Below, piece after piece: positions 1 to 64,000 of a DNA stretch of 64,000 bases. The position numbers and the translations under genes are program-made. The stretch covers positions 25,234,001 through 25,298,000 of the forward strand of contig NC_135667.1 of NCBI RefSeq assembly GCF_964188315.1, written 5' to 3'. How positions within the stretch are numbered: position 1 is the first letter of the stretch; the number at the start of each line of letters is the position of its first letter. The notes below the pieces were generated by a model, which saw only the letters and a list, made by a program, of their open reading frames with translations, ran no database searches and had not been told where the DNA came from. The stretch is from Podarcis muralis. Lineage: Eukaryota.

Positions 1-768
1 TAATTAACAACATAAAATTCTGATTCTATGCATTTAATGTAGAAAAAAGGAATCACAAATTAATTGTACTGCCATATATATATTTTTACATTTTGTTGCC
101 ATTGCTATTGCCTCAGAAAAAGCTGTGTCAGAAGGATATGACACTGTGACACACTTATTATGTAAATCCTTCAAAATATGCACATGGTACTAGAGTCTTC
201 ATTAGTATACACAAATTGATCAATCCTCTAAATTTCTGCACTGAACACTATAATGTTGAATGTTACCGGATCAGAAGTAAACTGTGGAAAGCTACCACAA
301 AATATTTGAAGACTCCATATATTTTATCTCTCTGACTTGAGGGAGGTGAGGTAAAGAAAACGGTAGATGTTTGAATAAAGCAAGGGTGAAGGAATAATGA
401 AAGGGGCAAAAGGAGCTGTTTTTAACAGTGACAAATGTTTGAGTAAAGTGGCAGTGGAGGGACCCAGAGAGGAAAGTGGCACAATTTTAAACAACAGCAG
501 AGGTTTCATTAATTGTGAGATGAAGGAACACTGGGTGTGTGTTTTGTTTTTAAAAAACAGTTTTAACAAGGAGAAATAGCAGAGACACACGAGCTGACTC
601 CAAATAGAGCAGAAAAAGAGAAAAATCGTATGTGCAGTGAACAATACAACATCATATTAAAGCTAGGTGGCATCAACATGTTTGAGTGATTGCTTAATGA
701 TATGGCATTTCAATCAGGACACCAGTTATAGATACACTTATCATTGCAGGTGGAGTCTTTTGGGTGAT

Positions 769-1698
769 ATGTGGATTCAGAATGAGACCTCCGTGAAGGA
801 ATTCATTCTTCTTGGCTTCACCAGTCATCCAACATTGCAACGTATCCTATTGACACTGTGCCTAGTCATATATCTCATCACTTTATTTGGCAACAGCCTC
901 ATCATCTTCTTGATCTGGGTTGACTCCCGCCTTCATACAGGCATGTACTTTTTCATTGCTAACCTTTCTTTCTTAGACATATTCGGCACACAAATCATCT
1001 TCCCCCAGATGCTGTTCCATATGGCCTCCAGAACCAATAATATTTCTTTCAACAGATGCATGGCTCAGCTCATCCTGATGCTGTTCTGTGGGATGACTGA
1101 GTGCTTCATCCTGGCTCTCATGGCATATGATCGCTATGTGGCCATATGTCAACCACTGCGGTACCCAACCATCATGAGGATGCAAGTGTGTATCCAGATG
1201 GCAGGAGCCTGTTGGTTAGGAGGCTTCTTCAATGCTGCAGCACTGACAGTTATCACCATAAATTTTCCCTTCTGTGGACCCAACCAAATCAACCATTTCT
1301 TTTGTGAGGAGCCTGCTGTGTTGCAGCTGGCTTGCATGGACACCTACATAGTAAAAGTCCTCATCTTTGCCCTGAGTGTCATTGTGCTCATGTTGCCTTT
1401 CACTTTTATAGTGATCTCCTACATCCACATTGCCAGGGTGGTGTTCAGCATAAACTCAGCTAGGGGACGGCAACGAGCTTTCTCCACTTGTGCTACCCAC
1501 CTCACTGTTGTGACATTGTTCTACACCACCATCAGCTTCACTTACTTGCAGCCTCAGTCTGAACACGCTATGGAACAGGAGAAGAAAGCTTCCATTTTCT
1601 ATATTCTTTTCTCCCCGATGCTGAACCCTGTCATTTACAGCCTGAGGAACAAGGATGTTAAAGGGGCTTTGCTTAAAGTCATGGGGAAAGTCAACTGA
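769..1698 (+). CDS. Olfactory receptor, class II, intact (309 aa)
   Basis: OR motifs LHTGMYFF, MAYDRYVAIC, HFFCE, RAFSTC and PMLNPVIYSLRNK. The ORF track starts at a GTG (667). The likely ATG is 769 (MWIQNETS, N-glycosylation site), 20 nt after a candidate acceptor ttatcattgcAG ending at 749. Confidence 0.95.
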   Translation: MWIQNETSVKEFILLGFTSHPTLQRILLTLCLVIYLITLFGNSLIIFLIWVDSRLHTGMYFFIANLSFLDIFGTQIIFPQMLFHMASRTNNISFNRCMAQLILMLFCGMTECFILALMAYDRYVAICQPLRYPTIMRMQVCIQMAGACWLGGFFNAAALTVITINFPFCGPNQINHFFCEEPAVLQLACMDTYIVKVLIFALSVIVLMLPFTFIVISYIHIARVVFSINSARGRQRAFSTCATHLTVVTLFYTTISFTYLQPQSEHAMEQEKKASIFYILFSPMLNPVIYSLRNKDVKGALLKVMGKVN

Positions 1699-2058
1699 AT
1701 CTCACCTTTGGAAGGGCTGTGTGTGTGTGCATTTGGTGTCTAAAGCCACTTCATTGACACCATTGAATCCATTGCTAATAAATGTCACAGAAGGACATTG
1801 CAGCAACTGTTGGGACCAAGTAGTGTTTGGTGTTGGAGTAACAAATAGATCTTTAAAGGTAGCATTTTTATGTGGTACCCAAATCTGTCTTTCCTGATAC
1901 TCTAACCATTATATACTGGCAGCCCTATATGATGACATTTTATATGTGTGATGTTTTACTGTGGCTTTGTAATTTGTTGGGGCAATTCAGGACTCAGCTA
2001 GACTGGTAAAGAAAAGGTGATTCATATGTGTTGTATATGTGATATAACATTGTATAAA

Positions 2059-2420
2059 GGTCTAAACCACTGAGCCTCTTGGGCTTGTCGATCAGAAGGT
2101 AGGTAGTTCGAATCCCTGCGACGGAGTCAGCTCCCGTTGCTCTGTCCCAGCTTCTGCCAACCTAGCAGTTCGAAAGCATGTCAGTGCAAGTAGATAAATA
2201 GGTACTGCTGTGGTGGGAAGGTAAACAGCATTTCAGTTCACTCTGGTTTCTGTCACAGTGTTCCGTTGCACCAGAAGTGGTTTAGTCAGGCTGGCCACAT
2301 GACTCGGAAAGCTGTCTGTGGACAAACGCCGGCTCCCTCAGCTTAAACTGAGATCAACGCTGCAACCCCACAGTCACCTTTGACTGGACTTAACCATCCA
2401 GGGGTTCTTTATCTTTACCT
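2059..2420 (+). mobile_element. Sauria-type SINE, slightly 5'-truncated
   Basis: B-box GTTCGAATCCC, core ccaacctagcagttcgaaagca and (TTTACC)-like tail. Homologous to the full-length copy at 54419-54782. Confidence 0.85.
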
Positions 2421-2654
2421 ATAATGTGGAGTCCCATTTTTCTCTGTTTTCCCTCTTTAAATTTACAACACTTTAAACTGAAATGCATCTTTGATGTGAT
2501 CCAGCCCCAGTCAGTGAGGTGGCTGCTGCTGCTGCTGATTTGAATTTCTTATTGGATGAACATATCCATAATACAATCCAGTAGTAGTAAAGCACTTGTA
2601 CCGTTCCAATGGGGCTTGTGTCAGAGGCTTTCGGGAGGATTGTTCCCGAAAGCT

Positions 2655-2885
2655 GGAAGTGGATTTAATGGAGGTTTATACAAATTCAGGGAGCACAAAT
2701 GTCTACTAGTAGCAAGGGTTTTGTTTTACCCCCACTGATGGAGGCAGTATATCCCTGAATACCAGTTGTTGTGGGGAGAGTGCTATTGTAGTCAGGCCCA
2801 CTTTGGGGCTTTCCAAAGGCATTTTGTTGGTCACTGTAAGAACAAGTTGCTGGACAAGATTAGCCATTAGTAGACTATTCTTATG
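2655..2885 (+). mobile_element. Degenerate CR1-like LINE 3' end
   Basis: Similar by eye to the better-preserved fragment at 19205-19545 (ggaggcag, ttgttggtcactgtaagaac, ttcttatg tail). Confidence 0.5.
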
Positions 2886-2949
2886 GTGATATGTTAAGTG
2901 TACATGTGTGGGGAGTTGTGTTCCAAAGTGATGCCTTGAAGTGTTTCTT

Positions 2950-2981
2950 AACAACAACAACAACAACAACAGCAACAACAA
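2950..2981. repeat. (AAC)n microsatellite
   Basis: Read directly. Confidence 0.9.
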
Positions 2982-4185
2982 AATAAGAGTGCTGCTGGAT
3001 TGGATCAAAGACCCACCTAGCCAGCATCCTGCTCCCATAGTGGCCAGCCAGATGTCCTTGGGGGGCCTTCAAGAAGAAACTGAGTGCAACAGTACTCTCC
3101 CCATCTGCAACTTTGTGTTTCAATGCAATGTTTCTTAGGATCCAATGGGGGACGGGGAAGTAAAATTAAGAATAAAAACTCCCCGCACCTCATGCATAAC
3201 ACCTTTTTATGTCTACATCTTCCCTGACTTGTTCAAGGCCACCTCACACTATTTGCGACAATTGCACACACAACAGTGTGTTCCTGCAGTCAACTCCAAA
3301 GAAAAGAAATGTGTATCTAAGCACACTCACACAGGTTGGAAGCCCTGTTTGGTGGCAACGCCATGTCACATGCCAAGGAATGTGTTCTTCCAACACTTAG
3401 GTCACTTCCAGACAGCCTCAGTACTTGGCGATCATGCTGATTTCACAGCATATGGCATTTAAAACAATGCTTCTTCAACATAAGGAAAAATACATATTTA
3501 AAACATGTTGAGGAAATTACAATGCCACCACAAAACCAATCTCAAGTGTTGTTATTGTGAAGGGATATTGCATATCTCCCTTCAACCCTTTTCTGCTTAC
3601 TAAGTGTAAATAAGTGGAATGTTATTGTCATGATGATCATCCGTTACAAAATTTGGGTGGTTCTAGACCTCATAGTTGGAAAAAAGAAACATGGCAATGA
3701 TTTATGTATACTCAGCAAAATTCCCAGCTAAACAACATGCAATAGTGTGTGGGGACTGGAATCCATCAGTCTCTGGAGTGCATTAGTTTCCCAACCCATG
3801 TTAAGTTTTTAGTAATGTCTTTATTTTTCTATTTACTGGATTGTAGATTAGGGCAGCTGGGCACCGTCAGTGCAATCCCTGCACTGTGCAAGGTGATTTC
3901 AGGAGGGATGAAAGGTACAAATATAGTTTCCTCCTTTCCCACTCTTCAAAACCCAACATACAATTTATAACAAGTGTACAATCAGTCCCAAACCACAAGT
4001 CTTTTTGTGCAAGAGTAGAAAGTTTTAGGGTGGTTGGAAATACATTAATATTCCTTTTTCTCTCTCCGCCTGCAATCCCCTCTCACCCAGCGAGGCCCAA
4101 ACAAACAGTTCAGGACTGAATAGAATAGGAACTGATTTTCTAAATTACAATGAGCACTCACACTTCCATATGTGGGCGCCCTCTG

Positions 4186-4900
4186 CAGGGCTGCGTACAG
4201 CACCCCCGGGCCTCATGGGACTCAGCATCTGGTTGGGCTGGCCCACCTCCCTTTCGTCAGCCATTGGGGGTTCCTGCCAAACCCCAGTTTAATCTATCAG
4301 AGCCTTGTTGGAGGTAGGGCCAGCTGAGCAGACCACAAATGGGCAGGCTTCCCATTGGTCCGCTTGTGATGCATAAATAGGAGGTGGAGCCAGTGGCCCA
4401 ACCCTTGTAACACTTTTCATGTGAGGAAGTTAATTGTGGGCTGGTGTTGCACACACTGCCTACCCCTGGCAAGAGAAAGCCAATTACCATAGAAACACTA
4501 AGGCTGATAAGGGCATTCTCCCCAGTATATGCTGGTCCAGCTTTGAAGTAAAACTTGTCCAGGCCGCCTTTTCTTTGGCCTTCTTTGGTGCACTCCAGAT
4601 TGGGGACTGCATCGAGGGTCCACCGTCATCACCTCACATGGGCTTGACGGTCATGGATATAAGCTTTTGCCACTGCAGTGTGCAACTCAAAATTTGTTTG
4701 TCCAAAACTGATCAATTAGGTAGGGGCACTACTTTAACATTAGCAGCCTCCTCTCAAATTGGACCCTTGCCTGTCTCTGACACACATAAATTCATGAGAG
4801 TTGCTAAATTACAATGCACCCATTCCCACTTGTAAGTCCCTTCTTCTGCTTCTGTACACTGCTCGCTTGGCAACCAAGAGACTACCCAATCTGTGTCCAG
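4186..4900 (+). mobile_element. Remnant of a tyrosine-recombinase (DIRS/Ngaro-like) retroelement
   Basis: ORF 4434-4835 contains AAFSLAFFGALQIGD and SKTDQLGRG, matching the F(F/Y)GALRxxE and SKTDQxGxG motifs of retroelement tyrosine recombinases. The catalytic Arg position reads Gln (CAG 4596-4598). Outer boundaries are approximate. Confidence 0.7.
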
Positions 4901-5459
4901 GCTAAGCAGCAGGCTGGATCTAGGATCAGGTTCAAACTTGCAAGTTTCTCACTTGAGTGGAAAGTAAGTGATAGGCTGCATATGTGAATCAGACACCACA
5001 GATATAACACCACACAAAGAGCACTCATGTCACCACAAAACACAAAGACCTGAATCCTAAAATAAGTTTACTTAAGAAAATTAACTGAAGTTCCACTTCA
5101 GCAGCTCCACTCATCCCATCTCACATTGCACAGGGGCACCCCAACCAAACTTATGGTATGAGCATGATAGCAGGGAAAGGTGGGGGGAATCTAAGGATTT
5201 TTTTTAAAAAAAGTCAGGATTCAATCCTCTTCTTGTGGATTCAGTCAACACGTCCAGCTGTTAATCATCAAGTGCTGAATAATTAACACCACAGTCCTAT
5301 GCAGATTTACTCTGAAGTAAGACACACTGTTTTGAATAAGTGTGCATACAATTGCAGCCTTAGTGATAGGAATGCATAAGGCAATCAACCCTCAGCCCCC
5401 AATCAAGCACTACTATGCACTTTAAGACCCTATTACAACCCAAAAATGGGTCAATGTCT

Positions 5460-6395
5460 TTAAGTGGTGATACTTTTCCTTACCGCTTTAGAGAGGGCTC
5501 CTTTCACTTCCTTGTTCCTTAGACTGTATATGATAGGGTTGAGCATGGGAGTAACCACTGCATAGAATATTGATACCATCTTGTCTTGGTTGGGTGAAGT
5601 GTTGGCTTTGGGACTCATGTAAGCAAAGATTGCTGTGCCATAGCAGAGAGTGACCACAGTCAGATGCGAGGTACATGTAGAGAAGGCTCTCTGCCGACCT
5701 TCTGAAGAGCGAATTCGTAAGATGGCACGGATTATATAGACATAGGAGAGCAGCACAACACCACAGGGAATCAACAGGACAATGACTCCTGCCACTATAA
5801 TCACAATCTCGTTGACAAAAGTGTTGGAGCAAGCCACTTTGATAACAGCCAGGAGTTCGCAGGCAAAATGGTTGATGGTGTTGAAGCTACAGAACTGAAG
5901 GTGCATGGTAAATACCGTCTGCACCAGAGCATTGAGGAAGCCGCCCATCCAAGAAGCCATTGCCATCTGAATATACACTCGTCTGCTCATTATCGTCATG
6001 TAATGCAAGGGATAGCAGACAGCCACATATCTGTCATAGGCCATGGCTGCTAGCAGGATAAACTCAATACCACCCAGGGACAAAGAGATGTAGAGCTGAG
6101 CCATGCAACGACTGAAAGAGATGACCCTGTGACTAGTCAGGGAATGGAGCAACAGCTGGGGCACCACACTAGTTGTATAACAGATGTCCAGGAAAGACAG
6201 ATTGCTCAGGAAAAAGTACATGGGGGTGCTGAGCCGTGGGTCAATACGGATAGCCACAATGATTAGTGTGTTGCCTGTCAGGGTGACAAGGTACATGGAG
6301 AGAAACACTACAAAGAGACACAAATTTAGGTTTCGATCCCTGGAGAATCCCATAAAAACAAACTCTTTTACATTTGTCTGATTGTGTTGTCCCAT
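5460..6395 (-). CDS. Olfactory receptor, class II, intact (311 aa)
   Basis: Motifs LSTPMYFFL, MAYDRYVAVC, HFACE, RAFSTCTSHL and PMLNPIIYSLRNKEV. Pyrimidine-rich candidate acceptor with AG at 6466-6465. Confidence 0.96.
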   Translation of the reverse strand: MGQHNQTNVKEFVFMGFSRDRNLNLCLFVVFLSMYLVTLTGNTLIIVAIRIDPRLSTPMYFFLSNLSFLDICYTTSVVPQLLLHSLTSHRVISFSRCMAQLYISLSLGGIEFILLAAMAYDRYVAVCYPLHYMTIMSRRVYIQMAMASWMGGFLNALVQTVFTMHLQFCSFNTINHFACELLAVIKVACSNTFVNEIVIIVAGVIVLLIPCGVVLLSYVYIIRAILRIRSSEGRQRAFSTCTSHLTVVTLCYGTAIFAYMSPKANTSPNQDKMVSIFYAVVTPMLNPIIYSLRNKEVKGALSKAVRKSITT

Positions 6396-7966
6396 CCTGG
6401 AGATACTTTTTTTGTGCTGAGAGAATGAGAACAGAGTCGCTGTGTGAAAAGTTTAGCGTGGACTCTAAAAAGAAAGAAAAAATAGAAAATAATAGGATGG
6501 TTTCCTTTGCTCTTGTATATGTATTATTATTTAACCTTTAGGAAGAAAATCAATAAAAACATTTGAAAAGTAATTTTGCAAGTTATCAATTTGAATTAGG
6601 AAAGATAGAATTTATCGGTTAGCATTCATGACACTAATAACTCATCCTTCTCTCCCCCAATTCCTAGAGCTGTTTTACCACTACTTAGTGTGTTTTTTAA
6701 AAGAAAAATGGGTGCTGGAACTAACCATGACATTGTGCAACATGGGGCAGCCCTGAACAGATGCTGGTTTGACAATAGCTGCATTCACTACCCATAGAGG
6801 TGCTAGAAACTACAGCAAACTCTCTCCCTAGCTGGTATGTGGGTCACTCCTGGTTCTGGCACTGTTTAATTAAATGCACCCCCAACTCCATTGTTCTCAT
6901 AGATTCAGGCAGATGGCTAGGGCAGCTTGGAAGGGCCCTTGCACAAATGCACACACTTGCAATGGTAGAGGCCTGCCTGGAAAGCTGCTACACAGGAGAC
7001 AGTCTGAAGAAAAGGAAATACAAATTGGTGCAGCCCCAAAGCTTGACCAAACATGGCTAGGAGTGGCTAAGAGCTAGGTAGAGTCATAGATCTAAAAGAA
7101 GAAGAAGCGTAGACACGCACACACTGGCCAACTTCTGTTTTGAGTTGAAATGTTTGTTTTGGGCTTCTCAGAAGTACATAACAGCACAAAGTGGGAGGGA
7201 GGAGCGCCAGCCTGAAGTTGCACCAGTACCTGGGAGGTGCCAGAACTGCACTCTGGCGCTCTTTAACTGAGAAAAAGCACTGCCACAACTTTAGTATTTT
7301 CCTCAATACATAACAATGCAAGGCTTGGAGGATTTGTTGTGCTGTTAAAAAATAAAATAAAAAATGTTGACCAGGTAAAAATAAGTGGATATCCCTTGGA
7401 GCATATACATACCACTTGGAAAAAAGCCTGAAATGTAAGTGATATGGCAAGCACGAGATAATTTACAATATGAACATTAGGACTGAGGTTAGATTGTTAC
7501 CTTTATAACAGTATTTATAAGCCTCCAACTAATAGGTAAAATATTGTTCTGGTTTACTCCAATAATAGAATAAAATAATTTAAACAAAACAGCAAAAAAA
7601 TCAGATCTGAGTTACTAATAACAAATACAATCAAGTCTCTAAGAATGTTTGGTGAAACAAAAACATTTTCAGGACACAGTTAAATATCAAAATTGTAGGT
7701 GCCTGATTTTGATGGCAACAATGTTTTAAAATACTGGTGGCAGTATATTGTATGGGCCACAGTAGTGCTGTGTGTTTTCCAAACTCTTTGTCTCTGTCTA
7801 TCCATCTCGCTCACTCACTCACTCACTCACTCACTCATCTACAGGAACCACTTAAAAAACAACAACCTTTTTTCCCCAGCATTTTTGGGTGAGTGGGGGG
7901 GGTGAGGCAGGAGGCACAAATGTGGGCAAACATATCCATGGGGCTTCTTCATTGCCAAGACATCAT

Positions 7967-8122
7967 NNNNNNNNNNNNNNNNNNNNNNNNNNNNNNNNNN
8001 NNNNNNNNNNNNNNNNNNNNNNNNNNNNNNNNNNNNNNNNNNNNNNNNNNNNNNNNNNNNNNNNNNNNNNNNNNNNNNNNNNNNNNNNNNNNNNNNNNNN
8101 NNNNNNNNNNNNNNNNNNNNNN
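7967..8122. other. Assembly gap (156 N)
   Basis: Run of N. Confidence 1.
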
Positions 8123-9789
8123 GCATGTTCAGTGTCCACAGAATGCTTTTTGACTGCTTACTGCTGGAACAACCCACTACAGTTTGAGAACATACTGTGT
8201 ATGTGTGTAAAATGCACAGTAATAAAAGCTTTTCAGATATTATTCTAGTTCAAACTAGAAAGCAGCAACTATTTTAAAAAAGTAAGAAGAATAAAGTTCT
8301 CTCAGTTAAATCCCATCTCATTCCTCCCACCACTTCTTACCTTCACAGGTGTGCAACCCTGCTGCAGAAAGAAAATTTGTTTCAGCACAGAAGACATTTA
8401 AGAACATCTGAATTCCTCCCAGAAAAACTAATTGAGTAATGCAAAGTGTGTTGGACAGATGCTGGTCCCCAATGGGCAATTAACTATGAAACAACTTGAA
8501 TTGAAGTTGGGAACTGCAGCATCAAAGCTTTCAAATACCATTCATTCATTTATTCATAACTGCTTTATATTTCACTTTTAACAATACAAATTCTTCTAAA
8601 GGTGGCTTACAAGTAAAAATAAAATTCAATGATACAAAGGACAATATCACAAAGAAATACTTTAAAACTGTCAGGAGAGACCTTCTTGTAATTCCATTGT
8701 ATGATGCAGTGGTGCAAGAAGGGGGCTTTTTTGTGGTTGTGTATTCCTTTCTGGAATGTCCACTCCATTTAAAAAAACACACAAAAACACACAAAACACT
8801 GGTAATTGGTTGATGTAATTAGTGTTAACTTGTTTTGATGTTTATGTTGGTATTCTCTTGAAATGATCTCATCTCCATGTGATGAAAGGCATATTTATAA
8901 ATATAAATAAAGGAATAAAAATTCTTCAGGATCCTTTCCACAACTGGTGGAACCTGACCCTCTGAAAGGAGGTAGAACAGGTCCTCTACTATTTGTGGTC
9001 ATTCCCCATTTCATAGGACCACATTCACTGACCATAGTTCATGGATGCTGGGACCTGGAATCCTGCAACCTCGAGAGAACACAGTTACTTCATTATTGTT
9101 CTGAAGTATGAGTGTCTTGTTTAGGAAAAATAACAATGTGTGCTATTCCTGACCAGTGGTAGATGAACTGCTTTTCAGGCAGAAGGTTCCATGTTCAATC
9201 TCCAGATATCTCATCAGATATAACAATACCACTAAGAAATTCAGGAACTCTTTATTTCCAGCAGGAGTGCAAAATCTAAATGACAAATCAGTTGATTTTA
9301 AACCTCCCACTGATTAAATTTTATTAGGATCCTTTTGTTTTGGTATACAAAATGTACATTATTTTTAATACAGATTCTGGGGAAAATTTAAAGTAGTGCT
9401 AAAGAGATCTACTCCACCAGCACAAGCAAACAAATCTTCTAATATGCAATGATAGCACACCAAAATATCCTCAGATGATGCAAGGGCCTAGGCAGGAATA
9501 TGTAGGGAAAGGCACACACTTTTAGGTACCTAGGTCCTAAACCATTTAGGGTTGTGTAGGTAAGATTGCTGGCTGAGCCACTTACTGGAAGTGATCACTG
9601 TGACTCTGGTAAGTGAGACTTCAGGGAGAAGGTAGGAGGTGCTTTCCCAACTGCTTTCCCCCAACTGTCTAAACCTCTGGCTAAGCCTTTTAAAAACAGG
9701 TAGGCTCCACCTCTGGGCTTTTCTATTGGTCTACCTATTAACCCGTCCTCTCTCCCCCTGTACAGACATTTCCAAAAGAATGGGCAAAG

Positions 9790-10502
9790 GCACACCCACT
9801 CTCTTGGGGGCCCCAAAAAAAAATTAAAGGGGAAAAATGGATGTACATTTCCAAAATATAGGCTAAAAAACAAATAAATTAAAACCTACATACAGCAACA
9901 GTGTTTTCTGTTGTGTAGGCTCCTATGATGTAAGTACCTAGTAGGCCTGCTAGCCTACTCCCTAAAATATCACCATCACTATTAATATACAGTACTCACT
10001 ATTAATATACAGTACTCACTATTAATATTAAGTACTCAGGTTAAGTACTTAATTCGTTCCGGAGTTCCATTCTTAACCTGAAACTGTTCTTAACCTGAAG
10101 TACCACTTTAGCTAATGGGGCCTCCTGCTGCTGCCGCGCCGCCGGAGCCCGATTTCTGTTCTTATCCTGAAGCAAAGTTCTTAACCTGAAGCACTATTTC
10201 TGGGTTAGTGGAGTGTGTAACCTGAAGCGTATGTAACCTGAGGTACCATTGTACTTCTTAATTGTATGTCAATATTAATAAACTTCTTAATTGTATTTCA
10301 GTTCAACAATTACTTTGATAAAATACATATTTTGTTATGTGCAAATGGCTTTAGATACCTATTAAGTCCATAAATTACCACGTCGCATATATTCAACACA
10401 AAAAGCAGCAACAATTTGTTGTTGACGAAGGACAACTGGACATATAAAGGGCCCTATTACCTTCAGTAACTTAGGGCCTCATCAAACCTAAATCCGGCCC
10501 TG
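9790..10502 (-). mobile_element. Partial non-autonomous hAT-like element with a nested MITE
   Basis: Ends in aaatccggccctg (TIR-like CAGGGCCGGATTT on - strand) and has ggggcccc subterminal motifs. The other terminus is not recognisable and no TSD was found. Confidence 0.45.
10031..10251. mobile_element. Tc1/mariner (Tigger-like) MITE with degenerate left TIR
   Basis: Internally homologous to 13168-13400. Right end is taacctgaggtaccattg followed by TA. Confidence 0.75.
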
Positions 10503-11230
10503 GTCCCAAGCCAAGCTCAGCTGAATACATGCCAGTATAACTTGCTCGTCCTGATACAGCAGGGGCTCAGGTGAAGTTGGCTGAGATGAGGCCATTGTAA
10601 GTCCCCATAAGAGGCATTATGGGGGTGAAACCAGAGAAGGGGGAATTTGACTACAGTAGATCCTAAGCCCATTCAGCTATGTCAGATGACATGGCAACCT
10701 GGCATAGAACACTATTTCAAAGCCTTGTTTTTCCCTTTCCCAAGCTCAGTGGAGCAACAGTAGCCCAACCGGCTGAACTTTACACATTTGTTACTTTATA
10801 CCTAATCAACTTACACTGGCTTGCATTACACCATCTTCTTGTGCAAAGGATTGTTCCTCTGTAAATGGAGTAGACATTGTTAAGTTTAGTTTTGGCCCTC
10901 AGCCACTACTCCACATTGGCTCATTTACCTTCTTTTTCCATTCCCCAAACTCTTAAATTGATTGGCTCTCAGGAGACACACATGCACACCAAACACTATG
11001 ATATTTTGGTAAACTTCAAGAAATCACCACATCAGACTGAATAAAGTGCAGAGAATATTGGGCTCACTTCATATTAATTTACTAGGTCTCTTTTCAAATC
11101 ATTCCCCCCCCCCCCCCAAAGACTTTTTAAACTATATTTTTAGAATCATTGAATACATTTCTTTTATTAGTTCCTAGTGAATTTTATCTTTTACTCCTGC
11201 AAAGCCCAGCTTCAGCAAGAAGGTCAAGAA

Positions 11231-11475
11231 CATGGGTAGGCAAACTAAGTCCCAGGGGCTGGATCCGGCCCAATCGCCTTCTAAATCCGGTCCTGGACGG
11301 TCTGGGAATCAGCGTGTTTTTACATGAGTAGAATATGTCCTTTTATTTAAAATGCATCTCTGGGTTATTTGTGGGGCATAGGAATTCATTTTTTTCTTCA
11401 AAATATAGCCCGGCCCCCTATGAGGTCTGAGGGACAGTGTACCAGCCCCTTGCTGAAAAAGTTTGCTGACCCCTA
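11231..11475. mobile_element. hAT (Charlie-like) MITE, 245 bp
   Basis: Imperfect TIRs catgggtaggcaaact / agtttgctgaccccta. Exact 8-bp TSD GTCAAGAA at 11223-11230 and 11476-11483. Confidence 0.85.
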
Positions 11476-11922
11476 GTCAAGAAGTATAGAAGAGACAGCG
11501 AAATAAGAAGACTATTGCTGTTATATTTGGTTTTTGGGTTCCTAAGGAAACTAGTCCAAAAAGGTATGTTCTGTTTTTCATCTATAGCAGCCCAGTGGTA
11601 TTTGCCATCCAAAACTATCTAACACCAGTGCTACAAAAGTGACTCCTGTTATGTATAGCATCTTGCCTCCTTTCAGGTCTGGCTGCAGACAGCAGAAAGA
11701 TCTGGAATTTGTCAGGGCCCCAACAGTGCCAAAGGGTGAATCACCCCAACACCACTGCAATTGTGACATTTCACATTTAATCCAAGAGGGCCAGCAACAG
11801 TGAAAATTCCTACCCTGCATGGCTCACCTTTTTCAGGTAAATGGTCTTCACTGAGATACCTCTACCTAACATGTCCCCAGATCCTGGAGCCAGTACTGCC
11901 TACCTTGAATCTTTTTTGATGA

Positions 11923-12150
11923 CAGTCATACCTCGGGTTGCGAATGTGATCTGTGCAGGAGGCACATTCGCAACCTGCAGCGTTCACAACTTGCAGCGCT
12001 GCGTCTCTGCATGCACGTGATGTCATTTTGCGCTTCTGCATGCAAGAGCACTGAAACCCGGAAGTAACCCATTCCGGTACTTCCGGGTTTGGTGCGGTCC
12101 GCAACCTGAAAATGCGCAATCCACAGCATTCGTAACCCGAGGTATGACTG
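11923..12150. mobile_element. Tc1/mariner (Tigger-like) MITE, 228 bp
   Basis: Perfect 17-bp TIR cagtcatacctcgggtt / aacccgaggtatgactg. TA follows the right end; the left flank reads GA (mutated TSD). Confidence 0.85.
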
Positions 12151-12381
12151 TAATGTTCACAGAGTATCCAAGTGGCTGTATCTCTATCTTGTTACAGGTA
12201 GAAGTCTGAATGATATTGACAAGTCTTCTTTCTCTCAGACCTGAAATTTGAACCTGGAGATGTAGACAGTTTTGGAGACATAACCCTCCTGGATTGCACC
12301 TACCTTCTATAAATTGAATATTCATAAATGGCCAACTTTATGCTTTTGCCTAATGCTATCATAAATATTGTTTTTATTGGG

Positions 12382-12384
<3 letters not shown>

Positions 12385-12423
<39 letters not shown>

Positions 12424-12447
12424 ACCCCACCCATCTGCCTGGGTTTC
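12385..12447 (-). repeat. (ATT)n microsatellite at an L2-like 3' tail
   Basis: (ATT)n followed by ataccccacccatctg, as in the L2-like tail at 60716-60911. Confidence 0.65.
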
Positions 12448-13167
12448 CTTTTTGAAATGGAGTCAGTTATTTAGCACACTCTCTTGAAACATGCTACGTC
12501 AGACCATTGGTCCAGCTAGCTCAGCATTGTGCATGCTGACTATTGGAGACTGAATCTGGGACTTTCAAAGGAGGAAGAAGATGGGTTGGGGATGACCAAG
12601 GTTATTTGGGGATTACTCAGCTAGTGTCAATACTCTTTAACTGAACCTATGCTAAAGTCAAGATGTCATACAACAGATGACATCCTATCACACAGTAAAA
12701 AGAAAAAGGCTAAGGTGATTTTGCTGCTAGGGATATTGTTAATCAACAGGAGAGATGTTATTTTAAAAGGAGGAGGAGGAGAACACACAGAGAGAAAGCC
12801 CTGCTGACACATCTTGAGCACACAGAGAAAAGAAATAAGCCTAAACTTCCATGTGCAAAGGCAGATTAAGTAACATTGTACCAAATATCAGGGAGGAAAA
12901 ATATAATGGTTGCAGCTTTCAATGAATCAGTTCCAGGCTAACTTGCTTGTAGATTCTATTTTTAAATAAAAATAACACAAGGAAATGAAAGCAAATGAAG
13001 CTTCCTTTTGTTTTTGCCATGGCACAGTCCTGGGGAAAACACCTTACTTCCAGGTGTTAACAATACCTCAAAGGATCTCATCATTGTCTGATATCATTGC
13101 CAACATTTATTTCTTATTGTGCCACTTGAAATATTTCATATAAAGCAGAAATAAGATATGGCTAATA

Positions 13168-13400
13168 CAGTGGTACCTCGGGTTAAGAACTTAATTCGTC
13201 CCAGAGGTCCGTTCTTAACCTGAGGTACCACTTTAGCTAATGGGGCCTCCCGCTACCGCTGTGCTGCCACACCGCTGTCGCATGATTTCTGTTCTCATCC
13301 TGAAGCAAAGTTCTTAACCCAAGGTACTATTTCTGGGTTAGCGGAGTCTGTAACCTGAAGCATCTTTAACCTGAAGCGTCTGTAACCCGAGGTACCACTG
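13168..13400. mobile_element. Tc1/mariner (Tigger-like) MITE, 233 bp
   Basis: Perfect 18-bp TIR cagtggtacctcgggtta / taacccgaggtaccactg, flanked by TA on both sides. Confidence 0.9.
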
Positions 13401-14005
13401 TATTGCATTAGTGAGAAATGATTACCTTCTGAGATAACCAATTTTTTAAAAAAATGTTTATTGATTTATCATAAACATATGCACAAAGTAACACATAAAC
13501 ATATAAACCATAACGGAACCATACACAGAGCATACTGAGCATAAAAAAAGACAGAGATGCAGTTACATATACCTACATTTTTAAGATGAGTCTATAAAGT
13601 ACAGCTACAATGAGAAGTGAATTATGGGAGTAGTACTTATGTGACTCTGTTTAGTTATATAATCACAAATATATATATCAAATCATATAATCACATTGAA
13701 ACTGTTCAGTTTGGCTTGAACCCAGACAGCAGGTCTATGTCTAACCAGACTTTCAGATAGCACAATCAAATATTGGATCTACATTTAGAGAATGAACCCT
13801 TCACTGGTGGTGGAGGAGTGTCGATTAATTTATTAAAGTTTTGATTTGCTAATCTCCTAATTTCTCAGATGTTTCAACCAAACCTCCAAGTTCACCTCAG
13901 CATTTCACTTGACTAACATTGACCATATCATTAAAATGTGAGAATGCAGTGCAAACATTTATAGCTCACTATCACCATGACTGCTTATTCACATTTGTTT
14001 TCTAG

Positions 14006-14971
14006 ATGGAAGATGACACAGTCTTGGAGCAGTTAAATTACACAGGAGTAACAACATTCATCATTGCTGGTTTCACAGGTACTAAGAAGTTACAAGTTAT
14101 ATATTTCATCACATTCCTTCTCATATATCTCCTTACACTTTGGGGAAACATCATCCTGCTTATCACACTAAAGACAGAATCGAGTCTTCACACACCGATG
14201 TACTTCTTCCTGAGCAATCTTGCTATCCTGGAGATTGGTTACACCTCAGTCACTCTCCCTAAACTTCTGGCAATATCCTTAGGAAGATCTAAGGCTATCT
14301 CTCTAACAGCATGCCTTGTGCAGTCATATTTCTTCTTCTTTCTGGGTTCCACAGAGTGCTTCCTACTTGCTGTTATGGCTTATGACCGTTATCTTGCCAT
14401 ATGCAACCCACTGAGATACTCAACACTGATGTGCAGTAGAATGTGTATCTACTTAGCTTTAGCTTCCTGGGTGACTGGATTCCTAAATCCTTGCCCATCT
14501 ACCATCTTAGTTGGCAGGTTGCACTTCTGCGGCAACATCATTGACCATTTCTTCTGTGATGTCCCTCCACTGCTCAGCCTGTCATGTACTAACACGTACA
14601 TCAGCAGAACCATCATCTTCATCAGTTCAGCTGTCATAGTATTAGGAACTTTTCTGTTGACCATGCTTTCTTATGTCTGCATCCTGGCAACCCTCCTAAG
14701 GATGTCCTCAGCAAAAGGACGGCAGAAGGCTTTTTCCACCTGCACTGCCCACTTGACTGTAGTTTCACTCTACTATGGAACCGTTATCTTCATATATGTC
14801 AACCCCACAGGCCAGAACTCAATGGAAGTTAACAAGGTGGTCTCATTTATCTACAGTGTAGTGACCCCCATGCTCAACCCAATCATCTACAGTTTGAGAA
14901 ATGAAGATGTTAAGAAAGCTTTAAAAAAAATGATGCTTAGGAGATTCTGCCCTGGAAGACAAACATTTTAG
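14006..14971 (+). CDS. Olfactory receptor, class II (OR6/11-like), intact (321 aa)
   Basis: Motifs LHTPMYFFL, MAYDRYLAIC, HFFCD, KAFSTCTAHL and PMLNPIIYSLRN. A candidate acceptor ttgttttctAG directly abuts the ATG. Confidence 0.96.
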   Translation: MEDDTVLEQLNYTGVTTFIIAGFTGTKKLQVIYFITFLLIYLLTLWGNIILLITLKTESSLHTPMYFFLSNLAILEIGYTSVTLPKLLAISLGRSKAISLTACLVQSYFFFFLGSTECFLLAVMAYDRYLAICNPLRYSTLMCSRMCIYLALASWVTGFLNPCPSTILVGRLHFCGNIIDHFFCDVPPLLSLSCTNTYISRTIIFISSAVIVLGTFLLTMLSYVCILATLLRMSSAKGRQKAFSTCTAHLTVVSLYYGTVIFIYVNPTGQNSMEVNKVVSFIYSVVTPMLNPIIYSLRNEDVKKALKKMMLRRFCPGRQTF

Positions 14972-15962
14972 AAACAGAAGCTTGGCTTTAATGTGATTTA
15001 ATAATTTATAGAAGTTAACTGAAAGTTGCTCCAAAATCTCCCTCTGGTTGGGCAATCTAAGACTGTGCACATCCTTAAAAATAACGAAGTACACTATTTA
15101 GAAATCTTGAGTTTGTTTGTTTGCTTTTCCTCCTCTGTTTAGAATTCCCAGGCAACACTGGGCACTTTCTGCTAGTTAATTTATATGCTTAATCTGTGTA
15201 TATTCATAGTTACTGTATTCCTAATGTGAGCAGGTAGTAGTAGTCGTTCTTGTAGTTCTTTCTTTCTCTCTTCCATTCCCCTTCTCTATGTTAAATTTTC
15301 AAATAAAAAATCAGTTTAAACTTATTGGCTCATTTTTTGAGATTAAAGGGAACATATAGCACATAATGTCTAGGAAGTCCTAAAAGGCATGCAAAGTCTT
15401 AGATATGTGGGACAACCTACTGGGTGATTAGAACTCCAGTTTTTGCTGCCTTCCTGGTATTGGGTTGGGGGGGTATTCTTGTATCCCGCACCTTTGAAGA
15501 CAAAATGTGTGTCTGATGGGCTGACTTCAGATTGGAGAGTCACAAGTCACGCAGGCTTGCCCTGAACTGCTGCTGAGAAATCCAGACTGCTATGGAAATT
15601 ATTACTACTACTCATCCTCCATTACAGTTATTACCATGCTGTCACACAAGACTCCTAGTGCTCCCAGGAGCTCTACTCATCTGCTCCACACCATCTTGGT
15701 TCTCATTCAAAGATCCTCTCCAACTTTACAGATCCTTCTTTTTCTATAGATGCTCAGTGGAAGATCAGTGGGGAGTTGCCTATAACCTGCTTGACATTGA
15801 AACCACTGCAGTTTTGTATATTATGTGAATTGGTGAGAGATGGTTCACTGAGATATATGTGGCCCAGTTTAGGTCAATATGTTTTCACTTGCATATTCTG
15901 TGTAATATCAACCCAAGACTAAGCTGGTGTTGTAGGGATGCAGCAGCAAAGTATCTATCTTA

Positions 15963-16283
15963 GGTAAAGGTAAAGGGGCACCTGACAGGTCCAGTCGCGA
16001 ACGACTCTGGGGTTGCGGCGCTCATCTCGCTTTATTGGCCGAGGGAGCTCGTGTTTGTCCACAGACAGCTTCCGGGTCATGTGGCCAGCATGACTAAGAC
16101 TAACACGGAAACACCATTTACCTTCCCGCTGGAGTGGTACCTATTTATCTACTTGCACTTTGACGTGCTTTCGAACTGCAAGGTGGGCAGGAGGTGGGAC
16201 TGAGCAATGGGAGCTCACCCCCGTCGTGGGGATTCAAACCGCTGACCTTCTGATGAGCAAGCCCTAGGCTCTATGGTTTAGAC
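15963..16283 (-). mobile_element. Sauria-type SINE, interrupted near its 5' end by a hAT insertion
   Basis: ggtaaaggtaaa tail at 15963 and SINE core on the - strand. The sequence stops at the hAT TSD. Confidence 0.85.
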
Positions 16284-17902
16284 CAGTGTTTCCCAACCGG
16301 TGTTCCGCGGCACACTAGTGTGCCGCCGGACGTTGCCTAGTGTGCCGTGGAAGTAGTGGCGTAGCGTGGGGGGTGCCAGGGGTGCCAGTCGCACCGGGCG
16401 CAACATCTGCGGGGGGCGCGAGTCCAGAGGGAAGGGACAAGTTCCTTCCTCCGCCGGGCTCCCCGCCGCCACCGCCAGCCTTGCGCCCTAGCGCGCGCGC
16501 CCCCCGCCGCCGCTGCGGCTGCGCTCCACTCACTGCTCGCAGGAGGAGCAGCCACTGCAGCAGCGCTGACACCGCCACCGACGCCTGGCCGGGCACGGGC
16601 AGCCTCCGCTCCCCGACGCCGACGCCATCCCCTTCCCCCTTTTTTTCCAGAGCTGGGGGAGGGGGAGGTTTTAAAAGGGGGTCTTGCATTGGCGATCCTG
16701 CAGCACTTTGGGCCGCACGACGCGAGCGCGCAGCACGGATCAGCCACGACCCCACCCCGTGCATTTCCCAGGGAAAAGTGCTCCACATGGGAGGCGCGTT
16801 TCCCCTTCATTCCCTCTCGTGCAAATCCTCCTTGGGTTCCCTCCCCCGTCTTTCCTCTCCCTACCTCACAAAAGCCTCACCTCGTCGCCTCCTCGCTGCC
16901 TCTCGCCTCCGCAGGAGCGTTTCCCTCCGCGGAAGAAGGAGCAGGGCGCTTTTGCAACTTTGCCTTCCCCGCCCCACCACGGAGCACATTTTCCTCGCCC
17001 CCCCAACCCCCGCATGTAGAATAGAAGCCCTCCAGCCTCCACGGTGCACAAACTCTCCCCTCTGCAATGAAGCGCTTTGTTGCATATCTTTGGTGAGGTT
17101 TTTAGGCAGTCTTGGTGCACCTTAAATCAGCGCTAATTGCGCCTGGACGCAGTATTTACTTCTGAGTAGGCCCCCTTCTCCCCCCCCCCCCCGTAGCACC
17201 TGACGTTGCTATTCGTATCATCAGGTTTGTTTGTTGATAATTTAATTGTTTTAAAAGCATCATGCTAAAGAGCTCTCTCCCACCCCCAGACCCTTGGGCA
17301 AAACAGAAACACACACATACACAAACACAGAGATTGAGCCCTGCAGGTTTTATGAAATGAATGGATTCTGAATGCCTGTTTCAGTGGCTTGTCCGCCTTA
17401 GGCTGCTGGGCCAGACACCTGTTACACGGTGCAGTCCGTAAGCTGTGAGCGCTGCTACCTGCCGCCGAGACCACGTAACGACAGTCTTGAAAGACCTACA
17501 TTGGCTCCCAGTACCTTTCCGAGCACAATTCAAAGTGTTGGTGCTGACCTTTAAAGCCCTAAGCGGTTTCGGTCCAGTATACCTGAAGTAGCGTCTCCGC
17601 CACCATCGTTCAGCCCAGACACTGAGATCCAGTGCCAAGGGCCTTCTGGCAATTCCCTCACTGTGAAAAGTGAGGTTACAGGGAACCAGGCAGAGGGCCT
17701 TCTCGGTAGTGGCGCCCGCCCTGTGGAATGCCCTCCCATCAGACATCAAAGAGATAACCATTACCTTCTATGCTGTTACTATTTTTTTATTTTTTTTTAC
17801 ATAAGTAAAAAGTGACTTTTCCCCATCTGGCATGGTGGTGTGCCTCGAGATTTTTTTCATGAAACAAGTGTGCCTTTGCCCAAAAAAGGTTGGGAAACAC
17901 TG
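16284..17902 (+). mobile_element. Non-autonomous hAT DNA transposon, copy 1 (1,619 bp)
   Basis: Perfect 15-bp TIR cagtgtttcccaacc / ggttgggaaacactg. 8-bp TSD GTTTAGAC at 16276-16283 and 17903-17910. Subterminal GTGTGCC repeats; no transposase ORF. Confidence 0.95.
17462..17760 (+). mobile_element. L2-type LINE ORF2 C-terminal fragment carried inside hAT copy 1
   Basis: Translates to RDHVTTVLKDLHWLPVPFRAQFKVLVLTFKAL...RAFSVVAPALWNALP with two stops. Same family as the ORF at 36975-37382. Confidence 0.85.
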
Positions 17903-18475
17903 GTTTAGACTACCATTCTACCACTAATGGCATTCAATATCCATTTGCCTTGGAGTAGTTTCAGATATGCTCCTGGAAAGCATCCAGACATGGCCAGGAA
18001 TGTGTTCTGCTACTATAAACTGAAGCGAATCCTGTAGTGTTGACATAGCAAGTATACATGCTTTTGTATTATTTAGAGTAGCATTGGTACTGTATATATG
18101 AAAGTTTTGATATTTCTCTCCCATTAGAAACATTCCTGTATTAATAAAGCGGAATGTAAAATATAGTAATCAGATCTTTATGTATTTCACATATTAACAG
18201 ACATCATTAGTGACCATCTTCAACCATGAAGTAATAGTATGGATGTTGCTTGTTTATTTTCATTTCATCTATGAAACATCTTTCCATGAAACATCTCAAA
18301 GCCATTAAAAATAAAAATGTCATAAAAACATCATTCAAAACATCAAAAATAAAAACACATGCATAAACTATTTCAAATGCAATAGAGATACTGACTGGGA
18401 TTAGAATTTCTACTTGAAAGCCTTCATGGGGAAGGCAGGTATCCAGCACATGGTAAAAAGGCAGTAGAGATGGTT

Positions 18476-18765
18476 CTTAGAATCACAGAATTGTAGAGTT
18501 GGAAGGGATCCCGAGAGCCATCTAGACCAATTTCCTGCAATGCAGGAATCTCAACTAAAGCATGCCTGATAGATGGCCATCCAACTTCTGCTTAAAAACC
18601 TCCAGTGAAAGAGAGCGCACAGCTTCCTGAAGTAAACTCTTCCACTGCTGAACAGCTCTTACTGTCACAAAGCTATTCCTGGCGTTTAGTCAGAATCTCC
18701 TTTCTTGTAACTTGAAGCCATCGGTTTGTGTCCTACTCTCCAGAGCAGGAGAAAACAAGCTTGCT
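18476..18765 (-). mobile_element. CR1 LINE 3' fragment
   Basis: tagaatcacagaattgtagagttggaaggg tail and ORF2 3' homology to 21927-22254 in reverse orientation. Confidence 0.8.
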
Positions 18766-19008
18766 TCTTGTCTGATATGTAATGGGAGAGAGTTCCAAAG
18801 GGTGGGTGCTGCCACCCTAAAGGTTCTGTATCATGGAAAATGAACCTCCTGAAGAGATTGCATCTGCAGAAGGCCTATAATCTATGCTTGCAAAAGAATT
18901 TCACAACAAATGCCCAGGGAGAGGAATTTCATGGTGAATGGTTCAGCACTGCAACTCAGCCCACTGTTTTTCTCTTCCAAACCGAACTGCACACTACTTT
19001 TCAGACTT

Positions 19009-19144
19009 TCATAGAATCATAGAATCATGTAATTGTAGACTTGAAAGGTACCCCAAGGATCATCTAGTCCAACCCCCATTGATGACAGATGGCAACCCAA
19101 CCTCTGCTTTATAATCTCCAAGGAAGAGGAGTCCACAACCTCCC
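19009..19144 (-). mobile_element. CR1 LINE 3' tail fragment
   Basis: tcatagaatcatagaatcat repeat tail followed by CR1 3' UTR-like sequence. Confidence 0.7.
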
Positions 19145-19204
19145 AAGTATACCATGTTCTCAGACTTTGGCCCTTTGCCAAATATCAAAACATAAAAATC
19201 AGCC

Positions 19205-19545
19205 CATTGGGACAGATCTTTCAGTGTAGGTGTGTTAAACTATGGAACTCACTCCCGCAGGAGGCACTGCTGACCACCAACTTGGGTGGCTTTAAAAGTG
19301 GATTAGACCAGTTCATGAAAGAGAGAGCTATCAATGGTTACTAACCATGATGTCTATGCTCCACCTCCACAGCTGGAGGCAGCAAAGACTGCAAATTCTA
19401 GTTGCTGAAAACCACAGAAGGGGAGAGTCCTTTTGTGCTCATGTTCTGCTCCCTGGTTTCCCACAGGCATCTAGTTGGCCACTGTGAGAACAGTGTACTA
19501 GATGGGCTACTGGCCCAATCTGACAAGATTATTCTTATATGCTTA
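19205..19545 (+). mobile_element. CR1-like LINE 3' fragment
   Basis: WNSLPQE-like coding end followed by a 3' UTR ending ttcttatatgctta. Confidence 0.65.
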
Positions 19546-19621
19546 CGTCTTTATAGTGATAGTATGGGTCTTCAGATCTCTTCAACTGATCTTCAGGTCC
19601 TTCAGGTTTCAGTTAAAGAAT

Positions 19622-20572
19622 CTAAATTCCAAGGGAAGGTATTCTCAGCAGAAACCTTCTCATTGCCAGCTTCACTTCCTTGTTCCGTAGGCTGTAAATA
19701 ATTGGGTTGAGTGTTTGCGTTAAGAGACTGTACAAAACCCCCACAAGCTGATCCCTTTCAAGTGAGTAGCTGGAGGTAGGACGGACATATGTAAATATGC
19801 TGGAGCCATAGAACAGAATCACAACTGTGAGATGGGAAGCACAGGTGGAAATGGCTTTGTGGCGCTGTCCTTTCTGGCGGCTGCTTAAAATGGCATGAAG
19901 GATGAATGTGTATGAGACCAGGGTGAAGAAGAAAGGGCTAAGGCCTACAAACACACCCACTGTAAGAAGGGTTGCCTCATTGACTGACGTGTCAGAGCAT
20001 GAAATACTCAACAATGGTGGAATGTCACAGAAAAAATGACTAATTCCATTAGATTGGCAGAAAGACAGGCGAAATGTGAGTGTTGTGTGGAGAGAAGCAT
20101 TGAGGAAGCCACAAGTCCAGGATATAGCAGCCAACTGAAGGCAAATATATTTATTCATGAGTTTTGTATAGCCCAGTGGATGGCATATGGCAAAATAGCG
20201 GTCCAGAGCCATAGAAGCCAGAAGGAATCCTTCGGTGCCCACCAAGGCAACAAGGAAAAACAACTGTGCAGCACAACCCATGAAGGAAATGACTGGGGAT
20301 TCAGCCCAGAGATCTGCTAGCATTTTTGGTACTGTCACAGAGATGTAGCAGATGTCAAGGAAAGAGAGGTTGCCAAGGAAGAAATACATGGGGGTGTGTA
20401 GAGACCGATTTAACACAGTCGTGGTGAGTATGAGTGAGTTTCCCAAGAAGCAGACAGTATACATAGTGAGGAACAGGATGGCAAGGAAGGTCTTTCCTTG
20501 TGTGATATTTACAAATCCCAGGAGTATGAATTCCAAGATGCATGTTTCATTCTCAGAGGAAGTTGATCTCAT
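19622..20572 (-). CDS. Olfactory receptor, class II, intact (316 aa); paralog of 57436-58368
   Basis: Motifs LHTPMYFFL, MALDRYFAIC (variant), HFFCD, KAISTCASHL and TQTLNPIIYSLRNKEV. Confidence 0.94.
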   Translation of the reverse strand: MRSTSSENETCILEFILLGFVNITQGKTFLAILFLTMYTVCFLGNSLILTTTVLNRSLHTPMYFFLGNLSFLDICYISVTVPKMLADLWAESPVISFMGCAAQLFFLVALVGTEGFLLASMALDRYFAICHPLGYTKLMNKYICLQLAAISWTCGFLNASLHTTLTFRLSFCQSNGISHFFCDIPPLLSISCSDTSVNEATLLTVGVFVGLSPFFFTLVSYTFILHAILSSRQKGQRHKAISTCASHLTVVILFYGSSIFTYVRPTSSYSLERDQLVGVLYSLLTQTLNPIIYSLRNKEVKLAMRRFLLRIPSLGI

Positions 20573-21249
20573 GGTGTTTAATCTGAATATTACAAATGCA
20601 AGAATATTTCAGTCATTTCAATGTCATGCAGCAAAAATTTATCCTATATAGATATTTTTAGTGTTACATATAAAGCTGCACTAAAGCTGCACTATTTCTA
20701 TATTCTTAAAGGGAGCAAACTTGTAGCCTGTTGGCATAAATTGACAACCTGCAGGTTTTTACTCAAGAAAGCGATCCAACTGATTATCCAATTGATAATA
20801 ATTGATTATTCAATTGATAATAATGTTTGCAGATTGATCTTGATTAAAAATATTTCTTTGAGTGACCTTGTTTTTGCTTTAGCTATAGATGGAGCAGTGC
20901 CCTCTAGATCTTGTTGGACTACAACTATCATCATAGTTTTCAGACCTAGCTGAATCATAGTTTTCAGACCTAAGTGCATAAAGGATTGCAGGCTAAAGAT
21001 GCAATGCTATATTCACTTTACATGGGAACAAGCCTCACTGAATGTAACGGGACTTTGTTCTGAGTTGCATTAATAGGATTGAAGTCCATCTAACAAGAAC
21101 ATTGTCTACTGATCCTTTTCTGGTGTCAAAAAGAAAGAAACAAGCACTTACTTTTGGAGGACTGCTGATCATTGTAGGTAAAGGATATGGTCAGCCTATC
21201 CTATTTAATGCAGCTATGAAATAGCTAGGGATGTCCAATTCCAGAAGAG

Positions 21250-21250
<1 letters not shown>

Positions 21251-21325
<75 letters not shown>
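21251..21325. repeat. Compound (TG)n(AG)n microsatellite
   Basis: Read directly. Confidence 0.95.
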
Positions 21326-21329
<4 letters not shown>

Positions 21330-21631
21330 TTCTCATCTTAAAGGATTTTAAAGTGTCAGACATGATACCCCATTGGCATCATTATTTGAAGCAAATCATT
21401 GTCCCCAGAGAAGTTGAAACTGCTGCTTTGGGTATAAAAATTGGGTTTCTCCTATGGGGCCAAAATGATTAATTATAAAGTGATATTGCACTTCCATTAT
21501 CTAAGATTCTGCACATCCATGAGTTAGTAAACAGAACAATATATTTCTTTTATTTATCATTAAATTTATATTCCCCCTTTCCCACAATGGAACTCATGGC
21601 AGCAAACAACAAGCCAAAAAATAATAAGTTG

Positions 21632-21636
<5 letters not shown>

Positions 21637-21699
<63 letters not shown>
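21637..21699. repeat. (TG)n(AC)n palindromic microsatellite
   Basis: A TG run meets an AC run at gt|ac (21665/21666). Confidence 0.95.
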
Positions 21700-21701
<2 letters not shown>

Positions 21702-21926
21702 CATCACAGAGAAAGACAATGCAGCTTTCCAAAGCAAAGTCATAACATGCAGGTATAGGTAACTGTGAGCAAGTATCATAAATTGTAGTTGAGTTCTCAC
21801 AAAGAGAATATTAAGAAGTAAACCTTTAGCTGGACTGTATCACTTCTACCTTCTGGTGGTGCTAGAGATGACAGATTGCAGGTTCTTCTTCTTCTTCTTC
21901 AAAAACAAACAAACAAACATTCCACA

Positions 21927-22254
21927 ATTAGCCATGTTCAAATATATAAAAGGATGTCACATAGAGGAGGGAGAAATGTTGTTTTCTGCTGCTCCAGAAA
22001 AGCGGACACGGAGCAATGGATCCAAACTACAAGAAAGAAGATTCCACCTAAACATTAGGAAGAACTTCCTGACAGTAAGAGCTGTTCAACAGTGGAATTT
22101 GCTGCCAAGGAGTGTGGTGGAGTCTCCATCTTTGGAGGTCTTTAAGCAGAGGCTTGACAACCATATGTCAGGAGTGCTCTGATGGTGTTTCCTGCTTGGC
22201 AGGGGGTTGGACTCGATGGCCCTTGTGGTCTCTTCCAACTCTATGATTCTATGA
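21927..22254 (+). mobile_element. CR1 LINE 3' end (ORF2 C-terminus and tail)
   Basis: Translates to FKYIKGCHIEEGEMLFS...RFHLNIRKNFLTVRAVQQWNLLPRSVVESPSLEVFKQRLD, followed by a (ATTCTATG)n-like tail. Confidence 0.9.
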
Positions 22255-22889
22255 TATGTCTGAGAAAAGGTTAGGTGTGTACACTCCTAGCAAAAATGCC
22301 CCCCCCCCTTTGTTCAAGGAATATTTGTAAGGATCATCAAACCTTATACCAATCTGAAAAGGTGCCATTCAGAAATAGCTCATGACAATACTGTCTGCCA
22401 GAACTAGGTCTATGAGTAACTATATCTTAAATATTTATTAACCAAAGTTTTCAAACATTTTATTATCAATTAAAGTACAACCATCCAAGTCCTTTGCTTT
22501 TTTTCAACACCTTATTTGCCAACTGAACTAAATTTCTCCTATACCTCCAGTAGTGGATTTATATACATGAAACGTTTTTCATGCAAAAATAAAAAGTAAA
22601 AACCCCTTCACAATACACAATGAGCATGTCAGAGAGTTGGCTTGAGCCAACCTTCATGTAATATTGTGCCATTCAGAAACAGTTTAATACTCCTCTACAA
22701 TTGTTCAGACACACAGACTATGAGTGTATATAGGCTTAATATCTATTAACAAGAGTTTTCAAATATTTTATTTTCATGTTACAACTTTCAAACATTTTTT
22801 CAAATGTTTAAAATAAGAATGGCATTCTGTGACAAATGATTAAACTGTTAGGGCTTAAAACAACTCTCCCTACCCAGTTACTCAAATGT

Positions 22890-23846
22890 TCAATTAGTTG
22901 AGTCTTGGGCAGAGAAGATTCTTGTAACTGTCTTCTTAAATGCTCCTTTTACTTCTTTATTTCTTAGGGTATATATTATGGGGTTTAAAGCAGGTGTCAC
23001 AACAGTGTACATAAGAGAAATCATCTTGTCACTCTCCGGAGTGTAGCTGGACTTGGGCCTTAAGTAGGCAAAAAGGGCTGTCCCATAGAATAATGTCACT
23101 ACTGTGATGTGTGAGGAGCAAGTGGAAAACGCTTTCCTCCTTCCCTGTGCAGAAGGAAGTCTGAGAATGGTTGAAATTATACGGATATAGGAGAGGATGA
23201 TCAGCAGGAATGGACTCATGATGAAAAGGACAGACACTGTCATGACAACAATTTCATTTTTAGTGGTGTCTGTGCATGCCATTTTCACCAATGGTGGGAT
23301 GTCACAGAAAAAGTGCTGAATGCGTTTAGAACCACAAAATGGTAAGCTGAAGATCCATGTTGTTTGAGCAACTTCCACTGAAAAGCCAATAATCCATGAT
23401 GCGGCTGCCAGCTGTGTACATACTTGGTGGTTCATGATGACTGTGTAATGCAAAGGATGAGATATGGCAACATAGCGATCATATGCCATGGCTGCCAGAA
23501 GGCAGCATTCTGTCAGCCCCAAGATGGTGAAGACATACATCTGGGCTGCACATCCAGCTTTAGAAATGCTTTTATGCTCTGTTAACAAATGTATCAGCAT
23601 CTGGGGCACCACACTTGTGGTGTAACACATTTCTAAGAATGATAGGTTCACCAGGAAGAAATACATTGGCGTCTGAAGAGAAGGGTTGAGTTTTACAAGC
23701 AGAATTATGAGCAGGTTCCCAACTAAGGTGATCATGTATGTTGTCAGAAAAATGAAAAACAGCAAGATTTGCAGTTCAGCTAAGTCTGAAAACCCTACAA
23801 GGATGAATTCATTAGGATTGGTCTGGTTCTCTCCTATGTCTTCCAT
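22890..23846 (-). CDS. Olfactory receptor, OR10-like array member 1, intact (318 aa)
   Basis: Motifs PMYFFL, MAYDRYVAIS, HFFCD, KAFSTCSSH and PALNPIIYTLRNKEV. Candidate acceptor AG at 23860-23859, 12 nt before the ATG. Confidence 0.96.
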   Translation of the reverse strand: MEDIGENQTNPNEFILVGFSDLAELQILLFFIFLTTYMITLVGNLLIILLVKLNPSLQTPMYFFLVNLSFLEMCYTTSVVPQMLIHLLTEHKSISKAGCAAQMYVFTILGLTECCLLAAMAYDRYVAISHPLHYTVIMNHQVCTQLAAASWIIGFSVEVAQTTWIFSLPFCGSKRIQHFFCDIPPLVKMACTDTTKNEIVVMTVSVLFIMSPFLLIILSYIRIISTILRLPSAQGRRKAFSTCSSHITVVTLFYGTALFAYLRPKSSYTPESDKMISLMYTVVTPALNPIIYTLRNKEVKGAFKKTVTRIFSAQDSTN

Positions 23847-24915
23847 AGAATGGATATCCTATATGGAAGAGGAATAGATTGATACTGGGCATTAATTAGA
23901 TCAAATAAGTATAGTATAGTTACTCAAATACATTGTTTTATTACAGTCCAAAGACCCACAAAAAATTTTCAGAAGCAAAATGCAGGAGAGATACAAAGAA
24001 AAGATACCAAGACAGTTACTATGTTTTATCCAGAGCATGTTGATTTCTTTTTCTTATTACCTCTGAGAATTTTTTTGCCATGGTCAGGGTAATATCATTT
24101 GACTTAGCTTTGAGAAGACACTCGAGATGGAAGATTTCAGAAATGGGCAAGTGTGGAGGATTCCAAGGAGGAAATTGCAAACACTTTGCTCCTCTGTTAT
24201 TGTTTTGCTTGCTGCAGCACTATGGTAAATTAATCTCTTTAATGGCTTAGCATTTCCTCTCAATCCAGACCTTATGTGTAAACACCATATAATGTATTTG
24301 TTTGCCATCACTCAACTAGCCATTACACAGAGACGGAGGCCTAACTCAGCCTTTTTCAGGAGCGCCAGCTAGTGGGAACCGAGGGACCTTGGGTCTCCCC
24401 CCCCAAAAAATTAATAAGGGGGCCATGCCCCCTGAATATCCCACAGTGACATGCTCATGCCACGTGTGCAAGCTGTGTGGTGTGTGCGTGTGACGTGAGC
24501 ACATTGCATGGAGCCAGCCCCCTCAATCGCAAGGGCAAGCCTGTGTGCTTGGCCTTTCCCCTTGATACTTGCTTTAACAAGGTTTAATTTTTTTCATTAT
24601 CTGGAAAAAACCTCATCCATTCTTTATGAGTTTAAAGGGGTAAAGGTAAAGGTAAACGGTGGCCATTGTATAAAAAGACAAACTTATAGCTGGCAGGTTC
24701 CTGCAAAATATGACTGCATATGGATATAATTGTGTTCCAGGACTTGTTATTGACTGCTTTGTTGCACATCCATGGAATCTTGATCTTATTATTCATATCA
24801 TTATTTTTAGCAACATTTTCTTTCTTAAGTTGTGGATCATATGATGTGAAATAGGCAAACAATTGTTTGCTTTTGTATCTCCCAAGCACCTGCAGTTTTA
24901 CATGAAATAATATAA

Positions 24916-24970
<55 letters not shown>
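24916..24970. repeat. (ATT)n microsatellite
   Basis: Read directly. Confidence 0.95.
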
Positions 24971-24971
<1 letters not shown>

Positions 24972-25579
24972 AAAGGAACCAACTGTACTGCAAACTGAGA
25001 GCCAAACTCCAAATGTTGCACAAGATCACTAACCCTAATCCTAAATTAATCTTCCTATGTCTCACACCACCACCACCCCAAAAGCAGTGATGCAGAGGAG
25101 TGTCACCTTAGACAGGAGTTGTAGTATTGGGGGATGAGGACCAAGCCATTCCACTCACACCATTTCCTCAGTTTAAAGCTAAACCCCTAGCACAGTTATT
25201 ACATGGGTCTCAGATTTGGACAGGCACTCACCTCGGATCAGTTTGTTGTCCATACCTCCCAATCAACTATAATTGTGCAACTTGAATTTTCCTGTATGTG
25301 ATTGAATACCACCTCAAATAAAAACAATCCAGAAGAGCTGCTGATAAGCACACAAAAAATACTATAAATTATTTATGCTTAGCCAGAAATGTGCAATAGG
25401 AAGCACACAGATATGCACAAGTTGATTCTCTTGACTCTTTTCATTTTACTACAAATTAAGGAAGAGTGTCCAGATCTTCTTAACCCACAAATTAGACAGA
25501 ACCGCTGTCATTGAGATGTAACAAACCTACCTTATTCTTACTTTGCGCAAGAAATAACCACTCTTTCTTCCTTTGAAGT

Positions 25580-25705
25580 AGCACACTGAGATGCTGCAAA
25601 CAAATACATGTTAATTTATATCTTCCCATCCTTGATGTAACTAAATTCTTTAGAAAAGCTTTTGGGAATGTTCCACTAATTAATCATTGGGGTCTAGAGA
25701 AGTTG
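25580..25705 (-). promoter_or_regulatory. Putative OR promoter cassette (O/E-like and homeodomain sites plus TATA-like element)
   Basis: GGGAATGTTCCACTAATTAATCATTGGGG at 25664-25692, ATTTATAT (TATA on - strand) nearby, and a candidate donor near 25545. Homologous blocks lie upstream of other ORs. Confidence 0.55.
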
Positions 25706-26543
25706 CAAAATATTTACACAGTAAATATGAATGATGAAAAAAGTGGGTGAAAAGAAGTTACCTCTAGGGATGTGAGAAATTACAAATGGCTTACATAAAT
25801 CCCAACATTTTAAGGTATTTAAGACAGTTTATCCATTCAATTAAAAATTCACCCATCTGGGGGGAAAAATGTGCAGGAAAATAGTCCGGGGGGGGGGGGG
25901 CTTTCAGCATCTGTAAACCATGTTGAATTGATTAGAATAAAATGAATGAAGTTGGTAAAACAACCAACAGTTTGAATGCCATACAGGTGCTCCCGGTTCC
26001 ACCCAACATTGTGGGTGCCCACTGCATGTGTTTGATTTCACTTGTGCCTCACACATGATATCACATGGCAGAAGGAGGCCCGATGGGGCCCGTCGTGCCC
26101 TCAGATGGGCTCTGTCAGGTCTTCCCAAAGTCTGTTGTTGCAGTGGGAGGGCCCAACAGAACCCAACGCAGCTGCAGCAGGCCCTGTCAGTTCTTTCTGA
26201 GGGTGTGATGGGCCCCATCAGGCCTCCTTCCACTGTGTGAGCTGTGGAATAATGAGGGGACCCGGCCCCTCCTTGAAAATTTTCATGGGGCCTCGGCTCC
26301 CGTGGCACTCCTGATACCATCCATTGTTTCCAGTGTGCTGTGCACATTTCTGAGTTTCACGGGACTCTTCATCCGTCTGAGCATTCAAGATCTAAGGAAA
26401 GTTGCACAAGATTTCCTTTAATTGTATGGAGAAACTAAGGAACTTCAGGTAGAGGTGTCAAAGTAGCACTGGAGAGTGCTGAGGAAAGGAATAATTCAAG
26501 ACAGTACTGAGGCCAAAGCATAGCTTGCTTTTTGCCTTTATAT

Positions 26544-26987
26544 CAGGGGTTGACAATCTTTTTAAACCAGACAGCACTTTTAATTTGGAGAAAGTGCCAA
26601 GCATAACATAGTTGCCATGGGGGGCGGGGAGAGTGTGATGTAACACAAAAATGGCTGCTGTGGGGAAATGGCATGGCACAAAATTGTAGAGAGTGCCAGT
26701 CCTTTTTTTCTGGGGGGATGCAGGGTTATGCATACCCCTAAACATTTTGTGAATCTACGTTTGACCTATGTATGAACAGCTGCTGACATGTAGCATTGTA
26801 TGCAATTGACTCTCCAGTTCAAAATCAAGGAATAAGCCAGGTAGTGTGGTCCAACCAAGGTCCATGAATTAGCCTTATATGTGGAGAGAAACATGTGAAT
26901 AGGCTCCCTCCATCACAGGCCTACAGTCTCCAGAAGGCTATCTAAAAGGGAAATTGGCCTTGGGCTGAAAAGTGTTGCCGACTCCTG
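26544..26987. mobile_element. Degenerate hAT-like MITE
   Basis: Imperfect TIRs caggggttgacaa / ttgccgactcctg; TSD not matching. Confidence 0.4.
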
Positions 26988-27518
26988 CAATAAGCAAAAC
27001 GAAGTAACAATCCTTTGCGCCCCCTTCCAGATATAGTCTTGGTATTAATTCGAACAATCTGATATGTGCTTATATTTAAATAAATCAAAACATGAAATGG
27101 AAAAGAGTTGTCCAAGCTTATTGAGCTCTTTAATATTTTCTCATCTGTATTGCAGGCAAGACAACAAAATCATCCAAAGTAAAGCTGTAAAATCAGCAAT
27201 AGAATACTGAAGGGATGCACAAGAAACAATAGCCTAGTAATCACAAAGAGAATATTAGGAAGTATCTAGACTGCACTACTTGTACTTGCAGGTGGTCTTT
27301 CAGATGACAGAGGGGGTAGTGTTGGTAGGGTTGGCAAATCTGATAATTTCAGTTCCTCAAATTTCAGTTTCTTATCTCCCCATCCCTCAGACTTAAGTTC
27401 CCATCAGTATGCGTTTTTTAATTATTCATGAAAATTCATCAGCATTTTAATATGAGTATGCAACATTTTGTAAAACAATTTCCCGGTATACAATACATAT
27501 TTAATATCCTATTTAATA

Positions 27519-28327
27519 TCATTTATGGAGAGCATGTGTTGTGGTGGGGTCTGGCAGGACCCCCCCCCCCTTTGTTGCTTGGTGGGATCATTTAGATGGC
27601 CATGACAGTGATTCGGCTATTCTGGGTTGTTGGGCAAATTTTGATGTTGCTAATTTGATCGACAGCCCAAAGGCTATACATTCCCTGCATGCAGCGTGAG
27701 CGTTCTCTTTCGCTGTATGCATCGGATCACCTACCCACCCTCCCTAATTTTAGGGCTTTTGTGTTTGACCTTGCTATGCCTGTCATGGGGTGTCTGCTTT
27801 TGGGGCAGGGGCCTGGTAGGAATTTTGTCCATTTGGCTGATTGGCTGGTGTCATTTGGTTTTTGCCTACTGCATAGCAAATTGTCACAACTTGTAAGGTT
27901 GTGGTTAGGCACTGGTTAAAAATTGGTTGATGGAGGGGTAAGGATTGGCTGTGCCTGCCCCTCCAATGCTGGTGCTGCACAGGTATTCCGTTAAAGGAAT
28001 CCAGGGGCTCACCATGCTTTTGTCCGAATCCCTCACAAGGGGCTTGGGTCGCGCAAGAGGCCCTGGGAACATTTGGGGAGATGTGAGGGTCTGGAACCCA
28101 GCTCCATTCGCTCCATAGAAATGTTTTTCCTTACTGACTTTTGCAGGGTTACGGATGTCAGTTCTGTCCCTAGGCGGGGGCAGATAGTTGTAACCAATGC
28201 CTAAGCAACCACTCACATTTTGTATTTTAATAAAGTTGTGGCCACAATTATGCCAAAAACCTTAAATAAAAATTCTGTGTGAATTGTGAATTATTTAGAG
28301 GGGTGGCTTGGGGACCTCAACATGCAA
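27519..28327 (+). mobile_element. Unclassified LTR-like repeat, copy A
   Basis: Homologous in reverse orientation to 35612-36431. TG-initial core (tgttgtgg at 27537), CCAAT-like boxes, AATAAA about 100 bp from the end, and terminus gggacctcaacatgcaa. Confidence 0.7.
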
Positions 28328-29016
28328 TTTCAGTTCCTCAAAGTTTCTCATCCCCCAAAAAAACTTAAATTCCCATCAGTATGCATTTTTTAACTATTCA
28401 TGAAAATTCACCAGCATTTTAATATGAGTATTTCCTATTATGCAACATTTTGTAAAACAAATTTCCGGTATACATTACATGTTTGTATGTTGTTTTCGCT
28501 AATATCTGTATTTTATGTAGATCTTTTATACACCTTACTGTGCTTCAACAAGTCATCATGAAATTGAGGAACAAACTTCAAGGATGGCTATGTTATAGTT
28601 TTTGTATTGTTCCAGAAAGTAATTCAGTCAGTTTGTGATTATCTGGTACGTGGATAAAATTTCTCTTTCATCCCTAGTGGTGGGTTTATATAGGTGATAA
28701 AAACAATTAACAATAGACAATGAGGTGTTCTCCCAGCTATCTGTCTTTCTAAACCAGGAATATTATATGAAACATTCAGCCTTCATGTAAACTTGTGCCA
28801 TCCAGAAACAGTTTACCGCTCCTCTTTAGATGATCAGACACATGCCTATGATTAAATGTATAATTAATATTTATTAAAAAGAGTTTTCAAATATCTTAAT
28901 TTCAAAGAAATTACAAACATAAAACTTTTTTTCTTTTAACTTCATAAAATCAGAAAGGCTTTTAGTGAAAAATTTGTTATGAGTTAGTGCTTAACAGTAT
29001 AGTTAGTCCCTTAATC

Positions 29017-30636
29017 CAGTGTTTCCCAACCGGTGTTCCGCGGCACACTAGTGTGCCGCCGGACGTTGCCTAGTGTGCCGTGGAAGTAGTGGCGTAGCGT
29101 GGGGGGTGCCAGGGGTGCCAGTCGCACCGGGCGCAACATCTGCGGGGGGCGCGAGTCCAGAGGGAAGGGACAAGTTCCTTCCTCCGCCGGGCTCCCCGCC
29201 GCCACCGCCAGCCTTGCGCCCTAGCGCGCGCGCCCCCCGCCGCCGCTGCGGCTGCGCTCCACTCACTGCTCGCAGGAGGAGCAGCCACTGCAGCAGCGCT
29301 GACACCGCCACCGACGCCTGGCCGGGCACGGGCAGCCTCCGCTCCCCGACGCCGACGCCATCCCCTTCCCCCTTTTTTTCCAGAGCTGGGGGAGGGGGAG
29401 GTTTTAAAAGGGGGTCTTGCATTGGCGATCCTGCAGCACTTTGGGCCGCACGACGCGAGCGCGCAGCACGGATCAGCCACGACCCCACCCCGTGCATTTC
29501 CCAGGGAAAAGTGCTCCACATGGGAGGCGCGTTTCCCCTTCATTCCCTCTCGTGCAAATCCTCCTTGGGTTCCCTCCCCCGTCTTTCCTCTCCCTACCTC
29601 ACAAAAGCCTCACCTCGTCGCCTCCTCGCTGCCTCTCGCCTCCGCAGGAGCGTTTCCCTCCGCGGAAGAAGGAGCAGGGCGCTTTTGCAACTTTGCCTTC
29701 CCCGCCCCACCACGGAGCACATTTTCCTCGCCCCCCCAACCCCCGCATGTAGAATAGAAGCCCTCCAGCCTCCACGGTGCACAAACTCTCCCCTCTGCAA
29801 TGAAGCGCTTTGTTGCATATCTTTGGTGAGGTTTTTAGGCAGTCTTGGTGCACCTTAAATCAGCGCTAATTGCGCCTGGACGCAGTATTTACTTCTGAGT
29901 AGGCCCCCTTCTCCCCCCCCCCCCCCGTAGCACCTGACGTTGCTATTCGTATCATCAGGTTTGTTTGTTGATAATTTAATTGTTTTAAAAGCATCATGCT
30001 AAAGAGCTCTCTCCCACCCCCAGACCCTTGGGCAAAACAGAAACACACACATACACAAACACAGAGATTGAGCCCTGCAGGTTTTATGAAATGAATGGAT
30101 TCTGAATGCCTGTTTCAGTGGCTTGTCCGCCTTAGGCTGCTGGGCCAGACACCTGTTACACGGTGCAGTCCGTAAGCTGTGAGCGCTGCTACCTGCCGCC
30201 GAGACCACGTAACGACAGTCTTGAAAGACCTACATTGGCTCCCAGTACCTTTCCGAGCACAATTCAAAGTGTTGGTGCTGACCTTTAAAGCCCTAAGCGG
30301 TTTCGGTCCAGTATACCTGAAGTAGCGTCTCCGCCACCATCGTTCAGCCCAGACACTGAGATCCAGTGCCAAGGGCCTTCTGGCAATTCCCTCACTGTGA
30401 AAAGTGAGGTTACAGGGAACCAGGCAGAGGGCCTTCTCGGTAGTGGCGCCCGCCCTGTGGAATGCCCTCCCATCAGACATCAAAGAGATAACCATTACCT
30501 TCTATGCTGTTACTATTTTTTTATTTTTTTTTACATAAGTAAAAAGTGACTTTTCCCCATCTGGCATGGTGGTGTGCCTCGAGATTTTTTTCATGAAACA
30601 AGTGTGCCTTTGCCCAAAAAAGGTTGGGAAACACTG
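29017..30636 (+). mobile_element. Non-autonomous hAT DNA transposon, copy 2 (1,620 bp)
   Basis: Same TIRs as copy 1 but a different 8-bp TSD, CCTTAATC (29009-29016 and 30637-30644). The only difference I see from copy 1 is one extra C in a poly-C run. Confidence 0.95.
30196..30494 (+). mobile_element. L2-type fragment carried inside hAT copy 2
   Basis: Appears identical to 17462-17760. Confidence 0.85.
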
Positions 30637-30738
30637 CCTTAATCAACAATCATGATTTCATACCTATCAACATTTGTTCTGATGAGAATAGCGGCATCCT
30701 ATTTTACTGTGATTTCTTTGTACTCTGTTGCCAAATGT

Positions 30739-31100
30739 TCAGTTGATTGGATCATGTGCAGAGAAGAGTTTTATATCTGATTCTCAAATGCTCCCTTCCC
30801 TGCTTTTTTCTTAGGGTATATATTATGGGGTTTAAAGAAGGAGTCACTACAGTTTTCATAAAATAAATAATTTTGTCACTCTCTGGAGTACAGCTGGATT
30901 GGGGCCTAATGTAGACAAAAAAGGCTGTCCCATAGAATAATTTCACTATCATGAAGTATGAGGAGCAGAATGAAATTTAAGGGTAGCCCAAATCATATGG
31001 ATTTAGGAGACAATGATCAGCAAGAATGAACAGCAATTTCATATTTGGAGGTGTCTATGCATAACATTTTCACTAGTGGTGGGATATCACAGAATAAGTG
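30739..31100 (-). pseudogene. OR10-like pseudogene (3' half only, internal deletions)
   Basis: Remnants HLFCDIPPLVKM, VKLFYGTAFFVYIRPQSS and PSLNPIIYTLR, with stops and frameshifts. The TGA at 30739 matches the stop position of the OR at 22890. Confidence 0.85.
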
Positions 31101-31555
31101 TTACACAGAATTAGTTCATGGCATTGGGCAGGTCAACAGTAGTACCTCTGAGTTGTGTGAAAACCATTATGAAGGAATATTTACAGCCAGAGAAGGCAGT
31201 CTCTGAGCTGGGAGTTAGATTGAAAGATAGTGGTTATTGTCTTTTAAGAGTATACAGAAATGTGAGAACTGGAAAGCTGAATTTTACTATAGGAGTAATG
31301 GAGTTGTGAGGGAATGCTCCACTTAAACCTCAGTTCAGTAGGACAAGGATGTATCATCTAGTGAGAGAAGAATAATCCCAAACCAATTAGAAGTATCTAA
31401 AGATGTATCTGAAGTAGTGTGCATGCACATGAAAGCTCATACCAATAACAAACTATGTTGGTCTCTAAGATGCTACTGGAAGGAATTGTTTTATTTTGTT
31501 ACAGTTAGAAGTGGAATGAGTGCTGATTCCCTCGTCTGATATACTAAATCTACTA

Positions 31556-31938
31556 GGTAAAAGGTAAAAGACCCCTGGATGGTTAAGTTCAGTCAATGGT
31601 GGTGGTGGTGGGGGGGCGCTCATCTCGCTTTTCAGGCCGATGGAGTTGTCGTCTGTCCACAGACATCTTTCTGGGTCATGTGGCCAGCATGACCTAACTG
31701 CCTCTGCTGCAACGGGACACTGTAACGAGTGCCAGAGCACATGGAAACACCATTTACCTTCCTGCTGCAGCAGTACAAATTTATCTACTTGCAGTGGTAT
31801 GCTCTTGCACTGCTAGGTTAGCAGAAACAGGGACAGAGCAATGGGAGCTCACCATGTTATGCAGGTTCAAACTGCAGACCTTCCGATTGACAAGCCAAAG
31901 AGGCTCAGTGGTTTCGACCACAGTTCCACCCACGTGCC
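31556..31938 (-). mobile_element. Sauria-type SINE (pre-duplication)
   Basis: Full SINE layout on the - strand; a paralogous copy sits at the same position in unit 2 (37887-38266). Confidence 0.85.
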
Positions 31939-32574
31939 TAGCTGCTAAGTCTATTAGAGATTTCTCAAGGGTGGGAATCTGAAGGATAATTGGCAAATTA
32001 GAACTCACCTGACAGAAAGTACCAACCTGTTTCAGAATCCCCAGTTATTGAACCCTAAATTGTACCATGCCTGTGATTAGTTTAAGTAACTGAAGATAAT
32101 CAAAGCTTATTGAAAAGTCTTTGACATCTGATGAGTTCAGTGTGTGTATAGTTTGCTGTTTCTTTGAAGATTTCCAACTCCTGTATTATTTCTGTTTATT
32201 ATTCTTGTTGTGAATTAAATCCTTTTTCTGTTTAAATTCCATACAGCAAGTCTCCGAGTATGAGTTTTTTTAAAGAGGAAAAATACATTAAAAGTAGAAG
32301 TAAACTAATCATGCTGTAGAGGTTCCTGTACAGCAAACAGTATAAGAAATCTAATCATCAAAGAAGTTACAGATTTATGGTTAAACCAAAGAATCACTCC
32401 AAAATTATCGCTGAGGTACAGGCAATATAGATTGCTAGGTTGGAATCAGGTTCATTTCTGCAATAACTCTGTTATGAGTTAGACCTTAACAATATACTTA
32501 CAGACCCTTAATCACCAATGATATGTTCTGTGCTTATTGATTTTTCTTGTTGCCATACTCCATGGTTCATATTT

Positions 32575-33531
32575 TCAATTTGTTGGGTTCTGTACAGAGA
32601 ACAACCGTGAAACTGTCTTCTTAAATGCTCCCTTCACTTCTTTATTTCTTAGGGTATATATTATGGGGTTCAAAAATGGACTGACAACTGTGTACATAAG
32701 AGAAATCATTTGGTCACTCCGCGGAGTGTAGCTGGACTTGGGTATTAAGTAGGTGAAGAGGGCTGTCCCAAAAAATAGTGTCACCACCATGAGGTGTGAG
32801 GAGCAAGTGGAGAAGGCTTTTCTCCTTCCCTTGGCAGAAGGAAGTTTGAGGATGGTTGAAATTATACGGATGTAGGAGAGGATGATCAGCAGGAAAGGAC
32901 TCATGATGAAAATAGTAGACACTGCCATGACAAGAATCTCATTTTTGTAGGTGTCTGTGCATGCCATTTTCACCACTGGTAGGATATCGCAGAAGAAGTG
33001 TTGGATGTGTTTAGAACCACAGAAGGGTAAACTGAATATCCATGTTGTTTGAGCAATTTCTACTGAGATGCAAGTAATCCATGATGCAGCTGCAAGCTGT
33101 GCACATACCCGGCGGTTCATGATTACTGTGTAGTGCAATGGGTGACATATGGCAACATAGCGGTCATATGCCATAGCTGCCAAGAGGCAACATTCTGTCA
33201 GCCCCAGGATGGTGAAGGCATACATCTGGGCTGCACATCTTGCTAGGGATATGCTTTTATGCTCTGTTAACAAATGTACCAGCATCTGGGGCACCACACT
33301 AGTGGTGTAACACATTTCTAAGAATGATAGGTTCACTAAGAAGAAGTACATGGGAGTCTGAAGTGAAGGGTTGAGTTTTATGAGCAGAATAATGAGTGTG
33401 TTTCCCAGCAAGGTGATTATGTATGTCACCAAAAAAACAAAAAACAGCAAGATTTGCAGTTCAGCAAGATATGAAAACCCCTCCAGAATGAACTCATTCA
33501 GATTGGTCTGGTTCTCACCTAGTTTTTCCAT
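32575..33531 (-). CDS. Olfactory receptor, OR10-like array member 2, intact (318 aa)
   Basis: All canonical OR motifs present (MAYDRYVAIC, KAFSTCSSHL, PFLNPIIYTLRNKEV). Confidence 0.96.
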   Translation of the reverse strand: MEKLGENQTNLNEFILEGFSYLAELQILLFFVFLVTYIITLLGNTLIILLIKLNPSLQTPMYFFLVNLSFLEMCYTTSVVPQMLVHLLTEHKSISLARCAAQMYAFTILGLTECCLLAAMAYDRYVAICHPLHYTVIMNRRVCAQLAAASWITCISVEIAQTTWIFSLPFCGSKHIQHFFCDILPVVKMACTDTYKNEILVMAVSTIFIMSPFLLIILSYIRIISTILKLPSAKGRRKAFSTCSSHLMVVTLFFGTALFTYLIPKSSYTPRSDQMISLMYTVVSPFLNPIIYTLRNKEVKGAFKKTVSRLFSVQNPTN

Positions 33532-35009
33532 AGAATGGATATCCTGTGTGGAAAAGGAAATGACAAATACACATCATTAATTAAATGTGGTAATCATAGT
33601 AGAGCTAGCTGGAGCATACAAAAGACCCATCTAGTGGATGATCCTAATCTCACCATGGCAAAACAGAAGCCTACATGAAGCCCTCAAGCAGGACACTAAT
33701 GCAATAGCTCTCTCCCCAATGAGGATTGCTTTCTGTGACTATGAAAGTAAGTTGGCTAGCAGTCATTAGGATAATCTTACTGGAGGCTAAAAATTTCCCA
33801 AATTTTTCCACATTCCTTCTCAGAGTTTGGAGTTCTAAATTAACTGGCTTTCTCCCTGGAAATAAAACCAATACATTCAAGAATCCTCCCATAGTTCCTT
33901 TCATATTTCTCAATCTTTCAATGAGCACTGTGTAGACACAATTTTGTTCCATTTTCAGCTTCCTCATATATCCCTGCTCTCTCCAAGTGCATCCACATTG
34001 CTAGTGTACAGGTGTACATGTTGAGAAAAAAAGGATGCAGTAAAGAAGCTGTGTTATGCCCCCCCCCCCCCGTTGACCAAAAGCAGTGGTCAATGATGCA
34101 GCTCTTTAAATATTAACAAATCTATTGTTACGTAATAGTTTATGGTCAACAATCCACCAATGCTACTGATGACTTATACGAATTCCTAAAAAAGCATAAA
34201 AGAGTAAACTTGATCCAGTTGTACATGCATTTGGATTAAGGTTATCACCAGTTGTGTTTTATCACTGTACAGAGCCGCTTTATATCTCAGCAAAGCACAA
34301 CACTTTTAAGAAAGCCATCACATGTTCATTACCATCACATTGTTATTATTGATGCTGCCAGAACTCATTCATGCAGATTATTTTTTTAAGTCATAAAGTA
34401 ATATATTTGCCCCTTGCATCAAAGCTTTTGAGGCTGGGATGGAGAAGTTGTGGTTTTCCAGCTGTTAGTGGACTATTTTCCATGTCTGTCACAGACAATG
34501 GAACTCGGATTCCACTAAAACCTGGGGGTCACCAAAGATCTCCCACCCATGTTCTACAGCGTGCTTCAGTTTAAGCTCATCTGATCTGTTTGGTGAAGCA
34601 GACTTCAAATTGCAACCTCCTATTAGCCATGAAATGGAAAGCACTCAGGTACAATGGGTTGTACTCAACACTGCTCTTCCACTCACAGAAGAGACTCTCC
34701 TTGTGCATTGGAACTTAGATTCTCCTGAAGCACCCACACACCCTCAAAACCTGCTCTAGGAGGTTCAGCGACCTTATGGAGCACACTAGGGGAAGGGGGG
34801 GGGGCATGTGATCAGAAAATGAAACTGAAGTCCCATTGCTTGAATGCTATGAGCGCTGTAACTTTTCTTCACTGTGATCTGTGGCTTTGTAGGTGGAGTA
34901 AGGTAAAACACTGAAAAACACAGGGTAGTTTGATTTGAATCGTTTATATTTCTTTATTTCATTTCTTTCATGGCTTGAATTTTCTTGGTTGTGAAATAAA
35001 AATGAAGAT

Positions 35010-35048
35010 AGATAGATGATAGAGATAGATGATAGATAGATAGAGAGG

Positions 35049-35082
<34 letters not shown>

Positions 35083-35085
35083 TGA
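35010..35085. repeat. (GATA)n/(GA)n compound microsatellite
   Basis: Read directly. The paralogous position in unit 2 is the gap at 41603-42115. Confidence 0.85.
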
Positions 35086-35356
35086 TAGAATATCTCACAG
35101 TTGAGATTCTCCTAACAGTATCTAGCTATAAAAGCATTACAGATAAACATACCAGAATTAAAAAACAGTCAATCGTGATCAAAAGTTCTTTGACTTAGAT
35201 GTAACAATCATACCTTAGGCCCATAAAATCTTACTTTGCAAAAGAAGTAACTGCTGTTTCGTGCGTCAGAGCGGTGCACCATGATGCACCAAACAAAGAT
35301 ATTTTCATATATGTGATCTCATTCTTGATGCAACTGAATTTCGAAGGAATACATTT

Positions 35357-35386
35357 GGGAATTTTCTGCTAACTAATCCATGGGGG
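35357..35386 (-). promoter_or_regulatory. Putative OR promoter motif
   Basis: GGGAATTTTCTGCTAACTAATCCATGGGG, about 1.85 kb upstream of the ATG at 33531. Confidence 0.5.
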
Positions 35387-35423
35387 TAAGAATGGCTAAC
35401 AAAAAATATATGCATTTAATTTA

Positions 35424-35516
35424 TCTAAGAAAGATAGGTTTACCAAAAAGAAGTACATGGGAGTTTGAAGGGAATGGTTGAGTTTCACAAGCAGAATTAT
35501 GAGCATGTTCCCAACT
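35424..35516 (-). pseudogene. 93-bp OR fragment at the duplication junction
   Basis: 91/93 identical to 44252-44344 (the OR at 43510-44466), in the same orientation. Confidence 0.9.
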
Positions 35517-35611
35517 CTGTTGCCAAATGTTCAGTTGGTTGGATCATGTGCAGAGAAATTTTTTATAACTGATTCTCAAATGCTCTATTCACTTCTTTTT
35601 CTTAGGGTATA

Positions 35612-36431
35612 TGTTGCGTGCTGAGGTCCCCCCAAAACACCTTTATCCAAATAACTCACACTTCACACATAATTTTTGTTTAAGGTTTTTGGCATAATTT
35701 TGGCCACAACTTTATTATCATACATAATTGTGAGTGGTTGCTTAGGCATTGGTTATGACTAGCTGTCCCCCCCCCCCCCCCCCGCCTTGGGGACAGCACT
35801 GGCTTCCGGATTCCAGCGAAAGCCAGTGTGGAGGAACAAGTTCAGGGATAACTGGAGCTGCGACACAGACCCTCAGCTTCTCCCTGCATGCTCCTAGGGG
35901 CTTACACGGCCCAAACCCGATTCCAGGGGTCTGGACGAAAGGATGGTAAGCCCCTGAATTCCTTTAATGGAATTCCTGTGCAGCAACAGCATTGGAGGGG
36001 CAGGCACAGCCAATCCATACCCCTCCACCAACCAATTTAACCAATGCCTAACCGCCAACCTTACAAGTTGTGACGATTTGCTACGCAGTAGGCAAAACCC
36101 AAAAGGCACACACTAATCAGCCAATTGGAAAAATTCCTACCAGGCCCCCGCACCAATGCGGACGACCCCATGACAGGCATAGCAAGGTCAAAGCGCAAGC
36201 CCAAACAAGGGAGGGCGGGCGGGTGATCCGATGTCCACAGCGAAAGAGAAAGTAGCCTACTGTGGACCCTGGTTAAATAACCTCTGATCCCACCCCTAAA
36301 TTTGCATCACATTTCCCCTAGTCACACACACACCAACCAACACTAGGCCGCATCCAATTTTGCCTAGTCACTGCATAGTGTTTTGTCCGGCCCCATCCGC
36401 AACACATGCTCTCCTTTAGTGAGAACATGCT
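35612..36431 (-). mobile_element. Unclassified LTR-like repeat, copy B (820 bp, no TSD)
   Basis: 7-bp inverted ends tgttgcg / cgcaaca (35612; 36398-36404) plus a 27-bp extension containing a hairpin. Removing it restores the OR sequence gggtata|ttatggg exactly. Confidence 0.8.
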
Positions 36432-36604
36432 TTATGGGGTTTAAAGAAGGAATCGTTACAGTGTTCATAAAATAAATAATTTTGTCACTCACCAGAGTGT
36501 AGCTGGATTGAGGCCTAATGGAGGCAAATAAGGCTGTCCCATAGAACAATTTCACTACCATGAAGTGTGAGGATCAGAATGAAATTTAAGGGTAGCCCAG
36601 ATCA

Positions 36605-37529
36605 CACTGACCAGATGCTTGGAAGCTGTAGCTGGATGGTTTAGTGGGAGCCGATTGAAACTAAATCCTTTGAAGACAGAGGTCCTATGGCTGGGTCGGG
36701 ATGGCATGGGGATGAGGGACCAACTCCCTTCTCTTGCGGGGGCCCAATTAGTGCCATTGCCTTCTGTTAAGAGTTTCGGTGTAATCCTTGACACCTCCCT
36801 TTCCATGGAGGTGTAGGTTACAGCAACAGCCAAGGCGACATTTTTCCACCTTCGCTGCATCAAGCAGTTGGTCCCTTACCTTTCCTGCCCCGAACTGGCC
36901 ACAGTGATCCATGCGACGGTCACCACCAGGCTTGATTACTGTAATTCGCTCTACGCGGGGCTGCACTTGAAGCTGTGCAGAATGCTGCAGAGAGGCTCCT
37001 CACGGGGTCTCTGCCATGGGAGCATATTCACCCAGTGCTTTTCCAGCTGCACTGGCTCCTGGTGGAGTACAGGGTCAGATTTAAGGTGCTGGTTTTGACC
37101 TTTAAAGCCCTTCATGGCCTAGGACCCTCGTACCTACGGGACCGCCTCTCCCAGTATGCCCCACAGAGAGCCTCAAGCTCCATAAATAGCAACACCCTAG
37201 TGATCCCGGGCCCTAAGGAAGTTAGATTAGCTTCAACCAGAGCCAGGGCCTTTTCAACTCTGGCTCCGGCCTGGTGGAACGCTCTGCCTCATGAGACCAG
37301 TGCCCTGCAGGATCTGATTTCTTTCCGCAGGGCCTGTAAGACAGTGTTGTTCCACCTGGCCTTTGGCTTGGAGCCAATTTGATTCCCTTCCCCTCTTTCT
37401 TTTTTCTTTTCCTTTCTCCTTCTGTGATGAGGCTACATTTTAATATTTTAATGTTTCAGTATTTTAATGTTGTATTTTAATTTTGTTTTTAAGTTGTATT
37501 CATTCAACTTGTTTTTATTATTGCTTGTT
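36605..37529 (+). mobile_element. L2-type LINE 3' fragment
   Basis: Translates to SRLKLNPLKTEVLWL...RLDYCNSLY...QNAAERLLTG...LHWLLVEYRVRFKVLVLTFKALHGLGPSYL...WWNALP, followed by an AT-rich 3' UTR. About 45 bp of target sequence is missing relative to unit 1. Confidence 0.9.
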
Positions 37530-37886
37530 AGCAACTTCATATTTGGAGGTGTCTATGCATACCATTTTTACTAGTGGAGGGACAGTGTACCTCTTGAGTT
37601 GTGTGAAAACTACTCTGAAGGAATATTTACAGCCAGAGAAGGCAGTCTCTGATCTGGGAGTTAGATTGAAAGATAAAGGTTATTGTCTTTAAGAGTATAC
37701 AGAAACACGAGAACTGGAAAGCTGAATTTTAGTGTAGGAGTGGTGGAGTTGTGAGGGAATGCTCTGTCTACTTAAACCTCAGTCCAGTAGGAAGAGGATG
37801 TGTCTTCTAGTGAGAGAAGAATAATCCTAAACTAGTTAGAAGGGGAATGAGTGCTGATTCCCTGGTCTGATATTCTAAGTCTACTA

Positions 37887-38266
37887 GGTAAAAGGTAAAG
37901 GACCCCTGGATAGTTAAGTCCAGTCAAAGGTGACTAGGGGGCACATGCTCATCTCACTTTTCAGGCCGAGGGTGTCATCGTTTATCCACAGACAGCATTA
38001 TAGGTCATGTGGCCAGCATGACTAAACCGTTTCTGCTGCAACAGAACACTGTCATGAGTGCCAGAGCACATGGAAACACAATTTACCTTCCTGCTGCAGC
38101 GGTACCTATTTATCTACTTGCACTGGTACGCTCTCACACTGCTAGGTAGCAGAAGCTGGGACAGAGCAACGGGAGCTTACCCTGTTATGCAGGTTTAAAT
38201 CACAGAATCTCCGATTGACAAGCTCAGGAGGCTCAGTGGTTTAGACCACAGCACCACCCATGTGCC
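37887..38266 (-). mobile_element. Sauria-type SINE (duplicate of 31556-31938)
   Basis: Same position and sequence context as in unit 1. Confidence 0.85.
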
Positions 38267-38906
38267 TAGCCACTAAGACTTCTAGAGATTTCTAAAGTTT
38301 GGGAAGGATAATTGGCAGAACTCACCTGACAGAAAGGACCAACCTGTCTCAGAATCCCCAGTTATTGAAACCTAAACTGTACCATGTCTGTGATAAGTTT
38401 AAGTACCTGAATAAAATCAAAGCTGTACACTAACCAACTTATTGAAAAGCCTGTGACATCTGATGAGTTCAGTGTGTGTATAGTTTGCTGTTTCTTTGAA
38501 GATTTCCAACTCCCATATTATTTCTGTTTATTATTCTTGTTGTGAATTAAATCGCTTTTCTGTTTAAATTCCATACAGTAAGTCTCCGAGTATGAGTTTC
38601 TTTAAAGAGGAAAAATACAGTATACAAGTAGAAGTAAACTAATCATGCTGTAGAGGTTCCTGTATAGCATACAGTATAAGAAATCTAATCATCAAATAAG
38701 GTACAGATTTATGGTTAAATCAAAGAATCACTCCAAAATTATCACTGAGGTACAGGCAATATAGGTTACTGGGTTGGAATCAGGTTCATTTCTGTAATAA
38801 CTGTTATAAATTAGACCATAACAATATACTTACAGCCATTTAATAAAAAATGATATGTCCTGTTTTTATTTATTTTTCTTGTTGCCATACTCCATGCTTC
38901 AGATTT

Positions 38907-39860
38907 TCAACTTGTTGGGTTCTGTACAGAGAACAACCGTGAAACTGTCTTCTTAAATGCTCCCTTCACTTCTTTATTTCTTAGGGTATATATTATGGGG
39001 TTCAAAAATGGACTGACAACTGTGTACATAAGAGAAATTATTTGGTCGCTCCGCGGAGTGTAGCTGGACTTGGGAATTAAGTAGGTGAAGAGGGTTGTCC
39101 CAAAAAATAGTGTCACCACCATGAGGTGTGAGGAGCAAGTGGAGAAGGCTTTTCTCCTTCCCTTAGCAGAAGGAAGTTTGAGGATGGTTGAAATTATACA
39201 GATGTAGGAGAGGATGATCAGCAGGAAAGGACTCATGATGAAAATAATAGACACTGCCATGACAAGAATCTCATTTTTGTAGGTATCTGTGCATGCCATT
39301 TTCATCACTGGTAGGAAATCACAAAAGAAGTGCTGGATGTGTTTAGAACCACAGAAGGGTAAGCTGAAGATCCATGCTGTTTGAGCAACTTGTACCAATA
39401 AGCAAATAATCCACGCTGCGGCTGCCAGCTGTGTACAGACTTGGTGATTCATGATTTCTGTGTAGTGCAATGGGTGGCATATGGCAACATAGCGATCATA
39501 GGCCATAGCTGCCAAGAGGCAACATTCTGTCAGCCCCAGCATGGCGAAGGCATACATCTGGGCTGCACATCTTGCTAGGGATATGCTTTTATGCTCTGTT
39601 AACAAATGTACCAGCATCTGGGGCACCACACTAGTGGTGTAACACATTTCTAAGAATGATAGGTTTACCAAAAAGAAGTACATGGGAGTCTGAAGTGAAG
39701 GGTTGAGTTTTATGAGCAGAATAATGAGCATGTTTCCCAGCAAGGTGATTATGTATGTCACCAGAAAAACAAGAAACAGCAAGATTTGCAGTTCAGCAAG
39801 ATATGAAAACCCCTCCAGAATGAACTCATTCAGATTGGTCTCGTTCTCACCTAGTTCCAT
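38907..39860 (-). CDS. Olfactory receptor, OR10-like array member 3, intact (317 aa)
   Basis: All canonical OR motifs present; direct duplicate of 32575-33531. Confidence 0.96.
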   Translation of the reverse strand: MELGENETNLNEFILEGFSYLAELQILLFLVFLVTYIITLLGNMLIILLIKLNPSLQTPMYFFLVNLSFLEMCYTTSVVPQMLVHLLTEHKSISLARCAAQMYAFAMLGLTECCLLAAMAYDRYVAICHPLHYTEIMNHQVCTQLAAAAWIICLLVQVAQTAWIFSLPFCGSKHIQHFFCDFLPVMKMACTDTYKNEILVMAVSIIFIMSPFLLIILSYICIISTILKLPSAKGRRKAFSTCSSHLMVVTLFFGTTLFTYLIPKSSYTPRSDQIISLMYTVVSPFLNPIIYTLRNKEVKGAFKKTVSRLFSVQNPTS

Positions 39861-40980
39861 AGAATGCTTAACCTGTATGGAAAAGGAAAAGATATATACA
39901 GATCATGTATTAAATCAGGTAATTATAGTAGAGCTATCTGGAGAATACAAAAGGCCCATCTAGTGCATAATCCTAATTTCACTGTGGCAAAACAGAAGCC
40001 TACGAGAAGCCTTCAAACAGGACAATAATGCAATAGCTCTCTTCCCAATAGGATTACTGTCTGTGACAATGGAAGTAAGATAAAGCCATTATGACTAGCA
40101 GCCATTGAAACTTTCTCGTGTGTAATTAGGATAATCTTACTGGAGGCAAAAAAGTTCCCAAATTTTCCTTAATTCTAAATTGGAATTCTAAATTCACTGG
40201 TTTTCTCCCTGGAAATAAAACCAATACATTCAAGAATTCTCCCATAGTTCCCTTCATATTTCTCAATCTTTCAATGAGCACAGTGTAGACACAATTTTGT
40301 TCCATTTTCAGCTTCCTCATATATCCCCGCTCTCTCCAAGTGCATGCACATTGCTAGTGTACAGATGTACATGTTGAGAAAAAAGTGCGAGAAAGAAGCA
40401 GTGTTATGCTTTTTTGGTGTTGACCAAAAACTGTCATCAATGATGCAGCTCTTTAAATATTAACAAATCTATCGTTACATAGTTCTTCATGGTCAATAAT
40501 CCACCATGCTTCTGATGACTTGTATGAATTCCTTAAAAAAGCATAAAAGAGTAAACTTGATCCAGTTGTACATGCATTTGGATTACAGTTATCACCAGTT
40601 GTGTTTTATCACTGTACAGAGCCGCTTTATATCTCAGCAAAGCACAACACTTTTAAGAAAGCTGTCACATGTTCAATACCATCACATTGCTATTATTGAT
40701 GCTGCCAGAACTCATTCATGCAGATTATTTTTAGAGTAACAAACTAATTTCTTTGCCCCTTGCATCAAAGCTTTTAAGGCTGGGATGAAGAACCTTTGGT
40801 TTTCCAACTATTAGTGGACTATTTTTCATTTCAGTCAGGGACAATGGAACTCGGATTCCACTAAAACCTGGGGGCCACCCACAGAGCTTCCACCCATGTT
40901 TTTCAGCGTGCTTCTGTATCAGCTCATCTGAACTGTTTGGTGAAGCAGACTTCAAATTGCAATCGTCTATTAGCCATGAA

Positions 40981-41209
40981 CCTGCCAACCTAGCATTTCG
41001 AAAGCACGTCAAAGTGCAGGTAGATAAATAGGTACCGCTCCGGCGGGAAAGTAAAAGGTATTTCCATGTGCTGCTCTGGTTTGCCAGAAGCGGCTTAGTC
41101 ATGCTGGCCATATGACCCAGAAGCTGTACGGCAGCTCCCTCGGCCAATAAAGCGAGATGAGAGCCGCAACCCCAGAGTCGGTCATGACTGGACCTAATGG
41201 TCAGGGGTC
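40981..41209 (+). mobile_element. 5'-truncated Sauria-type SINE (post-duplication)
   Basis: 14-bp TSD CTATTAGCCATGAA (40967-40980 and 41210-41223). Unit 1 has the empty site near 34620. Confidence 0.9.
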
Positions 41210-41602
41210 CTATTAGCCATGAAATGGAAAGCACTCAGGTACAATGGGTTGTACTCAACACTGCTGTTCCACTTGTGCATGGGAACTTAGATTCTCCTTA
41301 AGCACCCACACACCCTCAAAACCTGCTCTAGGAGGTTCAGCGACCTTATGGAGCACACTAGGGGAAGGGGGGGGCATGTGATCAGAAAATGAAACTGAAG
41401 TCCCATTGCTTGAATTCTATGAGCACTGTAACTTTTCTTCACTGTGATCTGTGGCTTTGTAGGTAGAGTAAGGTAAAACACTGAAAAACACACACTAGTT
41501 TGATTTGAATCGTTTATATTCCTTTATTTCTTCGTTTCTTTCATGGCTTGAATTTTCTTGGTTGTAAAATAAAAATGAAGATAGATATATGATAGAGATA
41601 GA

Positions 41603-42115
41603 NNNNNNNNNNNNNNNNNNNNNNNNNNNNNNNNNNNNNNNNNNNNNNNNNNNNNNNNNNNNNNNNNNNNNNNNNNNNNNNNNNNNNNNNNNNNNNNNNN
41701 NNNNNNNNNNNNNNNNNNNNNNNNNNNNNNNNNNNNNNNNNNNNNNNNNNNNNNNNNNNNNNNNNNNNNNNNNNNNNNNNNNNNNNNNNNNNNNNNNNNN
41801 NNNNNNNNNNNNNNNNNNNNNNNNNNNNNNNNNNNNNNNNNNNNNNNNNNNNNNNNNNNNNNNNNNNNNNNNNNNNNNNNNNNNNNNNNNNNNNNNNNNN
41901 NNNNNNNNNNNNNNNNNNNNNNNNNNNNNNNNNNNNNNNNNNNNNNNNNNNNNNNNNNNNNNNNNNNNNNNNNNNNNNNNNNNNNNNNNNNNNNNNNNNN
42001 NNNNNNNNNNNNNNNNNNNNNNNNNNNNNNNNNNNNNNNNNNNNNNNNNNNNNNNNNNNNNNNNNNNNNNNNNNNNNNNNNNNNNNNNNNNNNNNNNNNN
42101 NNNNNNNNNNNNNNN
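41603..42115. other. Assembly gap (513 N)
   Basis: Run of N starting within a GATA microsatellite. Confidence 1.
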
Positions 42116-42368
42116 AGATTCTCCTAACAGTATCTAGCTATAAAAGCATTACAGACAAACATACCAGAATTAAAACACAGTCAGTTGTGATCAAAAGTTC
42201 TTTGACTTAGATGTAACAATCATACGTTACTACCATGAAATCTTACTTTGCAAAAGAAGTAACTGCTGTTTCGTGCATCAGAGCAGTGCTCCATGATGCA
42301 CCAAACAAAGATATTTTCATATAGGTGATCTCATTCTTGATGCAACTGAATTTTGAAGGAATACGTTT

Positions 42369-42398
42369 GGGAATTTTCTGCTAACTAATCCATTGGGG
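42369..42398 (-). promoter_or_regulatory. Putative OR promoter motif
   Basis: GGGAATTTTCTGCTAACTAATCCATTGGGG; duplicate of 35357-35386. Confidence 0.5.
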
Positions 42399-43509
42399 TA
42401 AGAATGGCTAACAAAAAATATATGCATTTAATCCTTGGGTGATGCCAGAAATTACCATTACTTCCAGAAACCTCACATTTTTATAGGAATTGAAAATACT
42501 GCTTTTCAATGCAATCTAAATTTCACCCATCTAATTTCCTGTGGATTCAAACTTCTTTCAGGTTTTTTCTACAACAAAGCAGTTATATAAATTTTATGAA
42601 ATTAATGAATGGATGGATAAAAAAGACTAGGTAGTCATGTTTGATTAGAATAACATGAATGGAGTGGGTCGTGCAGTGCATTGTATGCATACCAACAGCT
42701 GCATCCAGTACACTATACAAGGATTTGAGTTATACACAGTCCTTCATCAGTCTAGATAATAATCTAAGGCAAATGAAGACCAACTTCGAAGGTAGTGGAA
42801 GTTGCGGTTCAGCATGGCTGTAGTTATTTGGGGTGGCCTCCTGGCTCCAGCCTGGCTGTGGAAGGGGCACTGGCTGTTGTGGGGCGCACTGGCTGCTGGA
42901 GCTCACCCACAGTTGTAGCCACAAAATAACACTTGCTGAAACAAAGACAGTTTTCAGTGCCAAAAGCTCATCACTGAAGGAGGGTGTTCGGGGCTGCAGT
43001 GGCACCTAACGTGTGTGGGAGATACTCTCCACCGCCTTCCCCACAGGGGAGAATTTTAGTAAAATCTAAAACGTGGTCATACACACACTTTGTGTGTGTC
43101 AGAACTAGGTCTGTGAATAAATGGATACCTAATATTTATTGAGAAAAGATGTCAACTGTATGACAGCAATAAACCAGAAAACCATTGTTACTGAGTGTGC
43201 TTCACACTTAGCTCTTCAATAACCATGTAAGACACATGTAAAAAGCAGGTTCCTGTACAACAAACAGTCTACAAAAAGAAATAATCAATAATCAAAGCAC
43301 ATGTAGATTTATAGTTAAAGCAAGAATCCCTCCCAAATGATCACTGATATACAGACAGTCCAGGTTGCATTGGGTTGGAATCTGGCTGGCTTCCTGCAAT
43401 AATGCAGCCACGAGCCACATTTGAATGAAATATTTACATCCGCTTAATCAGTAGTTATGTCTTCAGTGTTTACTTTTTCCCTTTTTTCTATGCTCCATTC
43501 TTCAGACAT

Positions 43510-44466
43510 TCAGCTAGTTGGGTTTTGTGGAGAGAAGACCCTTGCAATTGTTTTCTTATATGCTTTCTGCACTTCTTTATTTCTTAGGGTATATATAATG
43601 GGATTTAAAACTGGAGTGACAACTGTGTACATAAGAGCACTCATTTGGTCACTCTGTGAAGTATATTTGGACTTGGGCATTAAGTAGGTGAAGAGGCCTG
43701 ACCCAAAGAATAATGTCACCACCATGAGGTGTGAGGAGCAAGTGGAGAAGGCTTTCCGCCTTTGCTCAGCAGAAGGAAGCTTAAGGATGGTTGAAATTAT
43801 GCGGACGTAGGAGAGGATAATTAGTAGGAAAGGACTCATGATAAAAGTGATGGTCACTGCCATGACTGCAATCTCATTTTTGTATGTGTCTGTGCATGCC
43901 GTTTTCACCACTGGTAGGATATCACAAAAGAAGTGCTGGATGTGTTGAGAGCCACAGAAGGGTAAGCTGAAGATCCATGCTGTTTGAGCAACTTGTACCA
44001 AGAAGCAAATAATCCACGCTGCGGCTGCCAACTTTGTACAGACTTGGTGATTCATGATTACTGTGTAGTGCAATGGGTGGCATATGGCAACATAGCGGTC
44101 ATATGCCATAGCTGCCAGGAGGCAACATTCTGTCAGCCCCAGGATGGTGAAGGCATACATCTGGGCTGCACATCTAGCTTTGGAAATGCTTTTATGTTTT
44201 GTTAACAGATGTGCCAACATCTGGGGCACCACACTAGTGGTGTATCCTATTTCTAAGAAAGATAGGTTTACCAAAAAGAAGTACATGGGAGTTTGAAGGG
44301 AATGGTTGAGTTTCACGAGCAGAATTATGAGCATGTTTCCAACTAAGGCAGTAATGTACATCAGCAGAAAAAACAAAAACAGCAAGATTTGCCATTCAGC
44401 AAGGTATGAAAACCCTACCAGGATGAACTCATTTAGACTGGTCTGGTTCTCAGCTAGCTCTTCCAT
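43510..44466 (-). CDS. Olfactory receptor, OR10-like array member 4, intact (318 aa)
   Basis: All canonical OR motifs present (MAYDRYVAIC, KAFSTCSSHL, PVLNPIIYTLRNKEV). Confidence 0.96.
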   Translation of the reverse strand: MEELAENQTSLNEFILVGFSYLAEWQILLFLFFLLMYITALVGNMLIILLVKLNHSLQTPMYFFLVNLSFLEIGYTTSVVPQMLAHLLTKHKSISKARCAAQMYAFTILGLTECCLLAAMAYDRYVAICHPLHYTVIMNHQVCTKLAAAAWIICFLVQVAQTAWIFSLPFCGSQHIQHFFCDILPVVKTACTDTYKNEIAVMAVTITFIMSPFLLIILSYVRIISTILKLPSAEQRRKAFSTCSSHLMVVTLFFGSGLFTYLMPKSKYTSQSDQMSALMYTVVTPVLNPIIYTLRNKEVQKAYKKTIARVFSPQNPTS

Positions 44467-47226
44467 AGAATGGATATCCTGTATGGAAGAGGAAAAGGCA
44501 CATCTAGATTATTAATTAAATCAGATTATTACACTATTGATACTGGTCTGGCTTGCATGTCACACCAGGCAAAAACATCATTTAGGATACAGGAATTCTA
44601 CAAATCCATAGTTAGTCTGGAGAAAGTTAGGGCATTAGAGTGGATTCAAATCTCATGGCATGGCATGGCATGGCATGGCAGCAAAGTGATCAGAGAAGAA
44701 CAAAGTAGATTAAATTTTCTTCCTGGAAGCCCCCATTCTCATATGTTGATGCTAAATTATGGTTTGCTTAGCCTGGCATGCAGACCAAACTATTATCTTT
44801 CCCACTCCCTCATTTTCAATCTTTCTCAGAACTGTTTTGTTAATGAATGTAATTGCCCCACAAACCTCATACACAAATGCCTTTGAAATTGGATTAAGAA
44901 TTGTCTAAATTATCACATGCTTGAATTCAAAACAGATTTTACAAAATGCTTAGGAATTTAAGAAGTGCCTGCTGAATCAGCCAAAAGAGCTATGTGGTTC
45001 ATCATTCTGTTCTTACACTGGCTTTCTATAAGACCCCCCAGGAGGGTGTGAATACAATAGCACTCATAAATGGGCATTGTTCCCAAATTTTCCTAATTTA
45101 TTCTCAGATTTTGGGATATATTACCTGAAGTAAAATGAATGGATTCAGAATTCTCTCTTGGGTCCTTTTATATTTTACAAGTTTCTACTTTCTAGCACTA
45201 TGTGTGCATAGTTTTATTTCACTTTCAGCTTTCTCATATATCCCCCCCCCCCAATCTTCCACATGTTGATAATGTACAGCTGTACATATTGTGAAAAAGT
45301 GCAGAAAAAGCACTTTCCTGGGTAGATTTTTTGGTGAAGCAAAATAGTGGTTTGGCTTACAGCTCATTAAATACTAGCAAATTTATAACTGCATAAGTTT
45401 TTGTGGTCCACAGTGCATAGTTGAAGGTGTTGACTTGTATGCATTGCTAAAACAGTGTAAAGAAGTAAACTTGATCCAATTGTACATGCAGTTGGATTAA
45501 GATTCTTATAAGTGGAGGACCGCACTGCATTAAAACAACACAATTTTGTCATGTGGTAATATGGTCAATGCAAACACATCATGAATAATGGTGCTGCTGG
45601 AAATCAAAACTAATCAGTTCATGTCAAATATAGTAGGTTTGCAGTTCTCAAATATATAACATGCCCTGATCCAATCATGTGAACTTTAACCCCGAATTAG
45701 GAACTGTCCTGAGATAACCCTGTGAGAGGAAAGGCAGTCTAGAAAACTGCTAAGTAAGAAAATATTTTGTAATTCAAAGCAAATCTGATTATGAGTTAAT
45801 TTTTACTTTCTGTGTTTATATGGCTCTTAGTGAGAGCCATATAATTTACAGAATTATGAGGTGGTCCAATGACTTTTTATCCATTCTCTTATTTGTTTTC
45901 TTTAGCTTTTTCAAAACTAAAATCTCTCTAAGCAGTTAGAAAGCACAGATCCTGCCACACATATTCAAAATGGGGCCATAAATGTCACTGGAAATGGCAT
46001 AATGTGATTTTGTAACAACATCTCCAGGGGCTGTGTGGAATTGAGAGAGACAGAGAGGGGAGAGAGGTCTATCCCTGTTTGATGTTTTGCAGACTACACC
46101 TTCTTTTTCATTGGAAATAATGTGCAAGGAACCCTTTTAAAAAGAAGCAGCTTACTAAAAATTGTTTGGGTAACCTTGTATTACTGCATCCAACTTACTG
46201 AAGGTATTAATGACATTGCAAGCTCATTTGATGGAGTCAGATTGCCAAACAGTAATCAAGAACAGTGGGTAGATGCCAATTAATATGTTGCACTCTTTTC
46301 TTACTCCAGCTTTCAAAGCATCACAACATTCTCCACTGTCTTAAAAACATAATAAATGGGCATAGTCTGTGACAATTCCAGTGTGAGTCAACATAATTGT
46401 CATCTCTTGGACTAATGTGTAGATTTAAATTTGATTATTCATCAGCTCTCACGCTTTCCAAATGTCCCAAATGCAAGTCATCCTCCTTGCAGGTAGAATA
46501 ATTTAAAAAGAGAGACGTCAAGTGGCACCCACGAGTCTGCTTTGAATCATTTGCATTTTATTCATTAATTATGTCTCTTTCCCTTTCTTTTCCTCATTTG
46601 TTTATATCCCTCACCTTTACTTTTCTTGATTATGATTCTAAATGAATCAAAATAAATATACATATGATCCCATTGTTGGGAGTTTGCTAGGAACTGGATC
46701 TAGTTGTCAACATTGCCGTCCTTAATACACACACACCAGAATGGCTGCTTACTGTCTTGTCAGTCAGTGGTGGTTGCAGCCTGATTTGGCACCTCCTTTC
46801 TCCCCCAGGCACGCAGCACCATTTTAGATTGTTTCCCAATCCCCTCCGGCCACTGTGGAGGCTCACGGGTTTCCACCTGTCCTTCAAATAAGGCAATCCA
46901 TGGCAGCCCTGGGGTGGCATGGCCATCTACTTATCCCGGCCAACCACTCAGCACAGCATCCCTTCGGCTGGGAACATCCTTAATACACATACGCACACCT
47001 CAACACCAGAATTAAAACACAGGCAAGCGTATTCATGTTTCATAAGAATTTATGACCTTTGATTTAGATTTAACAATCATACCCCCCACACCCTTAAAAA
47101 CTTACTTTGCAGAATGAGTGCTTGCTCTTTCTTGCTCCAAAACAGTGAAAAATGGAGTTCCAAGCATAGGTCTTTTCATAGATGTGCTCTCACCCTCAAT
47201 ACAGCTCAGGATTGAAGGAAAGTGTT

Positions 47227-47255
47227 GGGAATACCCTGCCAATGAATTCATGGAA
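47227..47255 (-). promoter_or_regulatory. Putative OR promoter motif
   Basis: GGGAATACCCTGCCAATGAATTCATGGAA, with candidate donors (aatcatacc; cttactttgc) about 130 bp toward the gene, as in the paralogs. Confidence 0.5.
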
Positions 47256-47495
47256 GCAACAAAATTCTATGTATTTAATCCACTAAAAAGAAGTGGTGTT
47301 ATCTCTAAAGTTGCAAGGAACATCAAATTATTTACAAAAATCCTATGTTTCCAAAGCCATTTAAAATACAATTTTCCAATGGCTTTTTATATATTTAGCA
47401 TTTCTAAATTCTTTTTGTATACTGCTTTTAGTCTCCCCCTTTTATAATCAGACCATGTGTATGATTTTTATGAAATAAATAATTTATCTTTGTGT

Positions 47496-48644
47496 TGTAG
47501 CACCCTGCTTGTGGTTAACGCTTAGCTGGAATGAAATATTCAACGCAGCAATAGAGAAATTAAAATAATAATTTATTTGTCAGACAAATAAATGAGAGGC
47601 ACAGTGGTATATGGTTACCAAGCTCTGGCCTGGCCTCCTGCCATTCTGGCCAGCACTTATATTCCCTTAATCCAGCCCCCTTTGCTCCTCCTTGGGCTGC
47701 ATCTGTCCAATCAGCCTGGTTGAAATTCCTATTGGCTGCCTGCTATATCCAATCACAAAAGATACACCCATATCCTCCTGTCCTTATAAGGGAGACAAAG
47801 AGCTATATATTGTTACATCTATAAATGACAAATAAGTAATAATATATCTTACATGGAATCTTAATTACCAGCTCACCTCTTGCCCTCTTTGCCCTATTGC
47901 CTTCTAAAACAAATGGTTAATCTTAAATTTTTATCTTAAACATATGTCAAGGATCTTGAATTTCACATCAACATTGAAAGATCTACTTCATTTGAAGGTT
48001 TCTAAACAAATGTCTGACAGCCATATATCAGGACTGCCCAGATGGCGTCTTCCTGTCCGGCAGGGGGCTAGGCTCAATGGCCCCTGTGGTCTATTCCAAC
48101 TCTAGGACTCTATGAAATAAGAATTTAGCATTTCTTTCTTTCTAGATCCTTTGCATAATTACATTTAAGCCAGCATATTTCATACATAACATATATAGCT
48201 TTTTAGAAGGATAAATCTCCTCAAAGTAAAAGGAAGGAACAGTTTACAGCCTCAAAATAAAAGTGAAGAAAAAAGTCTATTCCCCTGTTTACACTCCCCT
48301 CCTTCTCCAGCCAGTTGCTTGTTTTCCGTGTGCCCTTGGCCTTTTGTCCTGTGGCTCAAGTTTAAGAGAGGCCCATGGTATCATTTTACTGTTTACCCAC
48401 TCTTAATTATGTAGGGTCTGTGTAACCTTGGTCTTCAGCCTGTAATTCCAGCTTTTACGATTTTGAGAATTGTTTTCTGCTATAAATCAAGGGGGGCCCC
48501 TTGTCTTAGGAGAATGGCCAAGATTTTCTCTGCCTGGCATGAAACATTTGTGAATTTAAGCCCATTTTAGACTTTATGAACCTGATCAAAATATAAGTCA
48601 ATATAGACCTTGATTAAAAATGCAGTCTATATTCAGATGCCACA
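47496..48644 (-). repeat. ERV 3' LTR (1,149 bp)
   Basis: No mismatch to 52751-53899 found by eye. TATAA at 47657-47661 and AATAAA at 47572-47577 on the - strand; CCAAT boxes; U3 about 1 kb. Confidence 0.97.
47980..48115 (+). mobile_element. CR1 3'-end fragment embedded in LTR U3 (second copy at 53235-53370)
   Basis: Aligns to the CR1 at 22120-22254 (gacaaccatatgtcagga, ttcctg, ggcaggggg, atggccc, gtggtct, ttccaactcta, tctatga), roughly 75% identical by eye. Confidence 0.85.
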
Positions 48645-50173
48645 TTCCCCCCTTTCAAGCTCAAGGACCTTGCTTCACACCAAGGTCCTTGATAGCTTGA
48701 TCTTATGCCACATTCCTGAGGTAAGGCTCTGTATAGGGCCATGATATGAGGTAAAGTTTCATTTGAAACCATCTTGCTAATTGTACTTCTAAAACATGAA
48801 ATGATACATGGCATCATACATAAAACCATTACCACTACTGTCAAGAAAAACAAGCAAGACAATAGTATCCCTTTGAGTCCTGTGACATTAGGTAACCAAT
48901 TGGTGAGCCATCCCATATCCCATCCTTCCTTGTGGCCAACACACGGATTGCCTCACCATAATCAGAAATGTTAAAGCAACAGGCATTCCCTGTCAAGTTC
49001 AAGACTCCACATAGACCTCCCTGCTTGGCAAGTACATAATCCATTCCCATTTTCAGCTGCAAAATGGTGGCTCTACTTTCATCCAACTGTTGTGCAATAA
49101 GTCTCAAACTCTGGGCCGTTGCATTGGTTACCAGTTCCACTACTGCTTGCAATCGAATTATTCTGTTTAGATTATAAATAGGATCCCGTGCCCCTTGTAT
49201 GAGCTCACCAGGATTCCAGGAGGCAGGATCATAATAAGCTATAATGCGCTCTGGTGGCCAATCATCAGTACCGCTCCAACTTTGGGTACTTCCTCCTGCT
49301 ATACGAGAAATATCAGCATTCCTTCGTGTTCGCTTAGCTGAACTAGTGGGCATATCCACATTGGTGGTAATACCCATCCCAGGAAACAAGTCCCACTCCA
49401 TTTGGAAGGGAGTTTCTTGTATGCCCATTCTCCACATATCCACCACAACCATCGGGTCTGAGGTTTTTGGTACGTGGAGTACAGAAGGCGAAAATATCAA
49501 AAGAGGCAGAGAGTTCACAGTGCAGTATGTTAGATTGCCTTTTTCTGTCACAGTTATGTTCCATACCACTTTCCATGCATGAATAAAAGGAGGTGCACAG
49601 GGCAAGGTATTCCGAGTTCGATAGGTAGTACCGTGTGCCCAGGTATGACTATTCTTAAAATAATCCCAAGTATAGTGACAATGAGAAGAGCCTATCATGA
49701 TAGAATCAGCTGCATCTGATGATTTATGTACACAGAATTCCCCTTGTACAGGTATAACTCGTAATGGTTTAGTTGAGTTCCATCCGGGGAAATTCTGTAC
49801 TTCTGTTTGGTGTGGCATTTCGCTTACCATACCAATGGCATCTAATGGTATCGGTAATAAGGGCATACCTCCCTCTGAATCATCTGGCCCAAGAGAGCAA
49901 ACAAGGCAATTGGTCCTATTTGCAACATTGGCTACCATTTCAGCTAAACCTACCCACATATTGTGGTCATGGCTGAATCCATATTTAGCAAATTTGGTCA
50001 GATTCAAGGACCCTTCCCCTTACCAAGGGATCAGGATTAATAATAAAATCATGTTGATGTCTAGCATATGCATTCCTTCCACAAAAGATTACCTTATTGT
50101 GATAGCATAAAACTATTAGTCCCAATATAATTCCCCCAGTGACAGAAATGGGGAACCACCAAGACCAAAACAT
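48614..50173 (-). pseudogene. env: Retroviral envelope (gamma-type, ERV3/HERV-R-like), two frameshifts
   Basis: Hydrophobic N-terminal ORF (ATG 50173) is out of frame near 50015. Main ORF 48841-50007 has CLVC (CXXC), furin site RTRR (49321-49332), WPPERIIAYY...LNRIIRLQAVVE and an ISD-like LQLKMGMDYVLAKQGGLC. The TM anchor lies in another frame (48614-48916). Confidence 0.92.
48645..48656 (-). other. Polypurine tract
   Basis: GAAAGGGGGGAA immediately 5' of the 3' LTR on the - strand. Confidence 0.9.
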
Positions 50174-50384
50174 ATATCCCAAGGATCCCCAATGTGTAAT
50201 ATCTCTGATAATTGTTCCACAAGGGGGCAGTCAATCAATTGTATAAGAGAATCTTCCCTTTCACAATCGCTGGTTCAGATGCTCCTCAAGCTTCAGGCGT
50301 GCGCAGGTCAGCCAGCTTCCAGATTGTGGCTGCAGCAGGCCGGTCGTCTAATGTTGCCCGTGACCTAGCCCGTTCCCCGTAGGG

Positions 50385-50885
50385 CTAGATACAGGGGTTT
50401 TTGGAGAGAGTTAGTTTTAAAGGATTAGAGGGGTCACCTTTGCACGTCCAACTGCCTTCGGACTTCTTCAAACGGGAGTGATGAATCCAGGGGGTCACCT
50501 CAGCTACCTTCACCGCTGTTGGAGTAGAGAGCAAGACGGTGTAAGGTCCACGCCACTTAGGTGCAAGTGGATCACGTTTCCACTCTTTCACCCATATGCT
50601 ATGCCAGCCTGGAGCTGATGAATCTGCTCAGCAATGCTGCACGGCGTGTGCTTGAGGGCCCACCTGTTAAGATAAAAAAACAAACAAACACGGGAGAGAG
50701 ACAAAAACACGGGAGAGAGATTGCACTTGTCCCTGTGTCACATGGTCTCCTATTTGTTTGAGGTCAGTTGGAATATCCTGAACAAAGGAGGGCGGCCTCC
50801 CATACAGGAGCTCAAAAGGTGACAACTTAAGTCTTTTGTGGGTGCACACCGAACACGAAACAGTGTTATGGGTAACACATCTACC
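50385..50885 (-). pseudogene. pol: Integrase C-terminal remnant
   Basis: DVLPITLFRVRCAP / KRLKLSPFELLYGRPP / WVKEWKRDPLAPKWRGPYTVLLSTPTAVKV...WIHHSRLK (GPY/F domain), spread over several frames. Confidence 0.9.
50664..50720 (-). promoter_or_regulatory. Candidate env splice acceptor
   Basis: The - strand reads ...ctctctcccgtgtttgtttgtttttttatcttaacAG|gtggg, with AG at 50665-50664. It lies within IN, as in gammaretroviruses. Confidence 0.7.
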
Positions 50886-52215
50886 CTCCTGAGACTTTAG
50901 ACATATTAGTGGGCTTCTGGCATGCCCTGCAGATACCTTGCACAAGCGTCTGGCGGTAGGTGGTAAGCCTGGCCAGGTGAATCGCATTGTTTGGATCCCA
51001 ATTAGGATCTTCCAAGGGAAAGTTATCTTGGAGATGACGGTCAATATTAAAAATATTTCCCACTCTGGCCTGCTCACGCAAATATATCTGTGCCTTTTCA
51101 ATTATGTCTCTTCTTTCCTCAGTGGTGAACAGAGTATTCAGAAGCTGGCGACAATCTGTCCAAGTAGGACTATGAGTATTTACTATTGAAGTCACCAAGT
51201 CCATCATAGCCTGAGGTTTTTCTGCAAAAGATGGGGTGTGTGTTTTCCAATTCATCAGATCCGTAGTTGTGAATGGAATGTACTGAAGGGTCGAAGTTCG
51301 AGGTGGCCTTGGTCCGAGTTGCCCGTTAACCAGCACAGGCTCCTCAAGTGCATCAAATACTCTTCTGAGAGGGGCTACTACGTGATCTTTCTCTTCGCTT
51401 TGCTCTAGGGGCCTCAAATCATAGGGGATGGTATTTGTCCCAAGGCGTTCTTTTAGCAGCTTAATACGCCTGGCTGTATTGCTTGCTGACCGATTAAGGT
51501 CTCCCTGTAACTTCTGTAATAATTCTCTAGGACTTGGATGTACAGGGGTTTGGGGTAGGCAATCAGTTGTTCCACTAAAAGAGACTGTAGATGGAGTTCT
51601 ACTGGGACTCACAGGTGGAATAACCACTTCTGCTTGGGCTTCATTATAGGACTCCAATGCCTCCTGAAGATATTTATCATAATCTATCAAGGAATCAAGT
51701 TCTGTGTCTCTACCCCCATTATTCGTTCCACTTTCTTGCCTTGGGGTTACAACTGGTGGAGGGTTTGAATTAGGCTCCCTTCAATGTGGAGCATAGGGTG
51801 GAGGTGGAAACACCTCTTCCTCTGGTCCCTCAAAAATGGGTTTGAGTTTATTTGGCAAGATTCCTTTCCTAGCTTCGGCTTTTACAGCCAATAATTTGCA
51901 TCGTTGGACTTTGCATTCTCTTATCCATGGAGGATTTTTATTTAATGTGCTCAGCCAGGAATCTATATATGAAAATTGTTCTGGGCACCCTCCAGTTTCT
52001 TTGGTGATGTTAGACCAAAGTTTGCTTACTAAATTTATATCAAAAGTTCCCTGAGATGGCCATCCAGTATTTTGTTTTGGCCATTCTAGTTCACATAACG
52101 TTCTCAAGCGCTCTGGCGTCATTTTGACTCCATATGCCCCTGAGAAGGCTTTCTTAAAATTATTTAACATACATTCAAGAGGTGTATTTCCCCCCTTTGA
52201 ACCCCCAACTCCCAT
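50881..52215 (-). pseudogene. gag: Gag (MA, PPPY region, CA N-terminal domain), with an in-frame TGA and 3' truncation
   Basis: MGVGGSK (myristoylation-type start at 52215), gamma-like MA (LRTLCELEWP...GWPSQGTF) and PPPY, then TGA at 51783-51781. The same frame continues into p30 (PFTTTDLMNWK, PTWTDCRQLLNTLFTTEER, FPLEDPNWDPN) and breaks at KPTNMSKV. Confidence 0.93.
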
Positions 52216-52465
52216 TGTATGGCCCTGTGAAGTATCCACTCAGTCACTCACACACACGCTTCGTGGGTTTCCTTGCCCAGATGGAGTCGCCTCACTGGGA
52301 ACCGAAGTACTACCCACTCCACACTCAGGTCAGCTACAGATTGCTCTGTACTTTCTCACACATACAATGCGCAAGATACTTCACCACACTCTACCTCCCA
52401 TTCTTCCCTTTCCCCCCACCAGACCACCATCTGATATACCCAACCACCTAGCGTACTCAGTTCCC

Positions 52466-52549
52466 ACTTACTGAGACGCAGAAGTTTGATCAAGACTTCT
52501 CTTCCTCCCAATTAATTGGAGGGCCAAAAATCCCTTTGTGCACTTACCC
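52466..52549 (-). promoter_or_regulatory. Two candidate splice donors in the ERV leader
   Basis: GG|GTAAGT with GT starting at 52547, and CA|GTAAGT with GT starting at 52471. Confidence 0.55.
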
Positions 52550-52726
52550 CTTGGTTGGTTCCGTTTCCCCCCGGTCCGTCGCCGCCAGTGGGCAGGGTAT
52601 CAGACAGACGAGACTGCTGCGTTCCCCTGGAAAAATTTTTTCCATTGCGCGCTGGGTAGGCAGTGTGGTCCTCTGTCTTGTACCCCGTCCAGTAAGGCGA
52701 AGGGGCTGCGTTCCAGCAGACCACTG

Positions 52727-52745
52727 ATCCGAGTCGCAGGCACCA
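52727..52745 (-). other. Primer binding site, tRNA-His-like
   Basis: TGGTGCCTGCGACTCGGAT versus TGGTGCCGTGACTCGGAT (complement of the vertebrate tRNA-His 3' end, recalled from memory); 5 nt downstream of the LTR end. Confidence 0.75.
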
Positions 52746-52750
52746 TAAAA

Positions 52751-53899
52751 TGTAGCACCCTGCTTGTGGTTAACGCTTAGCTGGAATGAAATATTCAACG
52801 CAGCAATAGAGAAATTAAAATAATAATTTATTTGTCAGACAAATAAATGAGAGGCACAGTGGTATATGGTTACCAAGCTCTGGCCTGGCCTCCTGCCATT
52901 CTGGCCAGCACTTATATTCCCTTAATCCAGCCCCCTTTGCTCCTCCTTGGGCTGCATCTGTCCAATCAGCCTGGTTGAAATTCCTATTGGCTGCCTGCTA
53001 TATCCAATCACAAAAGATACACCCATATCCTCCTGTCCTTATAAGGGAGACAAAGAGCTATATATTGTTACATCTATAAATGACAAATAAGTAATAATAT
53101 ATCTTACATGGAATCTTAATTACCAGCTCACCTCTTGCCCTCTTTGCCCTATTGCCTTCTAAAACAAATGGTTAATCTTAAATTTTTATCTTAAACATAT
53201 GTCAAGGATCTTGAATTTCACATCAACATTGAAAGATCTACTTCATTTGAAGGTTTCTAAACAAATGTCTGACAGCCATATATCAGGACTGCCCAGATGG
53301 CGTCTTCCTGTCCGGCAGGGGGCTAGGCTCAATGGCCCCTGTGGTCTATTCCAACTCTAGGACTCTATGAAATAAGAATTTAGCATTTCTTTCTTTCTAG
53401 ATCCTTTGCATAATTACATTTAAGCCAGCATATTTCATACATAACATATATAGCTTTTTAGAAGGATAAATCTCCTCAAAGTAAAAGGAAGGAACAGTTT
53501 ACAGCCTCAAAATAAAAGTGAAGAAAAAAGTCTATTCCCCTGTTTACACTCCCCTCCTTCTCCAGCCAGTTGCTTGTTTTCCGTGTGCCCTTGGCCTTTT
53601 GTCCTGTGGCTCAAGTTTAAGAGAGGCCCATGGTATCATTTTACTGTTTACCCACTCTTAATTATGTAGGGTCTGTGTAACCTTGGTCTTCAGCCTGTAA
53701 TTCCAGCTTTTACGATTTTGAGAATTGTTTTCTGCTATAAATCAAGGGGGGCCCCTTGTCTTAGGAGAATGGCCAAGATTTTCTCTGCCTGGCATGAAAC
53801 ATTTGTGAATTTAAGCCCATTTTAGACTTTATGAACCTGATCAAAATATAAGTCAATATAGACCTTGATTAAAAATGCAGTCTATATTCAGATGCCACA
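52751..53899 (-). repeat. ERV 5' LTR (1,149 bp)
   Basis: Same length and apparently the same sequence as 47496-48644. Confidence 0.97.
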
Positions 53900-54196
53900 G
53901 TGTGACTGTTCAACAGACACATGTTCAGAGGAAGCATAAGAGTGGTAGCAAGTCCTGCTTCCGACCTACACATTTGCTAGAACATCAGCATGTTTTCTAC
54001 CAGGTGTGCAGCATTAGTTTTGCTAAACTGGAGCATTGCTCCACCACCCACCCTAATATTTGCACATTTTATATGGATGTTTGAAGTGAAGTGACTAGGC
54101 ACAAGCCAATGCTCTCATCTAGGTGGAATATTGACGTATTCACTGTATTTATGCCATCCAATGCTTGAGGGAACCTAATTCCGCAGGGAAAGTGTT

Positions 54197-54227
54197 GGGA
54201 GCATTCCTCTGATAAAATCCATCAGGG
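54197..54227 (-). promoter_or_regulatory. Degenerate orphan copy of the OR promoter motif
   Basis: GAAAGTGTTGGGA is shared exactly with 47218-47230, followed by gcattcctctgataaaatccatcaggg. Confidence 0.35.
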
Positions 54228-54418
54228 ATAGAATGATAATAAAACAGTGTTGTAGGGAAATTCAGGTCAAAAGACCTTTAGAGAGTTTAAAAGTGCTACA
54301 TGCAGAAATATATTTTCCCTTTTGGTATGGAGATGAAACAGGCAATATCATTACAAATTCATTCATTAGTGCTTGGTAGGGAAGAATCTGTAAATTATGC
54401 TTGGTCTATTAGAACACA

Positions 54419-54782
54419 GGGGACGCGGGTGGCGCTGTGGGTAAAAGCCTCAGCGCCTAGGGCTTGCCGATCGAAAGGTCGGCAGTTCGAATCCCCGCGG
54501 CGGGGTGCGCTCCCGTTGCTCGGTCCCAGCGCCTGCCAACCTAGCAGTTCGAAAGCACCCCCAGGTGCAAGTAGATAAATAGGGACCGCTTACCAGCGGG
54601 AAGGTAAACGGCGTTCTGTGTGCTGCGCTGGCTCGCCAGATGCAGCTTTGTCATGCTGGCCACGTGACCCGGAAGTGTCTCCAGACAGCGCTGGCCCCTG
54701 GCCTCTTAAGTGAGATGGGCGCACAACCCCAGAGTCTGTCAAGACTGGCCCGTACGGGCAGGGGTACCTTTACCTTTACCTT
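54419..54782 (+). mobile_element. Full-length young Sauria-type SINE (364 bp)
   Basis: A-box/B-box-like head, CpG-rich body and (TTTACC)n tail; 12-bp TSD TATTAGAACACA (54407-54418 and 54783-54794). Confidence 0.95.
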
Positions 54783-55257
54783 TATTAGAACACAATGAAT
54801 AGGCATTTGCTAAAGCTACCCTTTTAGGTAAATTCCCATCAGTATTTCTAGTGCAGGTAGACAAGCTTTCAACTCCCACAGTTCTCTTAGGAGGCCTCTC
54901 TCCCACAGCCTTCCTCTCTATTCCCAAAAATGGGGATGGAGAACCTGACCATTGGCAATGCTGCCTTTGGTAAAACAAAACAGAGCAGAGTTTTCATCAT
55001 CACAGAGTAAGCATTAATCAAATGTGAACATTATGGTTCTCAGGTGTGCAATGTTGCAACCACACACTGTTATGGTGCACATCATGGTGCATACCTCAAC
55101 AACAGGTCTGGAGACAAAACTCATTTCTAGTAAGAATACGGGGGCGGGGAGTCAGTAGCTAGAGTCAAGTGCAAAGACACAGTCTGGAATGTGAAATCTG
55201 TGGGCATTTAAGCATTTTCTGGTCTTATAGAATATAGTGAATGTGTATATATGTATG

Positions 55258-55259
<2 letters not shown>

Positions 55260-55297
<38 letters not shown>
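55260..55297. repeat. (TG)n microsatellite
   Basis: Read directly. Confidence 0.95.
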
Positions 55298-55300
<3 letters not shown>

Positions 55301-55344
55301 CACCCCACCTTTATTTATGCCTCAGCTCAATGTAGCATATATGT

Positions 55345-55480
55345 TTCCTTATTTTATCCTCACAACCATATGTGAGGGAGTTTAGATTAAAGAGCAGCGA
55401 TTGTCCCATGGCCACACAGTGAGCTTCATGGCTGAACAAGGACTTGATCCTGAGTATCTTCAGTTCTATTCTGACATTGC
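55345..55480 (-). mobile_element. MIR/CORE-like SINE remnant
   Basis: tttatcctcacaac...gtgagg...cagtgagcttcatggctga pattern. Confidence 0.55.
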
Positions 55481-56429
55481 AACTAATACATTACTGAAAG
55501 GATCTGTGAAACAGGAATGGAATACAAATTTGATTTGCTTCACATTTTAATTTGAATCTAAATAATCCATACTTCCTGAAACAATATTTTAAACAAAATG
55601 CCCCTATCCTTTGAAATCTCTTTAAACTTCTCTGAATTTTGCCATACAGTTCTCCAATAAATAACCTGTACACAAATGTGTATTCTGGGGGAAAGTATAC
55701 CTAGAAATGCATTTTTAGTGAAAATAATGCAGAAATTGCATTCTGTTGGACAAGATTGCTTGTAATAATGTGTATATTAAGGTATATCCTTCATTTTGTG
55801 TTTTATTAAAGCTTTTTTATCCCAACATTCTGGTACAAAAGGCACTTTGCATTTTAAGTCACAATGCCATTTTAAAAACACCTAGCAATATAAAAAGGAA
55901 GCAGCAATTGAAACAAAAAATAGAATCATTATGTGCTACATATAAAATAAAATCTGCAGGAATGAAATGGTATTTTAATAAACAATGAAAAGCCGTGAAG
56001 GGGTGGTGGGCATATCATGTTTCATAATATATCTGCAGCCATTAAGGTTTCCTCTCCTGGTTCCATTCAAGTGTGCTTTTACTGTAAGCTGAAAATTGTC
56101 TTTCTCAACTCTGTTCATTTGAATGATTTGTGTATAGCGCTCCATACCTCTACTCAGAGCAATTTCAGTATAGAATGTTAGGGATACAAATTAAAGAAGA
56201 ACACTGCAAGTCATTAACAAAGAGAGGTTTGACATGAAATACATTGCAGATATGATATCAGGTGTAGGACAGTGGAGCATGGCTTGGCTAAAATGTCCCA
56301 AAGAGTCACAAAATCTTTTGTGTTTGGATTTCATTGAAAAGCTCCATGCTATTCTGGAAGCCTTTAAGTCTTCACTCCACCAGTTAGGACAAATGGACAT
56401 AATTCAATTCAATTTCTCTGGACAATCTT

Positions 56430-56700
56430 AATTTCCAAGAGTAAATGCTTTCTCTTCCCCACCAATGTCTTAACTGCCAATTGCACTTCTACGTTCCGTA
56501 GGCTATAGATGATAGTGTTGAGAGCTGGTGCATTTTGTGAAGTTTGCATATCAGAAATATGGCAAGCAGTTGGTGAAAGATGCTCATGGGAGTAGGGGTG
56601 GCAGTCTCCTGTCCACAGATCCTCTTTTCCAAATAGTGCCAATATCCCTCCCAAGACTGGGGATCCAAGATTAGAGCTATCCATGAAATGTCTAAAAGAA
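56430..56700 (-). pseudogene. Highly degenerate OR pseudogene (TM6-TM7 remnant)
   Basis: PALNTIIYSLRNVEVQLAVK is clear; YSHEH and ALILDPQSWEG are weak upstream remnants in other frames. Confidence 0.6.
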
Positions 56701-57003
56701 CTCTTAGCAGTGAAGGTTTCCATGTTACATCAATCCTTAGCATTGTGGTATTAGTTATTTAAAATACAGAATTACCATCTCTTTTATTCACCTTTCTGTC
56801 ACCTTTGGAACAAAAGTGCCTGAAACATATTGGTTCCCAACGTCATAATGATGGAAGTTAACCAGAGGAATATTTTGAAGAATTCACCTATGAATGACTT
56901 CAGTTCTAAAAAAATTACCAGAATTTGCCTAAAGTGGGATTTTAAGGTACATCTAAGGTTGTGCTCAAGAAATTATCAGTGAAGACAAAATATCTATCAT
57001 CCA

Positions 57004-57080
57004 TCTATCATCTATCGTCTGTCGTCTGTCGTCTGTCGTCTATCGTCTATCGTCTATCATCTATCATCTATCATCTATCA
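57004..57080. repeat. 7-bp tandem repeat TCT(A/G)TC(A/G) x11
   Basis: Read directly. Confidence 0.9.
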
Positions 57081-57435
57081 ATCATCGATCTAATCTAATC
57101 TAATCTATCTACTTTGGATCATGCATACCACTATACTGAAATGATCACATACAAGTTAGTTGATCAAGGTTCCATATTTATTTGCAACTTTCACTACTGG
57201 CAGTTACAAAACAATGCACCATTATTATTATTTTGGAAACTAAGGTTAGAGGACATCACATACCTATCAGGAATATTTAGCATCATATGGTAAAACAGAA
57301 ATCACATGTCTCTCAGCTCATCACACACCGTGTAACATTTTATTTTAAAGAAAGTTCAGTTGTTTTGATCCACCATTTATTAACAGTGTGTCTCAGTTAA
57401 TCTCAGTTCTTGTTAAAGGTCCGAACTTGATAATG

Positions 57436-58368
57436 TTATCTAATTAATAACTTACTTATTGCTCTTTTCACTTCTTTGTTCCGTAGGCTATAAATGATAG
57501 GGTTAAGCGTTGGAGTTATGATATTGTAGAGAACCCCAACAAGCTGGTCCTTTTCCAGTGAGTAGCTGGAGGTAGGTCGAAAATATGTGAATATCCCAGA
57601 GCAGTAGAACAGAATCACAACTGTGACATGAGATACGCAGGTGGAAATGGCCTTGTGACGATGTCCTTTTTGCTGATTGTTGAAAACAGCATGAAGAATC
57701 AACGAGTAGGAGATCAGAGTAAAGAAAAAAGGGCTAAAACCTACAAATACACCCACTGTAAAAAGTGCCACTTCATTAATTGATGTGTCAGAGCATGAAA
57801 TACTCAGCAATGGAGGAATGTCACAGTAAAAATGACTGATCACATTAGATCTGCAGAAAGACAGGCGGAATGTGAGTGCTGTATGGAGAGTAGCATTGAA
57901 GAAGCCACAAGCCCAGGATACTGCAGTCAGCTGGAGACAGGTCCATTTAGTCATGAATCTTGCATAGACCAATGGGTGACATATAGCAAAGTACCGATCC
58001 AAAGCCATAGAGGCAAGAAGAAATCCCTCAGCACCCGCCAATGAGATAAGAAAATACATTTGTGCTGCACAATCCAGTAAGGAAATGTGTGGAGATTGGA
58101 CCCAAAGATCTATGAGCATTTTAGGGAGAGTCACGGAGATGTAACAGATATCTAGGAAGGAGAGATTGCCAAGAAAGAAATACATAGGTGTGTGGAGGGA
58201 CTGATTTAATAGAGACACAGTGATGATGACTGAGTTGCCCAAGAAGCACATAATATACATTGTGAGGAAGAGGATGGTGAGCAAGGACTTCCCTCTTTTA
58301 ATAGTTACAAATCCCAGAAGTACAAATTCTGTTATTGATGTTTGGTTGTTGAAGAAGGATGTGCCCAT
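57436..58368 (-). CDS. Olfactory receptor, class II, intact (310 aa); paralog of 19622-20572
   Basis: Motifs LHTPMYFFL, MALDRYFAIC, HFYCD, KAISTCVSHV and PTLNPIIYSLRNKEV. Confidence 0.95.
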   Translation of the reverse strand: MGTSFFNNQTSITEFVLLGFVTIKRGKSLLTILFLTMYIMCFLGNSVIITVSLLNQSLHTPMYFFLGNLSFLDICYISVTLPKMLIDLWVQSPHISLLDCAAQMYFLISLAGAEGFLLASMALDRYFAICHPLVYARFMTKWTCLQLTAVSWACGFFNATLHTALTFRLSFCRSNVISHFYCDIPPLLSISCSDTSINEVALFTVGVFVGFSPFFFTLISYSLILHAVFNNQQKGHRHKAISTCVSHVTVVILFYCSGIFTYFRPTSSYSLEKDQLVGVLYNIITPTLNPIIYSLRNKEVKRAISKLLIR

Positions 58369-59449
58369 GGTGTCTTATCTGAATATTACAGTTAGGAGAG
58401 TGCTATTTTAGAAATTTCAGTACTATTCAGCATTATCAGTGAAAGCTTTCCAGGTATAATGCAGCTATATAGACTGTATCACCTTCATGGCTTTCCGTAT
58501 GCAACAAATTCCACTGTGTGGTTGTACCTGAAAAGCAAATTGTTACACTCACTGTCCATGAGCAAATATCACACGTATCAAGGTTAACAGGATTTGCTAC
58601 CCTCTCCCCTTATATGCTTAGGTCAGTTTGATCTTTTTAGGACTCAAACTCCTGCCCTCAGTTTCATAGACCAACCATCACCAGTTCTTCTTTACATTTG
58701 TTAAGATCAGTCTTAATGACCTTGCAGCTGAGCTTTCCATGCAACTTCTGGTTGCTGCCAAAACTGTGTTAACCACATATTGGAAAGCTCCTACATTACC
58801 ACCCGTTGGAGGATGGCTTATTAAATAAATAAATAAATAAATGCATAAATGTTGGGATAGATAAGCTGATGTTATAGATAAAATTGCATTATTACCCGAG
58901 GAAAAAATAAACCAGTTCCTCCAGTTTCAGGGTGTGTGTTTTCGTATGGGAGAATCAAACCATTTTTTAACACACTAGAATTTACACTAAAATTTTGTCC
59001 CATTGCATATAATTTGTTTGTGTAAATATGATAATAGAGTAGGAAAATATTGACCAGTCCAGCCCATACCATGGCTTCCTGGCAGGAAGTATGCATTCTG
59101 TGATATGCAGACCACAGGCACCGTCTCAAGTGAAGTTATCGGGAGTTTCAAAAGAATTTATATTTTGATGCCTCTGACCACATCATGGACACTTCCACAA
59201 AGAAAAAGATAGCAAGAGGTTTGATGAGAGTGCACACTATTTGTGTGCTCTTAGAAATAACATGTAATAACTATCCCTATCATTCCTCCCTATGAAACAT
59301 ACTTCTTTCATTTTCTATTAATACAAAGCACAAACACTCAGTTCTTATTCTTTCATACTTCAAAGAGCAAATTCAGAGGATGTCAAACATAGCCAACTTA
59401 CACAAAAATGCTCTCTGGCCACCAGAGAAGTACTATTTCTTATTTTAAA

Positions 59450-59570
59450 GCAGCACACTGTGATGTAGCAAAGAAACATGTTTTTATTTATATTCTTGTT
59501 TAAGGAAAGCTCATGGGAATACCCCACTAATGAATCCATGGAGGTTTAGAACTATGGCAAAATATGTTGT
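59450..59570 (-). promoter_or_regulatory. Putative OR promoter cassette
   Basis: CTCATGGGAATACCCCACTAATGAATCCATGGAG (59510-59543) plus ATTTATAT; the block aligns to 25580-25705. Confidence 0.6.
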
Positions 59571-60715
59571 AAGTCTGTGGATGAAAGCAAACTACACAAG
59601 CTTCAAGAAATGACAGCAAATCCTAACTACTTTCAAAAGTGTTGCCACCACTTTTAACCATTTGAAACAGAAGTCGGGATGCCTTTCATTGCAGGCCAAG
59701 CTGATACTGTAATACACATTCTACTGTACTAATACATTCCCTAAAATCAGGGATATCCATTCCACCCTTTCCCAGTTAACAACCTAGAAATACTGTACAT
59801 GTAGCTACTTGATAAGCTGGTCATATCTATGTTTTGCAAGGTGAGAAAGAGAAATTTACTATACTTATTAATATACTATACTATATTGATGCAGCTGGGA
59901 ATGGCAAAATGATTATCATCTCTTGGCAGGACGAAGTGGTTGTCTCATTTACCAATGTACCAATCAGGTTTCTTCCTCCAAGTCATGGACAGAGGAGCAG
60001 GGATATATGTGCTTCCTGTGTCCCAACACCCCTGTGCCATAAACCCGGAATGATCAGGGTTCCTGTTCAGACATGACATGTTTTGCCACTAAAGGAGCAA
60101 TCATATGGCATGTTCCACCAAGATGAGCAGCTTAGGATGCAGTGGATCTCTGACTCAGCTGGGCTAAGTAGGCACTTCATCTCCAACCCTGGCTCAGCTG
60201 ATGCTATGCCAGTGTAACTGGCTTTCTGCAGCTCAGCCAGGGCTCTGCTGAAGCTGTCTGAGTCATGGCAAGTGTAAGTCTCAAAAAGGGGCATTAGGAG
60301 GCGTGTGGAAGAGGCAGGACTAGAAAGGGTGGGCGGACTTAGGCTGGATTCTAAACCCATTCAGCTCAATTTTATGACTTGGCAACCTGGCATAAAGCAC
60401 AATTTTAAAGGCTTGTTTTCTCTCTGCCAGCCTTACACAGAGCAGCAACCCCCCTGCTGAATTTGGTGTAACTTTAAACCAGTTTAACTTTTATACTGGC
60501 TTGCTTCACTCCACCTTCTTGTGCATAGGATTGCCCCTGTGGATGAGGATAGAGTTAGAGTGTTAGTGGAGTGAGGCTAGCTGTCTCTGTTCTCTGTGTG
60601 TAAAGATTGTGTGGAGACAAATGTCTGAGCAGGATTTAAATGGCCATATGCATGTTGCAATAAATTACCACTTGGAAAGTGGTTGCCTGTTCAAACTTAT
60701 AATATTTGCCTGTTC

Positions 60716-60761
<46 letters not shown>

Positions 60762-60911
60762 TATAATAATAATTACTTATACCCCACCCATCTGGCCAGG
60801 TCTCCCCAGCCACTCTTGGCAGCTCCCAATAGAATATTAAAAACATGATAAAACATCAAACATTGAAAACTTCCCTAAAGAGGGCTACCTTCAGATGTCT
60901 TCTAAAAGTCA
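60716..60911 (-). mobile_element. L2-like LINE 3' end with (AAT)n tail
   Basis: (AAT)n at 60716-60775, then ataccccacccatctggcc...cttcagatgtcttctaaaagtc. Confidence 0.7.
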
Positions 60912-61402
60912 TGGTGAATAGCTTTACAGTGAAGGATTTACATTTATCTTTATCTTTTCTTTTGCTCAATAACCTTGGCTGAGAGTCTCTACACCAATAA
61001 TTTGTTGAGTTTTTAAAAGCAATGCAGTTCATGTATATAATGAATGCTGATATCTTAATCTTAATTGCTTAGAAATCCAGACAGATTTATTTCTTGGTAA
61101 ATGTACATATCACAAAGCATTAAAAGATGAGCATGTATTAAAAGATACACATGCAGCTTACTTCTGAGTATACATACATGGAAGTGCTCTGCAAGTTTTG
61201 TTAGTAGTTCTGATATTGTAAATTGCTCTGAGTTGCTTTTGCAAAAAAAGTGACCATAAGCTTAAATGATGATGATTGCTACTAAATGTGGCCATACAGT
61301 ATCTAAGTAGGCATTATAAGTGGTGCATTATAAAATTTATACATTGTTCACTGTTTGTTCCTCTGTTAAAGCTCAGCTCAGTTTTTCCAGAAGAGTAACT
61401 TA

Positions 61403-62344
61403 TCAATTCAGTCCTTCCTGTTTTCTACAGAGAACTTTTTTAAGGGCCTCTTTCACCTCCTTGTTCCTGAGGCTATATATGATGGGATTCAAGAGTGGAG
61501 TGACCAGGCAGTAGAAGACAGCTACCAACTGGTCCATATTGAAGGAGAGGTTTCGGGTGGGCCTGACATAAATGAACATCATTGTTCCATAATAGATACC
61601 AACTACTGTCAAATGGGAAGCAAAGGTGGAGAAGGCCTTTTTCCGTCCATCGGAAGAACGAATGCCCAGAACAGTGATCAAGATGGCGGCATAAGAAGCC
61701 ACAGTTATTGTGAATGACCCAACAAGGAGAAAGGAGCAGATGAAGAAACTCAGCATCTCGTTGAGCTGGGTCCTGTTGCAAACCAGCCTCAGCAATGGCA
61801 AAATGTCACAGAAGAAATGGTCCACTATATTGCTCCCACAATAGTTGAGCTGAGATATGAGAATTGTTGGGATCAATGGCAGAACCAAGCCAGTGACCCA
61901 AGACCAAGTAGCAAGCTGATGATAGACAACACTATTCATAATGGTGTTGTATCTTAAAGGAGAACGTACAGCCACATATCTATCATATGCCATGGCAGCC
62001 AAAAGGAGGCACTCAATGCCACCAAGAGCATGGAAAAAATATATTTGGGTAAGGCAGTTCTTGAAGGATACAACATTCTTTTTTCTAATGAGATCAACCA
62101 ATATTGTTGGGGCTGTGACGGAGGTAAAACAGATCTCCAGCAAGGAAAAATTTCCCAGGAAGAAGTACATGGGGGTGTTAAGAGAATTTTCATACCTGGT
62201 GATGAATACTATAACCATGTTTCCTATCACTGTTAGTGTGTACATAATTAGTACTAGCGTAAATATTGGAAATCTGCTTTTTTCCAGGTTGGGAAATCCT
62301 GTGATAAGAAATTCACTCACTGTTGTATGGTTTGAGAGATCCAT
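61403..62344 (-). CDS. Olfactory receptor, class II (OR6/11-like), intact ORF (313 aa) with atypical motifs
   Basis: Motifs LNTPMYFFL, MAYDRYVAVR (C to R), HFFCD, KAFSTFASHL (C to F) and PLLNPIIYSLRNKEV. Confidence 0.93.
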   Translation of the reverse strand: MDLSNHTTVSEFLITGFPNLEKSRFPIFTLVLIMYTLTVIGNMVIVFITRYENSLNTPMYFFLGNFSLLEICFTSVTAPTILVDLIRKKNVVSFKNCLTQIYFFHALGGIECLLLAAMAYDRYVAVRSPLRYNTIMNSVVYHQLATWSWVTGLVLPLIPTILISQLNYCGSNIVDHFFCDILPLLRLVCNRTQLNEMLSFFICSFLLVGSFTITVASYAAILITVLGIRSSDGRKKAFSTFASHLTVVGIYYGTMMFIYVRPTRNLSFNMDQLVAVFYCLVTPLLNPIIYSLRNKEVKEALKKVLCRKQEGLN

Positions 62345-64000
62345 ATTATGATTGGTTGTTCTTTTGTGGAAACAAAAAAAGAACAGTTGTTTGCCCTAAA
62401 GTGAAAGCATTCTGTGTACTTCTTATGATATATCAGCTGAAGAGGTTTAACCTAGAAAAGGCTTCCGATGAATTTTTTCTAGGACAGAACGTCAGTCAAA
62501 GTGAAGAAATCTATGACAAAGAAAAGAAAAAGAATCTATGAAAAATCTATGAAATCTATGAAAAAGAAAAGAATTCTATGATCACTAACCTTCACAGCAG
62601 TCAAAGGAAATAACATTGCCAGTGTGCTTAAGAAATGTTGTAGTCTTGAGTGGTGGAAGGGGGAAAGGAGTTTCTTTGCATTTATATCTATTGATAATAT
62701 AAGGTCATTATTTGGAGAGTAGACTTGGGGACTTGGAAATGCCACTAAACTTACAGCGTGCATTACTATGTTCATGTAGAGTAATGCATGCTATCACTGT
62801 ACCTCTGCTATTGATTCCAGTGGAACTTGTTAATTGCACACAATTGCTGCCTAGTGCTGTTACTCTATGAATGCTTGGTTAAGAGGAAATCATGCTAAAT
62901 TGAGCACCACACTCCAGATGAGCCATCCAGACCATGAGGATTTGTCATATGTGGGATATGAACCTATGCTTCCAATCAGAGACCAGAAAAGATAAAAGAT
63001 AAAACAGTAAAATCAAGGGGGGGAAACACAGCCACACTTTAAAACATACAAATGTTAAAATACTAAAACAGATTAAAATTACCTCAGCTTTCTAAATATC
63101 TGGGCAGGCTCGTCTAAAGAATAATGGTTTTTTGCAGGTGCTAAAAAATGTGTGTGTTTGCATTTAAAGTGTGAGCCAATATTTAGACAGCTCACCTATA
63201 AATTTAAGCCAACCTGACCTGATTTCTGCCTGAAGAATAATCCAGTGGTTTCACACATACCCCACACTTCTCAGCTGAATGTTTCTCCCAGTATTAAGAA
63301 TAACAAATATAATCCTTCTGGAGTTCTACATTCCTCTCAACTCTCAACATTCCTCCTCATAACAGTTTATGTGCTATTACATATATAATCTCCAATTTTT
63401 CTTTGAAAAATTTAAGAAAGAACAAAAAAGCATTTCTTTCTCACATATCCTGGCAATGTGACATTTTTGTCAGTAGAATTAAAATCAATAAATTATATAC
63501 ACATTGAACTACTTCATTAAAGAAAAACCCTGAAAAGAAAAGAAAAGTACATATTTTAAAACGTTTTGTCCATTTTCATTCTGCAATGTGGCTATACTCA
63601 CAAATGATGCAGATCATGCATTTGAAAATAGTTGGTCCCATCATGACTGCCATGAGGACTGGCCAGGTGTTGGGACAACATGATGTGAAAAGAAGACCTA
63701 AAGATAAATTATATTATCTTTTCATGGGGAGATTTGCATGTGTACTTTATACATTGAACCTATTTCATCAGCATACCTGTATTCAAACTCATGGGGACCT
63801 GATCTCCAAGGGATCAAACCCTAGAGCTTAAAGTTAGACAGCCTTATCAGTGAGACTCTGCAAACTGTGCTGATGAAAGTGGTGGAAAATATTTCACCAT
63901 CTTTAATTGATCTGAGAAACCCCCCAGCAGCTAAATGAAAATGTTGGAGTGTGATTAATGAGAAGAGGACAGACCACTATTTAATAGGAGTTGATTCAAG

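Follow-up and report, generated by a model that had tools for sequence, protein, structure and literature searches.

A provirus with identical long terminal repeats (LTRs) around a heavily damaged interior raises the question of how a genome lacking its own replication enzymes came to be inserted, and how recently. Such a provirus occupies positions 47,496 to 53,899 of the window, the 64,000-nucleotide stretch of Podarcis muralis analysed here (contig NC_135667.1, positions 25,234,001 to 25,298,000). It is best explained, with a probability of about 0.88, as a recent and unfixed member of a deletion lineage, itself non-autonomous, within a young gamma-like endogenous retrovirus (ERV) family, likely copied and inserted by the proteins of that family's full-length members, whose RNA likely shared its particle. 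A preliminary description had read the locus as a defective genome mobilised by a helper virus, and comparison with related copies supports that reading.

The provirus and its lesions

Oriented on the minus strand, the provirus retains its cis signals, namely LTRs with TG...CA ends, a primer site of tRNA-His type and a polypurine tract. As first described, the LTRs show no mismatch (0 of 1,149 positions), with identity ending exactly at their borders, and an intact 4-bp target site duplication (TSD) flanks the element. The features are as follows.

47492..47495, plus strand: left copy of the TSD, GTGT, found once in a contig bridging the empty site
47496..48644, minus strand: 3' LTR, 1,149 bp with a U3 of ~1 kb, from the LTR pair alignment; U3/R/U5 borders placed by motifs (CCAAT at LTR position 910, TATAA at 984, AATAAA at 1068)
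48645..48659, minus strand: polypurine tract and 2-nt spacer, read from the sequence
48663..50073, minus strand: broken env of EnvR group-1 type, with CXXC near the N-terminus, RTRR cleavage site and CX9CC
50385..50886, minus strand: C-terminal remnant of integrase (IN), matching Pfam MLVIN_C and changed in length at three places
50886..50889, minus strand: gag-to-IN deletion junction, ~3.7 kb lost
50881..52215, minus strand: truncated gag (Gag_MA, PPPY late motif, first half of Gag_p30) with an in-frame stop at 51783-51781
51025..52585, minus strand: recombinant patch of full-length-class sequence within an otherwise deleted-lineage genome, from sequence distances
52727..52745, minus strand: primer-binding site, imperfect tRNA-His match, 5 nt past the LTR
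52751..53899, minus strand: 5' LTR, same sequence as the 3' LTR
53900..53903, plus strand: right copy of the TSD, GTGT

At the junction (~50889-50886) ~3,712 nt are absent, which removes the end of capsid, nucleocapsid, protease, reverse transcriptase (RT), RNase H and most of integrase, and with them any coding capacity of the copy's own for RT and integrase; no microhomology at the junction was evident by counting. The preliminary description had listed at least seven lesions, and this proved true but too low, with ten smaller lesions mapped besides the deletion. The gag-to-IN deletion and the gag TGA were both recovered as reported, and the two IN frameshifts and ~23-nt insertion correspond to three length changes at 50874-50837, 50701-50677 (the larger one) and 50602. 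The env gene is indeed broken, but by more than the two frameshifts first counted: besides an in-frame stop (50022-50020) it has four length changes that disrupt the frame (49494, 49364-49354, 48927 and 48791-48706) and one that keeps it (48681-48672). A 392-codon env frame is still readable because the first two length changes cancel out. An env start in the 81-codon frame 50230-49985 was rejected; in open copies env begins ~317 nt beyond pol and encodes 481 aa.

The lesions are not private to this copy. Each of the nine in IN and env is common to 4-36 of 40 deleted copies (a biased sample, mostly best BLAST hits) and to 0 of 30 open-frame copies, and the gag stop is common to one of 70 compared copies. 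All ten smaller lesions thus recur elsewhere in the deleted class, and comparison with 70 relatives shows no substitution unique to this interior; the damage therefore predates integration, as had been claimed. Two apparently private gap columns near 52665 in one alignment were discarded, the block length there being shared with 16/40 deleted copies. The gag stop, found in just one other copy, could be recurrent.

The deleted lineage and its full-length relatives

The junction 24-mer has exact matches at 80 sites in the genome (control, 0), and the junction is colinear in 33/33 aligned copies. The search proposed earlier, for the same junction beside different TSDs, thereby returned at least 80 loci, with TSDs of their own in the sampled deleted copies. 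The family comprises 775 LTR matches, ~253 proviruses and ~270 solo LTRs (775 minus ~2x253); ~136 proviruses bear pol, the pol 24-mer occurring at 136 genome sites, beside ~117 others.

At the sequence level, gag, pol and env are open in 30 of 40 sampled non-junction loci, equivalent to 30 of the 33 that are full-length (exact 24-mer hits on five contigs, a biased sample), and the genome is estimated to hold about 120 open-frame proviruses, predicted to be coding-competent. The protease, RT, RNase H and integrase functions missing from the window copy are thus encoded elsewhere in the same genome. Pfam matches are Gag_MA, Gag_p30, MLVIN_C and TLV_coat, and a TAG stands between gag and pol, with pol in frame, in 30/30 copies (a readthrough layout). 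Judged by piN/piS in full-length copies (gag 0.11, pol 0.09, env 0.35 with a 95% CI of 0.17-0.70), all three genes are under purifying selection, and its action on env suggests that helpers may spread by reinfection. The prediction of an intact helper with the same LTR and primer-binding site held in part: the open-frame full-length class exists and shares R-U5 with the deleted copies, but U3 differs by ~12-27% from locus to locus, and each class has its own commonest primer-site variant. Such variants carry 1-3 extra bases. A genome pattern search with 1-5 variable bases, which a tRNA differing elsewhere would escape, found no tRNA matching the variant sites; its matches were six tRNA-His genes with a perfect end and one non-tRNA, none of which fits a variant, and a dedicated tRNA was rejected as a candidate.

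Age, mosaic structure and alternative explanations

The insertion is unfixed. The presence/absence check at the locus covered six sequencing runs, with contig depth left out as a copy-number measure, and one public contig of 1,084 nt spans the empty site, joining both flanks over a single GTGT. As for two other runs, one has no coverage of the site, and the contigs of the other stop at 47495 and restart at 53924, as a mixed site or other variants might produce. Recency had been argued from LTR identity, which alone just bounds the age at ~0.4-1.3 Myr (assumed rates), but the claim itself stands, and the empty site in other animals shows it better. Across the family, LTR pairs are identical at 22/39 deleted loci and 16/29 full-length loci, and their mean divergence of ~0.03% corresponds to ~50-180 kyr if rates of 1-3e-9 per site and year are assumed.

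This mean age, the ~270 solo LTRs already present and the 99% identity of pol between two named Podarcis species lend weight to a burst dating back some tens of thousands to hundreds of thousands of years in a family that is now still, its unfixed insertions being standing variation. However, over half of the LTR pairs match perfectly, 30/33 full-length copies are open and LTR differences may partly be copying or assembly error, and we consider a finished burst a real possibility with the odds against it. It would fit the helper mechanism and disputes present-day activity only. More than a hundred full-length relatives appear to be engaged in an ongoing invasion of the wall lizard genome. A bolder version, held tentatively and falling somewhat short of an even chance, is a present invasion on the scale of that in koalas: the ~120 open-frame proviruses would belong to an infectious virus that continues to reinfect the germ line and whose EnvR-type envelope is minimal and has no N-terminal receptor-binding domain; defective passengers, in almost equal number, would continually recombine with it; U3 shuffling would give almost every provirus its own enhancer; and the mismatched tRNA-His primer site would be kept from reverting since perfect-match copies are silenced. 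No description of the family as active was found in the literature searched, and in the part of PMC9723728 consulted retroviral transcripts are excluded.

Diagnostic sites show the window copy to be mosaic, with parts from the deleted lineage and parts from full-length sequence, the pattern expected if it was packaged along with helper RNA: 64 such sites form 9 runs (p<=1e-5), and the tract 51025-52585 lies 0.9% from full-length copies and 3.7% from core deleted copies. Additionally, one full-length copy has a 5' end and a primer site of deleted-lineage type. Trans-mobilisation could be real and the mosaic nevertheless have arisen by ectopic gene conversion among integrated proviruses, instead of by co-packaging and template switching, given that ~250 near-identical proviruses offer many donors and that a few tandem LTR-sharing arrays suggest recombination at the DNA level. 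This is improbable when set against three observations. The U3 mosaic is equal in both LTRs of the window copy, and therefore arose before or during reverse transcription; the LTR differs at nearly every locus (70/73 distinct, with U3 divergence of ~12-27%) while each pair stays matched; and deleted-lineage alleles are most often retained beside the junction. Gene conversion among proviruses already integrated could account for part of the mosaic tracts.

The idea of an old, decayed provirus with LTRs that look identical through assembly collapse or LTR-LTR conversion is largely refuted and very improbable: the lesions are shared, the closest LTR elsewhere differs by 4.3%, assembly preserved small LTR differences at 31/69 other dated loci, and a public contig holds the empty site. 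Spread of the deletion by host segmental duplication, which the few tandem arrays would favour, is refuted for the dispersed copies and is the least credible account, as flanks differ, perfect 4-bp TSDs occur at 37/39 sampled non-tandem deleted copies and LTRs differ per locus.

Under the preferred reading, mobilisation by full-length members, the defective RNA would keep the LTR, primer site, leader and polypurine tract as cis signals; helper Gag-Pol would package it beside helper RNA, tRNA-His would prime its reverse transcription, template switching would recombine the two RNAs and helper integrase would insert the defective copy. Arrival by infection or within one germ cell is compatible with the data.

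Related systems and biological meaning

On its gamma-type Gag, Pol and Env and its stop-codon readthrough layout, the family is assigned to class I (gamma-like) ERVs. It resembles Gammaretrovirus (MLV, PERV) in MA, p30 and a single zinc knuckle, a TAG separating gag from pol (30/30), YVDD, an MLV-type IN C-terminus and the 4-bp TSD, and differs in a Pol just 48-52% identical and an EnvR-type env. It falls outside the strict genus: in a quick RT tree of 33 rows the lacertid clade (SH-aLRT 99) is separate from the mammalian MLV/PERV clade (100), and TM has CX9CC without CX6CC, both in the window env and in the 481-aa env record P0123. In that 481-aa env, CXXC lies at 56 and the cleavage site at 248-251. 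Parts of bioRxiv 10.1101/2024.03.17.585361 describe EnvR group 1 with a CXXC ~40 residues from the mature N-terminus and a CX9CC unique to the group, both matched here, and by that account the Podarcis Env is expected to be without the N-terminal receptor-binding domain; the CXXC-to-cleavage distance is ~190 residues in the lizard family against 'about 175' there. Those parts treat protein structure, with copy number and activity unmentioned; the lizard Env may be that paper's Env-Pra.

Helper-dependent spread of broken ERVs is already known in cattle, mice and koalas. The ERVK[2-1-LTR] system of cattle, in the portion of PMC10924933 consulted, likewise has a ~10-kb competent class (C-type) and a shorter defective class (D-type) mobilised in trans, identical LTRs around a gene-dead interior and polymorphic insertions. 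It belongs to an ERVK clade in which C makes up 15% and D 85%, a single recombinant occurring in 221, whereas the lizard family is gamma-like, has ~136 pol-bearing to ~117 other proviruses and a plain deletion without foreign insert, and recombinants are common; in cattle, moreover, de novo insertion is shown. Mouse ETn/MusD, IAP I-delta-1 and recombinant KoRV are also non-autonomous partners of coding elements, and in ETn/MusD-type systems, too, the commonest primer site mismatches its tRNA, scattered perfect copies being read as reversions by tRNA copying (parts of PMC7472051 and PMC10924933). The lizard family differs from ETn/MusD in a helper env under purifying selection, a tRNA-His primer and class-specific variants with 1-3 extra bases. 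MusD is not known to have an env.

The ERVi of PMC10435555, as far as that source was seen, are defined by identical LTRs, intact genes and insertional polymorphism. The full-length lizard class has identical LTRs (16/29 dated loci) and has gag, pro, pol and env intact (30/33); the window copy lacks intact genes, and polymorphism was found at this defective locus, the sole one examined. Five squamate species host ERVi in that source, the marked rows being an anole, a sea snake, a crocodile lizard and two rattlesnakes if the mark is rightly understood, with five lacertid rows unmarked.

What is new is host and scale, that is, a young gamma-like family with ~120 putatively open proviruses in a Podarcis-type lizard, together with its predicted EnvR group-1 envelope, hypervariable U3 and mostly mismatched tRNA-His primer site. 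Few reptiles are documented to carry large, possibly ongoing invasions, and the papers found include none in a lacertid. With its ~136 pol-bearing and ~117 other proviruses, this widely sampled lizard makes tests in a non-mammal possible on existing population data: whether defective passengers displace helpers, as proposed in a part of PMC10924933; whether primer-site mismatch is favoured to evade tRNA-fragment silencing, as proposed in a part of PMC7472051; and what role U3 shuffling has in LTR diversification. Hundreds of unfixed LTRs may also contribute to structural and regulatory variation among these lizards.

Structure of the provirus and origin of its lesions

The provirus at 47496..53899 lies on the minus strand, in the order 5' LTR, 5-nt spacer, primer site, leader, gag, junction, integrase tail, env, polypurine tract and 3' LTR, with the following landmarks:

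52215, minus strand, start of gag
near 50886, minus strand, gag-to-integrase junction

As the preliminary description had stated, the two 1,149-bp LTRs (47496-48644 and 52751-53899) are identical, with GTGT on both flanks, and the interior is damaged. Compared with 30 open-frame relatives, it lacks ~3,712 nt; gag contains a stop (51783-51781), the integrase (IN) remnant differs in length at three places, and env has a stop (50022-50020), four frame-disrupting length changes and one in-frame. Between pol and env there is a ~315-nt gap (about 50385-50073), and within this region a 62-codon ATG-started frame overlaps the env start in 30/30 open copies.

Among 40 deleted copies, meaning those with the same gag-to-IN junction, the window's state at the three IN sites is found in 4, 17 and 36, its env stop in 15, and its env length changes in 27, 20, 19, 14 and 17; none of these IN and env lesions occurs among the 30 open-frame copies. 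The gag stop is common to one copy only, L005, which is also the nearest deleted neighbour of the window copy over the first 300 nt as well as at 51850-51550. No substitution is private to the interior of the window copy relative to 70 copies. Judged from these shared states, the lesions are older than the integration, as had been proposed.

A young family with an open-frame class

In the 1.52-Gb genome, short patterns (counted genome-wide, control 0 for each) gave 80 exact matches spanning the junction and, with one mismatch allowed, 253 for a gag word immediately upstream of it, 136 for a pol word from within the deleted part, and 775 for an R-U5 word, implying a family of about 136 copies that bear pol, a further 117 or so, and some 270 solo LTRs. 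A DNA similarity search, with 37 of 484 candidates scored, returned a short interior in all 37. The full-length class was sampled from the first 40 gag-word matches on contigs C1-C5, exact junction matches excluded, picked by list order only (one match on C3 or later was skipped). These loci comprised 33 copies of full or almost full length, 6 with the same deletion and 1 with a different one. All three frames are open in 30/33 full-length copies (95% CI 76-98%), with lengths of about 640 aa in gag, 1,198 in pol and 481 in env; scaled to 136, this gives ~120 open-frame proviruses, a figure that exact-match sampling may inflate. Both other loci with the same junction and open-frame relatives, for which a search had been proposed, were thereby found.

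Pairwise piN/piS in the 30 open copies is 0.11 for gag, 0.09 for pol and 0.35 for env (95% CI 0.17-0.70); env constraint is commonly taken as a sign of spread by reinfection. In 9/40 deleted copies env remains open for 480 codons or more, with gag also open to the junction in 6/40, so that some passengers may still produce Env. Another copy, L075, has lost a different and smaller internal part of pol between identical LTRs and is possibly a second passenger lineage. Tandem arrays with shared LTRs are present on C5 (about 3.289-3.315 Mb; L007-L009 and L037; five deleted-type units at a spacing of 5,247 bp) and as pairs on C1 and C6, likely arising from unequal LTR recombination.

In the LTR dating, units L007-L009 and L037, a tandem unit of the full-length class, a copy whose 5' LTR is rearranged and two more broken full-length copies were set aside. 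LTR pairs are identical at 22/39 deleted and 16/29 full-length loci, with mean divergences of 0.036% and 0.029%, respectively, corresponding to a mean age of ~50-180 kyr if the rate is taken as 1-3e-9 per site per year; on that assumption, the zero differences of the window copy give an upper limit only, about 0.4-1.3 Myr. A perfect 4-bp TSD flanks 37/39 non-tandem deleted and 26/29 full-length copies.

Among named proteins, the closest are from Podarcis: pol shares 99% with records of P. muralis and P. raffonei, and env shares 97-99% with a P. muralis record. Against PERV and Rauscher MLV, identity of the family pol is 52% and 48%, respectively. A quick RT tree (33 of 120 listed proteins) places the family inside a lacertid clade and outside the MLV/PERV clade. 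Its env has a CX9CC motif and a short SU, likewise described for EnvR group 1 in bioRxiv 10.1101/2024.03.17.585361. By sequence match the primer is tRNA-His, whose perfect 3' end occurs in six genes, and the primer sites of 73 sampled copies are mismatched in 59 and perfect in 14 (p=1e-7 against one half, relatedness ignored). There are six mismatched variants, the commonest differing between classes (16/30 full-length, 19/40 deleted). The same pattern is reported for ETn, MusD and IAP in PMC7472051, where escape from tRNA fragments is proposed.

Recombination between the two classes

At 64 class-diagnostic sites, the window copy is deleted-type at 52696-52591, full-length-type across 52585-51025, one site excepted, and mostly deleted-type from 50977 onward, forming 9 runs (permutation p<=1e-5, the sites being defined from the same copies). 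Divergence of its middle tract is 0.9% relative to full-length copies and 3.7% relative to 16 core deleted copies; the figures for its 3' part are 2.5% and 0.9%, respectively. Many deleted copies have full-length-type tracts, deleted-type alleles being retained most often next to the junction, and one full-length copy bears a deleted-type 5' end. LTRs are distinct between loci in 70/73 cases (mean distance 12.3%); the LTR nearest to that of the window copy differs from it by 4.3%, and full-length copies match it exactly in two 100-bp blocks. Both LTRs of the window copy show this mosaic, which dates it to reverse transcription or earlier. Such mosaics are usually explained by template switching between co-packaged RNAs, which here would have involved deleted-class and full-length RNAs; an earlier DNA conversion in a parent copy could also have produced the mosaic.

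Among the 73 sampled LTRs, U3 (positions 1-700) differs by about 14-27% between loci, with large indels, far more than R-U5 (0.2-1.1%) or the interiors (1-3%), and length spans 512 to 1,356 bp.

The insertion site and its meaning

The site was compared with contigs of six public sequencing runs out of 24 listed, X5 having no coverage. In X1, one contig, 1,084 nt long, joins both flanks, with matches to 46953-47495 and 53900-54406 that have four letters in common. This is an empty site with a single GTGT, and the presence/absence check yielded an empty allele. Contigs extend past a flank without entering an LTR in X15 (539 letters), X16 (2,842) and X13 (544), and those of X9 are readable as either state. 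X15 and X16 belong to the X1 study, labelled organism A, and X13 bears another organism label. Organism A appears to be the same species as the window source, given its flank identity (e.g. 2 differences in 543 in X1). No contig joins flank to LTR among the matches listed, and contigs lose rare variants.

A ~375-bp high-copy SINE-like element, presumably a Sauria SINE, lies 500 bp right of the provirus (about 54407-54782); it is skipped by X9 and X13 contigs and entered by X16 contigs, which makes it a second polymorphic insertion. The surroundings (667-62395) are an olfactory-receptor cluster of ten intronless 312-343-codon frames with Pfam 7tm_4 matches, and the provirus sits between two of them (43510-44508 and 57436-58374), neither interrupted. 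Two regions 12.7 kb apart, 16315-17125 and 29048-29858, give an identical set of long frames that overlap one another, probably through duplication of a simple repeat; Pfam gave no match for the single frame scanned.

The mostly near-identical LTR pairs, the open full-length copies and the empty site in X1 agree with the recent activity claimed for this family; no earlier description of it as active was found in the literature searched, with most subscription journals and repeat databases outside its scope. The sequence evidence argues that the mechanism first put forward, a defective ERV mobilised by a helper, is right. Taken alone, the window locus is an ordinary case of a process already known. 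What is of interest is the family that it exposed, a young, large, open-frame ERV expansion in a lacertid lizard, with a recombining class of defective passengers.
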